DNA from: Candidatus Tayloriibacteriota bacterium
GTDB taxonomy: Bacteria; Patescibacteriota; Minisyncoccia; Phycocordibacterales; UBA6065
DNA: 64,000 nucleotides
Assembly (NCBI GenBank): GCA_016215405.1
Contig: JACRJQ010000007.1
Span: 143 to 64,142, forward strand
Reading direction: 5' to 3'
A program made the translations under genes and the position numbers. How positions within the stretch are numbered: the stretch's first letter is position 1; every line of letters begins with the position of its first letter. The notes under the pieces were generated by a model. It worked only from the letters and a program-made list of their open reading frames with translations. It was not told the origin of the DNA and did no database searches. This document shows positions 1 through 64,000 of this stretch, in pieces.

Positions 1-549
1 TGGTTTGGCGATGCGGCTGCCTCAAATATTCTTCATCCTGATGCGATGACGCTCGCCACCTCAACACCCGATGGGAAACCTTCGGCAAGAGTCGTGCTCC
101 TGAAGGAAGTTAATGAGCAGGGATTTTTCTTCTACACGAACTACGAGAGCAGAAAGGGGAAAGATCTGGAGCGTAACCCATATGCGGCATTGGTCTTCTA
201 CTGGGCGGAATTTGAGCGACAGGTGCGCATTGAGGGAACAGTCATTCGCACGACTCCGGAAGAATCGAACCAGTACTTCCAGACACGGCCGCGCGATAGC
301 CAGATCGGCGCGCTGGCGTCACCACAGAGCGACGTCGTGACGGATCGCGCAGAACTTGAGCGGCGGGTGATGGAGATCGAGCGGAAATATCATAATCTCA
401 CAATCCCGCTGCCGCCGAATTGGGGAGGCTTCCGCGTGAAGCCTGAACGGATAGAATTTTGGAAAGGAAGACCAAGCAGACTTCACGACCGCCTTCTCTA
501 CGAACGTCAGCCTGACGGACGCTGGATCATCAAACGCCTTGCACCGTAA
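1..549 (+). CDS. pdxH: pyridoxamine 5-phosphate oxidase, 5-prime end outside the window
   Basis: The reading frame is open from nt 1 with no stop before the ATG at 46. The product has the PNPOx C-terminal pattern (…FYTNYESRKG…FWKGRPSRLHDR…). Confidence 0.85.
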   Translation, partial: WFGDAAASNILHPDAMTLATSTPDGKPSARVVLLKEVNEQGFFFYTNYESRKGKDLERNPYAALVFYWAEFERQVRIEGTVIRTTPEESNQYFQTRPRDSQIGALASPQSDVVTDRAELERRVMEIERKYHNLTIPLPPNWGGFRVKPERIEFWKGRPSRLHDRLLYERQPDGRWIIKRLAP

Positions 550-600
550 GGCTTATCCGCGGTTTGAAATGTTTTTCACCGCGGAGACGCAGAGGAAATC

Positions 601-798
601 TTACTTCACCAGCATCTCACGCTCTTTCAGCGCTTTCGCAATCCTCTTCAACGCCTCTTCGATGTTCGGGATTGAGTTCGCGTACGAGAACCGCAAGTAT
701 CCTTCACCGTACCGACCGAAGGCTGTCCCGGAGAGACTTAGGCCGAAGCGGCGCTCGGGTAAGCGAGCGCCGCTACAAAGAATCCCAGAACCGCTGTT
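601..798 (-). pseudogene. C-terminal remnant of a class I/II aminotransferase with no start codon
   Basis: Manual minus-strand translation gives …LSGTAFGRYGEGYLRFSYANSIPNIEEALKRIAKALKEREMLVK*. This is the typical aminotransferase C-terminus. There is no ATG upstream and it is too short for a full gene before the LemA gene. Confidence 0.45.
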
Positions 799-882
799 TT
801 ATTGGTCTTCATCTTTTATCTTGACGCCGCCCGAGACGGCCCGCAAGGGGGGGGCGGATGCGCGCTCTAAATGCGAACCGGC

Positions 883-1443
883 CTAGAATTCTACCTTCGG
901 AGCCTCCGCCGCCTGGTCTACCGACTGGAAGTACTCCTTGGCGTCGAACCCGAACGTCGATGCGACGAGCTTCGATGGGAATCTAGAGACCTTAAGGTTA
1001 TAAGACCTCACCTCGTCGTTGAACCTGCCGCGCTCGGTCGCGATGCGATTCTCGGTGCCCTCTATCTGAGCCTGGAGAGCCTGGACGTTCTGAGCGGACT
1101 GCAGCTGCGGATAGTTCTCCATGACGACGAGAAGCCTCGCAAGGCCTGTCTCGAGGTCGGACGCGGCGCGGACCTTCTCGTCCGTGCTGCCGGCGCCCGC
1201 ATATCTGGTCCTCGCGTCCGCGATCATGCCGAAGACCTCCTGCTCCTGCGCCATGATGCCTTTTACGGCCTCTACGAGGTTAGGGATGAGGTCGAAGCGC
1301 CTCTGATATTGGGTCTCCACCTGGGCCCACTGGGCGTCGACGGAGGTGTTCGCCGTCACGAGACCGTTGTAGGTAAGGCCGACGTATCCGAGCACGATAA
1401 CGACTACCGCGATGATGATTATGGTTGATTTCTTCATAGGCAT
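883..1443 (-). CDS. LemA family protein with an N-terminal TM anchor
   Basis: An N-terminal TM helix is followed by the LemA-like …RRFDLIPNLVEAVKG…MENYPQL… sequence. Confidence 0.8.
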   Translation of the reverse strand: MPMKKSTIIIIAVVVIVLGYVGLTYNGLVTANTSVDAQWAQVETQYQRRFDLIPNLVEAVKGIMAQEQEVFGMIADARTRYAGAGSTDEKVRAASDLETGLARLLVVMENYPQLQSAQNVQALQAQIEGTENRIATERGRFNDEVRSYNLKVSRFPSKLVASTFGFDAKEYFQSVDQAAEAPKVEF

Positions 1444-1453
1444 TAATTATCTC

Positions 1454-2092
1454 CTAAATGGAGCGGAATACAAGAAGGGACAGCAGCGCGAAGACGACCG
1501 CGAGATAGAGGGTGTAGGTCGCGGCGACGAGGAGCGCGGGGATGCCGAAAAGGATATGGAAAAGAAGGAATATGATACCTACGCATTGCAGTATCATCTT
1601 GGTCTTCCCCATCGTCTTGGCCGGCACTACCCGGCCCTTATACCTATGATACGCGGACGCAACGAGGAGGATCTCGAGGATGATGATGGCCAGGGCGAGC
1701 TCGAGGCTTATATACTTCGTTATGACTATCGTCGCTACGGTGCCGATAAGGAGCTTGTCCGCGATCGGGTCGTAAAGCGTGCCCCAAGTGCTTATCTTGT
1801 GCCCCGTCCTCGCTAAGGCGCCGTCGAGGGCGTCGGAGAAGGCCGAAAAGAGGAAAAGTATCGTGCCTATGAGGTAGTAGTCGAGGGCGAGGAGAAGCGC
1901 GATGAAGGGTATAGAGAGGAGTCGGAACTTCGTTATCTGGTTCGGCGTGACGTGCGCGGGCAAAAGGGGCAGGAACGCCTTTTTAAGGAAGCGGTCGATG
2001 GGCGTTACGCGCGTAAGGTACGTCACCTTCGCCTCCGGCACGTCGAGGAACCGGTCGAGGAACGTCAGTATTGGATTTTGGGAGCCGTTCAT
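1454..2092 (-). CDS. CDP-alcohol phosphatidyltransferase (PgsA-like)
   Basis: It has the DALDGALAR…G…D…D motif and is a multi-TM protein. Confidence 0.8.
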   Translation of the reverse strand: MNGSQNPILTFLDRFLDVPEAKVTYLTRVTPIDRFLKKAFLPLLPAHVTPNQITKFRLLSIPFIALLLALDYYLIGTILFLFSAFSDALDGALARTGHKISTWGTLYDPIADKLLIGTVATIVITKYISLELALAIIILEILLVASAYHRYKGRVVPAKTMGKTKMILQCVGIIFLLFHILFGIPALLVAATYTLYLAVVFALLSLLVFRSI

Positions 2093-2200
2093 ATGAGAGA
2101 GCGCCTGAAGCCCTGGCAGGGCGCGCTAGGATTAAAATTCTAACAAACAATGAAGCCCCGCGCTATGAACGGGGGCTTCGCAACATGAGAGGCTTTCGGT

Positions 2201-2554
2201 TCACGTTCTCGGGCCTCTTTTCCCGAGGATGACGTCGTAATCGACGCCCGTGATGCGGAAATCTGTCGTTTTGAACGTCTTCCAGGCGAGCCATGCGGCG
2301 GCCGAGAAAACGGCAAGGGTCTCGAGGATGCAGATCCACCAGGCGTGGTTCGAAGCGATCCGAACCGTATACATCCCTGCCGCGGCGATGAGGCCGAGGA
2401 CGAGGACCGCCCAGAGCCCGACGAGCGTGAACGAGGAGGCGTTCTTGCAGTCGGGGGTATGGATCATGTAGCCGATCTCGCCGAAAATGGCGAAGGCGAC
2501 CGCGACGAGACAGATGAGCGTGCAGATTCCGCCGACGATGAGCGCTGTGATCAT
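2201..2554 (-). CDS. hypothetical small membrane protein
   Basis: The ORF has host-like codon usage and three hydrophobic segments. Confidence 0.45.
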   Translation of the reverse strand: MITALIVGGICTLICLVAVAFAIFGEIGYMIHTPDCKNASSFTLVGLWAVLVLGLIAAAGMYTVRIASNHAWWICILETLAVFSAAAWLAWKTFKTTDFRITGVDYDVILGKRGPRT

Positions 2555-2633
2555 GAGTGCGGGAGCTTTGGGGTTTCAGTGCGGGGTTTAATGAGTTATA
2601 TCAGACTTGACATGTGAACGCAAGCTATGGTGT

Positions 2634-2666
2634 GGAAAACAAAAGCCCGCTGTTTCAAGCGGGCTC
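2634..2666 (-). terminator. intrinsic terminator on the minus strand downstream of groESL and the small ORF
   Basis: The hairpin gcccgcttgaaacagcgggc is followed by UUUUGUUUU on the minus strand. Confidence 0.55.
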
Positions 2667-2686
2667 GCGGGAAAGGTCGGGGCGGC

Positions 2687-2908
2687 TTACGTATGAGCGG
2701 GCTCGGGCTCCCACAGGGGGAAATCGGCCCTTTTCGAGAAAAGCCCTCCCAGATCGACGAAGCCCTTGATCTCCCAGAGATAGCCGTTCGCATCGAAGGC
2801 CAGAGTCTCATCCATGAGGTGGATGAAACTGAGCGCGAATCCAGGCTTTCTCGGGACATCGACGAGGGGGCAGGCGTCGTGGTCTATGAGGAGTTGCGTA
2901 GGGTTCAT
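2687..2908 (-). CDS. hypothetical 73-aa protein downstream of groEL
   Basis: The ORF is immediately followed by the terminator. No family was recognised. Confidence 0.3.
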   Translation of the reverse strand: MNPTQLLIDHDACPLVDVPRKPGFALSFIHLMDETLAFDANGYLWEIKGFVDLGGLFSKRADFPLWEPEPAHT

Positions 2909-3006
2909 GTGCTTCCAGATTAGTATGCTCCTCTCGGTCGTGAATGCAAGAACGCCGGCAGCACACTGCCGGCGTTCTCTTTTCTTCGCTTTCCCGAAGA
3001 TGCGCT

Positions 3007-4954
<1,948 letters not shown>

Positions 4955-5168
4955 GTCTTAAAAAAGATTTAACCGATTAATAGGCGCCCGCCGGATCCGC
5001 GAGAAAGGCTCACGAGCCGAAGCGGACGGGCCGCGATGCGGCGTGAAGCTATTATAGGAGATGGCGAGGGCGCCTCAACTTGACTATTGCCTTTAGATTA
5101 TGTAGAGTTGGATTCGAAACTCACCTTCGGGCCGCAAAGCCCGATCAACCGCAACCCTCGATCCTGTC

Positions 5169-5486
5169 ATGATGAACATTGGATTCCACCGCAACGGACT
5201 TCCCCACCGACTGCTCGTCTGCACCGACAAGGTGCTGACTCCCGATCTGGACATCCTCCGGAACCGTCTCGTCCTCCTCCCGGAAGTCGAGCGCGTCGAT
5301 CACGCCAAGAGCGCGCCGAAGCAAGTCGTCCTCGAGCTCTCCTGGGCGCCGTCCACCGACGAGCTCTCCCGCCTCAAGCCCAAGATCGTCGACGAGTTCG
5401 AGCACTTCTTCCGCGAGAAGGCCGTCGTGGTCCCCTACGACGAGATCTGCGAGGACGAATCCCTCGTCGGCACCCGGGAAGAGTAA
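5169..5486 (+). CDS. hypothetical acidic 105-aa protein
   Basis: It has host-like GC3 codon usage. A TTGACT…TAGAGT promoter-like sequence lies upstream and an intrinsic terminator downstream. Confidence 0.5.
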   Translation: MMNIGFHRNGLPHRLLVCTDKVLTPDLDILRNRLVLLPEVERVDHAKSAPKQVVLELSWAPSTDELSRLKPKIVDEFEHFFREKAVVVPYDEICEDESLVGTREE

Positions 5487-5497
5487 GCCTCTTCCCG

Positions 5498-5550
5498 CGC
5501 GAAACGCCGCCGGCCCGATACAATCGGGTCGGCGTTTTGTTTTATTTGCG
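5498..5550 (+). terminator. intrinsic terminator
   Basis: An ~11-bp GC stem (with one G·U pair) is followed by UUUUGUUUUAUUU. Confidence 0.5.
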
Positions 5551-5581
5551 CGTCCGGACGGGCCATGATAAGGTATCTGTC

Positions 5582-5815
5582 ATGAGCATGATTTCTAGCG
5601 TATTACCGTATATACAGATAGCGGTCGCTGTCCTCCTTATAGTGTCGGTCCTCCTCCAGAATTCAGGCGCCCAGAACGGCGGAGCCTTGGGAGGCGGAGA
5701 CAATATGAGCTCGGTATTCCACACGCGCCGCGGCCTCGAGAAGGTCCTCTTTACCGCCACGATCGTATTCGGCGTGCTTTTCGCTCTGACGTCATTCCTC
5801 TCGCTCGTCCGATAA
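5582..5815 (+). CDS. secG: preprotein translocase subunit SecG
   Basis: MSMISSVLPYIQIAVAVLLIVSVLLQNSG…GGALGGG… is a SecG-like TM1/Gly loop/TM2. The long upstream ORF extension is antisense and noncoding. Confidence 0.75.
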   Translation: MSMISSVLPYIQIAVAVLLIVSVLLQNSGAQNGGALGGGDNMSSVFHTRRGLEKVLFTATIVFGVLFALTSFLSLVR

Positions 5816-5861
5816 GGCGAGCCCATATCACGTAGATAACGGCTATTCGGCAGTCATATAT

Positions 5862-7631
5862 ATGCAACCAAGAACCTTTTGGCGCTATCTCGCGCAAGAG
5901 CGTAAGGCCCCAGGCATCGACAAGGCGGAATCGGTCCTCCGTTCCTTCTCTATAACGGAAAAGGCGATATTCGCGGCTCTCGCGGCGATATTCGCCGTAT
6001 CTGCTCTCCTTCTCGTGGCGAAGGTGAGCGCGAGCTTTACCGTTGGCGTCCCTGAGCGCGGAGGAGAGCTCATCGAGGGTATCGCGGGCACGCCGAGGTT
6101 CATAAACCCCCTCCTCGCGATATCGGATGCCGACCGCGACCTCACCGCCCTCGTCTACTCTGGGCTTCTCAAGGCGACCCCCGCCGGAACCTTCGTTCCC
6201 GACCTCGCAGAAGAGTTCACCGTCTCTCCTGACGGGCTCGTCTATTCTTTTACGATCAAAGAAGGCGCGAAATTCCACGACGACACGCCTGTCACCGCCG
6301 AAGACGTGAAATTCACCGTAGAGAAGGCAAAGGATTCCGCGCTTAAAAGCCCCCGCCGAGTGAACTGGGAAGGCGTCGCCGTGGAGACCGAGGGCGCCAG
6401 GAACGTGACCTTCACCCTCAAGCAGCCGTATGCTCCGTTCGTATCGAACCTGGCCATGGGCATCATGCCGAAGCACCTCTGGGAGAACCTTTCTGCGGAC
6501 CAGATGCCCTTCAGCTCCCTCAACATCGACCCTGTCGGTTCGGGCCCGTACCGCATATCGGCAGTCGAGAGGTCGCGCGACGGCATACCCCACTCCATTA
6601 CCCTCCGCGCGAACCGGGACTATGCTTTAGGCGAGCCGTATATAACCACACTCCGCTTCGCGTTCTATGGGAGCGAGAAATCCCTCGTAGAGGCGCTTTC
6701 GAATGGCTCTGTCGAGAGCGCGTCGAACCTCTCCCCCGCCTCCGCTAAGGCGATCGAGGGCAAGGCGGAGATCCTTTCCGCCCCTCTGACCCGCGTGTTC
6801 GGGATCTTCTTCAATCAGAACGAGAACGAGCTTCTCGCCCACAAGGAAGTGAGGAAAGCCCTCGCCGAATCGGTAGACAAGGCTTCGATAGTAGAGGACG
6901 TGCTCCTCGGATTCGGCACCGTGGCCGACGGACCCCTCCCTCCGACCATAGCGAAGGAGGCCGCGGCGTCTGCGGCGTCGACCTCGACCCCAGGGCTCTC
7001 GGCGTTCCTTAAGGCCGGCTGGAAAAAGAGCCCTGAGGGCGTCTACGAGCAAAAAGGAAAGGCGAAGGGCGCAGCATCGACGACCCTTTCCCTCTCCCTC
7101 GCCACGGCGAACGTGCCGGACCTCGTCGAGAGCGCGAGGGTGATCGAAGAGGATTGGAAGAGTTTCGGCGCCAAAGTCGACGTACGCGTCTTCGAGCCGT
7201 CAGATCTCAACCAAGGCGTCATCAGACCGCGCAAGTACGACGCCCTCCTCTTCGGCATCGTCATCGGCAAGAATTCAGACCTCTATCCGTTCTGGCACTC
7301 CTCCCAGCGCAACGATCCCGGCCTCAACATCGCTATGTATACGAACGCCAAGGCGGATAGATACCTCGAAAGGATGCGCCAGGCCACCTCGACCGACGCG
7401 AGACAGTCGCTCTACTCGGATTTCAAGAAAGAGGTAGATGCCGACACTCCGGCGATATTCCTCTGGAGCCCTGATTTCATATACGCGGCCCCAAAGAAGC
7501 TCCGAGGCGTAGAGCTCGGCGAGATAACTGTCTCGTCGGACAGGTTCGCCGGCATAGAGGACTGGTATATAGAATCGGACCGCGTCTGGCACGCCTTCGC
7601 CGAAGGAAGAGACAGGATCGAGGAGAAATAG
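5862..7631 (+). CDS. ABC transporter substrate-binding protein, family 5 (peptide/nickel type), orphan
   Basis: The 589-aa product has a signal anchor and an SBP_bac_5-like sequence. No permease is adjacent. Confidence 0.8.
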   Translation: MQPRTFWRYLAQERKAPGIDKAESVLRSFSITEKAIFAALAAIFAVSALLLVAKVSASFTVGVPERGGELIEGIAGTPRFINPLLAISDADRDLTALVYSGLLKATPAGTFVPDLAEEFTVSPDGLVYSFTIKEGAKFHDDTPVTAEDVKFTVEKAKDSALKSPRRVNWEGVAVETEGARNVTFTLKQPYAPFVSNLAMGIMPKHLWENLSADQMPFSSLNIDPVGSGPYRISAVERSRDGIPHSITLRANRDYALGEPYITTLRFAFYGSEKSLVEALSNGSVESASNLSPASAKAIEGKAEILSAPLTRVFGIFFNQNENELLAHKEVRKALAESVDKASIVEDVLLGFGTVADGPLPPTIAKEAAASAASTSTPGLSAFLKAGWKKSPEGVYEQKGKAKGAASTTLSLSLATANVPDLVESARVIEEDWKSFGAKVDVRVFEPSDLNQGVIRPRKYDALLFGIVIGKNSDLYPFWHSSQRNDPGLNIAMYTNAKADRYLERMRQATSTDARQSLYSDFKKEVDADTPAIFLWSPDFIYAAPKKLRGVELGEITVSSDRFAGIEDWYIESDRVWHAFAEGRDRIEEK

Positions 7632-7744
7632 CGATACCGAGGTCCGGCCGAAAGGCTCTGGGCTCTAGGAGAGAACCTCTTGCCTAGACCCTAGCGCCTA
7701 AAGCCTAGCCTCTATAAAGAAGATTAAGAAAGCTTAAAGAACAC

Positions 7745-9688
7745 ATGGAACAAGACAACAAACCGAAGACAGCAGGGATGCAGGACGCTCGACCGGGCGG
7801 CCCTCGCAGGCACGGAAGGCCGTTTCGAGGCAACAGGCCTCACGGCGCAGGACGCCCTCAAGGACCATCGTCAAGCGGCATGGGCGCAGGGCGCGGCAAA
7901 CGCATGATGCGCGGCGGCAGGAACCGCCCTCCTCGACGATTCTCGCCCTCAGGCGGCCCACAGCAGAGGCAGGCCCCGTCGAACCCCGAATACAAGAGCC
8001 AGACGCTCAACCTCCCTCCAGCCGGAGAGAACATCCGCATAATCCCTCTCGGCGGAGTCGAAGAGGTCGGAAAGAACATGACCGCGATAGAATTCCGCGA
8101 CGATATCATCGTCATCGACGCAGGCTTCCAATTCAAGGACGAAGCGACCCCAGGCATCGACTACATCCTCCCGAACACGAGGTACCTCGAGGAGAGGAAG
8201 GAGAAGATACGCGCGCTCTTCATCACCCACGGCCACCTCGACCATATCGGCGGCATCCCTTACGTGATCGACCGCATCGGCTACCCTACCGTCTACACGA
8301 GGCAGTTCGGCGCGATCATGATCCAAAAGCGCCAGGAGGAGTTCCCTCACCTCAAGCCCCTCGACGTAAAGGTCATCGCCGGAAACGAGACGATAACCTG
8401 CGGCTCGCTCAAGGTGAAGACCTTCCCCATCTCGCATACCATTCCCGACTCGATGGGCCTCGTCATCACCACCCCTTACGGAGACATCGTCTTCATCGAG
8501 GACGTGCGCGTCGACAACATAAAGGGCGTGCCGACCGAGGAGGAGGTCCGCCAGTACGAGCAGTTCAAGGGCAAAGAATACCTTCTCCTTACCATGGACT
8601 CGACTTCGATCGAGAAGCCGGGCTTCTCGCTCTCGGAATCCGTCGTCATCGAGAACATCGAGAGATTCATAAAGAACACCACGGGCAGGCTCATCATCGG
8701 CACGTTCGCGTCCCAAGTAGAGCGAATCATAGCCATAATCAAGGCGGCCGACAGGTACCACAAGAAAGTGGTCGTCGAAGGTCGCTCGATGAAGGCGAAC
8801 GTCGAGATCATAAAGCTCCTCAAGCTCGCCGAGATAACGAACATCATCCCCGTCGAGGATATCGACAAGTATCCTCCTGACAGGATCGTCATGCTCGTCA
8901 CCGGTGCGCAAGGCGAGGAGTTCGCGGCGCTCATGCGTATGGCGACGAAGCAGCACAAGCAGGTCCAGCTCAAAAAGACCGATACCGTGCTCCTCTCTTC
9001 CTCCATCATCCCCACGAACCACAGCGCGGTCGTGAAGCTCAAGGATAACCTCTACCGCTCCGAAGCGAAGGTCATCACGTATCTCGACTCCGATATCCAC
9101 GCGTCGGGCCACGGCAACCGAGACGAGCTCAAGTGGATCCACGAGCAGATAAAATATCGCTTCTTCATGCCGCTCCACGGCAACCACTACATGCTCCGCC
9201 AGCATGCCGAGATGGCAAACTCTATCGGCACGCCGAAAGAGAACATCATCGTCCCTGACAACGGCTCGATCGTAGAGATCTACGACCAGGGCAAATCGAT
9301 CCGCGTCCTCAAAGAGAAGGCCGCATCGAACCTGGTCCTCGTCGACGGGTTCGCCGTAGGAGACGTCCAGGAGGTCGTCATCCGCGACCGCCAGCTCCTC
9401 TCTCAAGACGGCATGTTCATCGTCTTCGCGATAATCGACTCGCAGACCGGCCGCTTGAGGAAGTCTCCGGACATAATCTCGAGAGGGTTCGTGTACCTCC
9501 GAGAGTCACAGGACCTCCTCCGAGACACGAGGAACATAATCAAAGACACGATCGAGAACACGGCGAACGGGATGAACCCCCTCAACATAGAGATGATAAA
9601 GGCGAACGTCACCGACGCGGTCTCGCGGCACCTCTTCCAAGAGACCGCCAAGCGCCCGGTCGTGATCCCTGTCCTCCTCACCATATAA
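7745..9688 (+). CDS. rnj: ribonuclease J with an ~85-aa Arg/Gly/Pro-rich N-terminal extension
   Basis: It has the metallo-beta-lactamase HGHLDHIGG motif, beta-CASP and the RNase J C-terminal domain. Confidence 0.9.
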   Translation: MEQDNKPKTAGMQDARPGGPRRHGRPFRGNRPHGAGRPQGPSSSGMGAGRGKRMMRGGRNRPPRRFSPSGGPQQRQAPSNPEYKSQTLNLPPAGENIRIIPLGGVEEVGKNMTAIEFRDDIIVIDAGFQFKDEATPGIDYILPNTRYLEERKEKIRALFITHGHLDHIGGIPYVIDRIGYPTVYTRQFGAIMIQKRQEEFPHLKPLDVKVIAGNETITCGSLKVKTFPISHTIPDSMGLVITTPYGDIVFIEDVRVDNIKGVPTEEEVRQYEQFKGKEYLLLTMDSTSIEKPGFSLSESVVIENIERFIKNTTGRLIIGTFASQVERIIAIIKAADRYHKKVVVEGRSMKANVEIIKLLKLAEITNIIPVEDIDKYPPDRIVMLVTGAQGEEFAALMRMATKQHKQVQLKKTDTVLLSSSIIPTNHSAVVKLKDNLYRSEAKVITYLDSDIHASGHGNRDELKWIHEQIKYRFFMPLHGNHYMLRQHAEMANSIGTPKENIIVPDNGSIVEIYDQGKSIRVLKEKAASNLVLVDGFAVGDVQEVVIRDRQLLSQDGMFIVFAIIDSQTGRLRKSPDIISRGFVYLRESQDLLRDTRNIIKDTIENTANGMNPLNIEMIKANVTDAVSRHLFQETAKRPVVIPVLLTI

Positions 9689-9690
9689 GA

Positions 9691-9725
9691 CCGAAAAGCC
9701 GTCTCTCCGAGGCGGCTTTTCTTTG
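9691..9725 (+). terminator. intrinsic terminator after rnj
   Basis: The stem gaaaagccg…cggcttttc is followed by a U-tract. Confidence 0.5.
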
Positions 9726-9771
9726 ACAAAAGACGGAAGAAGAGTAGTGTGGACTCGAACCCTCAACAGCC

Positions 9772-9933
9772 ATGAAATTATTCAGACTGTTCGGCAAAAA
9801 GGAGGAGCTCGGTCCCGAAGAAGAGCTCCGCCAGGTCGAGTTCAAGCTCCGGCACAGCTACAACGTCGACCGGGCCAAGCTCGAAACGAGAAAGATCGAG
9901 CTCGAAAAGCTCCTCCTCAAAAAGCCGAATTGA
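9772..9933 (+). CDS. hypothetical 53-aa Lys/Glu-rich protein (below the ORF-track cutoff)
   Basis: Manual translation gives MKLFRLFGKKEELGPEEELRQVEFKLRHSYNVDRAKLETRKIELEKLLLKKPN*. It uses host-type codons and is followed by a strong terminator. Confidence 0.35.
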   Translation: MKLFRLFGKKEELGPEEELRQVEFKLRHSYNVDRAKLETRKIELEKLLLKKPN

Positions 9934-9951
9934 TCGGATCCACGCCGTTAC

Positions 9952-9988
9952 GTCGCCGCGACAACCCCTGTCCGGCGATTTTTTTTCG
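9952..9988 (+). terminator. intrinsic terminator
   Basis: A tcgccg…cggcga stem is followed by a T8 run. Confidence 0.55.
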
Positions 9989-10026
9989 GCCAAAAGCCCC
10001 GTCTCCGGTCTGATATAATCTTTCCT

Positions 10027-11193
10027 ATGCCAGAAGAGATAACGCTTTCCAGGAAACGCCGGCTCATGTACGCCATCGGCTTCGTATTCAACCTGAGCTA
10101 TGCGATACCGACCTATGTGAGCTCGACGTTCCTCGCGAGCTTCGCCGGAGACAAGCTCGTGGGCATCGTCTATACCGCTTCGTCGATACTCGCCATCGCC
10201 GCCTTCATAGAGATGCCGGGGCTCTTGCGCAAGATAGGCAACTTCAGGGCGACGATGGGGCTTCTCTTCATCTCCATCCTTTCGCTCGCCGGCCTCGCGG
10301 TAAGCAAGGGCGCGCTCGCCGTCATAGCGGCCTTTATACTCAATTTCGTCTCGATCGCCCTCCTCAACTACTCCTTCGACATCTTCCTCGAGAATTTCTC
10401 GACCAACTCTAAGACCGGCAGGATCAGAGGCTCCTTCCTCACGTTCGCGAACCTCGCGTGGCTCGTCTCCCCTCTCCTCGCCTCGAGGATCTTGGGAGAC
10501 GGCCTCTACCAGAATCTCTACGCCGCCGCAGGACTGCTCCTCATACCTGTGATGGGCCTCGTATTCTTCGGCCTCGGGCCCATAAAGGAGCCCGACTACA
10601 AACGGACCCCGTTCTGGAAGTCCCTCGGCGAGATATGGCTCGACCGCGACATAAAGGGGATCCTCCTTATCCAGTTCCTCCTGCAATTCTTCTACGCCTG
10701 GATGGTGATCTACATGCCCATCTATCTGCACGAGACGATAGGCTTCGGCTGGCCCGCGATAGGGATAATATTCACGGTGATGCTCTTGCCGTTCGTGCTC
10801 ATCGAGCTCCCGCTCGGCTACCTCGCCGACAAGAAGCTCGGCGAAAAGGAGCTCCTCACGGCCGGGTTCGGGATCATGGCGGTGACGACCGCCCTTACCG
10901 CTTTCGTGACCGGTCAGAACATGTGGGTATGGGCGGCCATATTGTTCATGACGCGAGTCGGCGCCGCGACCGTCGAAGTGATGGCCGACACCTATTTTTT
11001 CAAGAAGATAGACGCGTCGAAGACGCATATCATAAGCTTCTCCCGAATGTCGCGGCCTCTCGCCTATATCATAAGCCCGGTCATCGCGACCATACTCTTC
11101 CTCGCGTTCGATATGAAGGGCCTCTTCATATTCCTCGGCTTCCTCATGCTCTACGGGCTCCGCTACACCCTCGCCCTCAAAGACACCGCCTAG
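10027..11193 (+). CDS. MFS transporter
   Basis: The 388-aa product has 12 predicted TM segments and an MFS-like layout. Confidence 0.8.
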   Translation: MPEEITLSRKRRLMYAIGFVFNLSYAIPTYVSSTFLASFAGDKLVGIVYTASSILAIAAFIEMPGLLRKIGNFRATMGLLFISILSLAGLAVSKGALAVIAAFILNFVSIALLNYSFDIFLENFSTNSKTGRIRGSFLTFANLAWLVSPLLASRILGDGLYQNLYAAAGLLLIPVMGLVFFGLGPIKEPDYKRTPFWKSLGEIWLDRDIKGILLIQFLLQFFYAWMVIYMPIYLHETIGFGWPAIGIIFTVMLLPFVLIELPLGYLADKKLGEKELLTAGFGIMAVTTALTAFVTGQNMWVWAAILFMTRVGAATVEVMADTYFFKKIDASKTHIISFSRMSRPLAYIISPVIATILFLAFDMKGLFIFLGFLMLYGLRYTLALKDTA

Positions 11194-11480
11194 ACCTCTC
11201 TCTTGTACATGCCTCCTGCGGGCTCCTTGCCCGACAGATTGTCTTTCGCCTCGAATATGCGCTCGAGGTATTTGCGCATCTTCGCCCTGTCTTCCTCGGA
11301 AAGCTCGTCGGGAGAATAGACCCTGACGAGCTTCCTTAGAAACATGCCTAAAAGCATATTGAGATAGTTCGCCTGTATGCTCTCCGTCCCAGGCGGCTCG
11401 TCCCTCAGGACCATTCCGCAAAAGAACGGCGACGCGACCCGATCCGAAACGAGATGATATCTGCTCATATCCTTGGTCAT
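11190..11480 (-). CDS. hypothetical 96-aa protein, co-transcribed downstream of the radC-like gene
   Basis: Its codon usage matches the host and it overlaps the neighbour by 4 bp. Confidence 0.45.
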   Translation of the reverse strand: MTKDMSRYHLVSDRVASPFFCGMVLRDEPPGTESIQANYLNMLLGMFLRKLVRVYSPDELSEEDRAKMRKYLERIFEAKDNLSGKEPAGGMYKREV

Positions 11481-11498
11481 TATTGTTATAGCCGGCTC

Positions 11499-12239
11499 CT
11501 ACTCGTAATTCACCGATATCGACACGTGCTTTCCCTTTCCGACGATGACATGGTCAAGGAGCGGTATCCCCATGATCTTTCCGGCAAGGACGAGCTGTCG
11601 CGTTATCTCGACGTCGGCTTCGGACGCCGCGACGACCCCTGAGGGGTGGTTGTGCACGAGGATGACGGCCGACGCGCCGTATTCGAGGGCGGGCTTCCAC
11701 ACCTCGCGCGGATGGACGATATTCGCGTCCAGGGTGCCCATGGAGAGCACCTCGTCATGGATTATCTGATGGTGATTGTTCATATAGAGTCCCCGCAGGC
11801 ATTCTTTCGAGAGCTCGTGCATGTCTCGGACGTAGTTCGACACGTCCTTCGCACTCCTCACCTTGGCGCTCCTGCCGCCCGAGCTCTTGTAGAACCTCCT
11901 CCCGAGCTCGCTCGACGCGACGATCTGGCACGCCTTTACGATCGGTATGTCGAGGGCCTCGGACATCCTCTTCGGGTTATCGGCAGATGCGAAGCTCTTC
12001 TCGCCGTACTCGCGGATGATCCTGCCGGACATAGAGAGCACGTCCTCCTTCGTCGTGCCGGCGTTGAGGAGAACGGCTACGAGCTCTGAGAGCGAGAGCG
12101 CCGCTGGCCCGTGCGCGAGAAGCCTCTCCCGCGGCTTGTCCGCCTCGGGCATATCGCGGAGCTTGTATACGTACTCCCGTTCGCCCTCGGGCGCAGTGAC
12201 CCTCTCGAAGCTTCGTCGCGGATAGGATGTCGTTTGCAT
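11499..12239 (-). CDS. radC: RadC-like JAB domain protein (UPF0758)
   Basis: It has the HNHPSG JAMM motif and an N-terminal HhH region. Confidence 0.85.
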   Translation of the reverse strand: MQTTSYPRRSFERVTAPEGEREYVYKLRDMPEADKPRERLLAHGPAALSLSELVAVLLNAGTTKEDVLSMSGRIIREYGEKSFASADNPKRMSEALDIPIVKACQIVASSELGRRFYKSSGGRSAKVRSAKDVSNYVRDMHELSKECLRGLYMNNHHQIIHDEVLSMGTLDANIVHPREVWKPALEYGASAVILVHNHPSGVVAASEADVEITRQLVLAGKIMGIPLLDHVIVGKGKHVSISVNYE

Positions 12240-12300
12240 ACGGAGATCCTAGCAGCCTACGATAAAGAAAATATAAAGGGAGTGGAAAAGCACGGCGCGG

Positions 12301-12546
12301 CTAGATCAGGATCTGCTTTTCCCTCAGATATCTCTCCACCCCGTCTTTGTCCGTATCCGCGAGCACATATCCGGCGATATCGAGCGTGGGCGTCTTATCC
12401 TGACCCGATCTCTCTACGAGCTCGGCTAAAAACTCCTTGTTATTGCTCACTTCGCGCTCCTCGTACTCGACAGCCTTCTCGTTCAAGAATTCTATGACCT
12501 GATTGCACCAAGGGCATCCTGTTTTCGTATAGACGATGATATTCAT
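12301..12546 (-). CDS. glutaredoxin-like protein (NrdH/GrxC type)
   Basis: It has the CPWC active site and a thioredoxin-fold length of 81 aa. Confidence 0.8.
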   Translation of the reverse strand: MNIIVYTKTGCPWCNQVIEFLNEKAVEYEEREVSNNKEFLAELVERSGQDKTPTLDIAGYVLADTDKDGVERYLREKQILI

Positions 12547-12610
12547 ATGCGAGCGCTCTATAGCCTGATAAGCAGTATCAATAAGACGATTTTAAGCCGT
12601 AGTTTGATAC

Positions 12611-12639
12611 TTGACTCAGATTGATATTAGATGTATAAT
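12611..12639 (+). promoter_or_regulatory. consensus sigma-70-type promoter
   Basis: TTGACT, 17 nt, TATAAT; an ~115-nt leader follows before the ATG at 12755. Confidence 0.55.
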
Positions 12640-12754
12640 TACAACAGAATATACGAACCTTGCAAAGGGTAGGTTGCGGAAGAAAGGGCGGAATAGCGCC
12701 TCCCTCAGGAAGGAGGCTTCGCCTCTTCCCTTTCTCCTCAACTTCAACCCAAAC

Positions 12755-13477
12755 ATGAAAACCACCGTCACTGTTATCCTGTTAGCCCTCGTCATCGCCG
12801 GCATCTGCCGCGCGGAGACTACGATCACGACCGGCGTCTTGAGCAAATACGTCACGAACGCCGCCGTGTATCACGACAAGCCTGTCTGGCAGACCACCAT
12901 CGAAGGGACGTTCAGCGAGCGCTTCTCGTGGTCGATCTTCAACTCGACCGACATGAAGGAGCCGGGCTCGAAGACGAGCTTCGGCAACGAGTTCGACTAC
13001 ACGATCTCCTTCGAGGAGTCGTTCGGCGAGCATAAGGCTTACACCCTTGGCATCGACGTGTCGTATTGGGACCTCACCGAACTCTTCAAGACGACACCCG
13101 CCGATGTCATCGTCGGGACGGCGCGGATCTCTCGGTCGCTCAACGACCGGTGGACTGCGACGCTCTCGGTCGATCGCCTCGTCTCGACGGACCGTAACGT
13201 CTTCGAGGGTGGCACCTACGTCACTCTCGGCTTCGAGACGTCGGTTCCCCTCGGTGAGCGCGCTTCGCTCTCGGTAAAGCCCTCCCTCATCCGCGACGAC
13301 GGCGCCTTCGGCCTCGGAGCGGTCTGGATCGGGCAAGCCGACCTCTCCCTCGATTGGAAGGCGGGCAAGGCGAGCGTGAGCTTCCCGAGCGCGAGCCTCG
13401 CGAAGGTCGTCTCGGGCGATAGCTTCGGCCGCAAGTCGGGGGTCGTCTGGGGCGGAAACGTCTCGTTCTCGTTCTAA
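12755..13477 (+). CDS. secreted hypothetical protein with a signal peptide
   Basis: It starts MKTTVTVILLALVIAGICRA. The upstream part of the track ORF is the leader. Confidence 0.6.
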   Translation: MKTTVTVILLALVIAGICRAETTITTGVLSKYVTNAAVYHDKPVWQTTIEGTFSERFSWSIFNSTDMKEPGSKTSFGNEFDYTISFEESFGEHKAYTLGIDVSYWDLTELFKTTPADVIVGTARISRSLNDRWTATLSVDRLVSTDRNVFEGGTYVTLGFETSVPLGERASLSVKPSLIRDDGAFGLGAVWIGQADLSLDWKAGKASVSFPSASLAKVVSGDSFGRKSGVVWGGNVSFSF

Positions 13478-13501
13478 ACCGATCCGGATCCGGATCTCGA
13501 A

Positions 13502-13534
13502 GGCGGCGCACATGCCATGCGCCGCCTTTTTTAT
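13502..13534 (+). terminator. intrinsic terminator
   Basis: ggcggcgca…tgcgccgcc is followed by a T7 run. Confidence 0.6.
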
Positions 13535-13566
13535 ATGGTAATCACAGCGCGGGGCAGCATGATAAC

Positions 13567-13595
13567 TTGACTTTTATACATTTTAGCTGTACAAT
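13567..13595 (+). promoter_or_regulatory. sigma-70-type promoter
   Basis: TTGACT, 17 nt, TACAAT; a leader follows with a long imperfect hairpin (gagggatataagc…gcttgtatccctc). Confidence 0.5.
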
Positions 13596-13687
13596 TATGT
13601 TAGAAATGGACCTTGAGACAAGGCTTGGCTGAGGGATATAAGCACGCAGACCGTTGTCTGCTTGTATCCCTCAACCAACCCCCCCCA

Positions 13688-14275
13688 ATGAATACATCCC
13701 TCCTCACGGATATCGCCTATTACGGCGGTCTCCTCTCGGCGTTGTTCCTCGTTCGATATGCGGCGCAGATCTGGTTCGGAAAGGCACCCCCTACCGGCCA
13801 GACGAGCTTCCTCATGTGGACGATCCTCGATGTCCTCCTGGTCGTCAATACCATTCGCGTGGGCAAGCCCATCTTGCTCCCGCTCGGATGGACGGTCGGC
13901 GCCTTCCTGGTCTTTCTCACTTTGCGCATCCGCGGAAAGTGGGAGTGGACCAAAGAAGACACCATCGCAGCCTCGGCGGCGGCGATAGCGGCCCTGGTGT
14001 CGCTCTCGTTCGGAGGCCGCATCGGCCTTATCGCGTCGATCGCAGCGATGACCTCGGCCGGGATACCCGTCCTCCTACAGAACCTCAAAAATCCTGTAAG
14101 GGCGACATTCCCGCTCTGGTTCGTAACCGTGCTCTCCTGCATCTTCACGCTCTTAGCTTCCGATAGAAGCTTCGACGGGACGGTGCTCGCATGGTCGAGC
14201 CTGACCTTCAACGGGACGATGTCTATCATCGTCATGCTGCCTCCCCGGCCGCAAGCGGCTCCCGCCGCGACGTGA
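13688..14275 (+). CDS. hypothetical multi-pass membrane protein
   Basis: It likely starts MNTSLLTDIAYYGG… and has several hydrophobic helices. A C8 tract lies immediately 5-prime of the ATG. Confidence 0.5.
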   Translation: MNTSLLTDIAYYGGLLSALFLVRYAAQIWFGKAPPTGQTSFLMWTILDVLLVVNTIRVGKPILLPLGWTVGAFLVFLTLRIRGKWEWTKEDTIAASAAAIAALVSLSFGGRIGLIASIAAMTSAGIPVLLQNLKNPVRATFPLWFVTVLSCIFTLLASDRSFDGTVLAWSSLTFNGTMSIIVMLPPRPQAAPAAT

Positions 14276-14335
14276 AGGCAAGGGACACGAAAAAATCTTT
14301 CCGAAAGGCCTCGTCGCGACGAGGCTTTTTTATCT

Positions 14336-15091
14336 CTATACTTTTGAGCACTCGAGGCACATAAAGAGAGGGATCTCTTTGCGCGCTCTGTCCTCGGCTT
14401 GCTTCTTAGGGCCCTTCTCGCTCTCTTTATGCGAGACCCACTCCTCTATGCGAGCGATAGAGAAGCCCGCGTTCGCGAGAGACTTCGAATACGCCTGCAA
14501 GGGCCTGTGGAAGGAGTAGGTCAGGTCCTTCTTTTCGGTCTTACCCGGATGCATGTCTATGGCCGAGCGCGACTCGCTCATATATCCGTCGACCCTCCTG
14601 TACTGGACGCCATCCTTCTCGTCCCAGCCCCAAGAGCTCTCTTCCGGGATGCGGAACGCGGGATGGTTCAAGACGAGGACGAAGCGGCCCTTATCCTTCA
14701 AGACCCGGGAGACCTCTCTGAACGCCTGCGCCATGCGGTCGATATTCTGGATAGCGAGGACGCAGATCGCGACGTCGAATCCCTTCTCTTTGAACGCGGG
14801 GAGGCTCTCCGCAGAAGAGACGTAGAACTCCTCGTTATGGCCCGCGTGGGTGCGGGCTATCTCGATGAGCTCGGAAGAGATATCGACACCTGTCACATGC
14901 GCGCCTTTGGCGGCGAGGGCGTGAGAGAAGTATCCCTGGCCGCAGGCGAGATCGAGCACCTTTTTTCCTTTTTCAAGCGCCACGATACGCAGAACGTTAG
15001 GAAGTATCACTTTCGCCTGATACGAATCGTCGTCGTTTACGACCTTGTCGTACCATCCAGCCACCCCTCCCCACGAAGTATTTCTGCTCAT
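14336..15091 (-). CDS. class I SAM-dependent methyltransferase
   Basis: It has the motif I sequence VLDLACGQGYFS. Confidence 0.85.
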   Translation of the reverse strand: MSRNTSWGGVAGWYDKVVNDDDSYQAKVILPNVLRIVALEKGKKVLDLACGQGYFSHALAAKGAHVTGVDISSELIEIARTHAGHNEEFYVSSAESLPAFKEKGFDVAICVLAIQNIDRMAQAFREVSRVLKDKGRFVLVLNHPAFRIPEESSWGWDEKDGVQYRRVDGYMSESRSAIDMHPGKTEKKDLTYSFHRPLQAYSKSLANAGFSIARIEEWVSHKESEKGPKKQAEDRARKEIPLFMCLECSKV

Positions 15092-15180
15092 TTTTTAATC
15101 ATATCAGATATTCCCCGCTCTCCTCAGCCTCCGCCGGATCCGCATTTTTTCTTCTCTTACCCTCCGTCCATTTCCTTTGG

Positions 15181-15340
15181 CGGGTGAGGTTCGGGAAGGG
15201 ACCCGAACCGCAAGACTCATTCAGGTCGAGACCTTGAGACCGAATGAGTGGACAGTCCCTGTAGGGGATAGCGGAGGCCGACGGGCCGAGTTGAAAGGAA
15301 TCCGCTCCGGGCGGATTACCTATGCTCGCTAAAGGAAAGG
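15181..15340. ncRNA. candidate structured RNA element or leader of unknown class
   Basis: There are several nested perfect stems (ggttcggg/cccgaacc, actcattc/gaatgagt, aatccgc/gcggatt) in a 305-nt intergenic gap. It does not match the SRP, tmRNA, RNase P or SAM-I signatures checked. Confidence 0.2.
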
Positions 15341-15343
15341 ACT

Positions 15344-15380
15344 AAAAGAAAAAGATTTGGATTCCGGGCCAAGCCCGGAA
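15344..15380 (-). terminator. intrinsic terminator of the pseudouridine synthase gene
   Basis: The hairpin tccgggcttggcccgga is followed by AUCUUUUUCUUUU on the minus strand. Confidence 0.65.
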
Positions 15381-15396
15381 AGATGGGAGAGGTTGT

Positions 15397-16092
15397 TTAC
15401 TTATCGAAATAATCCAAAGGCAGGTCGCGCCATTCTCCGGGCTTTATATCCCCGAGCTCGAGCGGCCCGATCCTCTCTCTTTTAAGGCTTTGGACCATAT
15501 AGCCTTGGCTCGCGAACATCCGCCTCACCTGCCTGTTGCGGCCCTCGTAAAGGATGAGCTCCGCCTCGCGCGGGCCGAGGATCCTAAAGTCCGCGGGAGC
15601 GCAGGGGTCCTTCTCTCCCTCGAGGAGGAGCGTCCCTCCCTTAAAGATGCCGACGAGGCCATCGGAAAGATCCTTGTCGACGAATACCCGATAGACCTTC
15701 GGCACCCTGCCCTTAGGCGATGCGAGCCTATGGAGGAGGTCGCCTCTGTCGGTAAGGAGGATAAGCCCTTCTGTGTCTTTATCGAGCCTGCCCACGGTCG
15801 AGACCTCTGGGTTCCTCCGGAGCCACTGCTCGGGCAGGAATTCGTAGATCGTCTGTCCCTCAGACGACGATCTCGTGCAGACGACCCCCAACGGCTTGTT
15901 GAACGCGATAAGTATCCCGTCCGGATGGTCGAGAGGCTCCCCATCGAAGAGCACGTCGGAGGCCTTGGCCCTAAGCGACGGGTCTGACGCCTCTTCCCCT
16001 TTGACGGTCACGAGGCCCGCCTTAAGGAGGTCGCGCGCCTCGCTTCTCGAGGAATATCCGAGGCTCGCGAGGAGCTGGTCGAGTCTATGCAT
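15397..16092 (-). CDS. S4-domain pseudouridine synthase (RsuA/RluB family)
   Basis: It has an N-terminal S4 domain and a PseudoU_synth_2-like core (…GRLDKDTEGLILLTDRGDL…). Confidence 0.85.
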   Translation of the reverse strand: MHRLDQLLASLGYSSRSEARDLLKAGLVTVKGEEASDPSLRAKASDVLFDGEPLDHPDGILIAFNKPLGVVCTRSSSEGQTIYEFLPEQWLRRNPEVSTVGRLDKDTEGLILLTDRGDLLHRLASPKGRVPKVYRVFVDKDLSDGLVGIFKGGTLLLEGEKDPCAPADFRILGPREAELILYEGRNRQVRRMFASQGYMVQSLKRERIGPLELGDIKPGEWRDLPLDYFDK

Positions 16093-16136
16093 AGGTATCG
16101 ATGGAAGCCCTCGGCCTTTCGGCCGAGGGCTCTCTC

Positions 16137-16529
16137 TTATCTTTTCTTAGCGGAAGGCTTCTTCGCTTTCCGGGCGGTCTTCTTTCCCGTCGCATCCATG
16201 GTGCCCTTTATGCCCTCCCAGTGGTCTTTCATCTCGGCGATGAACGCCTCGAGCTCCTCGGGATCTATGTTCTTGAGCTCGTTATATTTCTTCGCGACCG
16301 TCTCGACAGCCGTCCTGTACGCGGACTCGGTGACGTCGCCCGCCTTCTCGAGCTCTTCGAGGACCTCGCCTTTCATCTTGAGCATCCAGCCCTTTACCTT
16401 TGCGCGATTCTTCTTCGCGTCCTTGTGGCCGTAGAGGTAATAGGCGCCGATCGCCGCCGCCGTAAGCCCTGCGATGCCCGCGAGGATAGGCGCGGCCCCC
16501 GTCTTTTTGCTATCTGCCATGTGTTTCAT
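16137..16529 (-). CDS. hypothetical protein with a TM helix and a Lys-rich tail
   Basis: The ORF has host codon usage and an N-terminal TM segment. Confidence 0.45.
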   Translation of the reverse strand: MKHMADSKKTGAAPILAGIAGLTAAAIGAYYLYGHKDAKKNRAKVKGWMLKMKGEVLEELEKAGDVTESAYRTAVETVAKKYNELKNIDPEELEAFIAEMKDHWEGIKGTMDATGKKTARKAKKPSAKKR

Positions 16530-16533
16530 TGGT

Positions 16534-16836
16534 TTATTTTATAATCGCGTCCGCCGCTTTCCTGGCCGACTTCCCCTTCCTTACAAAGAAATTACGGGCG
16601 AGATCGGCGACGTGTTTCCATTTGACGCCTTCGTCCCTGAGGTTCGCGCGTAGCTTCTTGAGGTCGGATATTATCTCCGAGCTTTCAGCGTTCATCTTGT
16701 CGGTCACCTCTTTGACGTTCCTTAGGATCTTTATGACGTAGACCGAGGCGACGACGATCGCGATCGATATGAGGACGAGCGCGACCGTAGATATGAAGAA
16801 GAATATGTCGGCGTGGATGAGAGATTCGTTTGGCAT
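16534..16836 (-). CDS. hypothetical membrane-anchored protein
   Basis: It has an N-terminal TM helix and a coiled-coil-like remainder. Confidence 0.45.
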   Translation of the reverse strand: MPNESLIHADIFFFISTVALVLISIAIVVASVYVIKILRNVKEVTDKMNAESSEIISDLKKLRANLRDEGVKWKHVADLARNFFVRKGKSARKAADAIIK

Positions 16837-16847
16837 AGAGGCGATAG

Positions 16848-17582
16848 TTACTCCTGAGGAGGGTTAGCGAGGCATGCTGATAAGGCGGCAGACGGGGTCC
16901 AACCGCACTTCCCGCTCGACTGTCTCTCGCACTTCGCGCTCCTGTAGCAGGCGTATTCCGATCGGTATTCGCAGGTGGAGGCGACGTCCTGGTCCGAGCA
17001 TATCTGGCCGCTGCACCCGGTCGGCCTACAGCCGACCGCCGCGCCTGGGGCCTTAAACGAGACAGGTATCTCTACCATCGCGTCATTCTCCGGAAGCCCG
17101 CTCGGGTTATCCTTCTTGAACCGGATCACGCCGGAGGAGTTCGCCCCGGGATCGAACGCGACCGACGCGCTGAAAGGCACGAACTCCTCGGTCATCCATT
17201 CCCCTTGCGCCTGGGCCGGGGCCTCTCCTAGGACCTTGCCGTCCGCTCCTATGACCTGTACGGGAAAAGACGCTTCGAAATACCACGGCCCGCGCGCCCT
17301 TCCGGCGACGAAGACAGGCGACGCCACGAGGTCTCCCTCTTTCGGAGAGGTGATCTCGATCATCGCAGTCTCTACAGGGTCGACGGAGACGTCCTCTACG
17401 TAGAGGTTCCCGTCTTTGTCCCGACACTGCCTCGGATAGGATTCCATTACCGGATTGCCCGCTGCCACGCACGTGGCGAAATCGTCGACCTTGTCCTTAT
17501 AGACGAGGTCGAGCGCGAACGCCGCATACGCGAGCGCGAGGATGACGGCTATGCCTGCTATGACTTTCGATATATTCCTCAT
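16848..17582 (-). CDS. secreted protein with a C-terminal Cys-rich domain
   Basis: It has a signal anchor and a C-terminal …GCRPTGCSGQICSD…CEYRSEYACYRSAKCERQSSGKCGW… sequence with 9 Cys in about 50 aa. Confidence 0.55.
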   Translation of the reverse strand: MRNISKVIAGIAVILALAYAAFALDLVYKDKVDDFATCVAAGNPVMESYPRQCRDKDGNLYVEDVSVDPVETAMIEITSPKEGDLVASPVFVAGRARGPWYFEASFPVQVIGADGKVLGEAPAQAQGEWMTEEFVPFSASVAFDPGANSSGVIRFKKDNPSGLPENDAMVEIPVSFKAPGAAVGCRPTGCSGQICSDQDVASTCEYRSEYACYRSAKCERQSSGKCGWTPSAALSACLANPPQE

Positions 17583-17597
17583 ATGCCTATACTACGC

Positions 17598-18338
17598 TTA
17601 TCTGATGGTAAAAGCCGCCCTTACCGTCACCATAACCTCCTTTTCGACGTTTGACGTGTCGTATGTGCCGTAATCTGAGACGTCTGTGGAGTTCGCAGCC
17701 ATCACCTGGACAACGCCGAGGGATGCCGACTTAAGCGTCCCGACCGACTGGCCAGAAGGCTCGGCAAGCTTCTCGGCGCGAGCCTTGGCATCCTTGATAG
17801 CATCGGAAAGGAGGGAGACGCGGAGCTCAGGCAGCTTCGAGTATGAATATTCGAGGCTCTGCGTCTGGAATATGACGCCCTCCATAGGCAAGATCTGGGA
17901 CTCTTTCGCGAGAAGGGCCGCCTTGGCGACGTCCGAAGTAGACAATGAGATCGTCTGCCTGAGGTCGTACTCCTTTTCCCTGTTCTCTGAGCCCGGCCTG
18001 TAGTCGTATACCTCGTTCATCGATACAGGAGAGACGACGAGAGACTCTTCGGCGACCCCTCGCGTCTTATAGAACGAGAGTGTCTTCTCGAGGTCGGCCG
18101 CGAGGAGGGCGTACCCGGATCTGAGAGAAGACGCCTTTACCTGTCGCGATATAGAAGCGGTCCACTTCGCCTGATCAGATGTGACGCGGACCCTGGCCGA
18201 TCCCGTCACCGACAGAGCGTCGTCGAACGAGCGGACCTTATAGAGCGCGAACGCCCCGATGAGGGCAGAAAGGACGATCGAAGCGCCGATGACGATCCCC
18301 AAGGCTACGAGGGGGCTTTTCCGAATAGTGGTATCCAT
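17598..18338 (-). CDS. SIMPL domain protein (DUF541)
   Basis: It is 246 aa, has an N-terminal TM anchor and a SIMPL-like sequence. Confidence 0.7.
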   Translation of the reverse strand: MDTTIRKSPLVALGIVIGASIVLSALIGAFALYKVRSFDDALSVTGSARVRVTSDQAKWTASISRQVKASSLRSGYALLAADLEKTLSFYKTRGVAEESLVVSPVSMNEVYDYRPGSENREKEYDLRQTISLSTSDVAKAALLAKESQILPMEGVIFQTQSLEYSYSKLPELRVSLLSDAIKDAKARAEKLAEPSGQSVGTLKSASLGVVQVMAANSTDVSDYGTYDTSNVEKEVMVTVRAAFTIR

Positions 18339-18374
18339 ATATTGTATCGATTATAAATCAATAATATCACCTTC

Positions 18375-18860
18375 CTAGCCGCGGGCGAAAAAGAAGAAAC
18401 AGAAGGCGAACGCGACGGCGAGAACGACGTTCACAGCGACGCCTGCGACGGCGCCGAGAAGGGCTCCCCCTGCCGCTTTGAAGGCGGTCCTGCCCGTCTT
18501 CTTATAATAAATCTCCCCCGCGAGGACTCCTACAAAGAGCCCCGCGAAGCTCCCTAGCGCCGGCACCACGAGAGTGCCGAAGACGCCTCCCGCGATCCCC
18601 CAGAGAAGCGATCTTGCGTGCGCGCCGCCGAGCTTCGCCCCCAAGACCCCCGATATCTGGTCGATCGCCATCGAGACGAGCGCTATGCAAAGGAGTATCG
18701 CTATCTCCTTGCCGCTTAAGGCGGAGAATCCGTCGATGAGGCCGTACGTCAAGGCCACGGCGAACATGTAAGGCAGCGCCGGCAAGAGGGGCACGAACGC
18801 CATGGCGATCCCCGGCAGCAGGAGAACGAGCGCCGCGATGAATCCTGCGAGCTCGAGCAT
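18375..18860 (-). CDS. DUF456-like small membrane protein
   Basis: It has 4 TM segments and is Gly/Ala rich. Confidence 0.55.
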   Translation of the reverse strand: MLELAGFIAALVLLLPGIAMAFVPLLPALPYMFAVALTYGLIDGFSALSGKEIAILLCIALVSMAIDQISGVLGAKLGGAHARSLLWGIAGGVFGTLVVPALGSFAGLFVGVLAGEIYYKKTGRTAFKAAGGALLGAVAGVAVNVVLAVAFAFCFFFFARG

Positions 18861-19421
18861 CTAGAGGGATGGCGCGGACGCCTTATCCGCCTTAAGAGAG
18901 AGCGTAAGCGCGAGGGACATGAGGACGAACGCCGAAAGGGCCATCATAGGGATGGTGACGTAGCCGAAGGTGAGCACGAAATTCTTCGCGCACGAAGCCG
19001 AATAGCCGACGGCGAGGCAGTCGAGGCCCAAAGGGTTCACCCCGACCTGACCGAGGTAATGGAAGAGTGCCACGAGGGCGCCGAGGATCGAGAGAACGAG
19101 GCCATAGAGCCTTACGAACGGCTCTTTGCGCCAGAGCGCGATGCCGAATATGAGGACTTGCGGATACATGAAGATCCTCTGGAACCAGCAGAGCTTGCAC
19201 GGCTCGTAGCCGATGATGTCGGAATACGCGAGGCTTCCGAGAGTCGCCGCGAGCGAAGCGACGAAAGCGACGAGGAGAGAGTTCTTCGAGAAGAACCTCG
19301 CGAAACGACTCTCCCTCGCCCGAGGCGAGGCGAGGCAAAGGAGGATCCCCAGAGAGAGGAGATTCGCGACGACGACGAGCGCGCCGAGGGAGAGATTGAG
19401 GAAGGATGCGAAGGTCTGCAT
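18861..19421 (-). CDS. disulfide bond formation protein B (DsbB/BdbC family)
   Basis: It has 4 TM segments, a CKLCWFQR motif (CxxC) and a second Cys pair. Confidence 0.75.
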   Translation of the reverse strand: MQTFASFLNLSLGALVVVANLLSLGILLCLASPRARESRFARFFSKNSLLVAFVASLAATLGSLAYSDIIGYEPCKLCWFQRIFMYPQVLIFGIALWRKEPFVRLYGLVLSILGALVALFHYLGQVGVNPLGLDCLAVGYSASCAKNFVLTFGYVTIPMMALSAFVLMSLALTLSLKADKASAPSL

Positions 19422-19422
19422 T

Positions 19423-19797
19423 CTACTGTTTGGCTATCGGGCAATTCGTAAGCGACGAGAGCTCAGCGAGGGAGATCGTTCCCTGGCGCACCGTACCATC
19501 GGCGAAATGCCATGTCGGATAGGATTCGACCTTCTTTTCGGTGCACGCCGGGAGCTGGGCCTGGCCGTTCGGAGTCGAACACTCGACGTACGGCAGCTTC
19601 CTCGCGGATCTCCCGAAGAGAGCCTTCTGCTCCTGGCAATGAGGGCACCAGAACGCTCCATAGAATTTCGCTCCGCTCTTCTCTATGCACGCCGCGAAGT
19701 CGTCGTGCCTTCCCGGCTTCGACGAATACCAGACCATCGCCCCTATGATCGCGGCGGCGGCCGCGACGATGATTATCCAGGATGTGTATTGTTTCAT
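19423..19797 (-). CDS. thioredoxin-like oxidoreductase (DsbA-like), membrane-anchored
   Basis: It has a WCPHC active site and is co-operonic with the dsbB-like gene. Confidence 0.7.
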   Translation of the reverse strand: MKQYTSWIIIVAAAAAIIGAMVWYSSKPGRHDDFAACIEKSGAKFYGAFWCPHCQEQKALFGRSARKLPYVECSTPNGQAQLPACTEKKVESYPTWHFADGTVRQGTISLAELSSLTNCPIAKQ

Positions 19798-19853
19798 AAG
19801 AAAGAGTATATCAAAGTCCTCGATGTCCGAACGCCCGCGCAGAGCAAAGGAGG

Positions 19854-22800
19854 CTAGACCTTGCCTTCGAGGCGCGCGATCTTCCTATAGAGAGAGACGA
19901 GGAGGCCGAGGCACAAAGCGATGATGACGAGGAGGTTTATCGCATCGAGAGAGAGGAGCCATGAAAGGCCCAGACCGGTCTTGTCCGTGAACCATGAAGG
20001 GCTCAGGATAAAGGACACCGTATTAAGGACATTAAGGACAGTCCCCACCGCAAGGACAGACGCCCCCCTGATCAAGTATAGGTAGAGTTCCTTGGAATCT
20101 ATGTCCTTTTTAAACGCTCCGGCCATTATATAGCCCCCTCCTATGAATATGAGGATCAGTATCAGGAATTGATACCATGGTATGTCCTTTAGAGCATCCC
20201 GTAACCGTTGCGATAAAGAGCCAAATACGCCCGCTATATTCGAAAGATCTGGCGGGGTCGTCGTAGCTTGGCCTATCACACCCTCGAAATCCTCAGGATT
20301 CGTGGTCGTTGGATAAAGGACAGAGTTATCAAGTATGTCCTTTATATCCGCATCTCCCCTGTAATCAGGGTTATTGCTGCAGAACACCCTGTTTATATAA
20401 CGGGTTGTGGTCAGGTAGACGATGCCAGTAGGCTCGGTTACCCCCCAAGGAGCGAGTATCTCCCCTGCATATTTTGCCTGGAGCGCTTTTACGGCGCTCT
20501 CTGTGGCCGTGTCGAACACGCCGTCTACGGGCAGGTTCGCGCCTTCGTACGTATTGAGGAAATACTTAAGCTTCCTGACTTCGTTAGGATTATTGTCCCT
20601 TCCTATACGGAGGAAGGTCTGTATGAAATTGTCTCGAGGGCAGACCTGCTCCGGTCCAGTAGGGCCCGCGCTTGCAGTCGATCCGCCTTGATTGGTCGCT
20701 CCGTCGAGGATTATCCAGATATCGTTAGGGATAGTGGTAGTAGCGGCGCCTCCCGTCGTAGTCGATGGGCAATTGAAGCCGAAGCATGGCCCACCTCCTC
20801 CTCCGCCTCCACCCCCGCCGCTCCCGCCGCCGGTGTTTCCGGTCTGCGGAGCGACCTCGTTATCTGTATTGGTCAGAGATACCGTCTGGCCCGAAACGCC
20901 GTTCCAATTGATATCAGATGAAGTCGATGTGCCGATGACGACGGAATAGGCGACGTTGCCGTCGGCGATGGCGTCGTCGACTCCAGTGACGACGACGGTT
21001 TGGGGGACGTTCCAGTTAGACGGCGAGAAAACCAAGCTCGTTGTAAGCCCGATGGTGCCCTCCGTGGTATCCGAGCTCGCGACCGGGAACGTCACGTGAG
21101 CTATCGGAGCGGCGTTAAGGACCACCGTAAAGGCGGCCGTAGCGCCGGCCTCGCTCGTGGTAAGGCCAGAGGTCGGGGTCACGGTAAAGGTCCCCGTAGG
21201 GGTCGATGTGCCAGTACCGCCTCCTGTGGAGGTTAAAGTAACCGTCCTGTCTTCCGTATCGATAAGCCCGTTCTGATCTTCCACCTCGAAGCGCAGCGTA
21301 TAGGTTCCGGCGCCGCCAAAGAAAGAAAGAGGGTTCTGAGCGGTAGAGACCGCGGCATCGCTGAAGGATACGGCATCGGAGCTCGTCGCGGCGATCCATG
21401 CCCCTCCCTGTGAGCCTACGACGTAGGCGCGGTAGCGGACGATCGGCGCGGTGCCTCTCATGGCGCTTCCGGACATAGATATAGTCCCTCCCTGAGCGAG
21501 AGAGATCGGCGCGACGTTAAACGCGGTTATGACCGGAGGATTATTCTGCGTCCCGCCGCCTGGGGGAAGCACTGTGAACGGGCGGTCAGAAGCGACGGTG
21601 AGACCATTCACGTCCTCGACTTCGAATCGGAGGGTATAAGAGCCTGCGCCGTTGTAGAAGCTATTGGCGTTCTGAGCGGTGGATATAGAAGGGTTATTGA
21701 AAGAGACGCTGTTCGGGTCTGTAGCAGCGGTCCAGACTCCGCCCTGCGATCCGACCACGAAAGCCCTGTAGCGTGCGATATCAGCGCTTCCTTTTACAGC
21801 GCTACCGGACCAGGAAAAGGTCTGGCCGATGGTAGTCGACGTCGCAGATACGGTGTGCGCCGTTATAGTAGGGCCGCTCACCACCGGCGCGGTTATGACG
21901 AACGTTCTGTCTTCGCGAGCGACGAGACCGTTCGCATCCTCCACCTCGAACCTGAGGGTATAAGAGCCGACGCCGTTATAGAAGCTATTGGCGTTCTGAG
22001 CGGTGGATATAGAAGGGTTATTGAAAGAGATCGAATTAGGATTCTCTGCAGTGGTCCAAACGCCGCCTTGAGACCCTACGACGTAGGCGCGGTATCGAGC
22101 GATATTCGCGCTCCCCTTTACGGCCGTGCCCGACCAGGAAAAGGTCTGGCCTTGGGCGATCGAGGTGGTCGATACCGTAAAAGAAGTGATCGTAGCGGGC
22201 GCATTCGTACCGACAGGAGCGACCGTCACCGTGACCCACTGCGCAGGAGCGACGTAGACGTAGCTTTGACCGCCGTTATTCGAAGCATATGCGCGCACAT
22301 AGTACGCGCCGGCATTCGGGAACGGGACGTTCACAGACAGGTCGTCCGTACCGCTATTCGACGGAGGGTTATTCGCGCCGACGTTCACCCAATTGCCAAA
22401 GCTCGTATCGGCTGGACAATTTCCGGCGGTAGAGCAGACCTCGAGACCATGATGCGTGAGACCCTGGCCTGTCGCCCTAGAAGAGATGGGTATCGAACCG
22501 CCCGCGGTGACTGAGACGGAGGCCGCAGATACATTAACCGAAGGCGCCGGCGTAACGACGACCGGAGGTGCGCAATTTACGACATGCTGCGTAGCCGTGC
22601 TTCCGCTATTGCCGAGCAGACCGTTGTTTGAATGCGGGTCCGCAGGATTGGAATTCATCCCGTAAACGTAGATCGTATGGGATACGCCGTCTTTGAGGGA
22701 ATCAGGCGTCGCTATGCTGAAACCGTGGTTTCCCGAGACACCCTCGGATTGATTGACGTCCGGACGCTCTATGTTCGCTTGAGCGTCGGTGACGAAAACG

Positions 22801-23486
22801 CCCTGCCCTGCAGGCCCATCTTTGTAGATATGGACGCCGATCGACTGATCAGGAGTGTCTTTATCGATCGACCATCCGTTTATGACGCTGCAGCTCGCGC
22901 TGTCCAAGAAACCTATCGGAGTCTGGTCTATCGCGGTACAGACGCCTCCGGAAGCCGAATACCCCTCAGGCACCGTCTCTTGGTTTCCATCTATGTTCGA
23001 ACAGACGTCGACAGGCGTAGGGGTCTTGTGACAGGTTATCTTGGTCCAATATTCGTCGTTTCCTCCCCAAGCGCCATAAGTCGTCCACTGACCATTCACA
23101 TAGTCACGCTGGTAGTTATCATGCGGAGAATCCCACTCGGCCTTGCTCCACGCGATAGGGCTACATACGACATCCTCGTAGCCCTGCTCACGGCAGATCT
23201 GGCCCGAAGTCTCGCAGATGGAGCGAACCCCTATGCCGTAGCCTGGGTCGAGCACGCTCCCCGGAGTCTTGTAGAAAACGCCACATTCCCTGCCCGCAGG
23301 GCATCCGGGGATCGATTGCGGGCCTGATGGGATCCCGCCGTCATATTCAGAATCCAATCCGTTCGGCTCCATCGCATAGGCCATATCTGAAGCCATCGGA
23401 AAGAAAGGTCCGAAGACGATAACAAAAAGAAGCGCCATGGATAGCGCTTTCCTGAGAGCATCTCGGTTGAGCCTAAGTGCGGTCAT
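19854..23486 (-). CDS. giant secreted or anchored surface protein
   Basis: The 1210-aa product has a signal peptide and three ~110-aa tandem repeats (YRAYVVGSQGGVW…RFEVED…). It also has a Calx-beta-like segment, a Gly13 tract, a PG_binding_1-like domain and 3 C-terminal TM helices. Confidence 0.85.
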   Translation of the reverse strand: MTALRLNRDALRKALSMALLFVIVFGPFFPMASDMAYAMEPNGLDSEYDGGIPSGPQSIPGCPAGRECGVFYKTPGSVLDPGYGIGVRSICETSGQICREQGYEDVVCSPIAWSKAEWDSPHDNYQRDYVNGQWTTYGAWGGNDEYWTKITCHKTPTPVDVCSNIDGNQETVPEGYSASGGVCTAIDQTPIGFLDSASCSVINGWSIDKDTPDQSIGVHIYKDGPAGQGVFVTDAQANIERPDVNQSEGVSGNHGFSIATPDSLKDGVSHTIYVYGMNSNPADPHSNNGLLGNSGSTATQHVVNCAPPVVVTPAPSVNVSAASVSVTAGGSIPISSRATGQGLTHHGLEVCSTAGNCPADTSFGNWVNVGANNPPSNSGTDDLSVNVPFPNAGAYYVRAYASNNGGQSYVYVAPAQWVTVTVAPVGTNAPATITSFTVSTTSIAQGQTFSWSGTAVKGSANIARYRAYVVGSQGGVWTTAENPNSISFNNPSISTAQNANSFYNGVGSYTLRFEVEDANGLVAREDRTFVITAPVVSGPTITAHTVSATSTTIGQTFSWSGSAVKGSADIARYRAFVVGSQGGVWTAATDPNSVSFNNPSISTAQNANSFYNGAGSYTLRFEVEDVNGLTVASDRPFTVLPPGGGTQNNPPVITAFNVAPISLAQGGTISMSGSAMRGTAPIVRYRAYVVGSQGGAWIAATSSDAVSFSDAAVSTAQNPLSFFGGAGTYTLRFEVEDQNGLIDTEDRTVTLTSTGGGTGTSTPTGTFTVTPTSGLTTSEAGATAAFTVVLNAAPIAHVTFPVASSDTTEGTIGLTTSLVFSPSNWNVPQTVVVTGVDDAIADGNVAYSVVIGTSTSSDINWNGVSGQTVSLTNTDNEVAPQTGNTGGGSGGGGGGGGGGPCFGFNCPSTTTGGAATTTIPNDIWIILDGATNQGGSTASAGPTGPEQVCPRDNFIQTFLRIGRDNNPNEVRKLKYFLNTYEGANLPVDGVFDTATESAVKALQAKYAGEILAPWGVTEPTGIVYLTTTRYINRVFCSNNPDYRGDADIKDILDNSVLYPTTTNPEDFEGVIGQATTTPPDLSNIAGVFGSLSQRLRDALKDIPWYQFLILILIFIGGGYIMAGAFKKDIDSKELYLYLIRGASVLAVGTVLNVLNTVSFILSPSWFTDKTGLGLSWLLSLDAINLLVIIALCLGLLVSLYRKIARLEGKV

Positions 23487-23744
23487 TTCAATAGGTTATG
23501 TATGTACCTTAGGTGAATACGCCCCGAAGTCAATGAAAAGTTCTCTAAAAGACGCATTGATATAGCCCTATTTTCGCTATAAAGGACATCTAAAGGACAT
23601 GACTGTCCTATTTGACTACTCATGTCCTAAATGGCATACATATAAAATATAAGGAACTGACTTTTAAAAGGACAGAAGGATCTGTGCATCCTTCTGATTA
23701 TCTCGGAGCAAGTAATAGGGGCTCCAAAATATACAACATTAAAT

Positions 23745-24122
23745 GTGCTATATGTCAATAGATACCCCGCCCTCGCGTCCTTTATGCGCGAAAAGCTTTT
23801 CCCCATTGACCAAAAACAGGCCTGCCTACAGAATACAGGTCTTCGACAGTTCTTCACCCAAACCCCATACGCCGACATCATGATCCGTAAAGAAAGCCTC
23901 CCTGCCTACGTCCAACTCACCGAGAACCACACGAGCGTCAAAGGAAAGGTCACCGGCATCCGCTACCACGAGCTCGACTGCTTCGTGGTCACCGGATTCG
24001 TAGTGATCGACGAGACGGATTTCGTATCCGTCGTCGACTCCGCCGGAAACGAGACTTGCCTGCCGGCGGTCATCGTCGAGAAAGCGGAGGTATGTCCCTG
24101 GAGACTCGCACTCGCCGTCTGA
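23745..24122 (+). CDS. hypothetical protein (weak)
   Basis: It is an ORF divergent from the giant gene. The start is uncertain. Confidence 0.25.
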   Translation: MLYVNRYPALASFMREKLFPIDQKQACLQNTGLRQFFTQTPYADIMIRKESLPAYVQLTENHTSVKGKVTGIRYHELDCFVVTGFVVIDETDFVSVVDSAGNETCLPAVIVEKAEVCPWRLALAV

Positions 24123-24183
24123 GAAGACGAAAACCGCCCAAGGCGCGCACGCGCGCCTTGGGCTTTTGTTTTCCAGAAGGCTC

Positions 24184-25560
24184 CTACTCCCTTGGATCGA
24201 ATATGGATCTATCGGGCTTCTTCCCGGCGAGGATATCCGATATCCTCTTCGCGCCGTAGATCGACGGCAATATGCCCACGCCGTTGCAGCCGAGGTTATA
24301 GACGAGAGACCTGTTCTTCGGCTCCTCACCCACCACCCGAACGCCTGAGGGCGTATATCCCATAAGGCCGTGCCACGTGAACTGATAGTCGATCTCTTTG
24401 TTCGGAGCCGTATCGTAGGTCGACCTCACGAACGCGTTGATCTTGTCCTTTTCCGCGTCGGGATATTCCAGATCGCCGTCATACGCGTCCCTGTCGCTAA
24501 GCGAGAGCTCTGGACCGCCGACGCTTATAAGATTCATGTGGTCGTTGCCCATGAAATCGAACGGCCTGCGGGTGAGATAGAAATACGGATCCTCAGCGAA
24601 AGGGTCGCCTGCGTTGAAATTCCCTGGCGGAAAATAGCTTATAGCCGCAGGAGGCTTGTTCATCGGCTCGAGGTAGGCCGACATGTAGCCTACCATTCCC
24701 CGTACGTAGTGATGGAATTTCGCGTCTACGGCGAGCCCTCCTTCGTTTATGATCGTGAACCCTTCGAATCCGTTGGTGCAAAGCACGACCTTCTTTGCGG
24801 AGATGGTGGCCTTGCCCGCATCGAGGATCGCCCCGCCCTTATGAAGGGCTATCTTGGATATAGGGGTATGCTCGTAGAGCGAGAACCGGTCCGGATACGC
24901 CTTGCGCAGGTATTGGAATATCTCTTGGCAGAAGAGAGCCGAGTTCAGGCATCCTTTCTGAAAAGAGAGCGACGCCACATAGGCCCTGTTATCGGTCTGC
25001 AAGAGATCGAGGACCTCGCTTTGAGGGACCAGCGTATAGAAGCCTTCGTATTCTTTAGGGATGCTTCCGGCGAACGGAGCCGAATCCGCTATACGAAACT
25101 CCTCGATCCGAAGCCCTGCCTTTTTGCGATAGACGTTGTCCTTTAGATGACGAACTATCTGGTCGTATGTCGTGAATCCTGCCTGCCCCATGAATCTGGC
25201 CAGCGGGATCGTGAGCCCTGCTTCGGTGAACATGAGGTCGATGAGCTGCCAGGCGCTCTCCACGTCCCTCTGCGCAGCTCCCGCGAGCTCGATACCGAAT
25301 TCTTCGCAAAGCTCTGAAAAAGGCCTTTCGAAATAGCTCGCTATCTGGCCCGCATTGTGCCCCGTCGCGCCATGTGCAAGCTTTCCCTTCTCCGCCACGA
25401 TGACGGCCTTGTCGGTATTCCTCAGGATAAAAAAGGCTGTCGATATGCCGGCGATGCCTGCACCGACGACGACGACGTCGGACGACGCGTCCTCCTTCAA
25501 AGCGACATGCTCGCGATCATGGTTAAGCTGGTGGATCCAAGGCGATCGGTTCTTCTTCAT
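24184..25560 (-). CDS. FAD-dependent oxidoreductase (DAO family)
   Basis: It has the N-terminal dinucleotide-binding motif VVVVGAGIAGIS. Confidence 0.85.
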   Translation of the reverse strand: MKKNRSPWIHQLNHDREHVALKEDASSDVVVVGAGIAGISTAFFILRNTDKAVIVAEKGKLAHGATGHNAGQIASYFERPFSELCEEFGIELAGAAQRDVESAWQLIDLMFTEAGLTIPLARFMGQAGFTTYDQIVRHLKDNVYRKKAGLRIEEFRIADSAPFAGSIPKEYEGFYTLVPQSEVLDLLQTDNRAYVASLSFQKGCLNSALFCQEIFQYLRKAYPDRFSLYEHTPISKIALHKGGAILDAGKATISAKKVVLCTNGFEGFTIINEGGLAVDAKFHHYVRGMVGYMSAYLEPMNKPPAAISYFPPGNFNAGDPFAEDPYFYLTRRPFDFMGNDHMNLISVGGPELSLSDRDAYDGDLEYPDAEKDKINAFVRSTYDTAPNKEIDYQFTWHGLMGYTPSGVRVVGEEPKNRSLVYNLGCNGVGILPSIYGAKRISDILAGKKPDRSIFDPRE

Positions 25561-25610
25561 TTTCCCAGTATACCAAAAGGCCCCCGAAGGGGCCTACAGC
25601 CATCGAGCGG

Positions 25611-26201
25611 CTATTCTATGGAGACCGTCTCCATCACCTCGTTGAAATCCTTAAGTATCCGATCGGAGGGGTCGAGACGCGTGACGGAGAACATATATAT
25701 GTAGCGAGGAGAGGCGACGACGAACGACCTGCCTTCGTAGAGGCCCGACCACGAATACTCGAGGCCCTCGAGGCTGCCCCGAGTGGTCGTCGCTACGACC
25801 CCATCGCCGAGCTTATAATTCGAATTGTTCGAGCCCGTGATAAAGCCTCTCGCCGTATCTTGGTCGAGGTCGTTCTGGAATACGTCTATCGTTATCGAGG
25901 TCGGCCCTTCGGTCGGAGGCACCTCGCCGGAGCGCAGCCTCCTGTTCCATTCCGTATCCTCGGTAAGGACTATCTGATAATGGAGCCTCTCTGCCGCGGA
26001 TACCTCCCTCTCTTCGAGATAATATCCCTTAGGATACTCGAAGGAGAGGCCGAAGCGGCCGGAAGAGTAGCTTTCTGCCTCGCCTCCCGTCTGCCCCACC
26101 GAGGAAGGCTCCGCCGATAAGGGGCCGTCCCCTCTAGTAAGCGCGTATGATGCCCATCCGAGCGCCAGAAGCGCGACGATCGCTATGATTATTCTTTTCA
26201 T
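25611..26201 (-). CDS. secreted hypothetical protein
   Basis: It has a signal anchor and host codon usage. Confidence 0.5.
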   Translation of the reverse strand: MKRIIIAIVALLALGWASYALTRGDGPLSAEPSSVGQTGGEAESYSSGRFGLSFEYPKGYYLEEREVSAAERLHYQIVLTEDTEWNRRLRSGEVPPTEGPTSITIDVFQNDLDQDTARGFITGSNNSNYKLGDGVVATTTRGSLEGLEYSWSGLYEGRSFVVASPRYIYMFSVTRLDPSDRILKDFNEVMETVSIE

Positions 26202-26206
26202 ATCGT

Positions 26207-26839
26207 TTAATATCGTATCACAAGACTTCTCGCTACATCCTCCGCCGCGCGCGACAAGATGCTCCGGTCGAATTCGCGGATAGACCCTTTCGGATAATTC
26301 GCTACGTTAGTGAGGTGCGCGAGCTTCCTCACCGCGACGCACCTCTCGCCCGCATCCCTCACGTAGACGGCGTCTTCGTAGACATTGCCCGCGCCGGCGG
26401 TCGCCGATTCGGCGTAAAGGTAGGCGACGCCTCCGAGGACTATCCTTCGGCCCGGATCGTCGGTAAGAATGAAACGGGAGGGCGTGCAGTCGTTCCCTGG
26501 AAGCGATTCGACCGAAACGAACGAATCAGGGGAAAGGTTCGTCCCGGAATAGAGCGTCCGAGGCACGATGAACGCCACTCCAGGTATTCGGACGTCCGGC
26601 CCGAAGCTCTGGTTCACGTAGGATTCTTCGACCCTAAAGCCTACGGGAGGCGCCGCGGAAAAGCCGTGCTCTCTGCTCGAATATCGCAAAGGGTCCTCCC
26701 CTCCTTCTATGCCCGCGATCGCCCCCGCGAGGTTATCGAGCTCGTCGTACTTTTCAGGATGAGGTATGAAGATGAGCCACGTGAGAGTCACCGCTACGAG
26801 CACTACGACGACAGCCGTCACGAAATATCTGGTTTCCAT
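26207..26839 (-). CDS. membrane-anchored hypothetical protein
   Basis: It has an N-terminal TM helix and lies in tandem with the previous gene. Confidence 0.5.
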   Translation of the reverse strand: METRYFVTAVVVVLVAVTLTWLIFIPHPEKYDELDNLAGAIAGIEGGEDPLRYSSREHGFSAAPPVGFRVEESYVNQSFGPDVRIPGVAFIVPRTLYSGTNLSPDSFVSVESLPGNDCTPSRFILTDDPGRRIVLGGVAYLYAESATAGAGNVYEDAVYVRDAGERCVAVRKLAHLTNVANYPKGSIREFDRSILSRAAEDVARSLVIRY

Positions 26840-26935
26840 ATGGTTTCGCGTTCGCTCATACTACGAACAACGAGAGCCGTTTGTTTAGGCGCAGGCGGGA
26901 TTTCCGAGGGCTCTTATGATAGCCTTTCTCTATCT

Positions 26936-28234
26936 ATGAAAGTCCCCAAGAAAGCGAGGTATGACGTAGCTGTCATCGGAGGCGGGCCGGCCGGCATGAT
27001 GGCGGCCGGGCGGGCCGCCGAGCTCGGCGCGTCGGTCGTCCTCGTCGAGAAGAACGAAGGTCTCGGAAAAAAGCTCCTCATCACCGGCGGAGGACGCTGC
27101 AACGTCACGAACGACAAGCCTGATCCCAGGGAGTTTTTGGAAAAGCTCGGAAAAAAGGGCAAATTCCTCTTTTCTACGTTCGCTCAGCATTCGGTAAAGG
27201 ATTCTCTCGATTTCTTTAACTCGCGCGGCATGGGAACCAAGGTCGAGAACGAGGGCCGCGTCTTCCCCGTCACCGATTCCGCCCGCACCGTCTACGACCT
27301 CCTCGTCCGCTATATGAAAGAAGGCGGGGTCGAGGTCGTGACAGGCCTCGCTGCGAAAGGCTTTCACGCCCGCGATGGCGTCATCGTCGGGCTCAACACG
27401 GAAAAAGACACCGTGGTCGCGGATTCATACATACTAGCTACGGGCGGCACGTCGGCGCCCGAGACCGGCTCGACCGGCGAGGCCTTCAAATGGCTCGCGA
27501 GGATAGGACATAACGTGACCGAACCGGACGCGGCCCTCGTACCTGTAAAGATCGCGGAAAAATGGGTCCGCGACCTCTCCGGCGTATCGCACCAGCACGT
27601 AAAGCTCGCTCTCGTCATAAACGGAAAGCGAGACACGTCGAGGATAGGCAGGATGGTGTTCGCCCATTTCGGACTGAGCGGCCCCTTGGTCCTTAACTTC
27701 TCCAAAGAGATCCGTGAGGCTATGCAATACGCGCAGACAGGCGACAAGATAGAGCTCGCCCTCGATATCATGCCGGACCTCGACTCCGCCGCGCTCGACA
27801 AGAGAGTCCAAGAGGCTTTCGCTACCGCCTCGAACAAGAAGCTCAAGAATTCCCTCAAGGGAGTGGTCGTGCCAGCTCTCGTAGCGACCGTGCTCTCCCT
27901 CGCCAAGCTCGACGGAGAGAAAGAGGCGAACGCGGTCACGCGCGAAGAGAGGCTCGCTCTAGTAAAGACCCTCAAAGACATGAGGATGACGCCTACGGGA
28001 TTCCTCGGAAAGGAGAAAGCCATCGTCGCTTCGGGCGGAGTAAAGCTCGAAGAGGTGGACTTCCGCACCATGGCGTCGCGGCTCTTCCCCAACCTCTACC
28101 TCATAGGCGACGTCCTCGACGTAGAGCGCCCTTCTGGAGGCTACAGCCTACAGCTCTGCTGGACGACAGGCTGGGTCGCGGGAAAAAGCGCGGCGAAAAG
28201 GTCTAAAGAGAATCCTTCTTCTCGGCAGGCTTAA
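26936..28234 (+). CDS. NAD(P)/FAD-dependent oxidoreductase, HI0933 (BaiN-like) family
   Basis: The true start is MKVPKKARYDVAVIGGGPAGMMAA… The upstream 207 codons of the track ORF are antisense to the neighbouring gene. Confidence 0.85.
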   Translation: MKVPKKARYDVAVIGGGPAGMMAAGRAAELGASVVLVEKNEGLGKKLLITGGGRCNVTNDKPDPREFLEKLGKKGKFLFSTFAQHSVKDSLDFFNSRGMGTKVENEGRVFPVTDSARTVYDLLVRYMKEGGVEVVTGLAAKGFHARDGVIVGLNTEKDTVVADSYILATGGTSAPETGSTGEAFKWLARIGHNVTEPDAALVPVKIAEKWVRDLSGVSHQHVKLALVINGKRDTSRIGRMVFAHFGLSGPLVLNFSKEIREAMQYAQTGDKIELALDIMPDLDSAALDKRVQEAFATASNKKLKNSLKGVVVPALVATVLSLAKLDGEKEANAVTREERLALVKTLKDMRMTPTGFLGKEKAIVASGGVKLEEVDFRTMASRLFPNLYLIGDVLDVERPSGGYSLQLCWTTGWVAGKSAAKRSKENPSSRQA

Positions 28235-28673
28235 GATAGAGCTTTAGAGCCTCCTTCGGAAATCCCTCGCTCAGAAAACGGCCGAGCGCCTCTTTCGCCT
28301 CCTGTGGGTGGATAGGAAGGCTCTGCCAAGAATCTATCGGTACCCACAAAGGCTCGTAGAATTCTCCCGATAGAGGGTCCCTCATCTTTTTTGCTTCGTT
28401 GGTATCGTCTCCGAGCCGCGGAGTCCCGCTCACGTATTCGCATACATAGCATATGTGGCTCTTCCCTTCTTCCCAGTAAAGCTCGAGGACGGGACGCAGC
28501 GCGACGACCCGTATCGAAGACTCTTCAAAGACCTCTCTTACGCACGCCTCCGAAGCGCTCTCCCCTGCCTCGATGCGGCCTCCGGGAAGAACGTAGTATT
28601 CCCTCTCGTTTTTCCTGTGGATGAGAAGTATATTTCCATCCTTGACCACGATCCCTGCTGAACGCATTCTCAT
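28203..28673 (-). CDS. NUDIX hydrolase
   Basis: It has the Nudix box GGRIEAGESASEACVREVFEESS. Confidence 0.8.
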   Translation of the reverse strand: MRMRSAGIVVKDGNILLIHRKNEREYYVLPGGRIEAGESASEACVREVFEESSIRVVALRPVLELYWEEGKSHICYVCEYVSGTPRLGDDTNEAKKMRDPLSGEFYEPLWVPIDSWQSLPIHPQEAKEALGRFLSEGFPKEALKLYLKPAEKKDSL

Positions 28674-28685
28674 AGCTCGACTATA

Positions 28686-29192
28686 TCAGAGTTTCCTCGA
28701 ATCATACGCCCAATGAAGGAGCGCCTGCCTCTGCCTCGCGCGGCAAAAGACGTCGCCCCTCCTGCAATTCTTTACTATCTGGGCGATATGGCGGCTCATC
28801 GCCTTCCATCTCTTTATCTGCCTCATATCCTCGCGAGGGATCCTCCTGCCCATATAATAGCGGCAATACCATTGGAACCACCCCCTCGGATCGTCCTCGT
28901 ATATCCAGCCCTTGCGTATCCATTCTCCTAAAGGCTGCGAAGCGTCGACGCCGAAGAGATTGAGCTTCGGATCCTTCTTTCCGGAAGCGAGCTTCGCCCC
29001 CTCGAACCACTCCTTCGGGAATTCATCCCTGCAATCGCCAAGATATTTCCCGCCGAAGACCCCGAGCGAGAGCATCTCTCGAGGGGTCAGGTCGGGTCGG
29101 AATTCCGGATCGAAATTCTCACCCATAGGCTCTACGAGCTCGTACTCGTAGCCCTTCTGCATGCTGTCATGTACGGATACCGAACGCCTCAT
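28686..29192 (-). CDS. conserved hypothetical protein
   Basis: The likely start is MRRSVSV…, abutting the TspO stop. It has a …GWFQWYCRYYMGRR… sequence. Confidence 0.45.
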   Translation of the reverse strand: MRRSVSVHDSMQKGYEYELVEPMGENFDPEFRPDLTPREMLSLGVFGGKYLGDCRDEFPKEWFEGAKLASGKKDPKLNLFGVDASQPLGEWIRKGWIYEDDPRGWFQWYCRYYMGRRIPREDMRQIKRWKAMSRHIAQIVKNCRRGDVFCRARQRQALLHWAYDSRKL

Positions 29193-29194
29193 CT

Positions 29195-29590
29195 TTAAGG
29201 ATTGAGGGAAGAGACGGTAAGCTGCAAGAACGTAGCGAATACGACCCATACGAGATACGGGAGATTCGCGAAAGCGACCCAGCGCGCGGTCTTCCATACC
29301 GAAAATATCGCCCAGACGAGAGTGCCGAGCACCAAGAGTATATCGACCGAGGCCAGAGTCAGATTCTTGAGTCCGAACTGGATAGGAGTGAAGGTGAGGT
29401 TAAAGGCGAGGTTAAGGAGGAACGGCAAGAGCACGGAGAAAGGGGCTCTCTTTTTTATGAAAAGGTACGCCACGTAGCCGAACGAGACGGCGATAAGGAC
29501 GTAGAGGATCGACCAGACCGGACCGAATACCTCGGCGGGCGGAGCCCAGGCGGGCTTTACGAGCTCCGCATATGAAGAATAGTTGTTCAT
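29195..29590 (-). CDS. TspO/MBR family protein
   Basis: It has a …KPAWAPPAEVFGPVWSILY… tryptophan-rich sensory protein sequence and several TM helices. Confidence 0.65.
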   Translation of the reverse strand: MNNYSSYAELVKPAWAPPAEVFGPVWSILYVLIAVSFGYVAYLFIKKRAPFSVLLPFLLNLAFNLTFTPIQFGLKNLTLASVDILLVLGTLVWAIFSVWKTARWVAFANLPYLVWVVFATFLQLTVSSLNP

Positions 29591-29642
29591 GGCTGATTTT
29601 TTATCGGCTGCTTATCCGATTATATCCCCTTTTCGAAACAGG

Positions 29643-30035
29643 CTATCCCCCGAACTCCTCTTCTTCGCGCCGCTCGACGTCCTCTTCGGTAAGGCCGAAA
29701 TGATGGGCGATCTCGTGCCAAAGAGTCTCGAAGACGACCTCCGATGCGGGCTTTCCGGAGACATCCGCCTCGTCGAGGATCGGAAGCCTGTAGAGGACTA
29801 TGGTGTCAGGAAGCTCGAAGCCCGCGCCGACCGTCCTTTCGGTCTGAGGCACGCCGCGATAGAGGCCGAGGAGGTCCATATGCGAATCGAGGCCCATCTC
29901 CTCGACCGTCTCGGTGTCGACGAGGTCCTCCACCGTTATGGCGACGTTCTTCATCTTCGCCTTTATCCACTGCGGGAGCCTCTCGTAGGCGAAGGCGACC
30001 ATCTGCTCGAATTCTTTCCTCTCTTTCTCTTCCAT
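29643..30035 (-). CDS. zincin-like metallopeptidase family protein
   Basis: It has a HEIAHH (HExxH) motif and is a small cytosolic protein. Confidence 0.65.
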   Translation of the reverse strand: MEEKERKEFEQMVAFAYERLPQWIKAKMKNVAITVEDLVDTETVEEMGLDSHMDLLGLYRGVPQTERTVGAGFELPDTIVLYRLPILDEADVSGKPASEVVFETLWHEIAHHFGLTEEDVERREEEEFGG

Positions 30036-30036
30036 C

Positions 30037-30657
30037 CTATTTCAGGAGCTTAAAGAGGACCGGATAGACCCTCTCGGCGACCCGCGCGTATCCCTGGCTG
30101 TTAGGGTGGATCGAGTCTGCCATATATCTCGAATCTCCGAATATGCCGTCGAGGACGTCTGGCACATACGCTGACCCCGTCTCTTTCGCTAGAGCCTCGT
30201 AGTATTCTGCCGCGTTGTCTGCGAGAAGGTTCGACCTCACGCCCAAAAGGAGGACGATCGCTCCTTTGGACTGGATCTTTCGGACGATCTGGCGGAGATT
30301 CGCGAAGGTCTCCTCCCTCGCCACCTTTCGCAAGAAGTCGTTGCCGCCCAAAAGGACGATGACGAGGCGCGGCTCCTTCTCGAGGACCCTATCTATCCGC
30401 GCGAGGGCGTCGGCCGAGGTATTGCCCGATACGCCGAGGTTCGCGATTGGCTCCTTTATCATGTTCGAGAGGAGCGACACTAGGTCTCCTCCCTTATTCG
30501 CGCCCACGCCTTCGACGAGACTGTCGCCGAACGCTACGATAGGGCCGTCCTTCGGAGGATAGTTCGTTATCTTCGCGTCACGCCCATACGCAAAGAAGAG
30601 CGCGAGCCCGACCGCCGCGACAAGGCCTGCCAAAACGAGCTTTTTATTGCTAGTCAC
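30037..30657 (-). CDS. SGNH/GDSL hydrolase (arylesterase or TesA-like)
   Basis: It has the GDSL motif VAFGDSLVEG and a signal anchor. Confidence 0.8.
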   Translation of the reverse strand: MTSNKKLVLAGLVAAVGLALFFAYGRDAKITNYPPKDGPIVAFGDSLVEGVGANKGGDLVSLLSNMIKEPIANLGVSGNTSADALARIDRVLEKEPRLVIVLLGGNDFLRKVAREETFANLRQIVRKIQSKGAIVLLLGVRSNLLADNAAEYYEALAKETGSAYVPDVLDGIFGDSRYMADSIHPNSQGYARVAERVYPVLFKLLK

Positions 30658-30666
30658 GTCCAGATT

Positions 30667-30963
30667 TTACCACGTCTTCGGCGGCGGCTTTACGTGCAGC
30701 ACGACGCTGTCGCCCGCGAATATCCCTTCTGCCTTCCTCACCTTCGCCTTTAGGGCGATGAAGTATTTCCCCTCCCCGAGAGGCAAAAGGGCTGTCTTCC
30801 ACTCAGTCTTGCCGACTTTGGCTACGATAGGCACGAATCTGAAGAGCTTCGGCGGAACGCCCTCTATGATCCTTTTCGCAACCTCGTCAGGCACACCGAC
30901 CCATACCCAGCCTCCGATCCCCGGAAACACGTTCGCCTTGCCCTCTATCCTAAAACCCGCCAT
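30667..30963 (-). CDS. DUF1905 domain protein
   Basis: The 98-aa product has …GKTEWKTALLPLGEGKYF…. Confidence 0.6.
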   Translation of the reverse strand: MAGFRIEGKANVFPGIGGWVWVGVPDEVAKRIIEGVPPKLFRFVPIVAKVGKTEWKTALLPLGEGKYFIALKAKVRKAEGIFAGDSVVLHVKPPPKTW

Positions 30964-30966
30964 ACG

Positions 30967-31305
30967 CTAGAAGAAAAACAGCATGACGCCGGCGATCGCT
31001 GCAGAGATCGCGGAGACGAGGACGTACCCCGCCATGGCGTCTTTGATCTTGCCTATGACCGGATCCCTCTGGGGCTCGATCTTGTCGCAGATATCCTCGA
31101 TCGCGGTGTTCACGATCTCTCCCATAAGGACCCAGCCGATGAGGATGACGAGGATGATCCATTGCCACGGCGCGAAATCTCTCAGGTATGCGGCGATCGC
31201 CACGACGACCGCTACGACGACGTCTACTCTGAAATTCCTCTCCTCTCTCCAGACTATGCGCAGCCCGTTCGTCGCCCAGCCAAAGCTTCTAAGAAAATTT
31301 CTCAT
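30967..31305 (-). CDS. dgkA: diacylglycerol kinase (prokaryotic DgkA family)
   Basis: The 112-aa product has 3 TM segments and …EIVNTAIEDICD…. Confidence 0.8.
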   Translation of the reverse strand: MRNFLRSFGWATNGLRIVWREERNFRVDVVVAVVVAIAAYLRDFAPWQWIILVILIGWVLMGEIVNTAIEDICDKIEPQRDPVIGKIKDAMAGYVLVSAISAAIAGVMLFFF

Positions 31306-31312
31306 ATCGATA

Positions 31313-31789
31313 TCAAAGCTTGTAAAGACCCTCCCTCTTAAGCTCCTCGAGGCCTATCTCCCGGTAGAAGACCCCTCCGTGGAGCGCTCCGAAAGCCTCC
31401 CTCACGTGTAGGGTCATGTTCTCAGGCAACGCGTCCAAAGAAGCCCATTTAAGGTCGTCGCACTTGCGAGGCTCCATATTGCGGACATCTCCCTTCCACT
31501 TGCTCGTTTTGAAATAGAAATCCGCGTAATCGTCGGTATCGTCGTGCTTTGGGCGGTAAGAGACGAAGAAGAGCTCGATGTCCTCGGGCGAGACTTCGAC
31601 TCCGACCTCCTCTTTCGCCTCGCGGATCGCCGCCTCGCTCGGAAGCTCGCCCTCCTCTACGTGGCCCGAAGGCACCTGATACGATCCATCCTCGTATCCT
31701 GTGTTAGCCCTTCGCGCCAAAAGGTATCTCCCCTCCTTCTCGAGAAAGAGATACGCTGCGGGAATTGCCTTGTTCCTCTCTTTCTTCAT
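31313..31789 (-). CDS. NUDIX hydrolase
   Basis: It has the Nudix box GHVEEGELPSEAAIREAKEEVG. Confidence 0.8.
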   Translation of the reverse strand: MKKERNKAIPAAYLFLEKEGRYLLARRANTGYEDGSYQVPSGHVEEGELPSEAAIREAKEEVGVEVSPEDIELFFVSYRPKHDDTDDYADFYFKTSKWKGDVRNMEPRKCDDLKWASLDALPENMTLHVREAFGALHGGVFYREIGLEELKREGLYKL

Positions 31790-31792
31790 GCC

Positions 31793-32359
31793 TTAGTACT
31801 TCCTTATCACCCCTTTGACCACCGCAGCTATCTTGAGGTCGTACTCGGGGTAGATCGGCTTGTAGTTTTTGTTAGCCGGTTCGAGATAGACCTTGCCGTT
31901 CTTCTTTCGGTAATACTTCATAGTCCAACCCCCGTCGACTTCTGCGATGACGATCTCTCCCTCCTTCGCAGTAGTAGCTTTTTCCGCAACCACGAGGTCG
32001 CCCTCTTTTATCCCCTCTTCTATCATAGAGTCGCCCTTGACCTCGAGAAGGTACGAACTCTCCCGATCCTCTACGAGGAACGTGTTGAGGTTCATCGTAT
32101 CGAGCTCCGACTCCTCGGTAAGGGTCGGTATGCCGGCCTCGACCAGCCCAAGGAGCGGTATCTCGTCCGCTCCGCGCGTAAACGAGATTCGTCCCTGAGC
32201 GTCTTTGGAGAGGACGCCCGCCTCTACGAGCTTGTTGATGAGCTTGTAGACGGCGTTCTTCGATTTGAAGCCGGTAAGGTCCATGAGCTCCTTATAGCCC
32301 GGCATCCTCTTGTGCCTTTCGTAGAACGCTACTATCTTTTTCTTGTAAGTGTCTATCAT
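31793..32359 (-). CDS. lexA: LexA repressor
   Basis: It has a winged HTH N-terminus and an S24 peptidase domain with the GDSM motif and a Lys. Confidence 0.9.
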   Translation of the reverse strand: MIDTYKKKIVAFYERHKRMPGYKELMDLTGFKSKNAVYKLINKLVEAGVLSKDAQGRISFTRGADEIPLLGLVEAGIPTLTEESELDTMNLNTFLVEDRESSYLLEVKGDSMIEEGIKEGDLVVAEKATTAKEGEIVIAEVDGGWTMKYYRKKNGKVYLEPANKNYKPIYPEYDLKIAAVVKGVIRKY

Positions 32360-32386
32360 GAGATGGCTTTAGGGACCGCGACCTTC

Positions 32387-32596
32387 TTAGAACATGAACA
32401 TCGCCGCCATAGATGCCATCTTACCAAAGATTCCCTCGCTTCTAGACTCGTTCAACCTCTCGAGCTGGCGCAAGAGTATCCTGTGCCGCCTCGCCTCCTC
32501 CCTATACGAGAGGCCTCGGACGATCTTGAGGTCTATCCTCCAATTGAGCTCGCGGAGCTCTCGCTTCACCGTCTTAAGTAGTTCGTGCTTGGACAT
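32387..32596 (-). CDS. hypothetical 69-aa protein co-transcribed upstream of lexA
   Basis: It has a coiled-coil-like Arg/Glu-rich body with a hydrophobic C-terminal tail (MASMAAMFMF). It sits behind a LexA box. Confidence 0.4.
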   Translation of the reverse strand: MSKHELLKTVKRELRELNWRIDLKIVRGLSYREEARRHRILLRQLERLNESRSEGIFGKMASMAAMFMF

Positions 32597-32638
32597 ATTC
32601 GCTTTAAACTAATCTGCTAACTTCGTGTTTAAAGTATA

Positions 32639-32656
32639 GGTGAACCAGAGTTCACC
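32639..32656. promoter_or_regulatory. LexA (Cheo-type) box GGTGAACcagaGTTCACC
   Basis: It is a perfect GAAC-N4-GTTC palindrome between the divergent lexA operon and the sigma factor gene. Confidence 0.55.
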
Positions 32657-32793
32657 TGCAAGCCCATACCTGTGGATAACCTTATTTTAGAGCTTCAGGA
32701 CGGGACAAATTGGTTCGTTGTCATTTTAATGATACGTGGTAATGTTCTTCTGAAACACGCACAGAAACCCCTTTTTACCCCAGGAGAGACCCT

Positions 32794-33546
32794 ATGATAG
32801 CGACGAGTTCGGAGATCGCCTCCTTAACCGAAAATCAGAGGAGAGAGCTCTTTGAAGAGAACCTAGGCCAGCTCGAGGTGTTCGTGAATTCGCGAATCGG
32901 ACTCCTCCCTTCAAGCGTCATCGCATTGCACGGAGACGATCTTCGTCAGGTCGCACGCTTCGCGCTCTGGAAAGCCGCGCTGGCATATGACCCGCAATCG
33001 AACGTCCCCCTCTTCGCGTATGCGCACCTCAGAATCAGAGGAGCGATACTCGACGAGCTGCGAAAGATCGACACGATGCCCCGACGAATGCGCGCTATGA
33101 AAAGGCGCATCGAGGCGAGGCGGATCGAGCTCGAACAGCAGAAGCTTTGCACGGTCGATGACGACGAAGTGCTCGCTGATCTCCAGATCGACGAGCGGAC
33201 GCGCGCGAAGCTCAAGTCGAACGAATCCGTCTCGTTCATAAGCCTCGATTCCTGTATCGACGGAGATGAGGGTCAAGGCTCTCAGATCTGCGAGTTCGTA
33301 GCTGACGAGAAATGTGGACACCCTTCATCGGAGATCGACCGGGACGAGGATTCATCGAGCCTCGACGACTGTCTTGAAAGACTTAGCCCCGTAGAGAGGT
33401 CGGCCGTAAAGATGTATCACATCAACGGTATCCCGCTCAAGGACATCTCGAAGTGCCTCGGACTCACGGAGAGCAGGCTCTGTCAGATCATGGACACATC
33501 TCTTGAAAAGCTCAGAAAGCTCATGCAGAGAAAACACGCGAAATAA
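32794..33546 (+). CDS. sigma-70 family RNA polymerase sigma factor (group 3, FliA/SigB-like)
   Basis: It has region 2 (…DDLRQVARFALWKAALAYDP…) and a region 4 HTH (…LSPVERSAVKMYHINGIPLKDISKCLGLTESRLCQI…). Confidence 0.85.
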   Translation: MIATSSEIASLTENQRRELFEENLGQLEVFVNSRIGLLPSSVIALHGDDLRQVARFALWKAALAYDPQSNVPLFAYAHLRIRGAILDELRKIDTMPRRMRAMKRRIEARRIELEQQKLCTVDDDEVLADLQIDERTRAKLKSNESVSFISLDSCIDGDEGQGSQICEFVADEKCGHPSSEIDRDEDSSSLDDCLERLSPVERSAVKMYHINGIPLKDISKCLGLTESRLCQIMDTSLEKLRKLMQRKHAK

Positions 33547-33589
33547 CAAAGCGGCGCACCAAAAGTGCGCCGCTGCTTTTTGCCTGAGA

Positions 33590-34486
33590 TCAGGCATGAG
33601 TGCTGAAAGCCTGGATCAATTTCACGATATCCGAGCGCGATCGCTCCATGAGCCCAAGCAGCTCTCGGACCTTCTCGGGACCTCTGCCTTTGACCACTCG
33701 CGCGACCTCTCCCTCGTTCTTGACGAGCAGAGAGACGCGGTCGTGGGTCCGAGCAAAGAGCCCCATGATCCCTTCAAACTCCTTATCGGGCCTGGTCCGA
33801 CGATGATTTGGAGTCGAGCGACCGAGCTGGGCCGTCTTGATGAGGTTCTTGAGATGCGCTCTCGAGAGCCCCGCCACGACCGCCATTTCGGCGAGGCCCG
33901 TCTGCTCGGATTGCGGCAGATCCGCCAGGTCCGAGGCGTGCATCAGAGGGAGCCTTTCGCTCTCCGGCCGAGTGGTCCTCAACATGTCGATGACCTTCGG
34001 ATGAAGAGTCGACACGCGCTTGTGCGTATTGACCCATGCCACCGACTTTCCGAACCTCAGAGCGATCTGCTCCATGGTGCGCCCCCTCTTTTCAAGGCGA
34101 CGGATAGCATGGATTATCTCGATCGTAGTGTGCGGCGCCTGAGGATAGTTGGCATTGAGAGATTTCTCGAACAGGTCCTCCGGATCCTCGATGACGGGAC
34201 CGACGACGGCCCAGACAAGGCAATTCGCCTTCTTGCATGCTCTCCACCTGTATTCGCCGTCGACGATCATAAAGAGAGCGCCGTCGCGGGGCGGGTCGAG
34301 GGGCATGAGGATGATCGGCTTTTCGGTGCCGAACTCCTTTATGTTCTTCGCGAGCCGGTCGAGGTCTGATTCGTCGAATTCTTCGCGAGGCTGTGTCGGG
34401 TTCGGGATAATGAGTCCCGGCGGGATCATGAGTTTCCCGTCTGACGTCAGAAACTCAGCATATCTTTCGCTGGATACTGCATTCAT
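33590..34486 (-). CDS. ParB-like nuclease domain (ParB/Srx fold) protein, orphan
   Basis: It has …IPNPTQPREEFDESDLDRLAKNIKEFG…DGEYRWRA… No parA is nearby. Confidence 0.7.
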   Translation of the reverse strand: MNAVSSERYAEFLTSDGKLMIPPGLIIPNPTQPREEFDESDLDRLAKNIKEFGTEKPIILMPLDPPRDGALFMIVDGEYRWRACKKANCLVWAVVGPVIEDPEDLFEKSLNANYPQAPHTTIEIIHAIRRLEKRGRTMEQIALRFGKSVAWVNTHKRVSTLHPKVIDMLRTTRPESERLPLMHASDLADLPQSEQTGLAEMAVVAGLSRAHLKNLIKTAQLGRSTPNHRRTRPDKEFEGIMGLFARTHDRVSLLVKNEGEVARVVKGRGPEKVRELLGLMERSRSDIVKLIQAFSTHA

Positions 34487-34598
34487 CCTGGATTCCTCCG
34501 TGGGTTTGAGTTTGGGTTTTGTTGTTGTGCTGCCTGGGACCTAAGACTATAGACAGCGAAAGAATTGTCAATGAAAGGAGTCCTTACCGACAGGCGGC

Positions 34599-34865
34599 CT
34601 ATCTCCCTGTGCGAAAACGCTTGCTGCGCCTCGCCAGAGCGTGATCGTTTCCCTCCTGCTTCTCCTTGAGCCCGCGGAACCTCACCTCGATCTTGTCGCC
34701 TTCGTCCACCTTGTCCCCCAGGACGGCTACGCGCCCGTTTATGATGACCTTTCCGGCCTCGATAAGCTTGTCCATATCACGGCGAGATCCTCGCCCTTCC
34801 ATGGCGAGGTATTTGTTTATCCTCATCGGAAAGAGAGGCTTTTCTTCTTGCGTGTTTTGATCCAT
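34599..34865 (-). CDS. S4 domain RNA-binding protein (Hsp15/YlmH-like)
   Basis: It has …MRINKYLAMEGRGSRRDMDKLIEAGKVIINGR…. Confidence 0.7.
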   Translation of the reverse strand: MDQNTQEEKPLFPMRINKYLAMEGRGSRRDMDKLIEAGKVIINGRVAVLGDKVDEGDKIEVRFRGLKEKQEGNDHALARRSKRFRTGR

Positions 34866-34876
34866 AGGATTTGAGT

Positions 34877-35134
34877 CTATCCTTTATTAGTACGTAAAGC
34901 GAGCAAGAGCTTATTCGCCCTCGTAAGCCGCTTTACCCGAGCTTCGGCGACAGAGGCGAACGATCGGTCCCGGTAGCGCCTCGCATAGACGAGCTCTACC
35001 GGCCTGCGCGCCCTCGTGTACTTCGCCCCTGACGCGCCTTCGTTATGCTCGCGGAGCCTGCGCGCGATATCGGTGGTGATGCCGGTATAGAGAGTGCCGT
35101 CCGCGCAGCGAAGCATGTAGAGGTGGTAAGCCAT
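34877..35134 (-). CDS. GIY-YIG nuclease family protein (UPF0213)
   Basis: It has YHLYMLRCADGTLYTGITTDIARRLREHN. Confidence 0.8.
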   Translation of the reverse strand: MAYHLYMLRCADGTLYTGITTDIARRLREHNEGASGAKYTRARRPVELVYARRYRDRSFASVAEARVKRLTRANKLLLALRTNKG

Positions 35135-35139
35135 ATCTT

Positions 35140-35358
35140 TTAGACCCTCTTTATAAAAAGCTTCGACGGTCTGTCGGTGCCGCGAACAAGGGCGATCGAC
35201 TTCTCCGGAACACCCAGATACCTCGCGAGGAGGGCGCGGACCGCCGCGTTCGCCCTCCCGTCTAGGGCAGGCTCTCGCGTAGACACGACAAATCGGCCGT
35301 TCTTCTCGAGGACGAAGTCTTCTCTGCTATCCGGCTTCGCTGTGACTTTTATATACAT
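35140..35358 (-). CDS. DUF167 (YggU-like) protein
   Basis: The 72-aa product has …DGRANAAVRALLARYLGV…. Confidence 0.65.
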   Translation of the reverse strand: MYIKVTAKPDSREDFVLEKNGRFVVSTREPALDGRANAAVRALLARYLGVPEKSIALVRGTDRPSKLFIKRV

Positions 35359-35370
35359 ATCCCCCGCGTT

Positions 35371-35398
35371 ATTCTCACATTCTCAAGAATGTGAGAAT
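35371..35398. repeat. 28-bp palindrome ATTCTCACATTCTCAAGAATGTGAGAAT, copy 1, in the promoter of the ArsR-like gene
   Basis: It is a perfect inverted repeat about 65 bp upstream of the ATG at 35464. Confidence 0.7.
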
Positions 35399-35463
35399 GA
35401 TTATTTTAGAAAGATTTTATCTCGACCTGCTTCAATTGTAGCGCTACCACCTAATCATAGCGT

Positions 35464-35733
35464 ATGTACAAGCCAAGACAGCTCGAAAGGATAGTGAAAG
35501 GATTCTCGAACCACAGGCGCATAGATATCCTGCGCCTTCTCGCGAAGAGGCCCGAGCTCTCGGTGCTCGATATATCGACCGATCTCAAGATCAACTTCAA
35601 GACTGCCTCCGAGCATATACGACGGCTCGCCATCGCTGGGGCGGTGATGAAGCGGAGCGAAGGGCGCGCCATACGGCACGCGCTCACGCCCCGCGGCGAG
35701 AATATTCTCAGATTCTTGAGAATATTGGAATGA
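35464..35733 (+). CDS. ArsR/SmtB family transcriptional regulator
   Basis: It has a winged HTH (…RRIDILRLLAKRPELSVLDISTDLKINFKTASEHIRRL…). Confidence 0.75.
   Translation: MYKPRQLERIVKGFSNHRRIDILRLLAKRPELSVLDISTDLKINFKTASEHIRRLAIAGAVMKRSEGRAIRHALTPRGENILRFLRILE
35701..35726. repeat. degenerate palindrome AATATTCTCAgattctTGAGAATATT inside the 3-prime end of the ArsR-like CDS
   Basis: It shares the ATTCTCA/TGAGAAT arms with the intergenic copies. Confidence 0.5.
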
Positions 35734-35734
35734 A

Positions 35735-36004
35735 TCAGTCGATCTTTTGGAGCGCTTTGTAGAGGGTGCCGGTAAGGCCCAAGGCGAGGGCTCCGGCGAT
35801 GAAGAGTATCCACGGATGCTCGTCGACGATCGGTATCTCCCCTACGGTCTCGCTAAAGCCCTTCGAGAACGCGGCGACGGAGAACGTGAGGAGAAATGCG
35901 AAAACGAGGGGGTAGCGGCGAAGCACAGGCTGAGTGATGCTCCCCGCCCTGTCGTGGATATCCTTTACCATGTCTTCGATGCGCTTTATCGGGTCTTTTT
36001 CCAT
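35735..36004 (-). CDS. hypothetical small protein with a C-terminal TM segment
   Basis: It is an 89-aa ORF whose start is flanked by palindrome copy 2. Confidence 0.4.
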   Translation of the reverse strand: MEKDPIKRIEDMVKDIHDRAGSITQPVLRRYPLVFAFLLTFSVAAFSKGFSETVGEIPIVDEHPWILFIAGALALGLTGTLYKALQKID

Positions 36005-36036
36005 GGCTTTATCCTACCATCCGCGCCGCCATCCCG

Positions 36037-36072
36037 CCTCATTCTCACAGTCTTGAGAATGTGAGAATGAGG
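36037..36072. repeat. palindrome copy 2 (inverted orientation, 1 mismatch)
   Basis: The sequence is cctcattctcacagtcttgagaatgtgagaatgagg. Confidence 0.7.
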
Positions 36073-36125
36073 CGGAGACACGGAGAAAAGGGACAAAAAA
36101 ACAGGAAAAAAGAGAGCGTAGAGCC

Positions 36126-36800
36126 CTAAAGAGAAAAGAGGCGCGAGCGCCAATTTTCGGGCGAGAGCTTCGAGAGCTCGAGGGCATCCTCGACCGAGAA
36201 TCGGTCTATCTTCATCCTGCGGAGCTCCGAGAGATATCCGCCCACGCAAAGCCGCGCCCCAAGGTCGTTCGCGAGCGACCGTATATACGTCCCCGACGAG
36301 CATTCGACCCGAACCGAGAGGAGGGGCCATTCGTAGCTGAGGATTTCGAACTTATGCACCTCGACGTCGCACTCCTTTGGCTTTACCTCTATCCCCCGCT
36401 GCGCGAGCTTGTAGAGGCGCTTGCCCTCGAACTTCTTGGCCGAGAACATGGGCGGGACCTGCTTTATCTTTCCCACAAAGCCTTTCACCGCATCCTCCAC
36501 CTCTTTGCGCGAAGGCGCTACAACGCCGTTATTGACCGTGATCTTGCCCGTCTTTTCGTATGTCTCGGACACCGCGCCCAGAGCGATCGTCCCTACGTAC
36601 TCTTTATCCTTCTTTAAAAGCTCGCCGAGCCTCTTGGTCGCTTCTCGCCCCACCCCCACGATGAGAAGCCCTGTCGCGAACGGGTCCAAAGTCCCGCTGT
36701 GCCCCACCCTCTTTACGCCTGTCGCCCTGCGCACATGATCTATCACATCATGCGACGTCATCCCCGCAGGCTTATCTATAAGAAGGAATCCGGAATCCAT
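36126..36800 (-). CDS. truB: tRNA pseudouridine(55) synthase
   Basis: It has …HSGTLDPFATGLLIVGVG… with the catalytic Asp motif. Confidence 0.9.
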   Translation of the reverse strand: MDSGFLLIDKPAGMTSHDVIDHVRRATGVKRVGHSGTLDPFATGLLIVGVGREATKRLGELLKKDKEYVGTIALGAVSETYEKTGKITVNNGVVAPSRKEVEDAVKGFVGKIKQVPPMFSAKKFEGKRLYKLAQRGIEVKPKECDVEVHKFEILSYEWPLLSVRVECSSGTYIRSLANDLGARLCVGGYLSELRRMKIDRFSVEDALELSKLSPENWRSRLFSL

Positions 36801-36841
36801 TGCCCCACTCTATTTCACCGCGCGCAAGAGAGCAAGGAGCC

Positions 36842-36881
36842 CGAATCATTCTCACATTCTCAAGAATGTGAGAATGATTCG
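36842..36881. repeat. palindrome copy 3 (extended 18-bp arms)
   Basis: The sequence is cgaatcattctcacattctcaagaatgtgagaatgattcg. Confidence 0.7.
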
Positions 36882-36945
36882 GGCGGGCGGATGGGCGGAT
36901 GAGCAGACCGTGCTCACATTCGTGTTCGTGTCCGAATGGGCGACT

Positions 36946-37497
36946 TTATCGATCAGGCTCGCTTAGGAGAGAAAAAAGCTTTGTCGCCGTGTTCCAGTTA
37001 CGGACCGTCATGCTCTTGTATGCGGGCTTGGACGCGAGCTTTGGGAGCTTGCTCTGGGCCGCTTTCTTTATGATCCGCGAGAAATAGAGGACGTCGTCCC
37101 CCTGCCAGGCCTCGTCGACGCCGTCACGCGCCTCGACGCTTTTTATCGCTTCGGCCGCCGTCATGGGCGCTCGCAGGAATATGACGTCGTAGCGATACCT
37201 CTCCGGCTCCTCCCCAAATCCCTTCGGAGCCTTCCGTACCACTTTCGACAGTATCATATATGGCACTACCACCACGCAGGCCTTGTATCCAAATTCCTTC
37301 GAGAGGCCCCTCTCGATCGTCTGCGAGAGCGTTTCCAGGTCCTTCTCGTCGGATTCGAATATCACATTACCGCTCGCGATGTACGTCCTCGTCTCCCCAA
37401 ACCCCATCGCCTCAAAGCACGCCTTCAGATCCGCCATCTTTATGAGGTTATTCCCACCCACATTAATCCCCCGAAGAAGCGCACAGCACTTCATCAT
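36946..37497 (-). CDS. DUF1697 family protein
   Basis: It has …ALLRGINVGGNNLIKMADLKACFEAMGF…. Confidence 0.7.
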   Translation of the reverse strand: MMKCCALLRGINVGGNNLIKMADLKACFEAMGFGETRTYIASGNVIFESDEKDLETLSQTIERGLSKEFGYKACVVVVPYMILSKVVRKAPKGFGEEPERYRYDVIFLRAPMTAAEAIKSVEARDGVDEAWQGDDVLYFSRIIKKAAQSKLPKLASKPAYKSMTVRNWNTATKLFSLLSEPDR

Positions 37498-37513
37498 CTT
37501 GATTTTGTCTTAT

Positions 37514-38047
37514 CTAATTTGCTTCAGGCAGACCTAATTTATTTAAGGGGATTGTATTGAAAAAATAATCACAACCGTTTTCGCGTATATAGGCAAGAAC
37601 ATCCTTATATGAAGGATGTGAAAACCAATCATTCAAAATATAGTAATACTCAACCTTTGCACCTAGATCTCTGACCAACTTCATGTACTGAGCCCTCTTA
37701 AAAGCTGATGTTTGGAGCTTTTCATCAACAGATCCAGAAACTTTCTGAAACTTCATTTCAATTATATGCAACGTGTTAGTTGCAAATACATATACCGCAT
37801 CGTCAGGCAATAGTTTCTTTGAAATGATTTCCTCGTGGTTAATCCCTTTTGCCTTAAGAAATTTGTACAAGGCACTTTTTCTGAGATGCATTGCGAGTGG
37901 TGTTCCGTTAAAGGAAATCGTGCCATCTTTTGCAATGCTATAACCCTTTACCTGCCCAAGGACAGCAAGAAAATCTGCCTTCTTCTCAAAGTGAAGGCCT
38001 GTAACGGTATTCGCACCTCCCTTGCCGCCAGTTTTCATGATCCACAT
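37514..38047 (-). CDS. putative PD-(D/E)xK nuclease (candidate restriction endonuclease), AT-rich foreign gene
   Basis: The 177-aa product has …LLPDDAVYVFATNTLHIIEMKFQK… (PD…ExK spacing). It is divergent from the Dam-like MTase gene and has low GC. Confidence 0.45.
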   Translation of the reverse strand: MWIMKTGGKGGANTVTGLHFEKKADFLAVLGQVKGYSIAKDGTISFNGTPLAMHLRKSALYKFLKAKGINHEEIISKKLLPDDAVYVFATNTLHIIEMKFQKVSGSVDEKLQTSAFKRAQYMKLVRDLGAKVEYYYILNDWFSHPSYKDVLAYIRENGCDYFFNTIPLNKLGLPEAN

Positions 38048-38091
38048 TCAATCATGAAAGTTCCAATCCGACAAAGGGAAATAATCATACA

Positions 38092-38961
38092 ATGGTGATA
38101 AAATCACCCCACATGGAATCTGCAAAACCAGCACGGGCGCGACCTTTCGTTAAATGGGCCGGAGGAAAGGGGCAACTTTTGAAACAATTACATCCGCTTT
38201 TTCCTAAAAAATTTTCCACTTATTATGAACCCTTCCTTGGGGGTGGCGCTGTCTTCTTCAGCCTGTCTCCTAAAAAGGCGATTATAAATGATATCAACGT
38301 CACTCTTGCAAATACATATAGACAAATAAGAAGCGATGTCGATTCACTGATTGAGGAACTTAAAAAAATAGAGAAAAAATTCCTCTCAGCGGGTGAAGAT
38401 GGGAGGAGAGAATTCTACTACAAGATACGTGACAGATATAATTCTCTACCTCCTGAAGATCTAAAACGTTGCTCTCTGTTCATATTTCTAAATCGAACAG
38501 GATTCAATGGAATGTATCGAGAGAATTCAAGCGGAAAAATGAATATACCCTTTGGTCGCAACAAAAACCCAAAGATATTAAATGAAGAAAATCTCAGGGC
38601 AATCGCTGAAACTTTACATGACATTGAAATTTCTTCAAATCCGTTTGAAAAAGCGGTGTCTAGGGCAAAAAAGGATGATTTCGTTTATTTTGACCCTCCC
38701 TACGACCCAATCTCTTCTACCTCCAGTTTTACTGCCTATACAGGAAGCAGCTTCGCTCAAGAAGACCAAATCAGACTCAGAGACTTGTTCGTGAAACTCG
38801 ACAAGAAGGGTGTATTCGTGATGCTCAGTAACTCAAGCACACCATTTATAAAAAATCTTTACAAAAACTATCGGCAAGTAAAAGTTCGTGCATCGAGAAT
38901 GATAAATTCCAAAACAGCCGATAGGGGTGAAATAGATGAGCTCGTTGTCCTAAATTACTGA
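38092..38961 (+). CDS. Dam-like (alpha-class, D12) N6-adenine DNA methyltransferase
   Basis: It has FVKWAGGK, EPFLGGGAV (motif I) and FVYFDPPY (motif IV). Its AT-rich codon usage is unlike the host. Confidence 0.9.
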   Translation: MVIKSPHMESAKPARARPFVKWAGGKGQLLKQLHPLFPKKFSTYYEPFLGGGAVFFSLSPKKAIINDINVTLANTYRQIRSDVDSLIEELKKIEKKFLSAGEDGRREFYYKIRDRYNSLPPEDLKRCSLFIFLNRTGFNGMYRENSSGKMNIPFGRNKNPKILNEENLRAIAETLHDIEISSNPFEKAVSRAKKDDFVYFDPPYDPISSTSSFTAYTGSSFAQEDQIRLRDLFVKLDKKGVFVMLSNSSTPFIKNLYKNYRQVKVRASRMINSKTADRGEIDELVVLNY

Positions 38962-39788
38962 GACACCAAATCAGAGAATCGTTTTATAGACAAGTCCAAG
39001 TATTCTTTAGTTTTATCAATACCTATATATTTTCTTCCTTGCATTATCGCAGCAATACCCGTTGTTGAACTGCCGGTAAAAGGATCAAGAACCACGTCCC
39101 CCTCTTTTGTACTTGCAAGAATGATTCTCTTTAAAAGCTCAAGTGGTTTTTGAGTTGGATGTTTGCCAAATTTCTTCTCGGAAGATTTTGACGTGCCAAC
39201 AGACCAAACCGATCTCATTTGCAGACCCGGCTTTTTGAGACCATCTTCGGGCCAATTCCCCTCCTTCATAAGTTCATAATTGAAAGTGTGTTTCGCCTTC
39301 TTCTCTTTTCTTACCCAAATAAGAGTCTCGTGACTTGCTGTAAAAAAACGACAACTCAGATTTGGGGCAGCATTGGGCTTGAACCACGAGATATCATTTA
39401 GGATGTGGTATCCCAAAACCTGTATTGCATGGCCGCATTGGTATATCGAATGATAGGTACCACTTACCCATAAAGTACCATGTGGTTTGAGCACACGTTT
39501 ACAGGCCTCCAACCATCTGTAATGAAAATTATAGTCGGCGTTAAAGCCGCCACTTTTATCCCAATCCCCCTTGTTTACACTCACCATCCGACCCGCATGC
39601 ACAGTAAATCCATCATTTGAAAGATTATAAGGAGGATCGGCGAAAATCATGTCCACCGAATTTTCAGGAAGTTCATTAAGCAACGAGATCGAATCGTCAT
39701 GAAACAACACAAAATTCCGGTCTGAAAAATATGGCTTCTTCTTCACCGATGAGAGAACCTTCTTTTTTGAAGCAAGTGTTTTCATCAC
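38955..39788 (-). CDS. beta-class N6-adenine DNA methyltransferase, DpnA/M.MboIC-like (probably G6mATC)
   Basis: It has IFADPPYNLSN, GDWDK, NPAPNLSCR and KHPTQKP…IILASTKEGD…LDPFTGSSTTG motifs. Confidence 0.88.
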   Translation of the reverse strand: MMKTLASKKKVLSSVKKKPYFSDRNFVLFHDDSISLLNELPENSVDMIFADPPYNLSNDGFTVHAGRMVSVNKGDWDKSGGFNADYNFHYRWLEACKRVLKPHGTLWVSGTYHSIYQCGHAIQVLGYHILNDISWFKPNAAPNLSCRFFTASHETLIWVRKEKKAKHTFNYELMKEGNWPEDGLKKPGLQMRSVWSVGTSKSSEKKFGKHPTQKPLELLKRIILASTKEGDVVLDPFTGSSTTGIAAIMQGRKYIGIDKTKEYLDLSIKRFSDLVSQ

Positions 39789-39848
39789 TGAAATTATAGC
39801 AACTCTCGATCTCTTGTGTTATTCACAAATTTATCTTTTTTTTATCTT

Positions 39849-41552
39849 TTAAATCTTCGTCAACGTGTATATCTCCCCTGCTATATCGCGACCTCTCTGT
39901 TCGATTGCAAGTCGCCAATCAATGTTGAATATATCCTTGTACTTTGATTCAATTTCCTTATTAAACTTAAAATGAGAATTTTTATACACTTCTGTACACT
40001 TCTTTTCTAAAGGCCAATCACTAGCATTTTGGTTATCATCCGGGTGTAGTAAGGTGAGATTTCCAATCAAATGAACATAATCTTTTATCTCTGATTTCCT
40101 TAAATTCCACTTTTTTGGGTCTTGGGGCAGGATATGTTCAATTGAAGTTTTTTTGAATGTGATTTTTCCTCCATCTTTTGCCTCAATAACTTTCTTAAAA
40201 AGAAATTCAGTTAGCTTTGAGTCTGATGTATAAGAAAGATCTGAAACGAAACAATCAATGAAACTTTCTCTGTCCTTCGTTAGGTTCTTCAAGGTATCGA
40301 TAAAATCTTTTGATTTATTTTTTACATCGCAACCGGGAGTTTCTCGAACTATCCTGCAGTAATTCGCGAAATGTTTTTCATACACAGAAGGACTAAGTAT
40401 CGAAAATTTAGCCCGCAAGCAAAAATTCCACAGTAAATTTACTATGTCCCTGAATTGGCCCGGTTTAAATTCCTTGTCTTTCTTGTGTTTTATATAGAGC
40501 GCGACCAAAATCTCATAGACTTGTTGATTATCAATTATTTGGTAGTCCACAAGCGCATCTCTAACCGTAGTATCTAATCCGTCAAAATAATGACTGAATT
40601 GCTTGCTGAAAATAGCGAGATAAAATTTTGAATAATCTCGCAATTGTTGGCAGTAAGCGACTAAATCACCTTTGTTTCTATTTTTTTGGATTTCTTTTTT
40701 TAAGCTTTCATAAAGATCCTTTACAGAAACATATTTATTTTCAGCAATCCATACATGACGTAAAAACTTAGTTATCAAATCTGGTGCCACCTTTTCAAAG
40801 TCGAGCTCCATTTCATCCCAAATTTGCTCGACATCATCTAAACAACCAAGCTTCTCAGCATGACCAAAAAGCTGGTTCTTGATTTGATCTGAGACAGATA
40901 GACCGAGGCCTTTTGAGTTTAATCCCTCGAATGCGTCGAACACCTCTTTTTCCGAATCAAGAATTATTGCCACAACCTGAAGTTCTAAGACTTTGTCTAT
41001 TAGTTCATGCAATTTTTCCAGATCATCACCAATTTTTCCGGTTATTAACTCCTTTAATATTTTGTATGCTCGAATATAAACAAGTTGAGCCTTATCATAT
41101 TTGACTAGTTTTTCATTGTAACGCCCATCAATGAGATCAGTGAAAACCTGATAATACGTATTCTTACGTGGCTTTAGGACATAATAATCACCTCGAGTTC
41201 TCTTGTCCTTATCTTTAAGAAAATCATCAATCCAAGTGACTTTATCGTGATCTTTTTCAGGAAGAATTTCCTTCGCTCTATCACGAAGCGCGATTAACAT
41301 GAGACAGATGGTGGTGAGTCTTTGCTGACCATCAATAATTATCAATCTATTCTCATTGTCTCCATTACCTAAAACACAAACGATATTTCCGATAAAGTAG
41401 GATTTATCATTTGATTCTGTGGCGAAGAAAAAATCAGTCAATTGCTTAGACCCCCACTTATAAGCTCTCTGAAAATTAGGTACACCAAATTTTTTATATA
41501 CATCAACTAAAGTTGCAAAACTGTATTCATTAATGTCATGAAATCTTTTCAT
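39849..41552 (-). CDS. GmrSD-family type IV restriction endonuclease-like protein (DUF262 plus DUF1524/HNH)
   Basis: The N-terminus has NFQRAYKW…IIDGQQRLTT (DUF262, ParB/Srx-like). The C-terminus has …SIEHILPQ…HLIGNLTLL (DUF1524, His-Me finger). Confidence 0.85.
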   Translation of the reverse strand: MKRFHDINEYSFATLVDVYKKFGVPNFQRAYKWGSKQLTDFFFATESNDKSYFIGNIVCVLGNGDNENRLIIIDGQQRLTTICLMLIALRDRAKEILPEKDHDKVTWIDDFLKDKDKRTRGDYYVLKPRKNTYYQVFTDLIDGRYNEKLVKYDKAQLVYIRAYKILKELITGKIGDDLEKLHELIDKVLELQVVAIILDSEKEVFDAFEGLNSKGLGLSVSDQIKNQLFGHAEKLGCLDDVEQIWDEMELDFEKVAPDLITKFLRHVWIAENKYVSVKDLYESLKKEIQKNRNKGDLVAYCQQLRDYSKFYLAIFSKQFSHYFDGLDTTVRDALVDYQIIDNQQVYEILVALYIKHKKDKEFKPGQFRDIVNLLWNFCLRAKFSILSPSVYEKHFANYCRIVRETPGCDVKNKSKDFIDTLKNLTKDRESFIDCFVSDLSYTSDSKLTEFLFKKVIEAKDGGKITFKKTSIEHILPQDPKKWNLRKSEIKDYVHLIGNLTLLHPDDNQNASDWPLEKKCTEVYKNSHFKFNKEIESKYKDIFNIDWRLAIEQRGRDIAGEIYTLTKI

Positions 41553-41620
41553 TTGTACGATTTAGGAGTGCTTTCTAATACCTGTATTATATCGATTTCA
41601 GGATAAACAAAACATAAAAT

Positions 41621-41648
41621 AAACACCCCAACCGCTTGAGGTGTTTGG
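41621..41648 (-). terminator. palindromic terminator-like element downstream of the PspC gene
   Basis: aacaccccaaccgcttgaggtgtt is followed on the minus strand by a U-rich tract. It is a near copy of the element at 53259-53284. Confidence 0.5.
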
Positions 41649-41666
41649 AATGGCTAAAGATAGGCC

Positions 41667-41858
41667 TTATTTCTCCTCCGGGATGACGAAGGTGGCGATG
41701 AGATAGATGAGGGCGCCGGGGAGGAGGCCGGTGACGATCACGACCGCGACCCACACGACCCTCAGCACCGTAGGGTCCATGTCGAGATACTCCCCCACAC
41801 CACCACAAATTCCAGATATCATCCTATTAGTCTTGCTTCTATAGAGCCTTTTATTCAT
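41667..41858 (-). CDS. PspC domain protein
   Basis: It has …MISGICGGVGEYLDMDPTVLRVVWV… and one TM segment. Confidence 0.75.
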   Translation of the reverse strand: MNKRLYRSKTNRMISGICGGVGEYLDMDPTVLRVVWVAVVIVTGLLPGALIYLIATFVIPEEK

Positions 41859-41898
41859 ATATCCATACTACGCGCTGCGAGAGCCCAGGGTTCGAGGC

Positions 41899-41936
41899 AA
41901 AAAAAAGCGGCCGGCCCTGGTAAGGGACGGCCGCGG
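41899..41936 (-). terminator. intrinsic terminator
   Basis: gcggccgtccc…gggccggccgc is followed by U8 on the minus strand. Confidence 0.6.
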
Positions 41937-41954
41937 TAGAAGCAGGCGCGAAGG

Positions 41955-42566
41955 TCAGCGCGAAGAGACGAACGCCGGAAGAGCGTTGATCGGGAGACCG
42001 GTCCTCGCATCGACCGTCTCGCCCTCGTCGTTGACCGCGAAGAAGCGGCCATAGACCGTGGCATACGAGAGCAGAGTCTCGAGCTCTTCCGGCGTCTCGA
42101 CGTCGTCGGCGAGCCGGTAAGGGCGGGAGTCCACGTAGACGATCACGCGGAACATCCCGGAGGAGGCGCGGATATCGGTCTCGGCGACCATCTCCAGAGG
42201 GACGTTCGTCTGAAAGCCGTGGAAGAATTTGTCCTCCCAGCGCAGGGGGTTCTTCGGGTCGTTGCGCGACCCGGTCCGGCGAGCGTTATAGACCTCGTTG
42301 AGGCGGTTGCGGAAGGTATCGATGCCTCCGCAGCGCTCCCCGTTGGGGTGCTGGGTGACCCAGACTTCCGCGAGCTCGCCGTCCTTGTCTTCGGAGCAGA
42401 CGAAGGTGGCGGCGATGCGGGCGATCTTCGGGTTCGTGGTGAGGCATTCGACCTTTACGGCCGAAGCGGTGAAGTCGTGCTTTCTCGACCTGACGAGGAA
42501 CAGTATCTTGTCGGCGGGCATATCGGGATATGGTTGAGGGTGGGACGTTGCAGGGCTCGATACCAC
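41955..42566 (-). CDS. hypothetical protein
   Basis: It is a 203-aa ORF; an alternative start at 42521 (MPADKILF…) is possible. Confidence 0.45.
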   Translation of the reverse strand: MVSSPATSHPQPYPDMPADKILFLVRSRKHDFTASAVKVECLTTNPKIARIAATFVCSEDKDGELAEVWVTQHPNGERCGGIDTFRNRLNEVYNARRTGSRNDPKNPLRWEDKFFHGFQTNVPLEMVAETDIRASSGMFRVIVYVDSRPYRLADDVETPEELETLLSYATVYGRFFAVNDEGETVDARTGLPINALPAFVSSR

Positions 42567-42589
42567 GTTACGCCACAGGGCCTTTTTGT

Positions 42590-42628
42590 CAATAAAAACG
42601 CGGCTGGCCCTGGTGAGGGACAGCCGCG
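42590..42628 (-). terminator. intrinsic terminator, a paralogous copy of the one at 41899
   Basis: gcggctgtccc…gggccagccgc is followed by UUUUUAU. It is about 80% identical to the 41899 element over roughly 55 nt. Confidence 0.55.
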
Positions 42629-42647
42629 ACGGAAACAGGCGCGAGGC

Positions 42648-43001
42648 CTAGCGATCGCTCGATACGAGCGTGGGCGAAGCGGGCTTTTCAACCACGAATG
42701 CGGTCTCGGAGATCTCCGAGAAGCGGCCGTAGAACGACTCGCGCCATTCGCCGTCGCCCGGGGCGCGAGAGGCGTGAAAGACGAGGGTCCGGTCGTCCTC
42801 GCCCTCCTTTGGCAGATTAGGACGATCCCCCACGACCTCGTGGACCGAGACGTGAGTGAGGGCGGAGAGCCGGTCCCTTATGAGGTTTTTGGCCTCGACG
42901 CGGGCGAGCCGGGGATCGGAGGTGTCGAGATTGATCCGGACGAAACATCCCTTCAAAGGGACGGCGCTTACAGACGCTACCACATAGCGATTGTTGTGCA
43001 T
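42648..43001 (-). CDS. hypothetical 117-aa protein
   Basis: It is an ORF with a terminator immediately downstream. Confidence 0.4.
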   Translation of the reverse strand: MHNNRYVVASVSAVPLKGCFVRINLDTSDPRLARVEAKNLIRDRLSALTHVSVHEVVGDRPNLPKEGEDDRTLVFHASRAPGDGEWRESFYGRFSEISETAFVVEKPASPTLVSSDR

Positions 43002-43074
43002 GGATTTAGAAGGCAGGTTCAGAGTTGCAGGCTACCGCACCAAGCTACCCCATCCGAGCGGATTGTCAAAGAGG

Positions 43075-44118
43075 CTATTCGAGGGGCAAGAACCCCAAGA
43101 GGCGCAGGAGGAACGCCGTCGGGAAATCATACCATTTGAAGAAAAACCCCTCGTTCTTGGGGTCGTAGGGCCGCGCTTCCCTTTTCCACTTCTCGACGAT
43201 CGTCCGGAGCTCTCCTACCATGGCGGACTCGTGAAAAAAGACACCTGCCTCCATGTTCATGTTAAAGGAGAACATGTCGAGGTTCTGCGAGCCGATCATC
43301 CCCTCGCGATCGTCGACGAGCATCGCCTTTGCGTGATTCATCCCCCGCAGGAAATAGCAGGAGGCGCCCATATGGACGAAAGACGAGGCAAAGGAGCGGT
43401 TCACGCCGTTTACGAAAGCGTGGTCGGTCGCCTCGGGCATGATGATGTCGACCCTCACGCCGCGCAGTATCGCCTGGTGGATACGCGCCAAAAGCCAGCG
43501 CGGCGGGAAAAGATAGGGCGTGACGAGGACGATGGACGACTGAGCCTTGTCTATCCTCTGGGAATAGTAGTTTCTGAATTCATGGCGCCTCTTGCCGAGC
43601 CCGTGATCGACGAACCAGAGCTGCGCTCGGCGCAAAGGCCCCGCCTTCGTGTTCTTTTGGAGTATCTCGCCTTTGCCCCCGCAGTCGCGGTACGCGCGGC
43701 TAAACGACCTGATGATCGCTTCGACGACATGCCCCGTGACGCGGACCTGCAGGTCGCGCCAGCGCGCGTACCTCTTGCCTACGTTTACTCCGCCGACGAA
43801 CGCCTCCTTTTCGTCTATGACGAGGACCTTTCGATGCATGCGCTGGAAGAAGAAGCTGCAAAAGAGGACCTCCGCGCCAGCCTCGCGCAGCGCCCCTATC
43901 GCCCCGTCGAGCGGATTGAAGCTCCCCACGACGTCGAGGATGACGACCACTCTCACCCCTCTTTTCGCGGCCCGGGAAAGGGACTCCAAGAATTCGCGAC
44001 CCTTCTCGTCGCCCCCGACGATATACATCTGAAGGTATGCCGATGCGGTAGCCCTCTCTATGGCCGCTATCATGCCCTCCCAGGCCTTCTCTGATGTCGT
44101 AAAGATACGGTGATCCAT
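43075..44118 (-). CDS. phospholipase D family protein (cardiolipin synthase-like, two HKD motifs)
   Basis: It has HRKVLVID and HAKAMLVDD HxKx4D motifs. Confidence 0.8.
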   Translation of the reverse strand: MDHRIFTTSEKAWEGMIAAIERATASAYLQMYIVGGDEKGREFLESLSRAAKRGVRVVVILDVVGSFNPLDGAIGALREAGAEVLFCSFFFQRMHRKVLVIDEKEAFVGGVNVGKRYARWRDLQVRVTGHVVEAIIRSFSRAYRDCGGKGEILQKNTKAGPLRRAQLWFVDHGLGKRRHEFRNYYSQRIDKAQSSIVLVTPYLFPPRWLLARIHQAILRGVRVDIIMPEATDHAFVNGVNRSFASSFVHMGASCYFLRGMNHAKAMLVDDREGMIGSQNLDMFSFNMNMEAGVFFHESAMVGELRTIVEKWKREARPYDPKNEGFFFKWYDFPTAFLLRLLGFLPLE

Positions 44119-44330
44119 AAGGGTTACATTATCTCATACCGACAAAAATAGCATTCTTCCTTTCCCTTCTTACCCCCCCCCCCGCCGAGTCCGCGCTCCT
44201 CTGAGCGAGGACATGCCCGAGGAGTAGCCTCCGAGGGATACTTGTACTCCGCAGCGAAGAGAGCGCGGACCGGCTAAAAGAAAAGTTTTAGTCTTGGATT
44301 CTGGCTCGGAGGCCGGAAAGACGGAAAAGA

Positions 44331-45782
44331 TTATTTTTCGAGGTCGAGCACCTCATCTATCCGTATCTTCTCCACGAACTCCGGGACGTGCGAGACCAGT
44401 ATCATCGCTCCCTCGTATCTATCGAGAGCTTCGGCGATCACCGGGATATGGCGGAAGTTTATATGGTTGGTCGGCTCGTCGAGGATAAGGAGCCCTGGCT
44501 TTTGGAGGACGAGGCGGGCGAAGGCGACGAGCCCCTTCTGCCCTTCGGAGAGAGCGCCGATCTTCGTATCCATCATGTCGCCGTGTATGAGAAAGCCCGC
44601 CGCGGTCGCGCGGATGTGCTGCTCGATGTGAGTGGCGGAGGCCGAGAGGAGCGATTCATATACGGTGTCCTCGAAATTCAGGGTCGAGAAGTCCTGGCGA
44701 TAGTAGCCGACGCGGACTCCTTCCGAGATCTTCGCCCCTTCGGACGCTCCGGAAGCGAGGGTCTCGAGGAGGGTCGATTTTCCGATGCCGTTCGGACCCT
44801 TAAGGAGGAGGTGCTGCTTGCGCTTGAGCTTTATGCTGCAGGTCCTCTTGGTCGCTTTGTGGTTCTTTATGACCTTGTACGAGGAGATCTCGATGATAGG
44901 CCCTACGAATTCGGGCTGTGACGGGATAGTGAAGGGCCTTATGGTCTTGTCCTCCTTTCTCACTTCAACGATCTCCTCTTCGAGCTCCTCCGCCTTCTCG
45001 CGCATCCTCTTTGCCACAAGGCGCATCTGGCCGCCCTTGTTCGCGAACATGTTGGCCTGGTCCTTTTTCGCCTGGATCTCCTTTGCGAGGAGCGCGTTCG
45101 CGCGATTCTCCTTCTCTATCCTCGCGGTGATGTCCGCGAGCACGTCTTTGTAGTCGCCTACGTACTGCTCTACCTTCTTCGTATGCACGTCGAGATAGAG
45201 GACGCCGTCGGTGAACGAGTTGAGGAAATCCGCATCGTGCGAGATGACGATGACGGTCCTGTCATATCCTTTGAGGAACGCGGTGAGGTGCTCGATACCC
45301 GCCTTGTCGAGGTTGTTCGTAGGCTCGTCGAGGAGGAGTATGTCGGGATGCTGGATGAGGGCCGAGGCGAGGAGGAGGCGCGCCTGCTGACCGCCGGAGA
45401 ACGACCTGACGATGCGGTCTTTGGGCGCGTGGAAGTTGACGGCCTCGAGCGCGAGGTCGATGCGCGGATCGATGTCATAGACCTTTTCCGTAAAGCACTT
45501 AAGGAAGAAATCGCGCACCGTAAGGTCGAGCTCTCCGCGCGGAATGACCTGTCGGGATATCGCTATGGTAAGGCCGCGACCGGTGCTTATCGATCCTGAT
45601 TCGGGCTTGAGCGCTCCCGTGATAAGAGAGAAGATGGTCGATTTTCCGGCGCCGTTCTGACCCATGATCGTGACCTTCGAACCGCGGCGCACCGAAAAGT
45701 CCGCCTCGTCGAGGATGGGATGGTTGTGCCCGTAATTGAAGGACACCTCGTCGAATCTAAGGACTACGTCTCCGGCTGCCAT
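44331..45782 (-). CDS. ABC-F family ATPase (tandem ABC domains, no TMD)
   Basis: It has two Walker A motifs (GQNGAGKS, GPNGIGKS) and two LSGGQ signatures. Confidence 0.85.
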   Translation of the reverse strand: MAAGDVVLRFDEVSFNYGHNHPILDEADFSVRRGSKVTIMGQNGAGKSTIFSLITGALKPESGSISTGRGLTIAISRQVIPRGELDLTVRDFFLKCFTEKVYDIDPRIDLALEAVNFHAPKDRIVRSFSGGQQARLLLASALIQHPDILLLDEPTNNLDKAGIEHLTAFLKGYDRTVIVISHDADFLNSFTDGVLYLDVHTKKVEQYVGDYKDVLADITARIEKENRANALLAKEIQAKKDQANMFANKGGQMRLVAKRMREKAEELEEEIVEVRKEDKTIRPFTIPSQPEFVGPIIEISSYKVIKNHKATKRTCSIKLKRKQHLLLKGPNGIGKSTLLETLASGASEGAKISEGVRVGYYRQDFSTLNFEDTVYESLLSASATHIEQHIRATAAGFLIHGDMMDTKIGALSEGQKGLVAFARLVLQKPGLLILDEPTNHINFRHIPVIAEALDRYEGAMILVSHVPEFVEKIRIDEVLDLEK

Positions 45783-45878
45783 AAGACTGATAGAGTACCT
45801 TAAAACTCGCGGATTTCAAAGAAAAAGTCCTCTGCGGCGAAGCAGAGGACGCGAGACATTCCCGAAAGGCGCGAGGCC

Positions 45879-46292
45879 TTAGGGCTTGAGGTGCGAGCCT
45901 ACGGGAGGCTTTTCCGTAAAGCTACCGTAGCCCTGGATGCTCCCGGGCATCTCGGCCGGGGATGGGGCGGCGCCTTCGTCGCCCTGTTCGGAGAATCCGT
46001 CGTAGAACTTCTCGGACCAGGGCCCTTGCCGGCCGTTAAAGGCGATGTAGACCGCGGTCCGGACCTTGGGACTCGGGTCGCCGCAGAGGAAATGGGCGAA
46101 GCTCTGGTCGCCGCCGTCAGGGATGCGGTGCAAGATGATCTGGGAGATCTTCGACGCCGCGGGGTCGGACCGGTAGGAGCGCGCCCTGCGGAGCGCTTCG
46201 ACGGGGTCGGAGCCCAGAGGGACGGGCATGACCGAGGTCGGAGAGAGGCTCTGCAGGTTCGGGAAGACGAGGAGCAGGTATTGAGCGTTCAT
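45879..46292 (-). CDS. hypothetical protein (weak)
   Basis: It is a 137-aa ORF with no recognisable domain. Confidence 0.3.
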   Translation of the reverse strand: MNAQYLLLVFPNLQSLSPTSVMPVPLGSDPVEALRRARSYRSDPAASKISQIILHRIPDGGDQSFAHFLCGDPSPKVRTAVYIAFNGRQGPWSEKFYDGFSEQGDEGAAPSPAEMPGSIQGYGSFTEKPPVGSHLKP

Positions 46293-46396
46293 GTAAGGAA
46301 GATACGGGGTTGAGACTCCCCCTCAAGCTACTCCAGGGAGGGGTTTTGTCAAACGAAAGCCGCGCGGGCCGTAAGGCCCGCGCGGCTTTCCCCTCA

Positions 46397-47812
46397 TTAC
46401 ATCGCGCCCTTTCGGAATACGCGCCTGTAGCCCGTGCCTATCGACTTTGTCGTAGACTTGTCGGTCTTAAGAGGGCGTGGATATTTAGAATTGAATCCGC
46501 CCGATCGCTTCGGACCGCGGGAGAACCCGCCGCCCGCAGAAGCGCTCGCCTGAGGCCTGCTCCCCTGGTACCCGCCGCTACGGCCTCCGCTAAAGCCTCC
46601 CCTGCCCCTGCCTCCGCTGAATCCGCCCCTATACGAAGGGCGAGAGCTAGAAGAGTAGGACGACATGGCCGCGCCTTCGTGGCTTCGCGTAGGGATAGGC
46701 TTTTTCATGAGCTTTTCGATGTCCATGATGTCGCGCTTCTGGTCGGGAGTGGCGAACGAGATCGCCTTGCCTGCCTTTCCGGCGCGGCCAGTGCGGCCGA
46801 TGCGGTGGACGTAGTCTTCGGCCTGCTCGGGAAGGTCGTAGTTGACGACAACCGCGATATCTTTGACGTCGATGCCGCGAGCGGCGATGTCGGTCGCGAC
46901 GAGGACCTGGTATTTATGCCTCTTGAAGCCGTCGAGGGCCTCGCGCCTCTGGCCCAAAGAGCGGTTCGAGTGGATCTCGGCCGAGGTGACGCCGACGTTG
47001 CGGAGGTCTTCCGCGACGTTCTTGGCGCCGTGCTTCGTCCTCGTGAACACGATGACGGGCTCTCCCGGATGCTCGCCGATTATCTTTGCGAGAAGGGAGA
47101 ATTTCGAGCGCCTCTCTACGACGACCATCTCCTGCTCGACCTTCTCGGCAGCCGTACCCGCAGGCGCGACCTCGATCCTCAAAGGAAGGGCCATATGCTC
47201 TATCGCGAGCCGAGCGATCGCTTCGGGCATGGTCGCGGAGAAGAGCATGGTCTGGCGCTCCTTCGGCACCTGCTTCACGATCTCCTTTATCTGAGGCATG
47301 AATCCGATGTCGAACATATGGTCGGCCTCGTCGAGGACGAGGATGGTGACGTAGTCGAGCTTTATCGTCCCCTGCTCGAGGTGGTCGATAAGGCGTCCCG
47401 GCGTCGCGATGACGACGTCAGGCTTGTATTTGAGGTTTCGGATCTGGCGACCGATCGGCTCGCCGCCGATAAGCACCGCCGCCTTTATGCCGAGGGGGCC
47501 TCCGACCTTGTCGAAGGTCTCGTGCACCTGGAGCGCGAGCTCGCGGGTAGGCAAAAGGATGAGAGCGAGGGCGCCCTGGGTGAGTATCCTCTGGATTATC
47601 GGGATGCCGAACGCGAGGGTCTTGCCGGTACCCGTCTGGGCGATGCCTATGATGTCCTTGCCTTCGATCCCCGTAGGGACCACCTTATGCTGGATGGGCG
47701 TAGGAGTCTCGAATCCCTGCCTCTCGAGTATGGCGAGTATCTTTGGGTCTATTCCTAAATCGCTGAAGCGAGGGGCTTCGTTAGAAGCCTCTGTCTGTTT
47801 TATTGGTGTCAT
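46397..47812 (-). CDS. DEAD-box ATP-dependent RNA helicase with a C-terminal RGG/Gly-Ser-Arg-rich tail
   Basis: It has Q-motif, AQTGTGKT, DEAD and SAT motifs, with about 90 aa of low-complexity tail. Confidence 0.9.
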   Translation of the reverse strand: MTPIKQTEASNEAPRFSDLGIDPKILAILERQGFETPTPIQHKVVPTGIEGKDIIGIAQTGTGKTLAFGIPIIQRILTQGALALILLPTRELALQVHETFDKVGGPLGIKAAVLIGGEPIGRQIRNLKYKPDVVIATPGRLIDHLEQGTIKLDYVTILVLDEADHMFDIGFMPQIKEIVKQVPKERQTMLFSATMPEAIARLAIEHMALPLRIEVAPAGTAAEKVEQEMVVVERRSKFSLLAKIIGEHPGEPVIVFTRTKHGAKNVAEDLRNVGVTSAEIHSNRSLGQRREALDGFKRHKYQVLVATDIAARGIDVKDIAVVVNYDLPEQAEDYVHRIGRTGRAGKAGKAISFATPDQKRDIMDIEKLMKKPIPTRSHEGAAMSSYSSSSRPSYRGGFSGGRGRGGFSGGRSGGYQGSRPQASASAGGGFSRGPKRSGGFNSKYPRPLKTDKSTTKSIGTGYRRVFRKGAM

Positions 47813-47950
47813 ATTTTATTGCGTGACCCGAATCCGACAAGTCACATAAATATGACGAGAGAATCAAATCACTGGTTCTCCAGTAATGAGGAGAATTAAC
47901 GCTGTTTTAGAATTATAGCAAACTTTATGGCCCGAGTCAATGAACGCGGG

Positions 47951-49627
47951 CTACTCGGCCTTAGACTTCGGCGCGAAGCCTAATATGGCCCGAGCGAGGC
48001 GGATGTGGAGAAAGGACACGTTCGCGCCCACTTTCGACTTTATAGGCGAAAGGAGGAGCTCGTCGGACTCGCCGGAGAGCTCCTCTATCGCCTTTTCGAT
48101 CTTCTTCCAGTGCAAAGGCGACACCTCGCGCTTCAGATACGATATATCCATCTGGGCTTCGAGCTCGAGGAGCTTCTCTATGTGGGCGACTATGGTCTCG
48201 GGCGTCATCTCCCTCTCTTTGGCCATCTCGGCGACGGATTTCTTCGCTTCGATGAGAGCGAGCGTCTCTTCATAGGTCGAAAGCTTCTTTTCCTTTGGCG
48301 ACGGCTTGTTCTTCGCCACGAAATCCTCCTGGAGCTTTCGAAGCTCGGCAGGCCTGTCCTCGGCGAGCTCTTCGAGCCACACCTCTGCCTCCTCGGAGAG
48401 CTTTTGGAGGTCCGCGTCCCTCTCGAACACCTCATAATGCACGGAAAGGGCCGTCTCGTTCATACCGAGGATGGTGAGCCCGTCGAGAGTGCGCACGCGC
48501 GAGAGGGCGACGTACCCCATGCCGGGCTCGAACGATTTCGAGAGGTCGACCTCGACCGCGTCTAAGGACATCCCCTGGCTCTTGTGGACCGTTATCGCCC
48601 AGGCGAGGCGCAAAGGGTACTGCTCTATCAAGGCGAGCTCCTTGCCGTCCTCCTCTATCGTCCACGTGGCCTTCTCGATCCTGATCATGCGCCCGTCAGC
48701 CGCGCGGATGACCGGATCCTCGCCCGTTACGCACGATTCGACGATGCCTAGTGTGCCGTTCACGTAGCCCTCGTCGAAATTGTTCTTCACGCACATGACG
48801 CGCGCTCCCTTTTTAAGGCGGAGCACCTCGGGAGCGAGGCAGGATTTCTTCAACACCGCGACGAGCCTTTCGCGGCCCTTCGATTCCATGCGGTATTCAG
48901 TGAAGCCCATGCTCTCGAGGAGGTCGAATTCCCTCTCGTTGAGGGAATCGACGTCGACGTTGTGGGTAAAGAGCCTGGTCGGCTCGATCTTGGACGTCCT
49001 CTTGCCGTGCCTCGACTGCAAAAGCTCGCGCGACCCGTCGGAGACGTCGTTTCTGCGTATCTCGCTTAGGATAGAGAGCACTTCGCCGTCCTTGTGCCTG
49101 TGCTGCTCCGAGAGGTAGCAGATGAAGAACTTCGCCTCTGCCCAGGATTCGGAATGGTATATGAAGCGGCTCTCGGGCTCGCCGGGTCGGGAGACGGGCG
49201 GCAGCTGGAAGAAGTCGCCGCACAAGACGACCTGGACGCCGCCGAACGGGAGCTCGTTTCCCTTCATGGCCTTCATCACCTCGTTCACGAGATCGAAGCG
49301 GTAGTGATGGAGCATGGAGACCTCGTCGATGATGAGGACCTTCACCTTCTCGAAGCGCCTGCGGAGGTAGGCCTTCTCGGCGAGGCCCATGATGTCGTTT
49401 TGCGTGAGCGAGGCCTCGATGCCGATCCCTGCCCACGAATGGATGGTCATGCCGCCCATATGGGTCGCGGCGATGCCCGTCGAGGCGGTGACGCCTACGT
49501 CGATCTCGTTATCGCGCAGGTATTTTATGTAGGAATTGACGAGATGCGTCTTTCCGGAGCCCGCCGGGCCCGTGATGAACGCGTTCTTTCCCGTCTTTAG
49601 GATCTCTAGTGCTTGCGCCTGAGTCAT
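47951..49627 (-). CDS. Pif1/RecD-family ATP-dependent DNA helicase with a C-terminal HTH-like region
   Basis: It has GPAGSGKT Walker A, VLCGDFFQLPPV and a UvrD_C_2-like C-terminus. Confidence 0.8.
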   Translation of the reverse strand: MTQAQALEILKTGKNAFITGPAGSGKTHLVNSYIKYLRDNEIDVGVTASTGIAATHMGGMTIHSWAGIGIEASLTQNDIMGLAEKAYLRRRFEKVKVLIIDEVSMLHHYRFDLVNEVMKAMKGNELPFGGVQVVLCGDFFQLPPVSRPGEPESRFIYHSESWAEAKFFICYLSEQHRHKDGEVLSILSEIRRNDVSDGSRELLQSRHGKRTSKIEPTRLFTHNVDVDSLNEREFDLLESMGFTEYRMESKGRERLVAVLKKSCLAPEVLRLKKGARVMCVKNNFDEGYVNGTLGIVESCVTGEDPVIRAADGRMIRIEKATWTIEEDGKELALIEQYPLRLAWAITVHKSQGMSLDAVEVDLSKSFEPGMGYVALSRVRTLDGLTILGMNETALSVHYEVFERDADLQKLSEEAEVWLEELAEDRPAELRKLQEDFVAKNKPSPKEKKLSTYEETLALIEAKKSVAEMAKEREMTPETIVAHIEKLLELEAQMDISYLKREVSPLHWKKIEKAIEELSGESDELLLSPIKSKVGANVSFLHIRLARAILGFAPKSKAE

Positions 49628-49684
49628 AGAGGCGATTGTATCACGCGGCGAGGCGCTCGCCCCTAAAGAGAATATAAAGCGGGA

Positions 49685-50608
49685 TCAAGAGCCCGCGATG
49701 CGGTTTATGAGCCTTTCGAACGGACGGACGAAGACGAGGAATATGAGGGCCGAGAGGACGTTGAATATGAGGTGGACGTTCGCAACCTGATGGTCGAGAG
49801 ACCCGCCGAGGGACGAGACGAGCGCGTTGAAGGGAGCAAGGAACGGCAGGAGGGCGATGATGCCGATGAAGTTGAAGAGGAAATGCGCGAGGGCCGCCTT
49901 GTACGCCGCCGCGTTCATGCCGATAGAGGCGACGAGGGCGGTCACGGTCGTGCCGAGGTTCGCGCCGAGGATGATGCCCACCGCCTGTTCCATAGAGAGG
50001 AAGCCCGTCCCCGCGAGAAGGACGGTGACGCCCGAGGTGACGGTCGAAGCCTGCACTACGACCGTGAAGATCGCGCCGACGATGATGGCCCAGTAGACGT
50101 TCGTGATCTTGGAGAAGAACGAGAGCACGTCGGGATCGGTGCGCAAAGGCTCGACGTAGCTCGTGATGAGGGAGAGCGAGAGGAAGACGAGGCCGAAATA
50201 GAAGATGGGCTTGCCGAGGTGCTTGTAGCCGCGGCCCAAGTAGCCGACGAGGAAGCCTATGATGATAAAGAGAGGCGCGATGTTCGCCACGTCAAAGGCG
50301 ACGAGCTGGGTGATGAGGGACGTGCCGACGTTCGCGCCGAATATGACGCCCAAAGACTGGTAGAACGACAGGACACCCGCGTTCACGAGCGAGACCACGA
50401 GGACCGTCGTCGCGGTCGAGGACTGGATGAGCGCGGTAAAGAACGTCCCCGCGAGAAACCCTTTGAGGGGCGTCTCGGTGAGGGCGTCGAGCATCGACTT
50501 GAACCGCTCCCCCGCTATCCTCCTTATCTGGTTGGAGAATTTCTGGATGCTGAAAAGGAAGACGAGGACGAGCGCGAGGACCGGCAGCACGACCGTAGTG
50601 AGGATCAT
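49685..50608 (-). CDS. Na/Pi-cotransporter family protein
   Basis: It has two NptA-type repeats and 8 TM segments. Confidence 0.75.
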   Translation of the reverse strand: MILTTVVLPVLALVLVFLFSIQKFSNQIRRIAGERFKSMLDALTETPLKGFLAGTFFTALIQSSTATTVLVVSLVNAGVLSFYQSLGVIFGANVGTSLITQLVAFDVANIAPLFIIIGFLVGYLGRGYKHLGKPIFYFGLVFLSLSLITSYVEPLRTDPDVLSFFSKITNVYWAIIVGAIFTVVVQASTVTSGVTVLLAGTGFLSMEQAVGIILGANLGTTVTALVASIGMNAAAYKAALAHFLFNFIGIIALLPFLAPFNALVSSLGGSLDHQVANVHLIFNVLSALIFLVFVRPFERLINRIAGS

Positions 50609-50647
50609 GAGAGATATAGTATCAGAAAGCCTGGATAGGGCTGTGAA

Positions 50648-51232
50648 TTACTCGGCCAACGCCGGCTTTTTCCACAGGATCGCATACAGAGTGCCCACCG
50701 TCGCGACGAGCACTATCGGATAGAGCCAGACGGAGAGGCCGGTGTCGGTGCCGATCGCGACGGTAGCGAGATTGAGAAGGACGCCCGCGAAGAAGAACGA
50801 CCAGGCGACCTTCGACTCCTTGCCCGGCATGATCCAGGCTTTACGGATCGTGGGGACGTAACCCGAGACATAGACGACCAAGTTCGCGACGAGGGCCACG
50901 AAGGCGCTCCCTGTATACCACCAGAGGAAAAGGGACGCCAGGGATACGAAGAGGGATATGCGGTCCGTTTTCGACCAGCCTCCCACGCCGAGAGGTATCG
51001 AGAGGAGGAATATGAGGGTGCATCCCACGGCGTCGGCGACGGGCACCCAGATAGCCTCATGCGTGCCGGTCTCCTTTACCCCGAAGAGGAGCACGATGGT
51101 CGAGAGCGACCATATGAACCACGACGCGCGGTTAGGCACCGTCTTTTTCGTCGCGACCTCATAGATATACGGTATGTATCCTACGATAAGGAGGGCTCCC
51201 GATATCGCGCCTAGGATCTGCGGCAATGTCAT
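50648..51232 (-). CDS. hypothetical multi-pass membrane protein
   Basis: It has 6 hydrophobic helices. Confidence 0.5.
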   Translation of the reverse strand: MTLPQILGAISGALLIVGYIPYIYEVATKKTVPNRASWFIWSLSTIVLLFGVKETGTHEAIWVPVADAVGCTLIFLLSIPLGVGGWSKTDRISLFVSLASLFLWWYTGSAFVALVANLVVYVSGYVPTIRKAWIMPGKESKVAWSFFFAGVLLNLATVAIGTDTGLSVWLYPIVLVATVGTLYAILWKKPALAE

Positions 51233-51271
51233 GGGAAAAGTATAGCAGAGGCTCGCCGCGATGCGCGAGGC

Positions 51272-51736
51272 CTAGCTCTTGCTCTGCCTCTCGTACCGGC
51301 CCATGAGCTCGGCTTTGGCGATGACGTGCCCCTCCATCGCCTCGAGGATCTCGGGCTTCTTCACGCCTTTCTTTAGGGCGAGCTGGGTATCGAGGGCATA
51401 GAGGCGGAAATAATAGCGGTGCTCGCCTTCGGGCGGACAGGGTCCGATGTATGCCGTCTGCCCTGCCGAATTCGCTCCGTACGTCCCCGGCATCACGGCG
51501 TCGACCTCTTTCGCGCCGGGGGTCTTCGGCGGGATGTTAAAGACGACCCAATGGTCGAAGATCCCCGAAGGCTCGATCTCGACGGGGACGTCTATGTCCT
51601 CAGCTATAAGGACGAGGGATTTCGCCTCTGCCGGCACGGCGTCGAAATCGAGAGGCACATGCCTGTTCTCCCCGTCGCAGGTGTATTGCGGCGGTATCGA
51701 CCCTTCATGTCCGAACGCTGGGCTCGTTATCTTCAT
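51272..51736 (-). CDS. YbhB/YbcL (PEBP, Raf-kinase-inhibitor-like) family protein
   Basis: It has …MKITSPAFGHEGSIPPQYTCDGEN…DVPVE…. Confidence 0.8.
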   Translation of the reverse strand: MKITSPAFGHEGSIPPQYTCDGENRHVPLDFDAVPAEAKSLVLIAEDIDVPVEIEPSGIFDHWVVFNIPPKTPGAKEVDAVMPGTYGANSAGQTAYIGPCPPEGEHRYYFRLYALDTQLALKKGVKKPEILEAMEGHVIAKAELMGRYERQSKS

Positions 51737-51815
51737 ACACAGATACTACGAAGCGAACGCCCTCAATATCTTCAATGAAAAAGCCCCGCGAGCCGTAGGC
51801 TCGCGGGGCTTTTTA

Positions 51816-53096
51816 TCATTTCGCTATCAAAGAGTATTGGACTATCCAGACGAGAGCGCAGGCGGCGAACCCAAGGAGAGCTGGGACGAAGGCGACTCTG
51901 AAATATTTCTCGAAGGTAAGCCCTTTGACGAGGCCCATGGCCACGACCCCCGCCGCGGAGCCAAGAGAGAGGAGCGACCCTCCGATACCGACCATAAGAG
52001 CGAGGAGAACCCAGAGCTGAGGGTCAGAGACGTCCAGGATCTTTATCGCGATCGCGGTAAGGGGGATGTTGTCGAGGACGGAGGATATCGCTCCGAGGCC
52101 GATATTGCCGACTATCACCCGCGAAGTCTCCGTATCGGCTCCGTACACCCCGTTCGATACTGCTTCGAGGACCCCGAGAGAGCCCAGGGCCGAGACCGCG
52201 AGGAGGATGCCGATAAAGAATTTGATGGAACCGAGGTCGGATTTCTGGATGAGGTGCTCGATCGACGCGGTAAGGTGCGTCTCGGCTCCTGAAGTCCTTT
52301 TGAATATATCGACGAGCATCCACGTCATGCCGAGGCCTAAAAGGATGCCGAGGACGGGCGGCAGATGGACCCCCTTTACGAGCACGGGAAGGAGGAACGA
52401 TATGAGAACGAATCCCAAGACGGCTTTTTCGCTCTGAAGCATGGCGATAGCCGGGACGGCGTCAGTGCGCACGGACGGCTCCGGCTTTATCTTGCGCACG
52501 AAAAGGGCCATGGAGACGAGGAGCGCCGCGAGAGACGGCAGGAAACCGTAGAGCATTATCTCGATCGCCGAGAATTTATCGGCGAGCCAGAGCATGATGG
52601 TCGTCACATCCCCTATCGGAGAGAACGCCCCGCCCGCGTTCGCGGCGATGACGACCCCTGCGGACGCAAGGTAGAGGTTCTCGTCCCAAAAGAACTTCCT
52701 CGCTATCTGGATCATGACGATGGTCGTCGTGAGGTTATCCAAGACGGCCGACAGAAAGAACGTGATCGTGAGAACGGCGCAGAACTGGCCCGTAAGAGAC
52801 ATGTTCCAAGAAGAGAGCTTCGACTTTATGAAATCGAAGAGGCGGTAATGTCCCGCGATCTCGACGAGGGACATCGCCGCGAGGAGAAAAGCGACGAGGC
52901 TGAATATCTCGGAGCCCGTATGGAGTATGTTCTCCTCTATGCCCTGAGGGTCGAAAAGGCCGAGGAGTATCCAGAGCAGGCCGCCCATAGAGAGAGCGAC
53001 CGCCGACTTGCCCACTTTAAGCTTCGTCTCGAGAGCGATGACCGCATACCCGAGGACGAACACCAGAGACGCTACCGCTTGTGCCACCTGTGCCAT
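51816..53096 (-). CDS. ArsB/NhaD-superfamily permease
   Basis: The 426-aa product has about 12 TM segments and citrate-transporter-like repeats. Confidence 0.75.
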   Translation of the reverse strand: MAQVAQAVASLVFVLGYAVIALETKLKVGKSAVALSMGGLLWILLGLFDPQGIEENILHTGSEIFSLVAFLLAAMSLVEIAGHYRLFDFIKSKLSSWNMSLTGQFCAVLTITFFLSAVLDNLTTTIVMIQIARKFFWDENLYLASAGVVIAANAGGAFSPIGDVTTIMLWLADKFSAIEIMLYGFLPSLAALLVSMALFVRKIKPEPSVRTDAVPAIAMLQSEKAVLGFVLISFLLPVLVKGVHLPPVLGILLGLGMTWMLVDIFKRTSGAETHLTASIEHLIQKSDLGSIKFFIGILLAVSALGSLGVLEAVSNGVYGADTETSRVIVGNIGLGAISSVLDNIPLTAIAIKILDVSDPQLWVLLALMVGIGGSLLSLGSAAGVVAMGLVKGLTFEKYFRVAFVPALLGFAACALVWIVQYSLIAK

Positions 53097-53258
53097 AGGA
53101 GAAGATTAAGCCCTGTATAAGATGTCGAAAACGGAGATCTCCGATTTTTTGACGACAAGTCCCCAGACTATTCCCTTTTCGATACAATTTCAAAGGGTTT
53201 TTCCACAGGGGTGGGCTAGGCGAGGGCGCGTCTCGGCGATCTTTTCGGCAAGGAAACA

Positions 53259-53284
53259 AAACACCTCAACCGGTTGAGGTGTTT
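53259..53284. terminator. perfect 12-bp palindrome aacacctcaacc/ggttgaggtgtt flanked by A- and T-runs (bidirectional terminator)
   Basis: It is seen directly in the sequence and is a near copy of 41621-41648. Confidence 0.5.
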
Positions 53285-53306
53285 TCGTTTTGTTGCCGGA
53301 CTTGGA
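53285..53306. repeat. direct repeat of the tRNA-Gln 3-prime end (att-like), 20 of 22 nt identical to 53515-53537
   Basis: ttcgttttgttgccggacttgga matches ttcaatttgttgccggacttgga. Confidence 0.6.
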
Positions 53307-53523
53307 CCAGGAGTACCTTTATCGCCCTCGACTCGGAAATAGAGACTTGGACCATGAGTACATGTATCGAAACTTACAGTTTCAGTACCCGTTTCCCATT
53401 TTCTCGGATGAATACATTCTCGAAAATATGGGAGAACGGCTTCGATTCCAAGGCGCATCTGCCTCAGGCAGATGCTTCCGGACAAATTGAAAAGAGCCCC
53501 GTAAAGGAGCTCTTTTCAATTTG

Positions 53524-53594
53524 TTGCCGGACTTGGAATCGAACCAAAATTTTCGCTTTCAGAGAGCGACGTCCTGCCTTTAGACGATCCGGCA
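53524..53594 (-). tRNA. tRNA-Gln (anticodon CUG)
   Basis: The manually folded cloverleaf has U1-A72, U8, A14, G18G19, U33, a CUG anticodon, A37 and a T-loop UUCGAUU. CCA is not encoded. Confidence 0.75.
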
Positions 53595-53691
53595 ATGCCC
53601 TAAGAAATTAGCATACTCGGTCGAGAAAATAAAGATTGAGGCAAAACAAAGGCCGTCGCGAGGGACGGCCTGGAAAGGAAAGGTCGTATGC

Positions 53692-54435
53692 TTAGACCTT
53701 GCGGTATTTGTTCGCGATCTTCACGGCGCGCTCGGGGCTATCGAGCGAGACGAGCTTCACGGCGAGCGACACGCGGTTCTTCTCGTCGAGCGCCTGCCAA
53801 TAGGTCTCGACGAGGGAGTCGCCATCGACGCCCGGGAGCGGCACGAGGAGAGGCTCTCCCACAAACGGCGGCAGAGGCTCTCCGTCGCCCGCGTAGGTCG
53901 TGACGCAGTAGCCGTAGCCTGCGGGGATCTTCTCGTAGCGGAAGAACTCCCTCTCGCATTCCGGGCTCCCGTGCGCCTTGCGGAGGATCGCGATCTCGGC
54001 GAGCGGGCGGTCGTCGCGGACCGAGAGGACGCCGGTGATCCGCGGAGTGAAGTTCGGCGCGTCGGGCTCATACTGGAAGATCGAGAGTCCGCGCTCGAGG
54101 GATCCCGAATGGAGGCATGCCGCGAGGGCCGCTTCCGTCTGGTGGCCGTTGCTTACGGCGTAGACGCCGTCGGCTTCGAGCATCGCGTCGTAGATGATGA
54201 GGCTCGGGTCCTTCACCTTGGACGGATCGGCCGCTTCGGTGAAGAGCCGCCCGCCGTCGCTCGAAAAGACCCGATTACGGCTGTTCTCGCTCCGGCCCAT
54301 GATCCAGTAGATGAGGACCAGCTTCGAGACGTCCGCGGTAAGGCCGAGGACGAGGCCGCGGCCGGGATACGGGTTCTTCGCGAGGGCGTCGAGGTTCCCT
54401 TGCGCTTCTTCATGCAGAACGGTGTTCATATTCAT
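53692..54435 (-). CDS. IMP cyclohydrolase-like protein (archaeal PurO family)
   Basis: It has …NPYPGRGLVLG…IIYDAMLEADGVYAVSNGHQTEA… resembling PurO. Confidence 0.6.
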   Translation of the reverse strand: MNMNTVLHEEAQGNLDALAKNPYPGRGLVLGLTADVSKLVLIYWIMGRSENSRNRVFSSDGGRLFTEAADPSKVKDPSLIIYDAMLEADGVYAVSNGHQTEAALAACLHSGSLERGLSIFQYEPDAPNFTPRITGVLSVRDDRPLAEIAILRKAHGSPECEREFFRYEKIPAGYGYCVTTYAGDGEPLPPFVGEPLLVPLPGVDGDSLVETYWQALDEKNRVSLAVKLVSLDSPERAVKIANKYRKV

Positions 54436-54571
54436 CTGTCATTCCTTGTTGAGGTTTTTGTGCTGAGACTCCTCGAAACACTACTTGAAAGGAGCCTCGC
54501 GTCAAGCGCCCTCCCCAGAGGCTCGACCGCGAGGGACCGTGTTCATAACCCCACCTCCCCGTAGTCTATAA

Positions 54572-55942
54572 TTGACGCATCGCATGGCACTCGCTTTTTC
54601 AAATCTAAAGAAGGGCGCTCGCAAGATACGAGAGAATCCCCAGCTCTTCTATACGATCGTCGTCGCCGTCCTCATCGCGGGAGCCTTCGTCCTCATGGCG
54701 GAGCGCTTCGTCCGTATCGCGAACGACGCCCAAGAGAGGCTCGTGAACGTCCGCATCGGCTCCCTGCAGGACGCCTTCGTCGCTTTCGCGCGCGACTCGA
54801 TAGGCGACCCCGAGAACCTCGAGCGAAAGATAGCCGAGGTGTCGCGGTCGAACGAGACCATAAAGAGCTTCAAGATATTCGAAAGGAGGCTCTCCACCTC
54901 GAGCCCTGCCGTCTTCGCGGTCATAGCGTCGAAAGACCCTACGGAGACAGGCTCTTCGGACCCGGGCGCGGAATTCCTCTACTCTCTAGCGTCGTCCGAC
55001 CCGCGAAGCTCCTTTACCCTCGAATCGACGGACGGAAAAGAAAGGCTCTTTCACACCGCGCGCGCAATCGAAGCCGCAGACGGGAGCGTCCTCGGAGTCG
55101 CCGTCACGACACAGACCCTCTCTCAGGCGGACAAGGCGATCGAGTCGAGCATACAGAGGTCGATCGCGATACTCGTCGCGGTCCTCATCGTCATCATGCT
55201 CCTGTTCCTGCGCCACTCCCGCATCATCGACTATTCGACCCTCTATCGAAAGCTCAAGGAAGTGGACCAGCTCAAGGACGACTTCATCTCCATGGCATCC
55301 CACGAGCTGAGGACTCCGCTATCCTCTATACGCGGCTATGCCGAGTTCATCCGCGAGGCGCCCGACCTCTCTGCGGACACCAAGCAATACGCCGAGAGGA
55401 TAGACGTATCCGCCAAAGACCTGGACTCTCTCGTCGCGGATATCCTCGACGTGTCGAGGATCGAGCAAGGCAGGATGTCCTTCAAAACGGAGCGCCTCGA
55501 CGCCTCCTCGGCGGTAAAAGACGTCGTCTCCTCCCTCTCCCTGCCGGCCAAAGACAAGGGTCTCGCCCTTTCCTTCGAATCGAAGGCGCCGGAAGCGGCG
55601 ATCCTCGCCGATAAAGACAGGCTGCGCCAGGCCCTCACGAACATCATAGGGAACGCGGTCAAATATACGAAGCAAGGAGAGGTCAAAGCGGCGGTATATG
55701 CCGAAGGCGGCAAGCTCTTTGTACGCATAAGCGACACCGGGGTCGGCATGTCCGCCGAGGAACAGAAGAGGCTCTTCGAGAAGTTCTACAGGATCCGGAC
55801 GAAGGATACGGAGGACATAAAGGGAACGGGCCTCGGCCTCTGGATAACGGCGCAGATCATACGCGAGATGAAAGGATCGATCTCTGTCGAATCCATAAAG
55901 GGAGTCGGCTCGCATTTCATAATCGCATTTCCATTAGCTTAA
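54572..55942 (+). CDS. membrane sensor histidine kinase
   Basis: It has two TM segments bracketing an extracytoplasmic domain, HisKA SHELRTPL and HATPase_c with N/G boxes. Confidence 0.9.
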   Translation: MTHRMALAFSNLKKGARKIRENPQLFYTIVVAVLIAGAFVLMAERFVRIANDAQERLVNVRIGSLQDAFVAFARDSIGDPENLERKIAEVSRSNETIKSFKIFERRLSTSSPAVFAVIASKDPTETGSSDPGAEFLYSLASSDPRSSFTLESTDGKERLFHTARAIEAADGSVLGVAVTTQTLSQADKAIESSIQRSIAILVAVLIVIMLLFLRHSRIIDYSTLYRKLKEVDQLKDDFISMASHELRTPLSSIRGYAEFIREAPDLSADTKQYAERIDVSAKDLDSLVADILDVSRIEQGRMSFKTERLDASSAVKDVVSSLSLPAKDKGLALSFESKAPEAAILADKDRLRQALTNIIGNAVKYTKQGEVKAAVYAEGGKLFVRISDTGVGMSAEEQKRLFEKFYRIRTKDTEDIKGTGLGLWITAQIIREMKGSISVESIKGVGSHFIIAFPLA

Positions 55943-55946
55943 ACAT

Positions 55947-58385
55947 ATGAGAAACAAAAACGCTTTCGCCGCGGCCATCTTCATCCTCGGGCTCATAAGC
56001 CTCTTGCAAGGCGGCAGCTCGAGGGCCCAGACGACTCAGTGCGACTGGAGCCTCCAATACCTCAAGACGTCGACGAGCGCGTGCATGCCGCGATCGTATT
56101 GCTTCGACCTCCTCAACCCGGAATACAAGACCAAAGAATGCGAGGGGGTGCGAGGGCTCCTCAATACCGTCTACACGACGCTTTCGACCTCGGGCACGAG
56201 CGGATCGACAGAGGCTACGTACACGGCGCCGACGACAAGCTCGGAATCGGGCGCGACCTCCGGCACGACCTATTCCGGAACAACGGCCATACAGACGGAG
56301 ACGGCCTATACGGTCGAGCTTCGGGCGAGCGGGGCGGAATGCGGCAGCGGCGCGATAAAGCTCTCGTGGTCGTCTCCCCTCGGCTCTGACGGATACAAGG
56401 TGCTGCGTGACGGGACCGAGATATACTCTGGCGCGCAGACGGAACTCGTCGACAAAGGGCTAAGCCCGGGCAAGCGATACTCATACGCGGTCTATTCACG
56501 AAAAGGAGATCGAGCATCCTCTGCATCGCAAGCAGCAGAGGCCCCCGGCCCCTGCCCTTCCACGGCATCGACCGTAGAGACCTCGCTCCAGACTACGGTC
56601 CAGACGGCCACAAGCGCCATCGCTTCGACCACGGATCAGACGAGGACCTGCGATTGGTCGAAGGAATACCTGAGGAGCTCGACTGGATCCTGCTCTCCCC
56701 GCGCGTATTGCTTCGAGCCTTCATGGGCCGAATACGGTTCAGGAGAATGCCAAGCGATACGACTTGCGTCGGGGTATTCGGCGTCGGATAGGATCGGAGA
56801 GCTACGAGAGCTAAAGGCGGCGCCGCAAAGCTGCGGAAGCGATGCGATATTCCTTTCGTGGCAACCGTCGGAAGGAGCTCTCGGCTACAAGGCATACAGG
56901 GACGGCACGATAATCTACGAAGGAAGGAACTCGTGGATCTACAGTACCGGACTCGAGCCCGGAAAGTCGTATTCCTACTCGGTCGTCGCGTTCAACGCTT
57001 CGAGAGAAAGCGTCAAAGCGAGCGCGAGCGCGAAGGCTCCAGAGAGATGCGCCGCCGACCTCCCTTCCGCCGATCCGTCTCCTGAAAAGGCGAAGCGATC
57101 GCCCGCGCCTGAAACGAAGGCCGCGCCCACGGCGGTAACCGCGACGGCGACTCCGTCCGCTCCAAAGACGCTCTCTTCCACGACGCCCGTCGCGCAGACG
57201 AGGCAGTGCGACTGGCAGAACGAATACCTTAAACAGGAAGGAAAGGTCTGCGCTCCCCGCTCCCTCTGCCTCGACGAAGGGTCGTCCGAATACGGGTCGC
57301 GCGAATGCGCAAGCGTCCGCGCGAGCTTCGACGCGAAGACGGCGGCGATAAAGCGCGAAGACAAAAAGCTCGAAGAGGCCTCGCAGAAGACGCACGAGAT
57401 CGCATCGAACATAGAGGCGACGAGGGTTTTGGCAGAAGAGGCGAAGAAGAGCCTCTTGAGCGCCATAGAGAAGAGCGTAGGAGGCGCGACGACATCGCCC
57501 GAAAGCGTCGACCCTAAGAAAAAAGAGGCTCTGGAGGACCTCAAGGAAAGGCTGGTCGAGAAGGTCGAAGCCCGCCTCTCGTCGACGGCTCTCTCGCCTG
57601 ACGGCATCGAGTCCCTCGCGAAAGAGATAGACGACGGATTCAGGGAGATCGACGGCTCGTCCACCCGCTCCGACGATATCGCGCGGGCATTCCTAGAATT
57701 CGATTCGAAGATAAGCCTGCAGCGAGAAGAGCTCGTCAAAAACGGCGGCGACCTCCTCTACAAGGACTCCAACGCCGACGGCATATCGGACTACGACGCC
57801 ATCCACCTCTATGGCATGGATCCGGAGAAGCCCGCGCCCGTAAGCGAGCTCGACGAGAAGAGGCTCGCCCCAGCCGAGAAGATACTCCTCGGATACGATC
57901 CTGCCCGAGAGGACCTCGTGAAGATACAATACGAAGAGCCGAAAGAGTCGTTCGCCCCGATAGTGGAGACATACAAGGTCGAGGAGGTCTCCCTCGCCGA
58001 AGGGGACAAGGTCGTGCTCAAAGGCAGGGCCCTCCCGAACACGTTCGTCACTCTCTATATCTATAGCACCCCTATCGTCGTAGTGGTCAAAGCCGACGAA
58101 TACGGCGAATGGGAATACACCCTCGACAAAGAGCTCGAGACCGGAGAGCACACCGTATATACCGCGTCGGTGAACAACAGCGGAAAGATCGTCGCCCGCG
58201 GGTCGGCCGTTCCGTTCATAAAGACCGCCGAAGCAGCGACGCTCGATATCTCTTCTTACCGCCCCGCAACCGATCTCAAACCAGGGCTCATAAACGCCCG
58301 CGACATGGGCGCGATAGCCGTCGCCCTCCTCGGCATAGTGCTCATATCGATAAACCTCATAGGCATGGCGCGAAAGAAAGAGTAG
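55947..58385 (+). CDS. secreted, C-terminally anchored repeat protein (3 Cys4 modules plus 2 FN3-like domains)
   Basis: It has a signal peptide and three QCDW…EYL…C.PRSYCF…EY…EC..VR modules. It also has two FN3-like domains, a coiled-coil stretch and a C-terminal TM with a KKE tail. It starts 4 nt after the HK stop. Confidence 0.8.
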   Translation: MRNKNAFAAAIFILGLISLLQGGSSRAQTTQCDWSLQYLKTSTSACMPRSYCFDLLNPEYKTKECEGVRGLLNTVYTTLSTSGTSGSTEATYTAPTTSSESGATSGTTYSGTTAIQTETAYTVELRASGAECGSGAIKLSWSSPLGSDGYKVLRDGTEIYSGAQTELVDKGLSPGKRYSYAVYSRKGDRASSASQAAEAPGPCPSTASTVETSLQTTVQTATSAIASTTDQTRTCDWSKEYLRSSTGSCSPRAYCFEPSWAEYGSGECQAIRLASGYSASDRIGELRELKAAPQSCGSDAIFLSWQPSEGALGYKAYRDGTIIYEGRNSWIYSTGLEPGKSYSYSVVAFNASRESVKASASAKAPERCAADLPSADPSPEKAKRSPAPETKAAPTAVTATATPSAPKTLSSTTPVAQTRQCDWQNEYLKQEGKVCAPRSLCLDEGSSEYGSRECASVRASFDAKTAAIKREDKKLEEASQKTHEIASNIEATRVLAEEAKKSLLSAIEKSVGGATTSPESVDPKKKEALEDLKERLVEKVEARLSSTALSPDGIESLAKEIDDGFREIDGSSTRSDDIARAFLEFDSKISLQREELVKNGGDLLYKDSNADGISDYDAIHLYGMDPEKPAPVSELDEKRLAPAEKILLGYDPAREDLVKIQYEEPKESFAPIVETYKVEEVSLAEGDKVVLKGRALPNTFVTLYIYSTPIVVVVKADEYGEWEYTLDKELETGEHTVYTASVNNSGKIVARGSAVPFIKTAEAATLDISSYRPATDLKPGLINARDMGAIAVALLGIVLISINLIGMARKKE

Positions 58386-58430
58386 CGAAGCAAAAGCCGC
58401 GCACGGAAGTGCGCGGCTTTTGCTTCGCTC

Positions 58431-58832
58431 TTAGGCCCAAGAAGCGAGCACCGCGCCGGCGATAAGGAGATAGACGAGCCAGTAGCCGGTATTGATAAAG
58501 AAGAGAGACCAAGGCTTCCCTTCCCAGCCTGAAAGATTGAGATACGCGGGAACGATGAATCCTATCCAGCCGAAAAATCCGGCGAGCATGCCTGTCATGA
58601 CGCCCGCTTGAGCGATGCCTGCGGAGAGGACGACGCTCATGAGGGCGCCGCCTATAAGCGAGAGAACGATAGGTTTAAGCATCGTCCTAAACGGCGGCTT
58701 CTCCTCCGGGACCGCCAATCCGGAGAGCACGGCCCACTTCTTGCCGAAAAGCGGCCCGTACCATAAAAATCCCAGGAAAATGGAGGCTATCGAAACGACC
58801 AGGACCGCCCAGAGATTGACATCGACTTGCAT
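58431..58832 (-). CDS. DUF1761 family membrane protein
   Basis: The 133-aa product has 4 TM segments. Confidence 0.6.
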   Translation of the reverse strand: MQVDVNLWAVLVVSIASIFLGFLWYGPLFGKKWAVLSGLAVPEEKPPFRTMLKPIVLSLIGGALMSVVLSAGIAQAGVMTGMLAGFFGWIGFIVPAYLNLSGWEGKPWSLFFINTGYWLVYLLIAGAVLASWA

Positions 58833-58972
58833 ATATTCGCGTTAACTATTTATAACCCTTGCATTATATACGCACCATAGACGGCGTTTCTCCCCGTCGC
58901 CGCTAGAAACAAGGCGCCGAGCGCAGACGTACACCTTATAAGCACCAACGGCGCAGGCCTTTCCTTATTTCA

Positions 58973-60793
58973 ATGATTAACGAAAACATGAAACAAATAG
59001 TACGCAAATCCATCTCGGCAGCGGTCCTTCTCGCCCTCATCGCGGCGCCGCTCTTCGAGCCCTACCCTACGGAAGCGGCGGTCTCGGGCTGGCAGAAAGG
59101 CGTGTCGATAGCATCGAGATGGAATACGGATTTTTCGAGCGATTCGTTCAAAGAGTCGGTCCGCAACGCGAAAGCGATGGGGGTCACGCACGTGACGCTC
59201 GTCATCCCCTACATGCAAGACACGTATCAATCGTCGAATATATACCGAGTAGCGAGCACGCCGTCCGACGAGACCCTCGGCGCGGCGATAGATTACATAC
59301 ACGGACAGGGCATGAAAGCGGTGCTCAAGCCGCACCTCGAGGTCGCGAATTCCGGATGGCGCGCCCTCATCGAGGCGTCGGACCGAGACGCCTGGTATAG
59401 GAGCTACGGCGATATGCTCAATCGCCTCGCCGACGTCGCGAAGAGCCGAGGCGCCGATATGATCGTCATAGGGACCGAGCTTATCGGCATGGCGTCCCCT
59501 TACGTCCATCCGAACAACACCGATCGATGGAAGGCGATGATAGCGGCGGTGCGCTCCCGCTATTCCGGCCCTCTCACCTATAGCGCGAACTGGGGTCGGG
59601 GCATAAACCACACGAACGAGTTCGAGCAGATCGGATTCTGGCCCGAGCTCGACTACATAGGCGTATCGGCCTACTTCGACCTCAACCAAGACTGGAACAA
59701 CAATTCCGTAGAGTCGTTCAAGTCCGCATGGCAGACGATCGACCAGAACCAGATACAGCCGCTGCAGGCGAAATACGGAAAGGCGGTGCTCTTCAGCGAG
59801 ATAGGATACAAATCGACGGACGGCGCGCATACCCAGCCGTGGGAATACAACCTTAACGGCAACTACAACTCCCAGGAGCAGGTCAATCTCTATCAAGCGC
59901 TCTTCGAATACTGGAACAATCGCTCGTACCTCGCGGGGATATCGATCTGGCAATGGTCAAGCGACCCGAACTACGGCGGTCAGGGAAACACGGACTACAC
60001 CCCGCGCAACAAGCCGGCCGAAGCGACGATCAAGTCCTGGTTCGGAGGCTCGAACCCGACTCCGACCCCTGATCCGGATCCTACCCCTACCCCTACCCCG
60101 ACGCCCGCCCCCACCGGAAGCTGGAGCTCGTCAGGGTCTCTCTCCGGCAGCGCTACCGTAGGGTCTTCCGCGACCCTCGCCGCGACCGTGAACCTCTCCG
60201 GAGAAGCCCAAAACGTGATCGCCGACGTCGAGATATACGACTCCTCGAATTCCAAGATATTCCAGAAGTTCTTCGAGCGTCAGAACATATCCCAATCTGC
60301 GCCCGGAAGCTACAGCGTGACGTGGACCCCGCCCGCGGCCGGCGCATACACCCTAAAGATCGGAACGTTCTCCAACGACTGGAGCGCGAACCACCACTGG
60401 AACGACAGGGCCCTCGCGTTCTCTGCGACAAATCCGGGAGAGACGCCGCCCCCGACATCGACGACCACGCCTAACCCGACCCCTCAGCCTACGGCCTACA
60501 AGACCGATATATGGTGGCCGACGAACGGAGCGTCCGTAGGAGGCACCCAGCCCTTCAAGGCGATGCTCCAGAACAAGGGCGTCTCAGAATACAGGATGTA
60601 CTGGCAGGTAGACGGCCGCGAGCTCGTCGAGATGTGGAACAGCGACGTCGACTACCCTCACAAGGAATTCCACGTAGACCTCTCGGGCTGGAATTGGAAC
60701 TCCAACAACCGATACATCGTGAACTTCGTCTCCAAAGACCTCTCGGGCAACACTATCTCCGAAGGAGCGGCGGCGATCTACGTCGCGAGATAG
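58973..60793 (+). CDS. secreted multidomain glycoside hydrolase
   Basis: It has a signal peptide, a TIM-barrel-like N-terminal domain (…GVTHVTLVIPYMQ…SEIGYKS…, clan GH-A-like) and two Pro/Thr linkers. It also has a beta-sandwich-like middle domain and the shared C-terminal domain. Confidence 0.75.
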   Translation: MINENMKQIVRKSISAAVLLALIAAPLFEPYPTEAAVSGWQKGVSIASRWNTDFSSDSFKESVRNAKAMGVTHVTLVIPYMQDTYQSSNIYRVASTPSDETLGAAIDYIHGQGMKAVLKPHLEVANSGWRALIEASDRDAWYRSYGDMLNRLADVAKSRGADMIVIGTELIGMASPYVHPNNTDRWKAMIAAVRSRYSGPLTYSANWGRGINHTNEFEQIGFWPELDYIGVSAYFDLNQDWNNNSVESFKSAWQTIDQNQIQPLQAKYGKAVLFSEIGYKSTDGAHTQPWEYNLNGNYNSQEQVNLYQALFEYWNNRSYLAGISIWQWSSDPNYGGQGNTDYTPRNKPAEATIKSWFGGSNPTPTPDPDPTPTPTPTPAPTGSWSSSGSLSGSATVGSSATLAATVNLSGEAQNVIADVEIYDSSNSKIFQKFFERQNISQSAPGSYSVTWTPPAAGAYTLKIGTFSNDWSANHHWNDRALAFSATNPGETPPPTSTTTPNPTPQPTAYKTDIWWPTNGASVGGTQPFKAMLQNKGVSEYRMYWQVDGRELVEMWNSDVDYPHKEFHVDLSGWNWNSNNRYIVNFVSKDLSGNTISEGAAAIYVAR

Positions 60794-60877
60794 AATCCAC
60801 AGGCGTCGTTTGACCTTCTCGCCAGCGGGTATACGATAGAACCCAAGACACCTTCCACCTCCGACCCCGAAACGCCT

Positions 60878-61194
60878 ATGTGCCTTATCATCCGAGACCA
60901 GCTGGTCAGCCCTCCGACCTGGTTCGCCTCGTTCAGAGACCTCACGCTCTACTGCAACGTGTTCTTGGGCGCCGAGATCGTCATCGAATCAGAAGACCCG
61001 GACCCATTTTGGAGATGGATCCGGCAGAGGGGGGCATGGATTTCGTCGAAGACTTCGTAAGGCCAGGAAGCCAAGACGGAGTCCGCCTCGACATCGAAGC
61101 CAACTATCCGCGCACGATAATCACGGATAGGATAGCCCCCGAGAACGTCCACAGGCTCATCGCGCAGATCAGATTCTGCAGCGGCTTGAGCTGA
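60878..61194 (+). pseudogene. frameshifted ~105-aa ORF continuing the hydrolase frame downstream of its TAG
   Basis: Both halves carry host codon usage. The frame switches at a G6 tract (61029-61034). A terminator follows at 61203-61240. Confidence 0.35.
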
Positions 61195-61202
61195 GAGCAA
61201 CA

Positions 61203-61240
61203 AGGCGCGGTCGCGAGATCGCGCCTTTCGTTTTGAGACA
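61203..61240 (+). terminator. intrinsic terminator
   Basis: aaggcgcg…cgcgcctt is followed by UCGUUUUG. Confidence 0.5.
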
Positions 61241-61301
61241 CATTTGTTTTCTCCGGCACGTACTACCTACGACCGATTAGGAAGATTCACGAACAAAACG
61301 A

Positions 61302-61850
61302 ATGAACACGAGAAAAGACGGCGAGACGAGGACGATCGGGGTCACTTTCTCCGCGTTCGACCTCTGCCATGCGGGCCATATGAGGATGCTTAAGGACGCC
61401 AAAAGCAGGTGCGACTATCTCATCGTCGGCCTCCAGGACGATCCTGCGCAAGAGAGCGACGAGGGGTATCGCCTCCGGACAGGCGGCAAATCGAAGAACA
61501 GGCCGATCATGTCCCTCGACGAGCGCATGGAGATAATCAAAGGCATACGGTATGTAGACGAAGTGTTCGTCTATTCAACCGAGGACGACCTCTATGACTG
61601 GCTCAAGAGCAACAGATACGATGTCCGCATCCTCGGCTCGGACTGGGAGGGCAAGCCGTATACGGGACACGACCTTCCTCACATGCCCTACTTCCATCGG
61701 AGAGACCACGGCTACTCGACCTCGGAGCTGCGCGAGAGGATCTATAGGGCGGAAAAGGAAAGGCTCGAAGCCCTCCAGGCCAAGGCAGGAGAAGAGGCGC
61801 CGAAAGAGAGGCGCGGAAGCGCAGGGCCGTTCGTCGCCAAAGCGGCCTGA
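61302..61850 (+). CDS. cytidylyltransferase-like nucleotidyltransferase (TagD/RfaE domain II type)
   Basis: It has the HxGH motif FDLCHAGH near the N-terminus. Confidence 0.75.
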   Translation: MNTRKDGETRTIGVTFSAFDLCHAGHMRMLKDAKSRCDYLIVGLQDDPAQESDEGYRLRTGGKSKNRPIMSLDERMEIIKGIRYVDEVFVYSTEDDLYDWLKSNRYDVRILGSDWEGKPYTGHDLPHMPYFHRRDHGYSTSELRERIYRAEKERLEALQAKAGEEAPKERRGSAGPFVAKAA

Positions 61851-61875
61851 CCCGCCATTCCGCCGAAAATACATG

Positions 61876-61912
61876 AGCAGGCAGACGTCAAGTCTACCTG
61901 CTTTTATATGGC
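61876..61912 (+). terminator. intrinsic terminator
   Basis: gcaggcagac…gtctacctgc is followed by UUUUAU. Confidence 0.45.
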
Positions 61913-62028
61913 TCAACGAGGCCGCTGTGCAGATTAACTTGCCTTCCATACCCCTTCATGTATACTCGCCGCGCTCCTGAACGTCCGACCTGACCGAAAT
62001 TCCGTTAGCACTCCTTAAAGCACTACTC

Positions 62029-63771
62029 ATGATCATTTTGAGAAGGCCCCACGGCCTTTCGGATATGTCCTTATTAGCGTTACTCATCCTCTTCGGCGCC
62101 TTCTTCGCGGGAATCCCTGCGAATGTCCGCGCAGCAGAGGCTGTGGAGGTCTGGTGGCCGGCGCAGAACGCGTCCGTGCAGGGAACCCAGCCCTTCAAGG
62201 CGATAGTATCGGGCAAGGCCCTTAGCGACTACCAGATGTCCTGGTCTGTCGACGGAGGCTCCCCGGTGAAGATGTATGACAGCAATGTCGACTACCCTCA
62301 CAAAGAGGCCCTGGTCGACGTATCGAATTGGAAATGGAACTCGAACGGAACGTATAGCGTCTCTTTTATCGCCCGAGACGGATCGGGCGCCGAGATAGCG
62401 CGAAGCGTCGTATCGATCAAGAACTCCGGACAGGCGGCCGCTCCGGCTCCCGCGACCTCTCCTCAGGCCGTGACCCTCACAAACCCTACTGCTCCTGCTC
62501 TGACCGCCCCGACCACGGGCGCGACGAAGACAGTAACCGCAAGGCTTGCAAAGGTCACCTCTCCCCTCGTCGGCGCGCGCGTCTCTGGCGCGCAGGCCCT
62601 CAAGGCTGTGGTCATAGGCTTGCCGCTCGAAGGCTACAAGATGTATTGGTCCGTCGACGGAGGCGCTCAGAACGAGATGTATGACTCTTCCGTAGGCGGC
62701 CTTCATAAGGAATCGATGATCGATTTCTCGAAATGGACCTGGAAAGGGAGCTCTCCCTACCCTATAACCGTCGTCGCGAAGAACGCGGACGGCGCGGAGA
62801 TCGCGAGAACGTCGACCCTCGTGTACGTCGTAGCGACGCCGGCGGCGCAAACGTCCGCGACGACCGCGGATACGGCCCCGGTAGCGCAGGTCATCTCCCC
62901 TGAGGCGAACGTACAGCCCAAACTCTACGTCGACCCTAACAACCCTGCGATCGCCCAAGCGAGCGCGTGGAGGCAGTCGCGTCCGAGCGACGCGGCGATC
63001 ATGGATAAGGTCGGGGCGAACTCGTCGGGCATATGGCTCGGCGGATGGAACGCCGACGTCGAATCAGACGTGCGAAAAGCGGTGACGGCGGCTTCGACCC
63101 AAGACGCGGCGGCGGTATTCGTCGCCTACAATATCCCCGGGCGAGACTGCGGACAATATTCTGCGGGCGGGCTTTCGGGAAAGGAGGCCTACCTCTCGTG
63201 GATAGGAAAGATCAAGGCCGGGATAGGTAGCGGGAAAGCTATCGTGATCCTCGAACCTGACGCTCTTACCTTAAACGACTGTCTCTCGGAGACCGGCAAA
63301 GCGGAGCGCTACGGCACACTCTCATCGGCGATAGACTCCCTCTCGGCGAATCCAGGGACCAAAGTCTATATAGACGCGGGCCATCCGCAATGGCTCTCCT
63401 CGACGGAAGCGGCGAGCCGCCTCGAAAAGGCGGGCGTCTCTAAGGCCGCAGGGTTCGCCCTCAACACGTCGAACTTCATAGCGACGGCCCAGAACATCGC
63501 CTACGGGACCGAGGTCTCCAAAGCGGTCGACGGCAAGCGCTTCGTCATCGACACGTCCCGAAACGGGAACGGCCAGGGAGAGACCTGGTGCAACCCTTCG
63601 GGCAGAGCGCTCGGAGAGAAGCCCGGCCTTTCGACCGGAAACCCTCTCGTCGACGCGTATCTCTGGGTGAAAAAGCCCGGAGAGTCGGACGGGAGCTGTA
63701 ACGGCGGCCCGTCCGCCGGATCGTGGTGGCCGGAATACGCGCTCGATCTCGCGAAGCGCGCAAGCTACTAG
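62029..63771 (+). CDS. secreted GH6 glycoside hydrolase with two N-terminal copies of the shared ~95-aa domain
   Basis: The C-terminal domain has GH6 signatures (…YNIPGRDCG…, …WVKKPGESDGSC…). It also has a signal peptide and an Ala/Pro/Thr linker. Confidence 0.85.
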   Translation: MIILRRPHGLSDMSLLALLILFGAFFAGIPANVRAAEAVEVWWPAQNASVQGTQPFKAIVSGKALSDYQMSWSVDGGSPVKMYDSNVDYPHKEALVDVSNWKWNSNGTYSVSFIARDGSGAEIARSVVSIKNSGQAAAPAPATSPQAVTLTNPTAPALTAPTTGATKTVTARLAKVTSPLVGARVSGAQALKAVVIGLPLEGYKMYWSVDGGAQNEMYDSSVGGLHKESMIDFSKWTWKGSSPYPITVVAKNADGAEIARTSTLVYVVATPAAQTSATTADTAPVAQVISPEANVQPKLYVDPNNPAIAQASAWRQSRPSDAAIMDKVGANSSGIWLGGWNADVESDVRKAVTAASTQDAAAVFVAYNIPGRDCGQYSAGGLSGKEAYLSWIGKIKAGIGSGKAIVILEPDALTLNDCLSETGKAERYGTLSSAIDSLSANPGTKVYIDAGHPQWLSSTEAASRLEKAGVSKAAGFALNTSNFIATAQNIAYGTEVSKAVDGKRFVIDTSRNGNGQGETWCNPSGRALGEKPGLSTGNPLVDAYLWVKKPGESDGSCNGGPSAGSWWPEYALDLAKRASY

Positions 63772-63804
63772 TCCCCTCTCTTATTCCCCTACAAAGGCTT
63801 GCAG

Positions 63805-63853
63805 CACAAGCAAAGCAAAGGCGCCCCTTGCGGGCGCCTTTGCTTTGCTTGTG
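63805..63853. terminator. 22-bp perfect inverted repeat (bidirectional terminator between convergent genes)
   Basis: The sequence is cacaagcaaagcaaaggcgccc cttgc gggcgcctttgctttgcttgtg. Confidence 0.55.
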
Positions 63854-63865
63854 GAGCCCGGCCGC

Positions 63866-64000
63866 TAGGACGCCTTCTCTCCGCTCCTCGACTTGAGCTC
63901 GGCCATCTCTTTCTTTAGCTCCATCATCTTGAGCTCTCGATTGACCATGAGCTTGTTGAGCTTTTCAACTTCATCGAGCCGCTTCTGCAGCTCGTCGTCG
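63866..64000 (-). CDS. 3-prime end of an unidentified gene running off the window
   Basis: The minus frame is open to the window edge: …DDELQKRLDEVEKLNKLMVNRELKMMELKKEMAELKSRSGEKAS*. Confidence 0.3.

What the first reader, a model, noticed from the sequence alone, without database searches (positions are those of the whole stretch)
37514..38047. Unusually small (177 aa) PD-(D/E)xK protein as the only candidate cognate endonuclease of the Dam/DpnA pair
The two MTases need a partner nuclease, but no R.DpnII/MboI-family gene exists. The only other island gene is a 177-aa protein with a PD…(14)…E-M-K motif and a downstream D…K…Y…G.VEYY stretch reminiscent of restriction-endonuclease-like or Uma2-like folds. 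It could be a novel minimal GATC-directed REase. Alternatively it is a nicking, MutH-like enzyme or an unrelated nuclease, and the GmrSD homolog is the true effector.
Basis: inference. Interest (0 to 1): 0.6.

Follow-up and report, generated by a model that had tools for sequence, protein, structure and literature searches.

The report
Small unannotated GATC restriction enzyme candidate
The small gene next to the two GATC methylases is very probably their missing restriction enzyme, and it belongs to a large family found in thousands of genomes that databases label only as "hypothetical protein".

Summary
Window 37514-38047 (-) is a real gene; its start is probably M4, giving 174 aa. It lies in a 4-kb low-GC island with a Dam-type methylase, a DpnA/M.LlaDCHIB-type methylase and a GmrSD gene. 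The window has no DpnII/MboI-family gene.

The protein has an invariant E18...P78-D79...E94-x-K96 motif. Its confident AlphaFold model matches only PD-(D/E)XK nucleases, and only weakly. It belongs to a family of at least 6,474 proteins, every named member of which is called hypothetical. The family occurs in Patescibacteria, Neisseriaceae, many other phyla, archaea, phages and giant viruses.

In 75 of 76 informative species genomes, a methylase lies within 1.6 kb of the homolog, usually directly upstream. It is beta-class alone in 52, Dam alone in 14 and both in 9. The one specificity documented for both methylase types is GATC. One in-frame Dam-nuclease fusion exists. In Neisseria the classical dam gene is the first gene of a dam-dpnIIB-homolog operon. 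In gonococci, which carry the methyl-GATC-cutting Drg, both the methylase and the homolog are pseudogenes. GmrSD adjacency is not conserved (3 of 80).

Verdict: most likely the cognate type IIP GATC endonuclease. It is a new variant of the DpnII-type cassette, and may be a remote, core-only relative of DpnII. Cleavage is untested. Interest is moderate.

The parts
37514..38038 (-). Candidate restriction endonuclease of 174 aa. The 177-aa reading starts at 38047; the probable start is the ATG at 38038. In 174-aa numbering the proposed active site is E18, P78-D79 and E94-x-K96, followed by G102-S103-V-D-E-K107-L-Q-T.
   Evidence: ORF listed. 100% identical to an NCBI hypothetical protein of 174 aa. 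AF2 model has pLDDT 87.1 and pTM 0.83. Foldseek hits are only PD-(D/E)XK nucleases. Methylase synteny is shown.
38092..38961 (+). M1: an alpha-class Dam-family N6-adenine DNA methylase, inferred to methylate GATC. It is transcribed divergently from the nuclease gene across a 53-nt gap.
   Evidence: PF02086 at 1.2e-65 and TIGR00571 at 1.4e-89 (300 bits against a cutoff of 114.85). 47% identical to the Dam-type methylase of the LlaDCHI cassette on pSRQ700.
38955..39788 (-). M2: a beta-class DpnA/M.LlaDCHIB-type N6-adenine methylase, inferred to methylate GATC. It converges on M1 with a 7-nt overlap. A promoter-like site lies at 39822-39793.
   Evidence: PF01555 at 2.5e-62. 54% identical over 256 aa to the second methylase of pSRQ700. 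Its best plasmid relatives all sit in Dam + beta-methylase + DpnII-family REase cassettes. The promoter-like site matches 10 of 12 positions.
39849..41552 (-). A GmrSD-type (DUF262 + DUF1524) type IV enzyme. It is a neighbour in the same island but an independent defence gene, not part of the R-M unit.
   Evidence: PF03235 at 1.3e-31 and PF07510 at 9.4e-18. PADLOC HEC-06 at 7.8e-77. A GmrSD lies near the nuclease homolog in only 3 of 80 species loci.
37500..41560 (.). A horizontally acquired low-GC defence island carrying the three-gene R-M module plus GmrSD.
   Evidence: GC is 0.34-0.41 inside and 0.54-0.64 outside. The same module, with beta methylase, Dam on the opposite strand and the nuclease in the same relative orientation, recurs in L001-L003, L007-L009, L011 and L027. 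No integrase, tRNA or flanking repeats were seen.

Best explanation
The 174-aa protein is the restriction subunit of a DpnII-type type II restriction-modification module.

Shown: it is a conserved protein with a PD-(D/E)XK nuclease core. Its gene is almost always found beside a Dam-type methylase, a DpnA-type methylase, or both.

Inferred: it acts as a homodimer. It uses E18, D79, E94 and K96 to bind Mg2+ and cut both strands at unmethylated 5'-GATC-3'. N6-methyladenine, laid down by either neighbouring methylase, blocks cutting. Host DNA, with 388 GATC sites in this window alone, is therefore protected, while incoming unmethylated phage or plasmid DNA is cleaved.

The GATC assignment rests on one argument. 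The nuclease family occurs with the alpha-class methylase alone, with the beta-class methylase alone, or with both. Each methylase must therefore protect the nuclease's site on its own. GATC is the one specificity documented for both methylase lineages, in the DpnII and LlaDCHI cassettes and the neisserial dam/dpnIIB pair.

The adjacent GmrSD is a separate type IV system that happens to share the island.
For: (1) Catalytic motif. E18, P78, D79, E94, K96, S103 and K107 are invariant across 60 family members down to 33% identity.

(2) Fold. The AF2 model has pLDDT 87.1. Strand 80-84 starts just after D79, strand 89-96 carries E94-x-K96, and helix 111-125 and strand 128-135 follow. Every meaningful Foldseek hit in the PDB is a PD-(D/E)XK nuclease: BstEII (E 4.7e-3, probability 1.00), XisH, arenavirus endonuclease, Card1/Can2, SfsA, MUS81 and BspD6I.

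(3) Synteny. Across 80 species-representative genomes the nearby methylase is beta-class only in 52, Dam only in 14 and both in 9. In 4 the upstream DNA is cut by the contig end, and 1 has none. The methylase usually lies 3-100 nt upstream on the same strand, with overlapping stop and start codons in L004, L093 and L097. A 29%-identical homolog on a Leuconostoc plasmid also follows a Dam gene.

(4) Fusion. P0153 is a 489-aa in-frame fusion of a D12 methylase and the nuclease.

(5) Methylase identity. The window methylases are 47% and 54% identical to the two methylases of the LlaDCHI cassette on pSRQ700. In N. meningitidis, NEIS0327 (dam) and NEIS0328 (dpnIIB) are both assigned to GATC. GATC is 94-100% m6A-methylated by PacBio, and the papers attribute the detected signal to dam (PMC7973814, PMC7046676).

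(6) Neisseria. The order leuS-dam-dpnIIB-184-aa homolog forms a tight operon in N. cinerea-type genomes, and Kingella oralis has the same operon. The published dam primer maps inside its first gene. In N. gonorrhoeae, which carries Drg (a DpnI-like enzyme that cuts GmATC; PMC4269198), the beta methylase has a nonsense codon and the homolog a frameshift.

(7) Spread. The family is patchy and horizontally transferred across Patescibacteria, Proteobacteria, Elusimicrobia, Planctomycetota, Bacteroidales, archaea, phages and giant viruses, at 53-64% identity among the 80 best-matching species loci.
Against: - No biochemical data exist for any family member.
- The window protein has no hit in NCBIfam or PHROGs. 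PADLOC gives only sub-threshold hits to JAB models and none to a nuclease or REase model. In Pfam it scores below the gathering cutoff for PDDEXK_11 (21.1 against 23.7 bits).
- Structural matches are weak (best TM 0.41 over 94 columns), so the fold assignment rests on the motif plus low-scoring hits.
- GATC is not depleted in the host window (388 observed, 407 expected). This result is neutral.
- The beta methylase also resembles CcrM/HinfI-type GANTC enzymes (47% against 54%), so its specificity alone is not decisive.
- In 17 of 46 viral contigs no methylase was detected nearby.
- One genome locus (L006/L043) shows an intact nuclease ORF beside a split methylase. This may be an assembly indel.
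Confidence: 0.8

Rival explanations
1. The protein is a strand-specific nicking enzyme, a functional analogue of MutH. It would cut the unmethylated strand of hemimethylated GATC for mismatch repair or another process, rather than act as a double-strand restriction enzyme.
For: It is small and has a single domain, and it is always linked to GATC adenine methylases. Its hosts, Neisseria and Patescibacteria, lack MutH (my own knowledge). Computation cannot distinguish nicking from double-strand cutting.
Against: No sequence similarity to MutH or Sau3AI appears in PDB searches with the single sequence or with two profiles, and neither is in the Foldseek top 50. The gene travels with its methylase as a mobile low-GC cassette through unrelated phyla, plasmids, phages and giant viruses. 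That pattern is typical of R-M systems and not of repair genes. It decays together with its methylase in gonococci. MutH genes are not operonic with dam (my own knowledge).
Confidence: 0.07
2. The protein is a restriction enzyme cognate to these methylases, but its site is not plain GATC. It could be a longer site containing GATC, or GANTC.
For: The beta methylase's best NCBIfam hit is CcrM (GANTC) over its N-terminal 249 residues. CcrM-type plasmid homologs are 47% identical. D12-family methylases with other specificities exist (my own knowledge).
Against: The family pairs with Dam-type methylases alone in 14 species and with beta-type alone in 52. A GANTC cutter would not be protected by a GATC Dam. 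The window's Dam scores 300 bits on TIGR00571. The beta methylase is closer to M.LlaDCHIB (54%) and has the short DpnA-type length of 277 aa, without the CcrM C-terminal domain (the match covers 249 of 350 profile positions). A longer site containing GATC is not excluded.
Confidence: 0.08
3. The two methylases are orphan or regulatory enzymes, or GmrSD is the island's only effector. The 174-aa protein would then be an unrelated nuclease-fold protein with another role.
For: Orphan Dam methylases are common. GmrSD lies in the same island. No direct functional data exist.
Against: GmrSD is near the homolog in only 3 of 80 species loci, while a methylase is near in 75 of 76 informative loci. A methylase-nuclease fusion exists. 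The catalytic residues are strictly conserved. Type IV GmrSD enzymes need no methylase partner (my own knowledge).
Confidence: 0.04

Closest known systems
DpnII / LlaDCHI / MboI three-gene GATC restriction-modification cassettes (dpnM-dpnA-dpnB; pSRQ700 llaDCHIA-B-R)
   Same: Both have an alpha-class Dam-type methylase, a short beta-class DpnA-type methylase and one nuclease gene, tightly packed and often with overlapping stop and start codons. The window methylases are 47% and 54% identical to those of pSRQ700. The inferred site and methyl sensitivity are the same.
   Different: The nuclease is 174 aa rather than about 285-305 aa, and it lacks the roughly 150-aa N-terminal region. It does not match Pfam PF04556.

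Profile-profile similarity to the C-terminal catalytic half of the DpnII family is only suggestive. The hhalign score is 30.8, probability 21%, P 1.1e-3. The alignment pairs D79 with D210, E94 with E225, K96 with N227, G-S with G-S, and K107 with K235. The best of 30 column-shuffled controls scored 20.2.

Most family loci carry only one of the two methylases.
Small homodimeric PD-(D/E)XK type IIP restriction endonucleases (for example PvuII and BglII; the closest solved fold hit here is BstEII, 9ibq)
   Same: Single-domain size, a PD...(D/E)xK active site on adjacent beta strands, an adjacent cognate methylase, and a presumed palindromic target.
   Different: There is no detectable sequence similarity. 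The structural match is only to the core (TM 0.41, 94 columns, 12% identity). The invariant G-S-V-D-E-K-L-Q-T segment after the ExK strand and the glycine-rich N-terminus ending in E18 have no counterpart that I could identify.
Pfam PF20472 (PDDEXK_11), an uncharacterised PD-(D/E)XK domain family
   Same: 52 of 60 family members match it at E<=0.01, and some exceed the gathering score, for example P0122 at 30.1 bits. The match covers the PD...ExK strands.
   Different: The window protein is below the cutoff (21.1 against 23.7 bits). The match covers only about 40 residues of the protein (residues 72-111; profile positions 42-81 of 145). The Pfam entry carries no functional or specificity annotation.
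MutH / Sau3AI family (GATC-specific nickase and restriction enzyme)
   Same: A GATC-linked nuclease of the PD-(D/E)XK superfamily.
   Different: No sequence hit to any PDB chain, MutH included, with the single sequence or with either profile. MutH is not among the top 50 structural matches. Sau3AI-type systems use m5C methylases (my own knowledge).

Membership tests
PD-(D/E)XK type II restriction endonuclease (generic) | Conserved acidic-acidic-lysine catalytic motif, (E)...PD...(D/E)xK | tested here: met
   E18, P78, D79, E94 and K96 are invariant in 37 close and 60 diverse homologs.
PD-(D/E)XK type II restriction endonuclease (generic) | Restriction-endonuclease-like alpha/beta core with the D at the start of one strand and ExK on the next | tested here: met
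PD-(D/E)XK type II restriction endonuclease (generic) | Gene adjacent to a cognate DNA methylase across relatives | tested here: met
   75 of 76 informative species loci have one. An in-frame methylase-nuclease fusion exists, P0153.
PD-(D/E)XK type II restriction endonuclease (generic) | Site-specific Mg2+-dependent DNA cleavage that cognate methylation blocks | not testable with these tools
   This needs enzymology or in vivo restriction assays.
DpnII/MboI restriction endonuclease family (Pfam PF04556) | Significant match to the family profile | tested here: not met
   No PF04556 hit for the window protein. One of 60 relatives hits it at E 1.1e-3. A DpnII HMM built here finds nothing among the window's ORFs.
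DpnII/MboI restriction endonuclease family (Pfam PF04556) | Remote homology of the catalytic core (profile-profile) | tested here: inconclusive
   hhalign gives probability 12.6-20.8%, P 1-2e-3 and score 30.8, against at most 20.2 in 30 column-shuffled controls. The catalytic residues align in register. The AF2 model of a DpnII-family protein was too poor to compare (pLDDT 60).
DpnII/MboI restriction endonuclease family (Pfam PF04556) | Length of about 280-305 aa with an N-terminal region of about 150 aa before the core | tested here: not met
   The family is 170-185 aa long, and only about 65 residues precede the PD motif region.
DpnII-type GATC R-M system (system level) | Dam-type alpha methylase plus DpnA-type beta methylase beside the nuclease | tested here: met
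   The same trio is found in 9 of 80 species loci and in Neisseria and Kingella operons.
DpnII-type GATC R-M system (system level) | GATC m6A specificity of the methylases | tested here: inconclusive
   Specificity is inferred from homology: TIGR00571 at 300 bits, and 47% and 54% identity to the LlaDCHI methylases. It is also inferred from PacBio data on the neisserial orthologous locus (PMC7973814, PMC7046676). This organism's methylome is not available.
MutH/Sau3AI family | Sequence or structural similarity to MutH | tested here: not met
   No PDB sequence hits. MutH is absent from the Foldseek top 50.
Pfam PF20472 PDDEXK_11 | Score at or above the gathering threshold (23.7 bits) | tested here: not met
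   The window protein scores 21.1 bits. Several relatives pass at 24-30 bits, and 52 of 60 match at E<=0.01. The family therefore borders or overlaps this Pfam entry.

The most novel reading that the evidence does not exclude
The family is not a classical restriction enzyme. It would be a minimal GATC-methylation-sensing nickase that works with Dam- or DpnA-type methylases in lineages lacking MutH (Neisseriaceae, Patescibacteria, giant viruses). Its role might be strand discrimination, replication-coupled processing, or targeted nicking of incoming DNA.

A milder version of the novel reading: it is a core-only descendant of DpnII that has shed the whole N-terminal domain yet keeps GATC recognition. 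That would locate sequence readout in the roughly 170-aa catalytic core.
Probability: 0.08. Interest if true: 0.75.

Novelty: new variant of a known kind. Interest (0 to 1): 0.45.

Why it matters
If confirmed, this would add a further REase family for GATC alongside the DpnII/MboI and Sau3AI families that I know of. It would be a compact enzyme of about 174 aa.

It would turn thousands of "hypothetical proteins" beside apparently orphan Dam or DpnA methylases into recognisable complete R-M systems. That affects defence-system censuses, which currently miss it, especially in Patescibacteria/CPR and in giant viruses.

It also recasts a much-studied locus. The neisserial dam gene would be the first gene of a three-gene R-M cassette. 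The dam-replacing gene drg would have displaced the methylase of that cassette, leaving a decaying second methylase and nuclease behind in gonococci.

A small GATC enzyme could also be a convenient model for minimal sequence recognition.

Tried and rejected
- AF2 on a DpnII-family protein (alignment A4), intended for an indirect structural comparison, gave pLDDT 60 with a disordered catalytic region. It was not used.
- Sequence and profile searches of all PDB chains gave nothing.
- NCBIfam and PHROGs gave nothing, and PADLOC gave only sub-threshold noise hits to JAB models. The INPHARED phage collection gave no match.
- GATC avoidance in the host window showed no signal (observed/expected 0.95). 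This is uninformative for a recently acquired island.
- The promoter and terminator scan of the island found nothing above shuffled expectation.
- No conserved GATC site or obvious operator lies upstream of the nuclease gene in the closest relatives.
- No paper in the searchable library describes the small ORF. REBASE itself could not be queried, so a putative REBASE entry cannot be excluded.
- By eye, the N-terminal G-x-x-x-E18 seems to correspond to the DpnII G161-x-x-x-E165 motif. hhalign did not support this, so I make no claim.
- GmrSD as the effector was rejected because its adjacency is not conserved.

Full report
OBSERVATION

The ORF at 37514..38047 on the minus strand exists and encodes 177 aa. 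Alignment with 36 homologs shows that the family begins at the fourth codon (M-K-T-G-G, ATG at 38038). The real product is therefore probably 174 aa, identical to an NCBI "hypothetical protein" from a Candidatus Taylorbacteria MAG. All residue numbers below use the 174-aa numbering.

The gene lies in a sharply bounded low-GC island, with GC of 0.34-0.41 against 0.54-0.64 outside, at about 37500-41560. The island holds four genes:
- the small ORF;
- a Dam-family (D12, alpha-class) adenine methylase at 38092-38961 (+);
- a short beta-class N6_N4 methylase at 38955-39788 (-);
- a GmrSD (DUF262 + DUF1524) type IV enzyme at 39849-41552 (-).

No DpnII/MboI-family gene occurs anywhere in the 64-kb window. 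I tested this by tblastn with 12 family members and by an HMM search of all six-frame ORFs.

THE PROTEIN

Curated libraries say almost nothing about it. Pfam gives only a sub-threshold PDDEXK_11 match (21.1 bits against a cutoff of 23.7). NCBIfam and PHROGs give nothing, and PADLOC gives only noise hits to JAB models. Sequence searches of the PDB are empty.

It nevertheless belongs to a very large family. There are 1,464 close relatives at 53-65% identity and 1,142 clusters at 50% identity in an exhaustive profile search. A search from the neisserial member found 6,474 proteins at E<=1e-20. Every name any source gives is "hypothetical" or "uncharacterized".

Across 60 members, down to 33% identity, the invariant residues are G14, E18, P78, D79, E94, K96, S103 and K107. 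Q98, G102, D105, E106 and K114 are nearly invariant. This is a textbook (E)...PD...ExK catalytic signature.

GENOMIC CONTEXT OF RELATIVES (THE DECISIVE EVIDENCE)

A scan of one genome per species found at least 541 species encoding a relative. They include Patescibacteria, Alpha-, Gamma- and Deltaproteobacteria, Elusimicrobia, Planctomycetota, Bacteroidales, Omnitrophota, Micrarchaeota and a Neobacillus isolate. The best 80, which were kept for analysis, are 53-64% identical. This is the patchy, horizontally spread pattern typical of R-M genes.

I searched those 80 loci by tblastn with the window's own neighbours. Results within 1.6 kb of the homolog were:
- a beta-class methylase only in 52 loci (52-81% identical to the window's);
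- a Dam-type methylase only in 14;
- both in 9;
- upstream DNA cut off by the contig end in 4;
- no methylase in 1.

That is 75 of 76 informative loci. The methylase is usually directly upstream on the same strand, 3-100 nt away, and often has overlapping stop and start codons. Some three-gene loci, like the window itself, carry Dam on the opposite strand.

Further support:
- A 29%-identical homolog on a Leuconostoc plasmid also follows a "DNA adenine methylase".
- One metagenomic protein, P0153 (489 aa), is an in-frame fusion of a D12 methylase and this domain.
- The window's exact module (beta methylase, Dam on the opposite strand, nuclease) recurs in the closest relatives: L001-3, L007-9, L011 and L027.

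By contrast, a GmrSD gene lies nearby in only 3 of 80 loci. GmrSD is an independent passenger of the island, not the effector of the methylases.

WHY GATC

The two window methylases are 47% and 54% identical to the two methylases of pSRQ700. That plasmid carries the LlaDCHI cassette, a DpnII-type system of Dam, a second methylase and a DpnII-family REase. The same trio is seen on Staphylococcus and Lactiplantibacillus plasmids. That LlaDCHI and DpnII recognise GATC is established knowledge that I cite from memory (Moineau et al. 1995; Lacks and co-workers).

The two methylase classes are structurally unrelated permutations. The small nuclease occurs with either one alone, so each must protect its site on its own. 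The specificity they are known to share is GATC.

Independent support comes from Neisseria. In N. meningitidis, NEIS0327 (dam) and NEIS0328 (dpnIIB) are both assigned to GATC. GATC is 94-100% m6A-methylated by PacBio, and the papers attribute the detected signal to dam (PMC7973814, PMC7046676).

The beta methylase also resembles CcrM/HinfI-type GANTC enzymes. On its own it would not be decisive. The Dam-only pairings are what exclude GANTC. A longer site containing GATC cannot be excluded.

THE NEISSERIA CONNECTION

In N. cinerea-type genomes the locus reads leuS, dam (270 aa), dpnIIB (269 aa) and a 184-aa homolog of the window protein, with overlapping gene ends. Kingella oralis has the same three-gene operon elsewhere in its genome. 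The published dam PCR primer DamF1 (PMC516771) maps inside the first gene. The classical neisserial dam is therefore the first gene of this cassette.

In N. gonorrhoeae, leuS is followed by drg. This is the DpnI-like endonuclease that cuts GmATC and is incompatible with GATC methylation (PMC4269198). Next comes the dpnIIB-like gene carrying an in-frame stop, and then the homolog carrying a frameshift.

Joint decay of the methylase and the small gene, once a methyl-GATC-dependent nuclease took over the locus, is what one expects of an R-M pair. The papers I could read describe the DpnIIB-like methylase downstream of drg or dam but never mention the small ORF.

From memory, several Neisseria species produce MboI isoschizomers (NlaII, NdeII, NciAI, NmeCI). 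This family is a plausible source of them, but I could not check REBASE.

RELATION TO THE DpnII/MboI FAMILY

The small protein fails the Pfam DpnII model. It is about 130 residues shorter than DpnII-family enzymes.

Profile-profile comparison with a 12-sequence DpnII-family alignment that I assembled from plasmids gives score 30.8, probability 20.8% and P 1.1e-3 over 95 columns. The alignment superposes D79 on D210, E94 on E225, K96 on N227, G102-S103 on G233-S234, K107 on K235, and the following helix and strand. Thirty column-shuffled controls reached at most 20.2. One of 60 family members hits PF04556 at E 1.1e-3.

This suggests, but does not establish, that the family is a remote, core-only relative of the C-terminal catalytic half of DpnII-type enzymes. 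An AF2 model of a DpnII-family protein was too poor to test this structurally. I leave the question as inconclusive.

MECHANISM AND CONFIDENCE

Shown:
- a conserved PD-(D/E)XK protein;
- near-obligate adjacency to methylases of two classes both linked to GATC;
- a fusion with one of those methylases;
- joint decay with its methylase in gonococci;
- a mobile, patchy distribution.

Inferred: a homodimeric, Mg2+-dependent type IIP endonuclease that cleaves unmethylated GATC and is blocked by m6A from either methylase.

I put about 0.8 on [quoted passage not shown]. Part of that uncertainty concerns the exact site. The remainder is split among three rivals: a MutH-like nickase (0.07), an R-M nuclease with a different or longer site (0.08), and an unrelated role with orphan methylases or GmrSD as effector (0.04).

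Host GATC frequency is normal (388 sites, observed/expected 0.95). This is neutral for a recently acquired island, but it means the host depends on full methylation if the enzyme is active.

NOVELTY AND INTEREST

The kind of system, a DpnII-type GATC R-M cassette in a defence island, is well known. The new element is the nuclease: an unannotated, very widespread family of about 174 aa. It replaces the DpnII/MboI-type enzyme and is invisible to Pfam, NCBIfam and PADLOC.

New REase families beside known methylases turn up regularly, so a specialist would be interested rather than astonished. The reach of the family (CPR bacteria, Neisseriaceae, phages, giant-virus MAGs) and the reinterpretation of the neisserial dam/drg locus add value. 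REBASE may already list members as putative enzymes, and I could not check that.

I rate it a new variant of a known kind, with interest 0.45.

A practical note for follow-up. The test must be run in a dam- background.

Noticed in passing
window 35363-35402, 36033-36075, 36839-36884 (degenerate copy at 35696-35735): A palindromic element of about 40 nt (core ATTCTCACATTCTCAAGAATGTGAGAAT, a roughly 20-bp stem with a 2-nt loop) recurs three times in intergenic gaps of the high-GC host DNA just left of the island. None are expected by chance. It could be a terminator hairpin, a REP-like element or an operator. It is not part of the R-M island.
   Followed up: partly
L087 (N. gonorrhoeae NZ_CP119140.1 5933-16473), positions about 3197-5560; L093-L096; L097: In gonococci the order is leuS, drg (DpnI-like), a dpnIIB-like methylase with an in-frame stop, and a homolog of the window protein with one frameshift. 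In N. cinerea-type genomes and in Kingella oralis the intact operon is dam, dpnIIB and a 180-184-aa homolog. The small third gene is not mentioned in the dam/drg papers I read.
   Followed up: yes
L092 3350-4819 (protein P0153): A single 489-aa ORF fuses a D12 Dam-type methylase (residues 20-268) to the small nuclease domain (residues 321-485). It could be a natural single-chain R-M enzyme of this family.
   Followed up: partly
L133-L151 (IMG/VR, several GVMAG giant-virus contigs); BFVD hits A0A7S6NXM7 and G8DDE9: A divergent subfamily (32-37% identical) occurs in giant-virus MAGs and prasinoviruses, in most contigs 35-146 nt from a Dam-type methylase. In 17 of 46 viral contigs (for example L112-L115, L117, L119, L121, L125-L129) no methylase was detected nearby. 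Some of those matches cover only residues 50-158.
   Followed up: partly
protein P0133 (290 aa, metagenomic): This family member carries a C-terminal extension that matches Pfam DUF7004 (6e-28). It is a second domain architecture of unknown meaning.
   Followed up: no
L005 4529-6004; also L001 11810-12484 and window 31793-32359: In one locus the beta methylase upstream of the nuclease homolog is called as a 491-aa protein with an N-terminal LexA_DNA_bind + Peptidase_S24 region. LexA-like genes also lie a few kb away in L001 and in the window. This may be coincidence, a gene-calling merger, or SOS-linked control.
   Followed up: no
L031 728-2431; L019 6522-8060; L030 4200-5237: A GmrSD gene 58% identical to the window's sits 19 nt downstream of the nuclease homolog in L031, a Saccharibacteria contig. 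Weaker GmrSD relatives lie nearby in L019 and L030. The R-M plus GmrSD pairing therefore recurs occasionally but is not conserved.
   Followed up: partly
L006 / L043 5077-5995: Here the beta methylase upstream of an apparently intact nuclease ORF is split into two ORFs of 199 and 119 aa. This is either an assembly indel or a case of an intact nuclease with a broken methylase, which would argue against an active restriction enzyme there.
   Followed up: no
window 38039-38091 and the corresponding region of L007, L008, L011 and L027: The 53-nt divergent gap between the nuclease and Dam genes has no strong Shine-Dalgarno sequence. A semi-conserved TGTGATT(T/A)AAT-like motif lies about 10-25 nt before the nuclease ATG in the closest relatives. 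It may be an extended -10 box implying a very short leader.
   Followed up: no

What the first reader, a model, noticed from the sequence alone, without database searches (positions are those of the whole stretch)
38955..41552. GmrSD-like (DUF262-DUF1524) nuclease transcribed in the same direction immediately upstream of a beta-class adenine MTase
The genes at 39849-41552 and 38955-39788 are co-directional with only a 60-nt gap, which suggests one transcript. GmrSD-family enzymes normally attack modified DNA (BrxU, SspE, Eco94GmrSD). Co-expression with an MTase implies one of two things. The nuclease may ignore m6A-GATC and add a modification-dependent layer against hypermodified phages. Or the MTase may protect against this specific nuclease, which would be a new R-M logic. 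The convergent 7-nt 3-prime overlap with the Dam-like gene is also unusual.
Basis: partly seen in the sequence, partly recalled or inferred. Interest (0 to 1): 0.65.

Follow-up and report, generated by a model that had tools for sequence, protein, structure and literature searches.

The report
GmrSD nuclease inside GATC restriction cassette
A GmrSD-family nuclease gene sits inside a horizontally acquired four-gene GATC restriction-modification cassette (two methylases plus a small, previously unnoticed restriction enzyme), and every relative down to 30% identity whose surroundings I examined sits in such a cassette, so the nuclease probably depends on GATC methylation, although that dependence is inferred and not shown.

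Summary
In detail: a DUF262-DUF1524 (GmrSD-family) gene at 39849-41552(-) lies 60 nt upstream of a co-directional beta-class adenine methylase at 38955-39788(-), which overlaps a convergent Dam-like gene by 7 nt. The pair is only half of the unit. A sharp low-GC island (about 37500-41620) holds four genes. These are the GmrSD-like nuclease, a DpnA-like methylase, a DpnM-like methylase, and an overlooked 177-aa PD-(D/E)XK protein (37514-38047, -) that is the methylase's usual restriction partner. This is a DpnII/LlaDCHI-type GATC restriction-modification system with a non-orthologous nuclease and an embedded GmrSD gene. All 19 unique loci examined with a GmrSD at least 30% identical carry GATC-type methylases plus a restriction enzyme, against 1 of 79 distant relatives. 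The restriction enzyme comes from at least five families, and no partner protein is universal. The nearest characterised relatives are HEC-06, which is modification-dependent, and DndI, which senses the host's own mark. I favour a second nuclease referenced to the GATC-m6A mark (about 0.4) over an independent Type IV add-on (about 0.35). This is a new variant of a known kind.

The parts
37500..41620 (.). Horizontally acquired low-GC island holding the whole four-gene cassette
   Evidence: GC is 0.31-0.46 inside and about 0.55-0.65 outside, with sharp transitions at about 37500 and about 41600. The flanking genes are housekeeping: TruB and DUF1697 on one side, PspC, PLD, ABC-F and a DEAD helicase on the other. 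No boundary repeats were found.
39849..41552 (-). GmrSD-family (DUF262-DUF1524) NTPase-nuclease, HEC-06/DndI-like, 567 aa
   Evidence: PF03235 plus PF07510. PADLOC HEC-06 7.8e-77 and Orf5 1.2e-59, both near full length. DGQQR and EH..N..N are invariant. AF2 model pLDDT 88.5. Best solved match is DndI 9jfl, TM 0.72, E 7e-15. Profile against PDB: DndI 2.1e-36, SspE 4.5e-17, BrxU 3e-6.
41319..41333 (-). DGQQR nucleotide-hydrolysis motif (D74-R78) of the DUF262 domain
   Evidence: Invariant in 27 homologues. Q/R mutations of this motif abolish defence in HEC-06 and mark discrimination in DndI.
40134..40139 (-). E472-H473 of the His-Me (HNH-like) nuclease motif IEHILPQ
   Evidence: Invariant. The equivalent E471A and H472A mutations abolish HEC-06 defence.
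41586..41591 (-). Perfect TATAAT box 33 nt upstream of the GmrSD ATG (candidate promoter -10)
   Evidence: Read directly from the sequence. The -35 region is poor, so the scan did not list it. This is an inference only.
41621..41646 (-). Terminator-like hairpin plus T-run after the PspC gene, insulating the island from upstream transcription
   Evidence: Eleven-pair stem followed by ATTTTATGTT.
39793..39822 (-). Promoter-like site inside the 60-nt GmrSD-methylase gap (ATAACA, 18 nt, TGcTATAAT), with a GATC at 39808 in its spacer
   Evidence: Best-scoring site of the scanned region at 10 of 12, and the only one with a TG extension. The total number of sites is not above shuffles. GATC position.
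38955..39788 (-). Beta-class N6-adenine methylase, DpnA/M.LlaDCHIB-like ('TypeA'), 277 aa (276 from the ATG at 39785)
   Evidence: PF01555 2.5e-62. It is 54% identical over 256 aa to the second methylase of the LlaDCHI GATC system on pSRQ700. CcrM 6pbd scores 1.8e-60. It is 78-82% identical to methylases paired with R177 homologues.
38092..38961 (+). Alpha-class Dam-family methylase, DpnM-like, 289 aa
   Evidence: TIGR00571 1.4e-89. Best solved relative is DpnM 2dpm, 6.2e-73, full length. It is 47% identical to M.LlaDCHIA.
37514..38047 (-). R177: small PD-(D/E)XK nuclease, the predicted Type II restriction enzyme of the cassette (probable start at 38038, 174 aa)
   Evidence: Conserved P81-D82...E97-x-K99 plus GSVDEK. 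Weak PF20472 hit. The family has more than 1400 members and no annotation. It normally overlaps a TypeA methylase gene in M-R pairs. AF2 pLDDT 87.9. Nearest folds are PD-(D/E)XK nucleases including BstEII, MunI and SgrAI, with weak E-values from 3e-3.

Best explanation
SHOWN. The window carries a 4.1-kb horizontally acquired DpnII/LlaDCHI-type restriction-modification cassette. It has a DpnM-like methylase and a DpnA-like methylase. A small PD-(D/E)XK nuclease (R177) stands in place of R.DpnII. A GmrSD-family NTPase-nuclease is embedded in the cassette. GATC specificity of the methylases and of R177 is inferred from homology and gene context. This embedding is the rule for the whole GmrSD clade examined (30-60% identity), while the restriction enzyme, the second methylase and the gene order keep changing.

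INFERRED mechanism, to which I commit. The GmrSD-like protein is a second restriction arm that is referenced to the same GATC-m6A mark as the Type II enzyme. This is the logic shown for its closest solved relative, DndI, with phosphorothioate. The protein would load on DNA and hydrolyse NTP through the DGQQR domain. When it meets the host mark it would be released or kept inactive. On DNA lacking the mark it would nick or cleave with the His-Me domain. The two methylases would then protect the chromosome from two mechanistically unrelated nucleases. A phage inhibitor of, or escape from, one nuclease would not defeat the other.
For: (1) All 19 unique loci examined whose GmrSD is at least 30% identical to the window's carry Dam-like and/or DpnA-like or TypeB methylases plus a nuclease next to it. 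The comparison is 1 of 79 distant GmrSD loci in genomes (Fisher p = 2e-19) and 4 of 71 in metagenomes.

(2) No protein partner is universal. The restriction slot holds R177, DpnII (PF04556), MutH/Sau3AI-like, DUF6996/6997, or the 211-aa or 446-aa proteins. Some cassettes have D12 plus TypeB, others have only TypeA, and one has a fused methylase. The only shared property is the inferred GATC specificity.

(3) These cassette types are interleaved on the GmrSD tree. The gene therefore moved at least three times between non-homologous architectures and always landed in a GATC system.

(4) GATC specificity is supported in several ways. The Dam-like protein's best solved relative is DpnM. TypeA is 54% identical to M.LlaDCHIB. 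TypeA pairs with MutH/Sau3AI-like and DpnII enzymes. R177 pairs with D12 alone in L082 and L087. Homologues of TypeA and R177 lie, both disrupted, directly after the GmeATC-specific drg gene in N. gonorrhoeae.

(5) The closest solved relative by profile (2.1e-36, full length) and by fold (TM 0.72) is DndI. DndI senses the host mark, is toxic without it, and shares an operon and a mark with a second restriction module, DndFGH.

(6) Catalytic motifs are intact and invariant.
Against: The strongest profile match is HEC-06 (7.8e-77). HEC-06 defends E. coli on its own. A Bacteroides homologue of HEC-06 restricts T-even phages but not unmodified T4-GT7, which is classical modification-dependent Type IV behaviour.

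Every cassette already contains a conventional restriction enzyme, and no methylase-plus-GmrSD-only unit was seen.

No m6A-reading element has been identified in the protein.

Only about 19 of roughly 57 clade members could be examined, and nearly all come from CPR bacteria, where GATC systems may simply be common.

GATC is not depleted in the host window (O/E 0.95), which is uninformative.

Nothing here is biochemical.
Confidence: 0.4

Rival explanations
1. Independent Type IV add-on, of the BrxU or HEC-06 type. The nuclease ignores m6A-GATC and cuts phage DNA carrying hypermodified bases that escape GATC restriction. It is embedded only for co-transfer and co-regulation, giving complementary layers (unmodified DNA goes to R177, hypermodified DNA to GmrSD).
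For: The best profile hits are HEC-06 models at near full length. HEC-06 acts alone and blocks T4, and HEC-06Bact is modification-dependent. GmrSD-like genes are known to be embedded in BREX, Hma, DISARM and Type I systems with complementary function. A conventional restriction enzyme is present in every cassette.
Against: Complementarity would hold for any restriction-modification system. Yet this clade was never seen outside GATC-type cassettes, despite repeated partner swapping and at least three moves between non-homologous architectures. BrxU is a much weaker relative (3e-6) than DndI (2e-36).
Confidence: 0.35
2. Product-coupled helper. The nuclease acts on DNA already cut at GATC. All the known partner enzymes leave 5'-GATC ends. 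It would degrade or nick the fragments so they cannot be repaired, and it would be harmless without the restriction enzyme.
For: It explains a tie to GATC systems without a universal protein partner, and it explains why a restriction enzyme is always present.
Against: There is no precedent in the GmrSD family, where the characterised members act autonomously. The cleavage position of R177 and of the other new nucleases is unknown.
Confidence: 0.08
3. No functional link. The GmrSD gene is a passenger that has hitch-hiked in a family of mobile GATC cassettes common in CPR bacteria.
For: The island is clearly mobile DNA. Sampling is limited and CPR-biased. In the window itself the gene order is rearranged and the methylase seems to have its own promoter.
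Against: The gene is retained with intact catalytic motifs over 30-60% divergence and across non-homologous cassette architectures, with 2-20 nt gene spacing. The contrast with distant relatives has p = 2e-19.
Confidence: 0.1

Closest known systems
DpnII (S. pneumoniae) and LlaDCHI (L. lactis pSRQ700) GATC restriction-modification systems
   Same: They have two methylases of different classes, an alpha DpnM-like one and a beta DpnA-like one. The window proteins match them closely: 2dpm at 6e-73, and 47% and 54% identity to M.LlaDCHIA and M.LlaDCHIB. They also have one restriction enzyme. Several relatives of the window cassette carry a true DpnII-family enzyme.
   Different: The window's restriction enzyme is an unrelated 177-aa PD-(D/E)XK protein. 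One methylase gene is inverted. A GmrSD-family nuclease is embedded, which DpnII and LlaDCHI lack.
DndI (ORF5) of the IscS-DndBCDE-DndFGHI phosphorothioate system
   Same: It is the closest solved relative (TM 0.72, profile E 2e-36, full length). It has the DUF262 DGQQR NTPase plus the DUF1524 nuclease. It shares an operon with host DNA-modification genes and with a second restriction module that uses the same mark.
   Different: The mark in the window would be m6A in GATC, not phosphorothioate. No dnd or ssp genes are present. Sensing of the mark is untested here.
HEC-06 (PADLOC) and HEC-06Bact
   Same: They give the best profile match (257 bits, residues 20-537), have the same length, and have the same DGQQR and EH motifs that were shown to be essential. 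HEC-06 was discovered because it is embedded in a modification-based system.
   Different: HEC-06 is embedded in Hma systems and works alone as a modification-dependent enzyme. The window clade was found only in GATC Type II cassettes.
BrxU in the pEFER BREX island
   Same: It is a GmrSD-family gene embedded in a methylation-based defence operon, and it gives complementary protection.
   Different: It is only a distant relative (3e-6). BrxU-like genes occur in several kinds of host system, whereas this clade does not.
PrrC in the EcoprrI Type I locus
   Same: It is an accessory nuclease found almost exclusively embedded in one kind of restriction-modification system.
   Different: PrrC is an anticodon nuclease held by protein contacts with its host system. 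Here no protein partner is conserved.
LlaJI (McrBC-like enzyme with two methylases)
   Same: It is a precedent for a 'Type IV' nuclease family being used in methylation-protected mode.
   Different: It belongs to a different protein family, and LlaJI has no additional classical restriction enzyme.

Membership tests
GmrSD family (DUF262-DUF1524) | N-terminal DUF262/ParB-like domain with the DGQQR motif | tested here: met
   PF03235 at 1.3e-31. D74-R78 are invariant.
GmrSD family (DUF262-DUF1524) | C-terminal DUF1524 His-Me finger with (D/E)H...N...N | tested here: met
   PF07510 at 9.4e-18. E472, H473, N498 and N507 are invariant.
GmrSD family (DUF262-DUF1524) | Full-length fold like solved members | tested here: met
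   AF2 pLDDT 88.5. DndI TM 0.72, then SspE.
GmrSD family as Type IV enzymes | NTP-stimulated cleavage that requires modified (hmC or glc-hmC) DNA | not testable with these tools
   This needs biochemistry or phage assays.
HEC-06 (PADLOC) | Match to the HEC-06 profile over the full length | tested here: met
   PDLC04157 at 7.8e-77, residues 20-537 against profile positions 21-532 of 558.
HEC-06 (PADLOC) | Autonomous defence without partner genes | not testable with these tools
   Shown only for the E. coli-tested representatives.
DndI/SspE-type mark-sensing nucleases | Genetic linkage to dnd or ssp phosphorothioation genes | tested here: not met
   The island holds only two methylases and R177, and the flanks are housekeeping genes. 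The window gene is therefore not a member of this system, only an analogue.
DndI/SspE-type mark-sensing nucleases | Operon linkage to the host's own DNA-modification genes | tested here: met
   Found in 19 of 19 clade loci, with gaps of 2-60 nt to a methylase gene.
DndI/SspE-type mark-sensing nucleases | NTPase stimulated by the host mark; hydrophobic Tyr pocket | not tested
   From a motif comparison by eye, the window has P25-N26-F27-Q28 where DndI has P23-x-Y25-Q26. No structural alignment of the pocket was made.
DpnII-type two-methylase GATC system | Alpha-class DpnM-like methylase | tested here: met
   2dpm at 6.2e-73, full length. TIGR00571 at 1.4e-89.
DpnII-type two-methylase GATC system | Beta-class DpnA-like methylase | tested here: met
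   54% identical to M.LlaDCHIB, above the CcrM-type hits at about 47%.
DpnII-type two-methylase GATC system | DpnII-family restriction enzyme (PF04556) | tested here: not met
   The window enzyme R177 has no PF04556 match. PF04556 enzymes do occupy the same slot in L088, L002, L103, L108, L109 and L187.
DpnII-type two-methylase GATC system | GATC specificity of methylation and cleavage | not testable with these tools
   Only indirect support is available: homology, partner enzymes, and the disrupted copies next to drg in Neisseria.
Type II restriction endonuclease (R177) | PD-(D/E)XK catalytic motif and fold | tested here: met
   P81, D82, E97 and K99 are invariant or nearly so in 25-30 homologues. 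The nearest folds are PD-(D/E)XK nucleases, with weak E-values.
Type II restriction endonuclease (R177) | Gene paired with a cognate methylase | tested here: met
   It forms overlapping M-R pairs in L091-L102.

The most novel reading that the evidence does not exclude
This GmrSD clade would be the first GmrSD-family nuclease that reads a base methylation (m6A in GATC) as the 'self' mark. It would be a methylation counterpart of the phosphorothioate sensors DndI and SspE. One pair of methylases would then license two unrelated nucleases, a site-specific Type II enzyme and an NTP-driven GmrSD-type enzyme. The restriction slot of the cassette would be freely exchangeable because only the mark matters.
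Probability: 0.35. Interest if true: 0.8.

Novelty: new variant of a known kind. Interest (0 to 1): 0.55.

Why it matters
GmrSD-family enzymes are usually filed as Type IV, modification-dependent enzymes. Their embedding in Type I, BREX and Hma systems is read as simple layering. Here a whole clade was found only in one epigenetic specificity (inferred GATC), while every protein partner varies. That is the pattern expected if the nuclease reads the mark itself.

If confirmed, it would extend mark-sensing by DUF262-DUF1524 proteins from phosphorothioate to ordinary adenine methylation. It would also explain how small-genome CPR bacteria, which rely heavily on restriction-modification, harden a single methylation mark with two nucleases.

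Independently of that, the work assigns a function to a large unannotated protein family. R177 has more than 1400 members and is a probable GATC restriction enzyme. The work also suggests the same role for DUF6996/6997/DUF7226 proteins and for two further small families.

Tried and rejected
- The metagenome scan with the single protein found no relative.
- The genome scan with the full-length alignment was swamped by the generic DGQQR pattern and returned mostly relatives at or below 30% identity. These were useful only as background.
- The 176-aa ORF after the GmrSD gene in L085 is not an R177 homologue (17% identity) and was dropped.
- An alignment of the regions upstream of TypeA methylase genes showed no conserved promoter.
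- No direct or inverted repeats mark the island ends, and no tRNA or integrase is nearby.
- GATC and GANTC are not depleted in the host window (O/E 0.95 and 0.93), so site avoidance says nothing about specificity.
- I considered that the beta methylase is GANTC-specific (CcrM/HinfI-like). I rejected this as less likely because its best characterised relative is the GATC enzyme M.LlaDCHIB and its partners are MutH/Sau3AI-like and DpnII enzymes.
- The clade is absent from viral contigs.
- The Foldseek match of R177 is only weakly significant.
- A sequence search of R177 against PDB found nothing.
Full report
**1. Observation**

- The 567-aa product of 39849-41552(-) matches GmrSD_N (PF03235, 1.3e-31) and GmrSD_C (PF07510, 9.4e-18). 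Its DGQQR motif (D74-R78) and His-Me residues (E472, H473, N498, N507) are invariant in an alignment of 27 homologues.
- The 277-aa product of 38955-39788(-) is a PF01555 methylase (2.5e-62). DPPY comes before the AdoMet-binding FTGSSTT motif, which is the beta-class order.
- The gap is 60 nt, or 63 nt from the ATG that gene callers use.
- The Dam-like gene at 38092-38961(+) converges on the methylase with a 7-nt overlap of the two stop-codon regions.

**2.

Composition shows a sharp low-GC island (31-46% GC) from about 37500 to about 41600 in a genome of about 57% GC. The island holds exactly four genes. The fourth is a 177-aa ORF at 37514-38047(-), here called R177. The flanking genes are housekeeping: TruB, DUF1697, PspC, a PLD enzyme, ABC-F and helicases. 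An exact copy of the GmrSD protein is recorded from a Candidatus Taylorbacteria (CPR) genome.

**3. R177 is the restriction enzyme and the beta methylase is its partner**

- R177 belongs to a family with more than 1400 members. The best 120 listed are 54-65% identical, and the family has no Pfam or name annotation.
- It carries an invariant P-D...E-x-K signature.
- Its model is confident (pLDDT 87.9). The nearest solved folds are PD-(D/E)XK nucleases, including the restriction enzymes BstEII, MunI and SgrAI, although the E-values are weak (from 3e-3).
- In other CPR genomes the family occurs as the second gene of overlapping two-gene units. The first gene of those units is a methylase 78-82% identical to the window's.

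**4. The cassette is DpnII/LlaDCHI-like and very probably GATC-specific**

- The Dam-like protein's best solved relative is DpnM (2dpm, 6.2e-73, full length). It is 47% identical to M.LlaDCHIA.
- The beta methylase ('TypeA') is 54% identical to M.LlaDCHIB, the DpnA homologue of the GATC system on pSRQ700. That is higher than its identity to CcrM-type enzymes.
- TypeA methylases elsewhere pair with MutH/Sau3AI-like and DpnII-family nucleases. R177 elsewhere is protected only by a D12 methylase plus a second methylase type.
- In N. gonorrhoeae, homologues of TypeA (split in two) and of R177 (truncated) lie directly after drg, the DpnI-like enzyme that cuts GmeATC. The literature calls the neighbouring gene 'DPNIIB-like'. 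Decay of both genes is what GATC specificity predicts in a drg-carrying strain.

**5. The embedding is a clade-wide rule**

I examined the surroundings of GmrSD homologues by exact-protein look-ups, a genome scan and a metagenome scan. I then classified the neighbouring genes with tblastn and blastp.

- All 19 unique loci examined whose GmrSD is 30-60% identical to the window's have GATC-type methylases and a nuclease beside it. Where all neighbours are visible the genes are, with two exceptions, co-directional: 16 of 18 loci are entirely so, the exceptions being the window and L108.
- Gaps between adjacent co-directional genes run from -53 to +148 nt and are mostly 20 nt or less.
- Only 1 of 79 more distant GmrSD loci in genomes does so, and that one weakly (Fisher p = 2e-19). 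In metagenomes the figure is 4 of 71.
- The nuclease slot holds R177, DpnII (PF04556), MutH/Sau3AI-like, DUF6996/6997/DUF7226, a 211-aa PD..EVK protein or a 446-aa protein.
- The methylases are D12 plus 'TypeB', TypeA alone, D12 plus TypeA (the window), or a fused enzyme. TypeB is a family of about 250 aa with motif I before motif IV.
- The GmrSD gene may be first, internal or last in the cassette.
- On a neighbour-joining tree of the GmrSD proteins these architectures are interleaved. This implies at least three moves between cassettes that share no homologous partner gene.
- The clade is absent from viral contigs.

**6. Co-transcription in the window**

- A terminator-like hairpin (41646-41621) follows the upstream PspC gene.
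- A perfect TATAAT lies 33 nt before the GmrSD start.
- No terminator-like site lies in the GmrSD-methylase gap.
- The best promoter-like site of the 5.8-kb region does lie in that gap: ATAACA-18-TGcTATAAT, with a GATC in its spacer.

Read-through plus a methylase promoter of its own is the most economical reading. It cannot be tested here. The inverted Dam gene and the 7-nt overlap are peculiar to this locus.

**7. Known relatives and what they do**

- *Profile matches.* The best matches are PADLOC HEC-06 (7.8e-77) and 'Orf5' (1.2e-59). I take Orf5 to be ORF5 of the Salmonella dpt cluster, now called dndI; this link is an inference.
- *HEC-06.* It was found embedded in Hma systems and defends E. 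coli alone. It needs its DGQQR and EH motifs. HEC-06 was reported to block T4. A Bacteroides homologue restricts T-even phages but not unmodified T4-GT7.
- *Solved structures.* The clade profile hits DndI at 2.1e-36 over the full length, SspE at 4.5e-17 (N-terminal part only) and BrxU at 3e-6. The AF2 model (pLDDT 88.5) superposes best on DndI (TM 0.72).
- *DndI.* It senses the host phosphorothioate mark, which stimulates its ATPase and releases it from self DNA. It is toxic without the mark. It shares an operon with a second restriction module, DndFGH, that uses the same mark.
- *Earlier surveys.* They reported GmrSD genes embedded in Type I (RloF), BREX, Hma and DISARM systems. In the papers I read they did not report embedding in Type II GATC systems.

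**8. Interpretation**

Two readings fit the protein.

- *Independent Type IV add-on.* This is favoured by the HEC-06 match and by the presence of a conventional restriction enzyme in every cassette.
- *Nuclease referenced to the GATC-m6A mark.* This is favoured by the exclusive association with one specificity while all partner proteins change. Simple layering does not predict that pattern. It is also favoured by DndI being the closest solved relative, with a direct precedent of two nucleases sharing one mark.

I put the mark-coupled reading at about 0.40 and the independent Type IV reading at about 0.35. A product-coupled helper gets about 0.08 and mere hitch-hiking about 0.10.

Caveats:

- About a third of the clade was inspected.
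- Almost all members come from CPR bacteria.
- The specificity assignments are indirect.
- No biochemical evidence exists.

**9. Verdict**

It is a four-gene, mobile, DpnII-type cassette with a new small restriction enzyme and an embedded GmrSD-family nuclease, and this architecture is conserved across a clade. It is a new variant of a known kind, namely defence genes embedded in modification-based systems. It offers a clear, cheap experimental test using dam-plus and dam-minus hosts and modified versus unmodified phage.

Noticed in passing
window 37514-38047 (-); L091-L102; L190 4001-4456: R177 is a large family (more than 1400 proteins) of unannotated 173-177-aa PD-(D/E)XK proteins, with the listed members 54-65% identical. 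It is mostly found in CPR bacteria, with members labelled Rickettsiaceae and Altiarchaeales. It is almost certainly a new Type II restriction enzyme family, probably specific for GATC.
   Followed up: partly
L190 2197-4456 (N. gonorrhoeae, leuS/drg locus): Directly after drg (DpnI-like, PF06044) lie a TypeA/DpnA-like methylase split into 125-aa and 92-aa ORFs and a truncated (151-aa) R177 homologue. The locus looks like a decayed Dam-DpnA-R177 cassette into which drg was inserted. The record is a 2.17-Mb chromosome filed as a plasmid in PLSDB.
   Followed up: partly
L084 5933-7231; L106 7963-8598; L110 3934-5274: The restriction-enzyme slot of related cassettes is filled by a DUF6996/DUF6997/DUF7226 protein, by a 211-aa protein with a PD..EVK motif, and by a 446-aa protein with no family match. 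Their position predicts that all three are GATC restriction enzymes.
   Followed up: partly
L088 10574-11344 and homologues (L002, L082-L087, L105-L110): The second methylase of most related cassettes ('TypeB', about 250 aa, 72-84% identical among the D12–TypeB cassettes closest to L088 (55–60% in L109/L110, 47% in the fused L187 enzyme)) hits PF01555 in two pieces. Motif I (GGGTT) comes before motif IV (THPPY), so it looks like a circular permutation of the beta-class order seen in the window's methylase.
   Followed up: no
window 39808 and 38039: One GATC lies in the spacer of the promoter-like site upstream of the methylase gene. Another abuts the probable start codon of R177. Expression of the cassette could be sensitive to its own methylation.
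   Followed up: no
window 41955-43139: Two long ORFs overlap on opposite strands in the high-GC region next to the island: 203 aa on the minus strand and 306 aa on the plus strand. The minus-strand one has no Pfam, NCBIfam or PADLOC match, and the plus-strand one shows no Pfam hit in the gene list of L001. Which of them is a real gene is unclear.
   Followed up: no
window 1-64000: CTAG (O/E 0.42) and GTAC (O/E 0.64) are clearly under-represented in the host sequence, whereas GATC is not (0.95). GTAC avoidance might reflect another restriction system in this genome.
   Followed up: no
L187 2495-3226 and 7998-8864; L087 695-1792 and 6140-7204: Related cassettes sit in mobile or defence contexts. 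One is between a TIR-domain (CAP12-PCTIR) gene and a Y1 transposase. Another is between two Fic-domain genes.
   Followed up: no
L083 2434-3158: In one close relative the TypeB methylase gene appears broken (151-aa and 87-aa fragments) while R177 and GmrSD are intact. The second methylase may therefore be dispensable when the Dam-like one is present.
   Followed up: no
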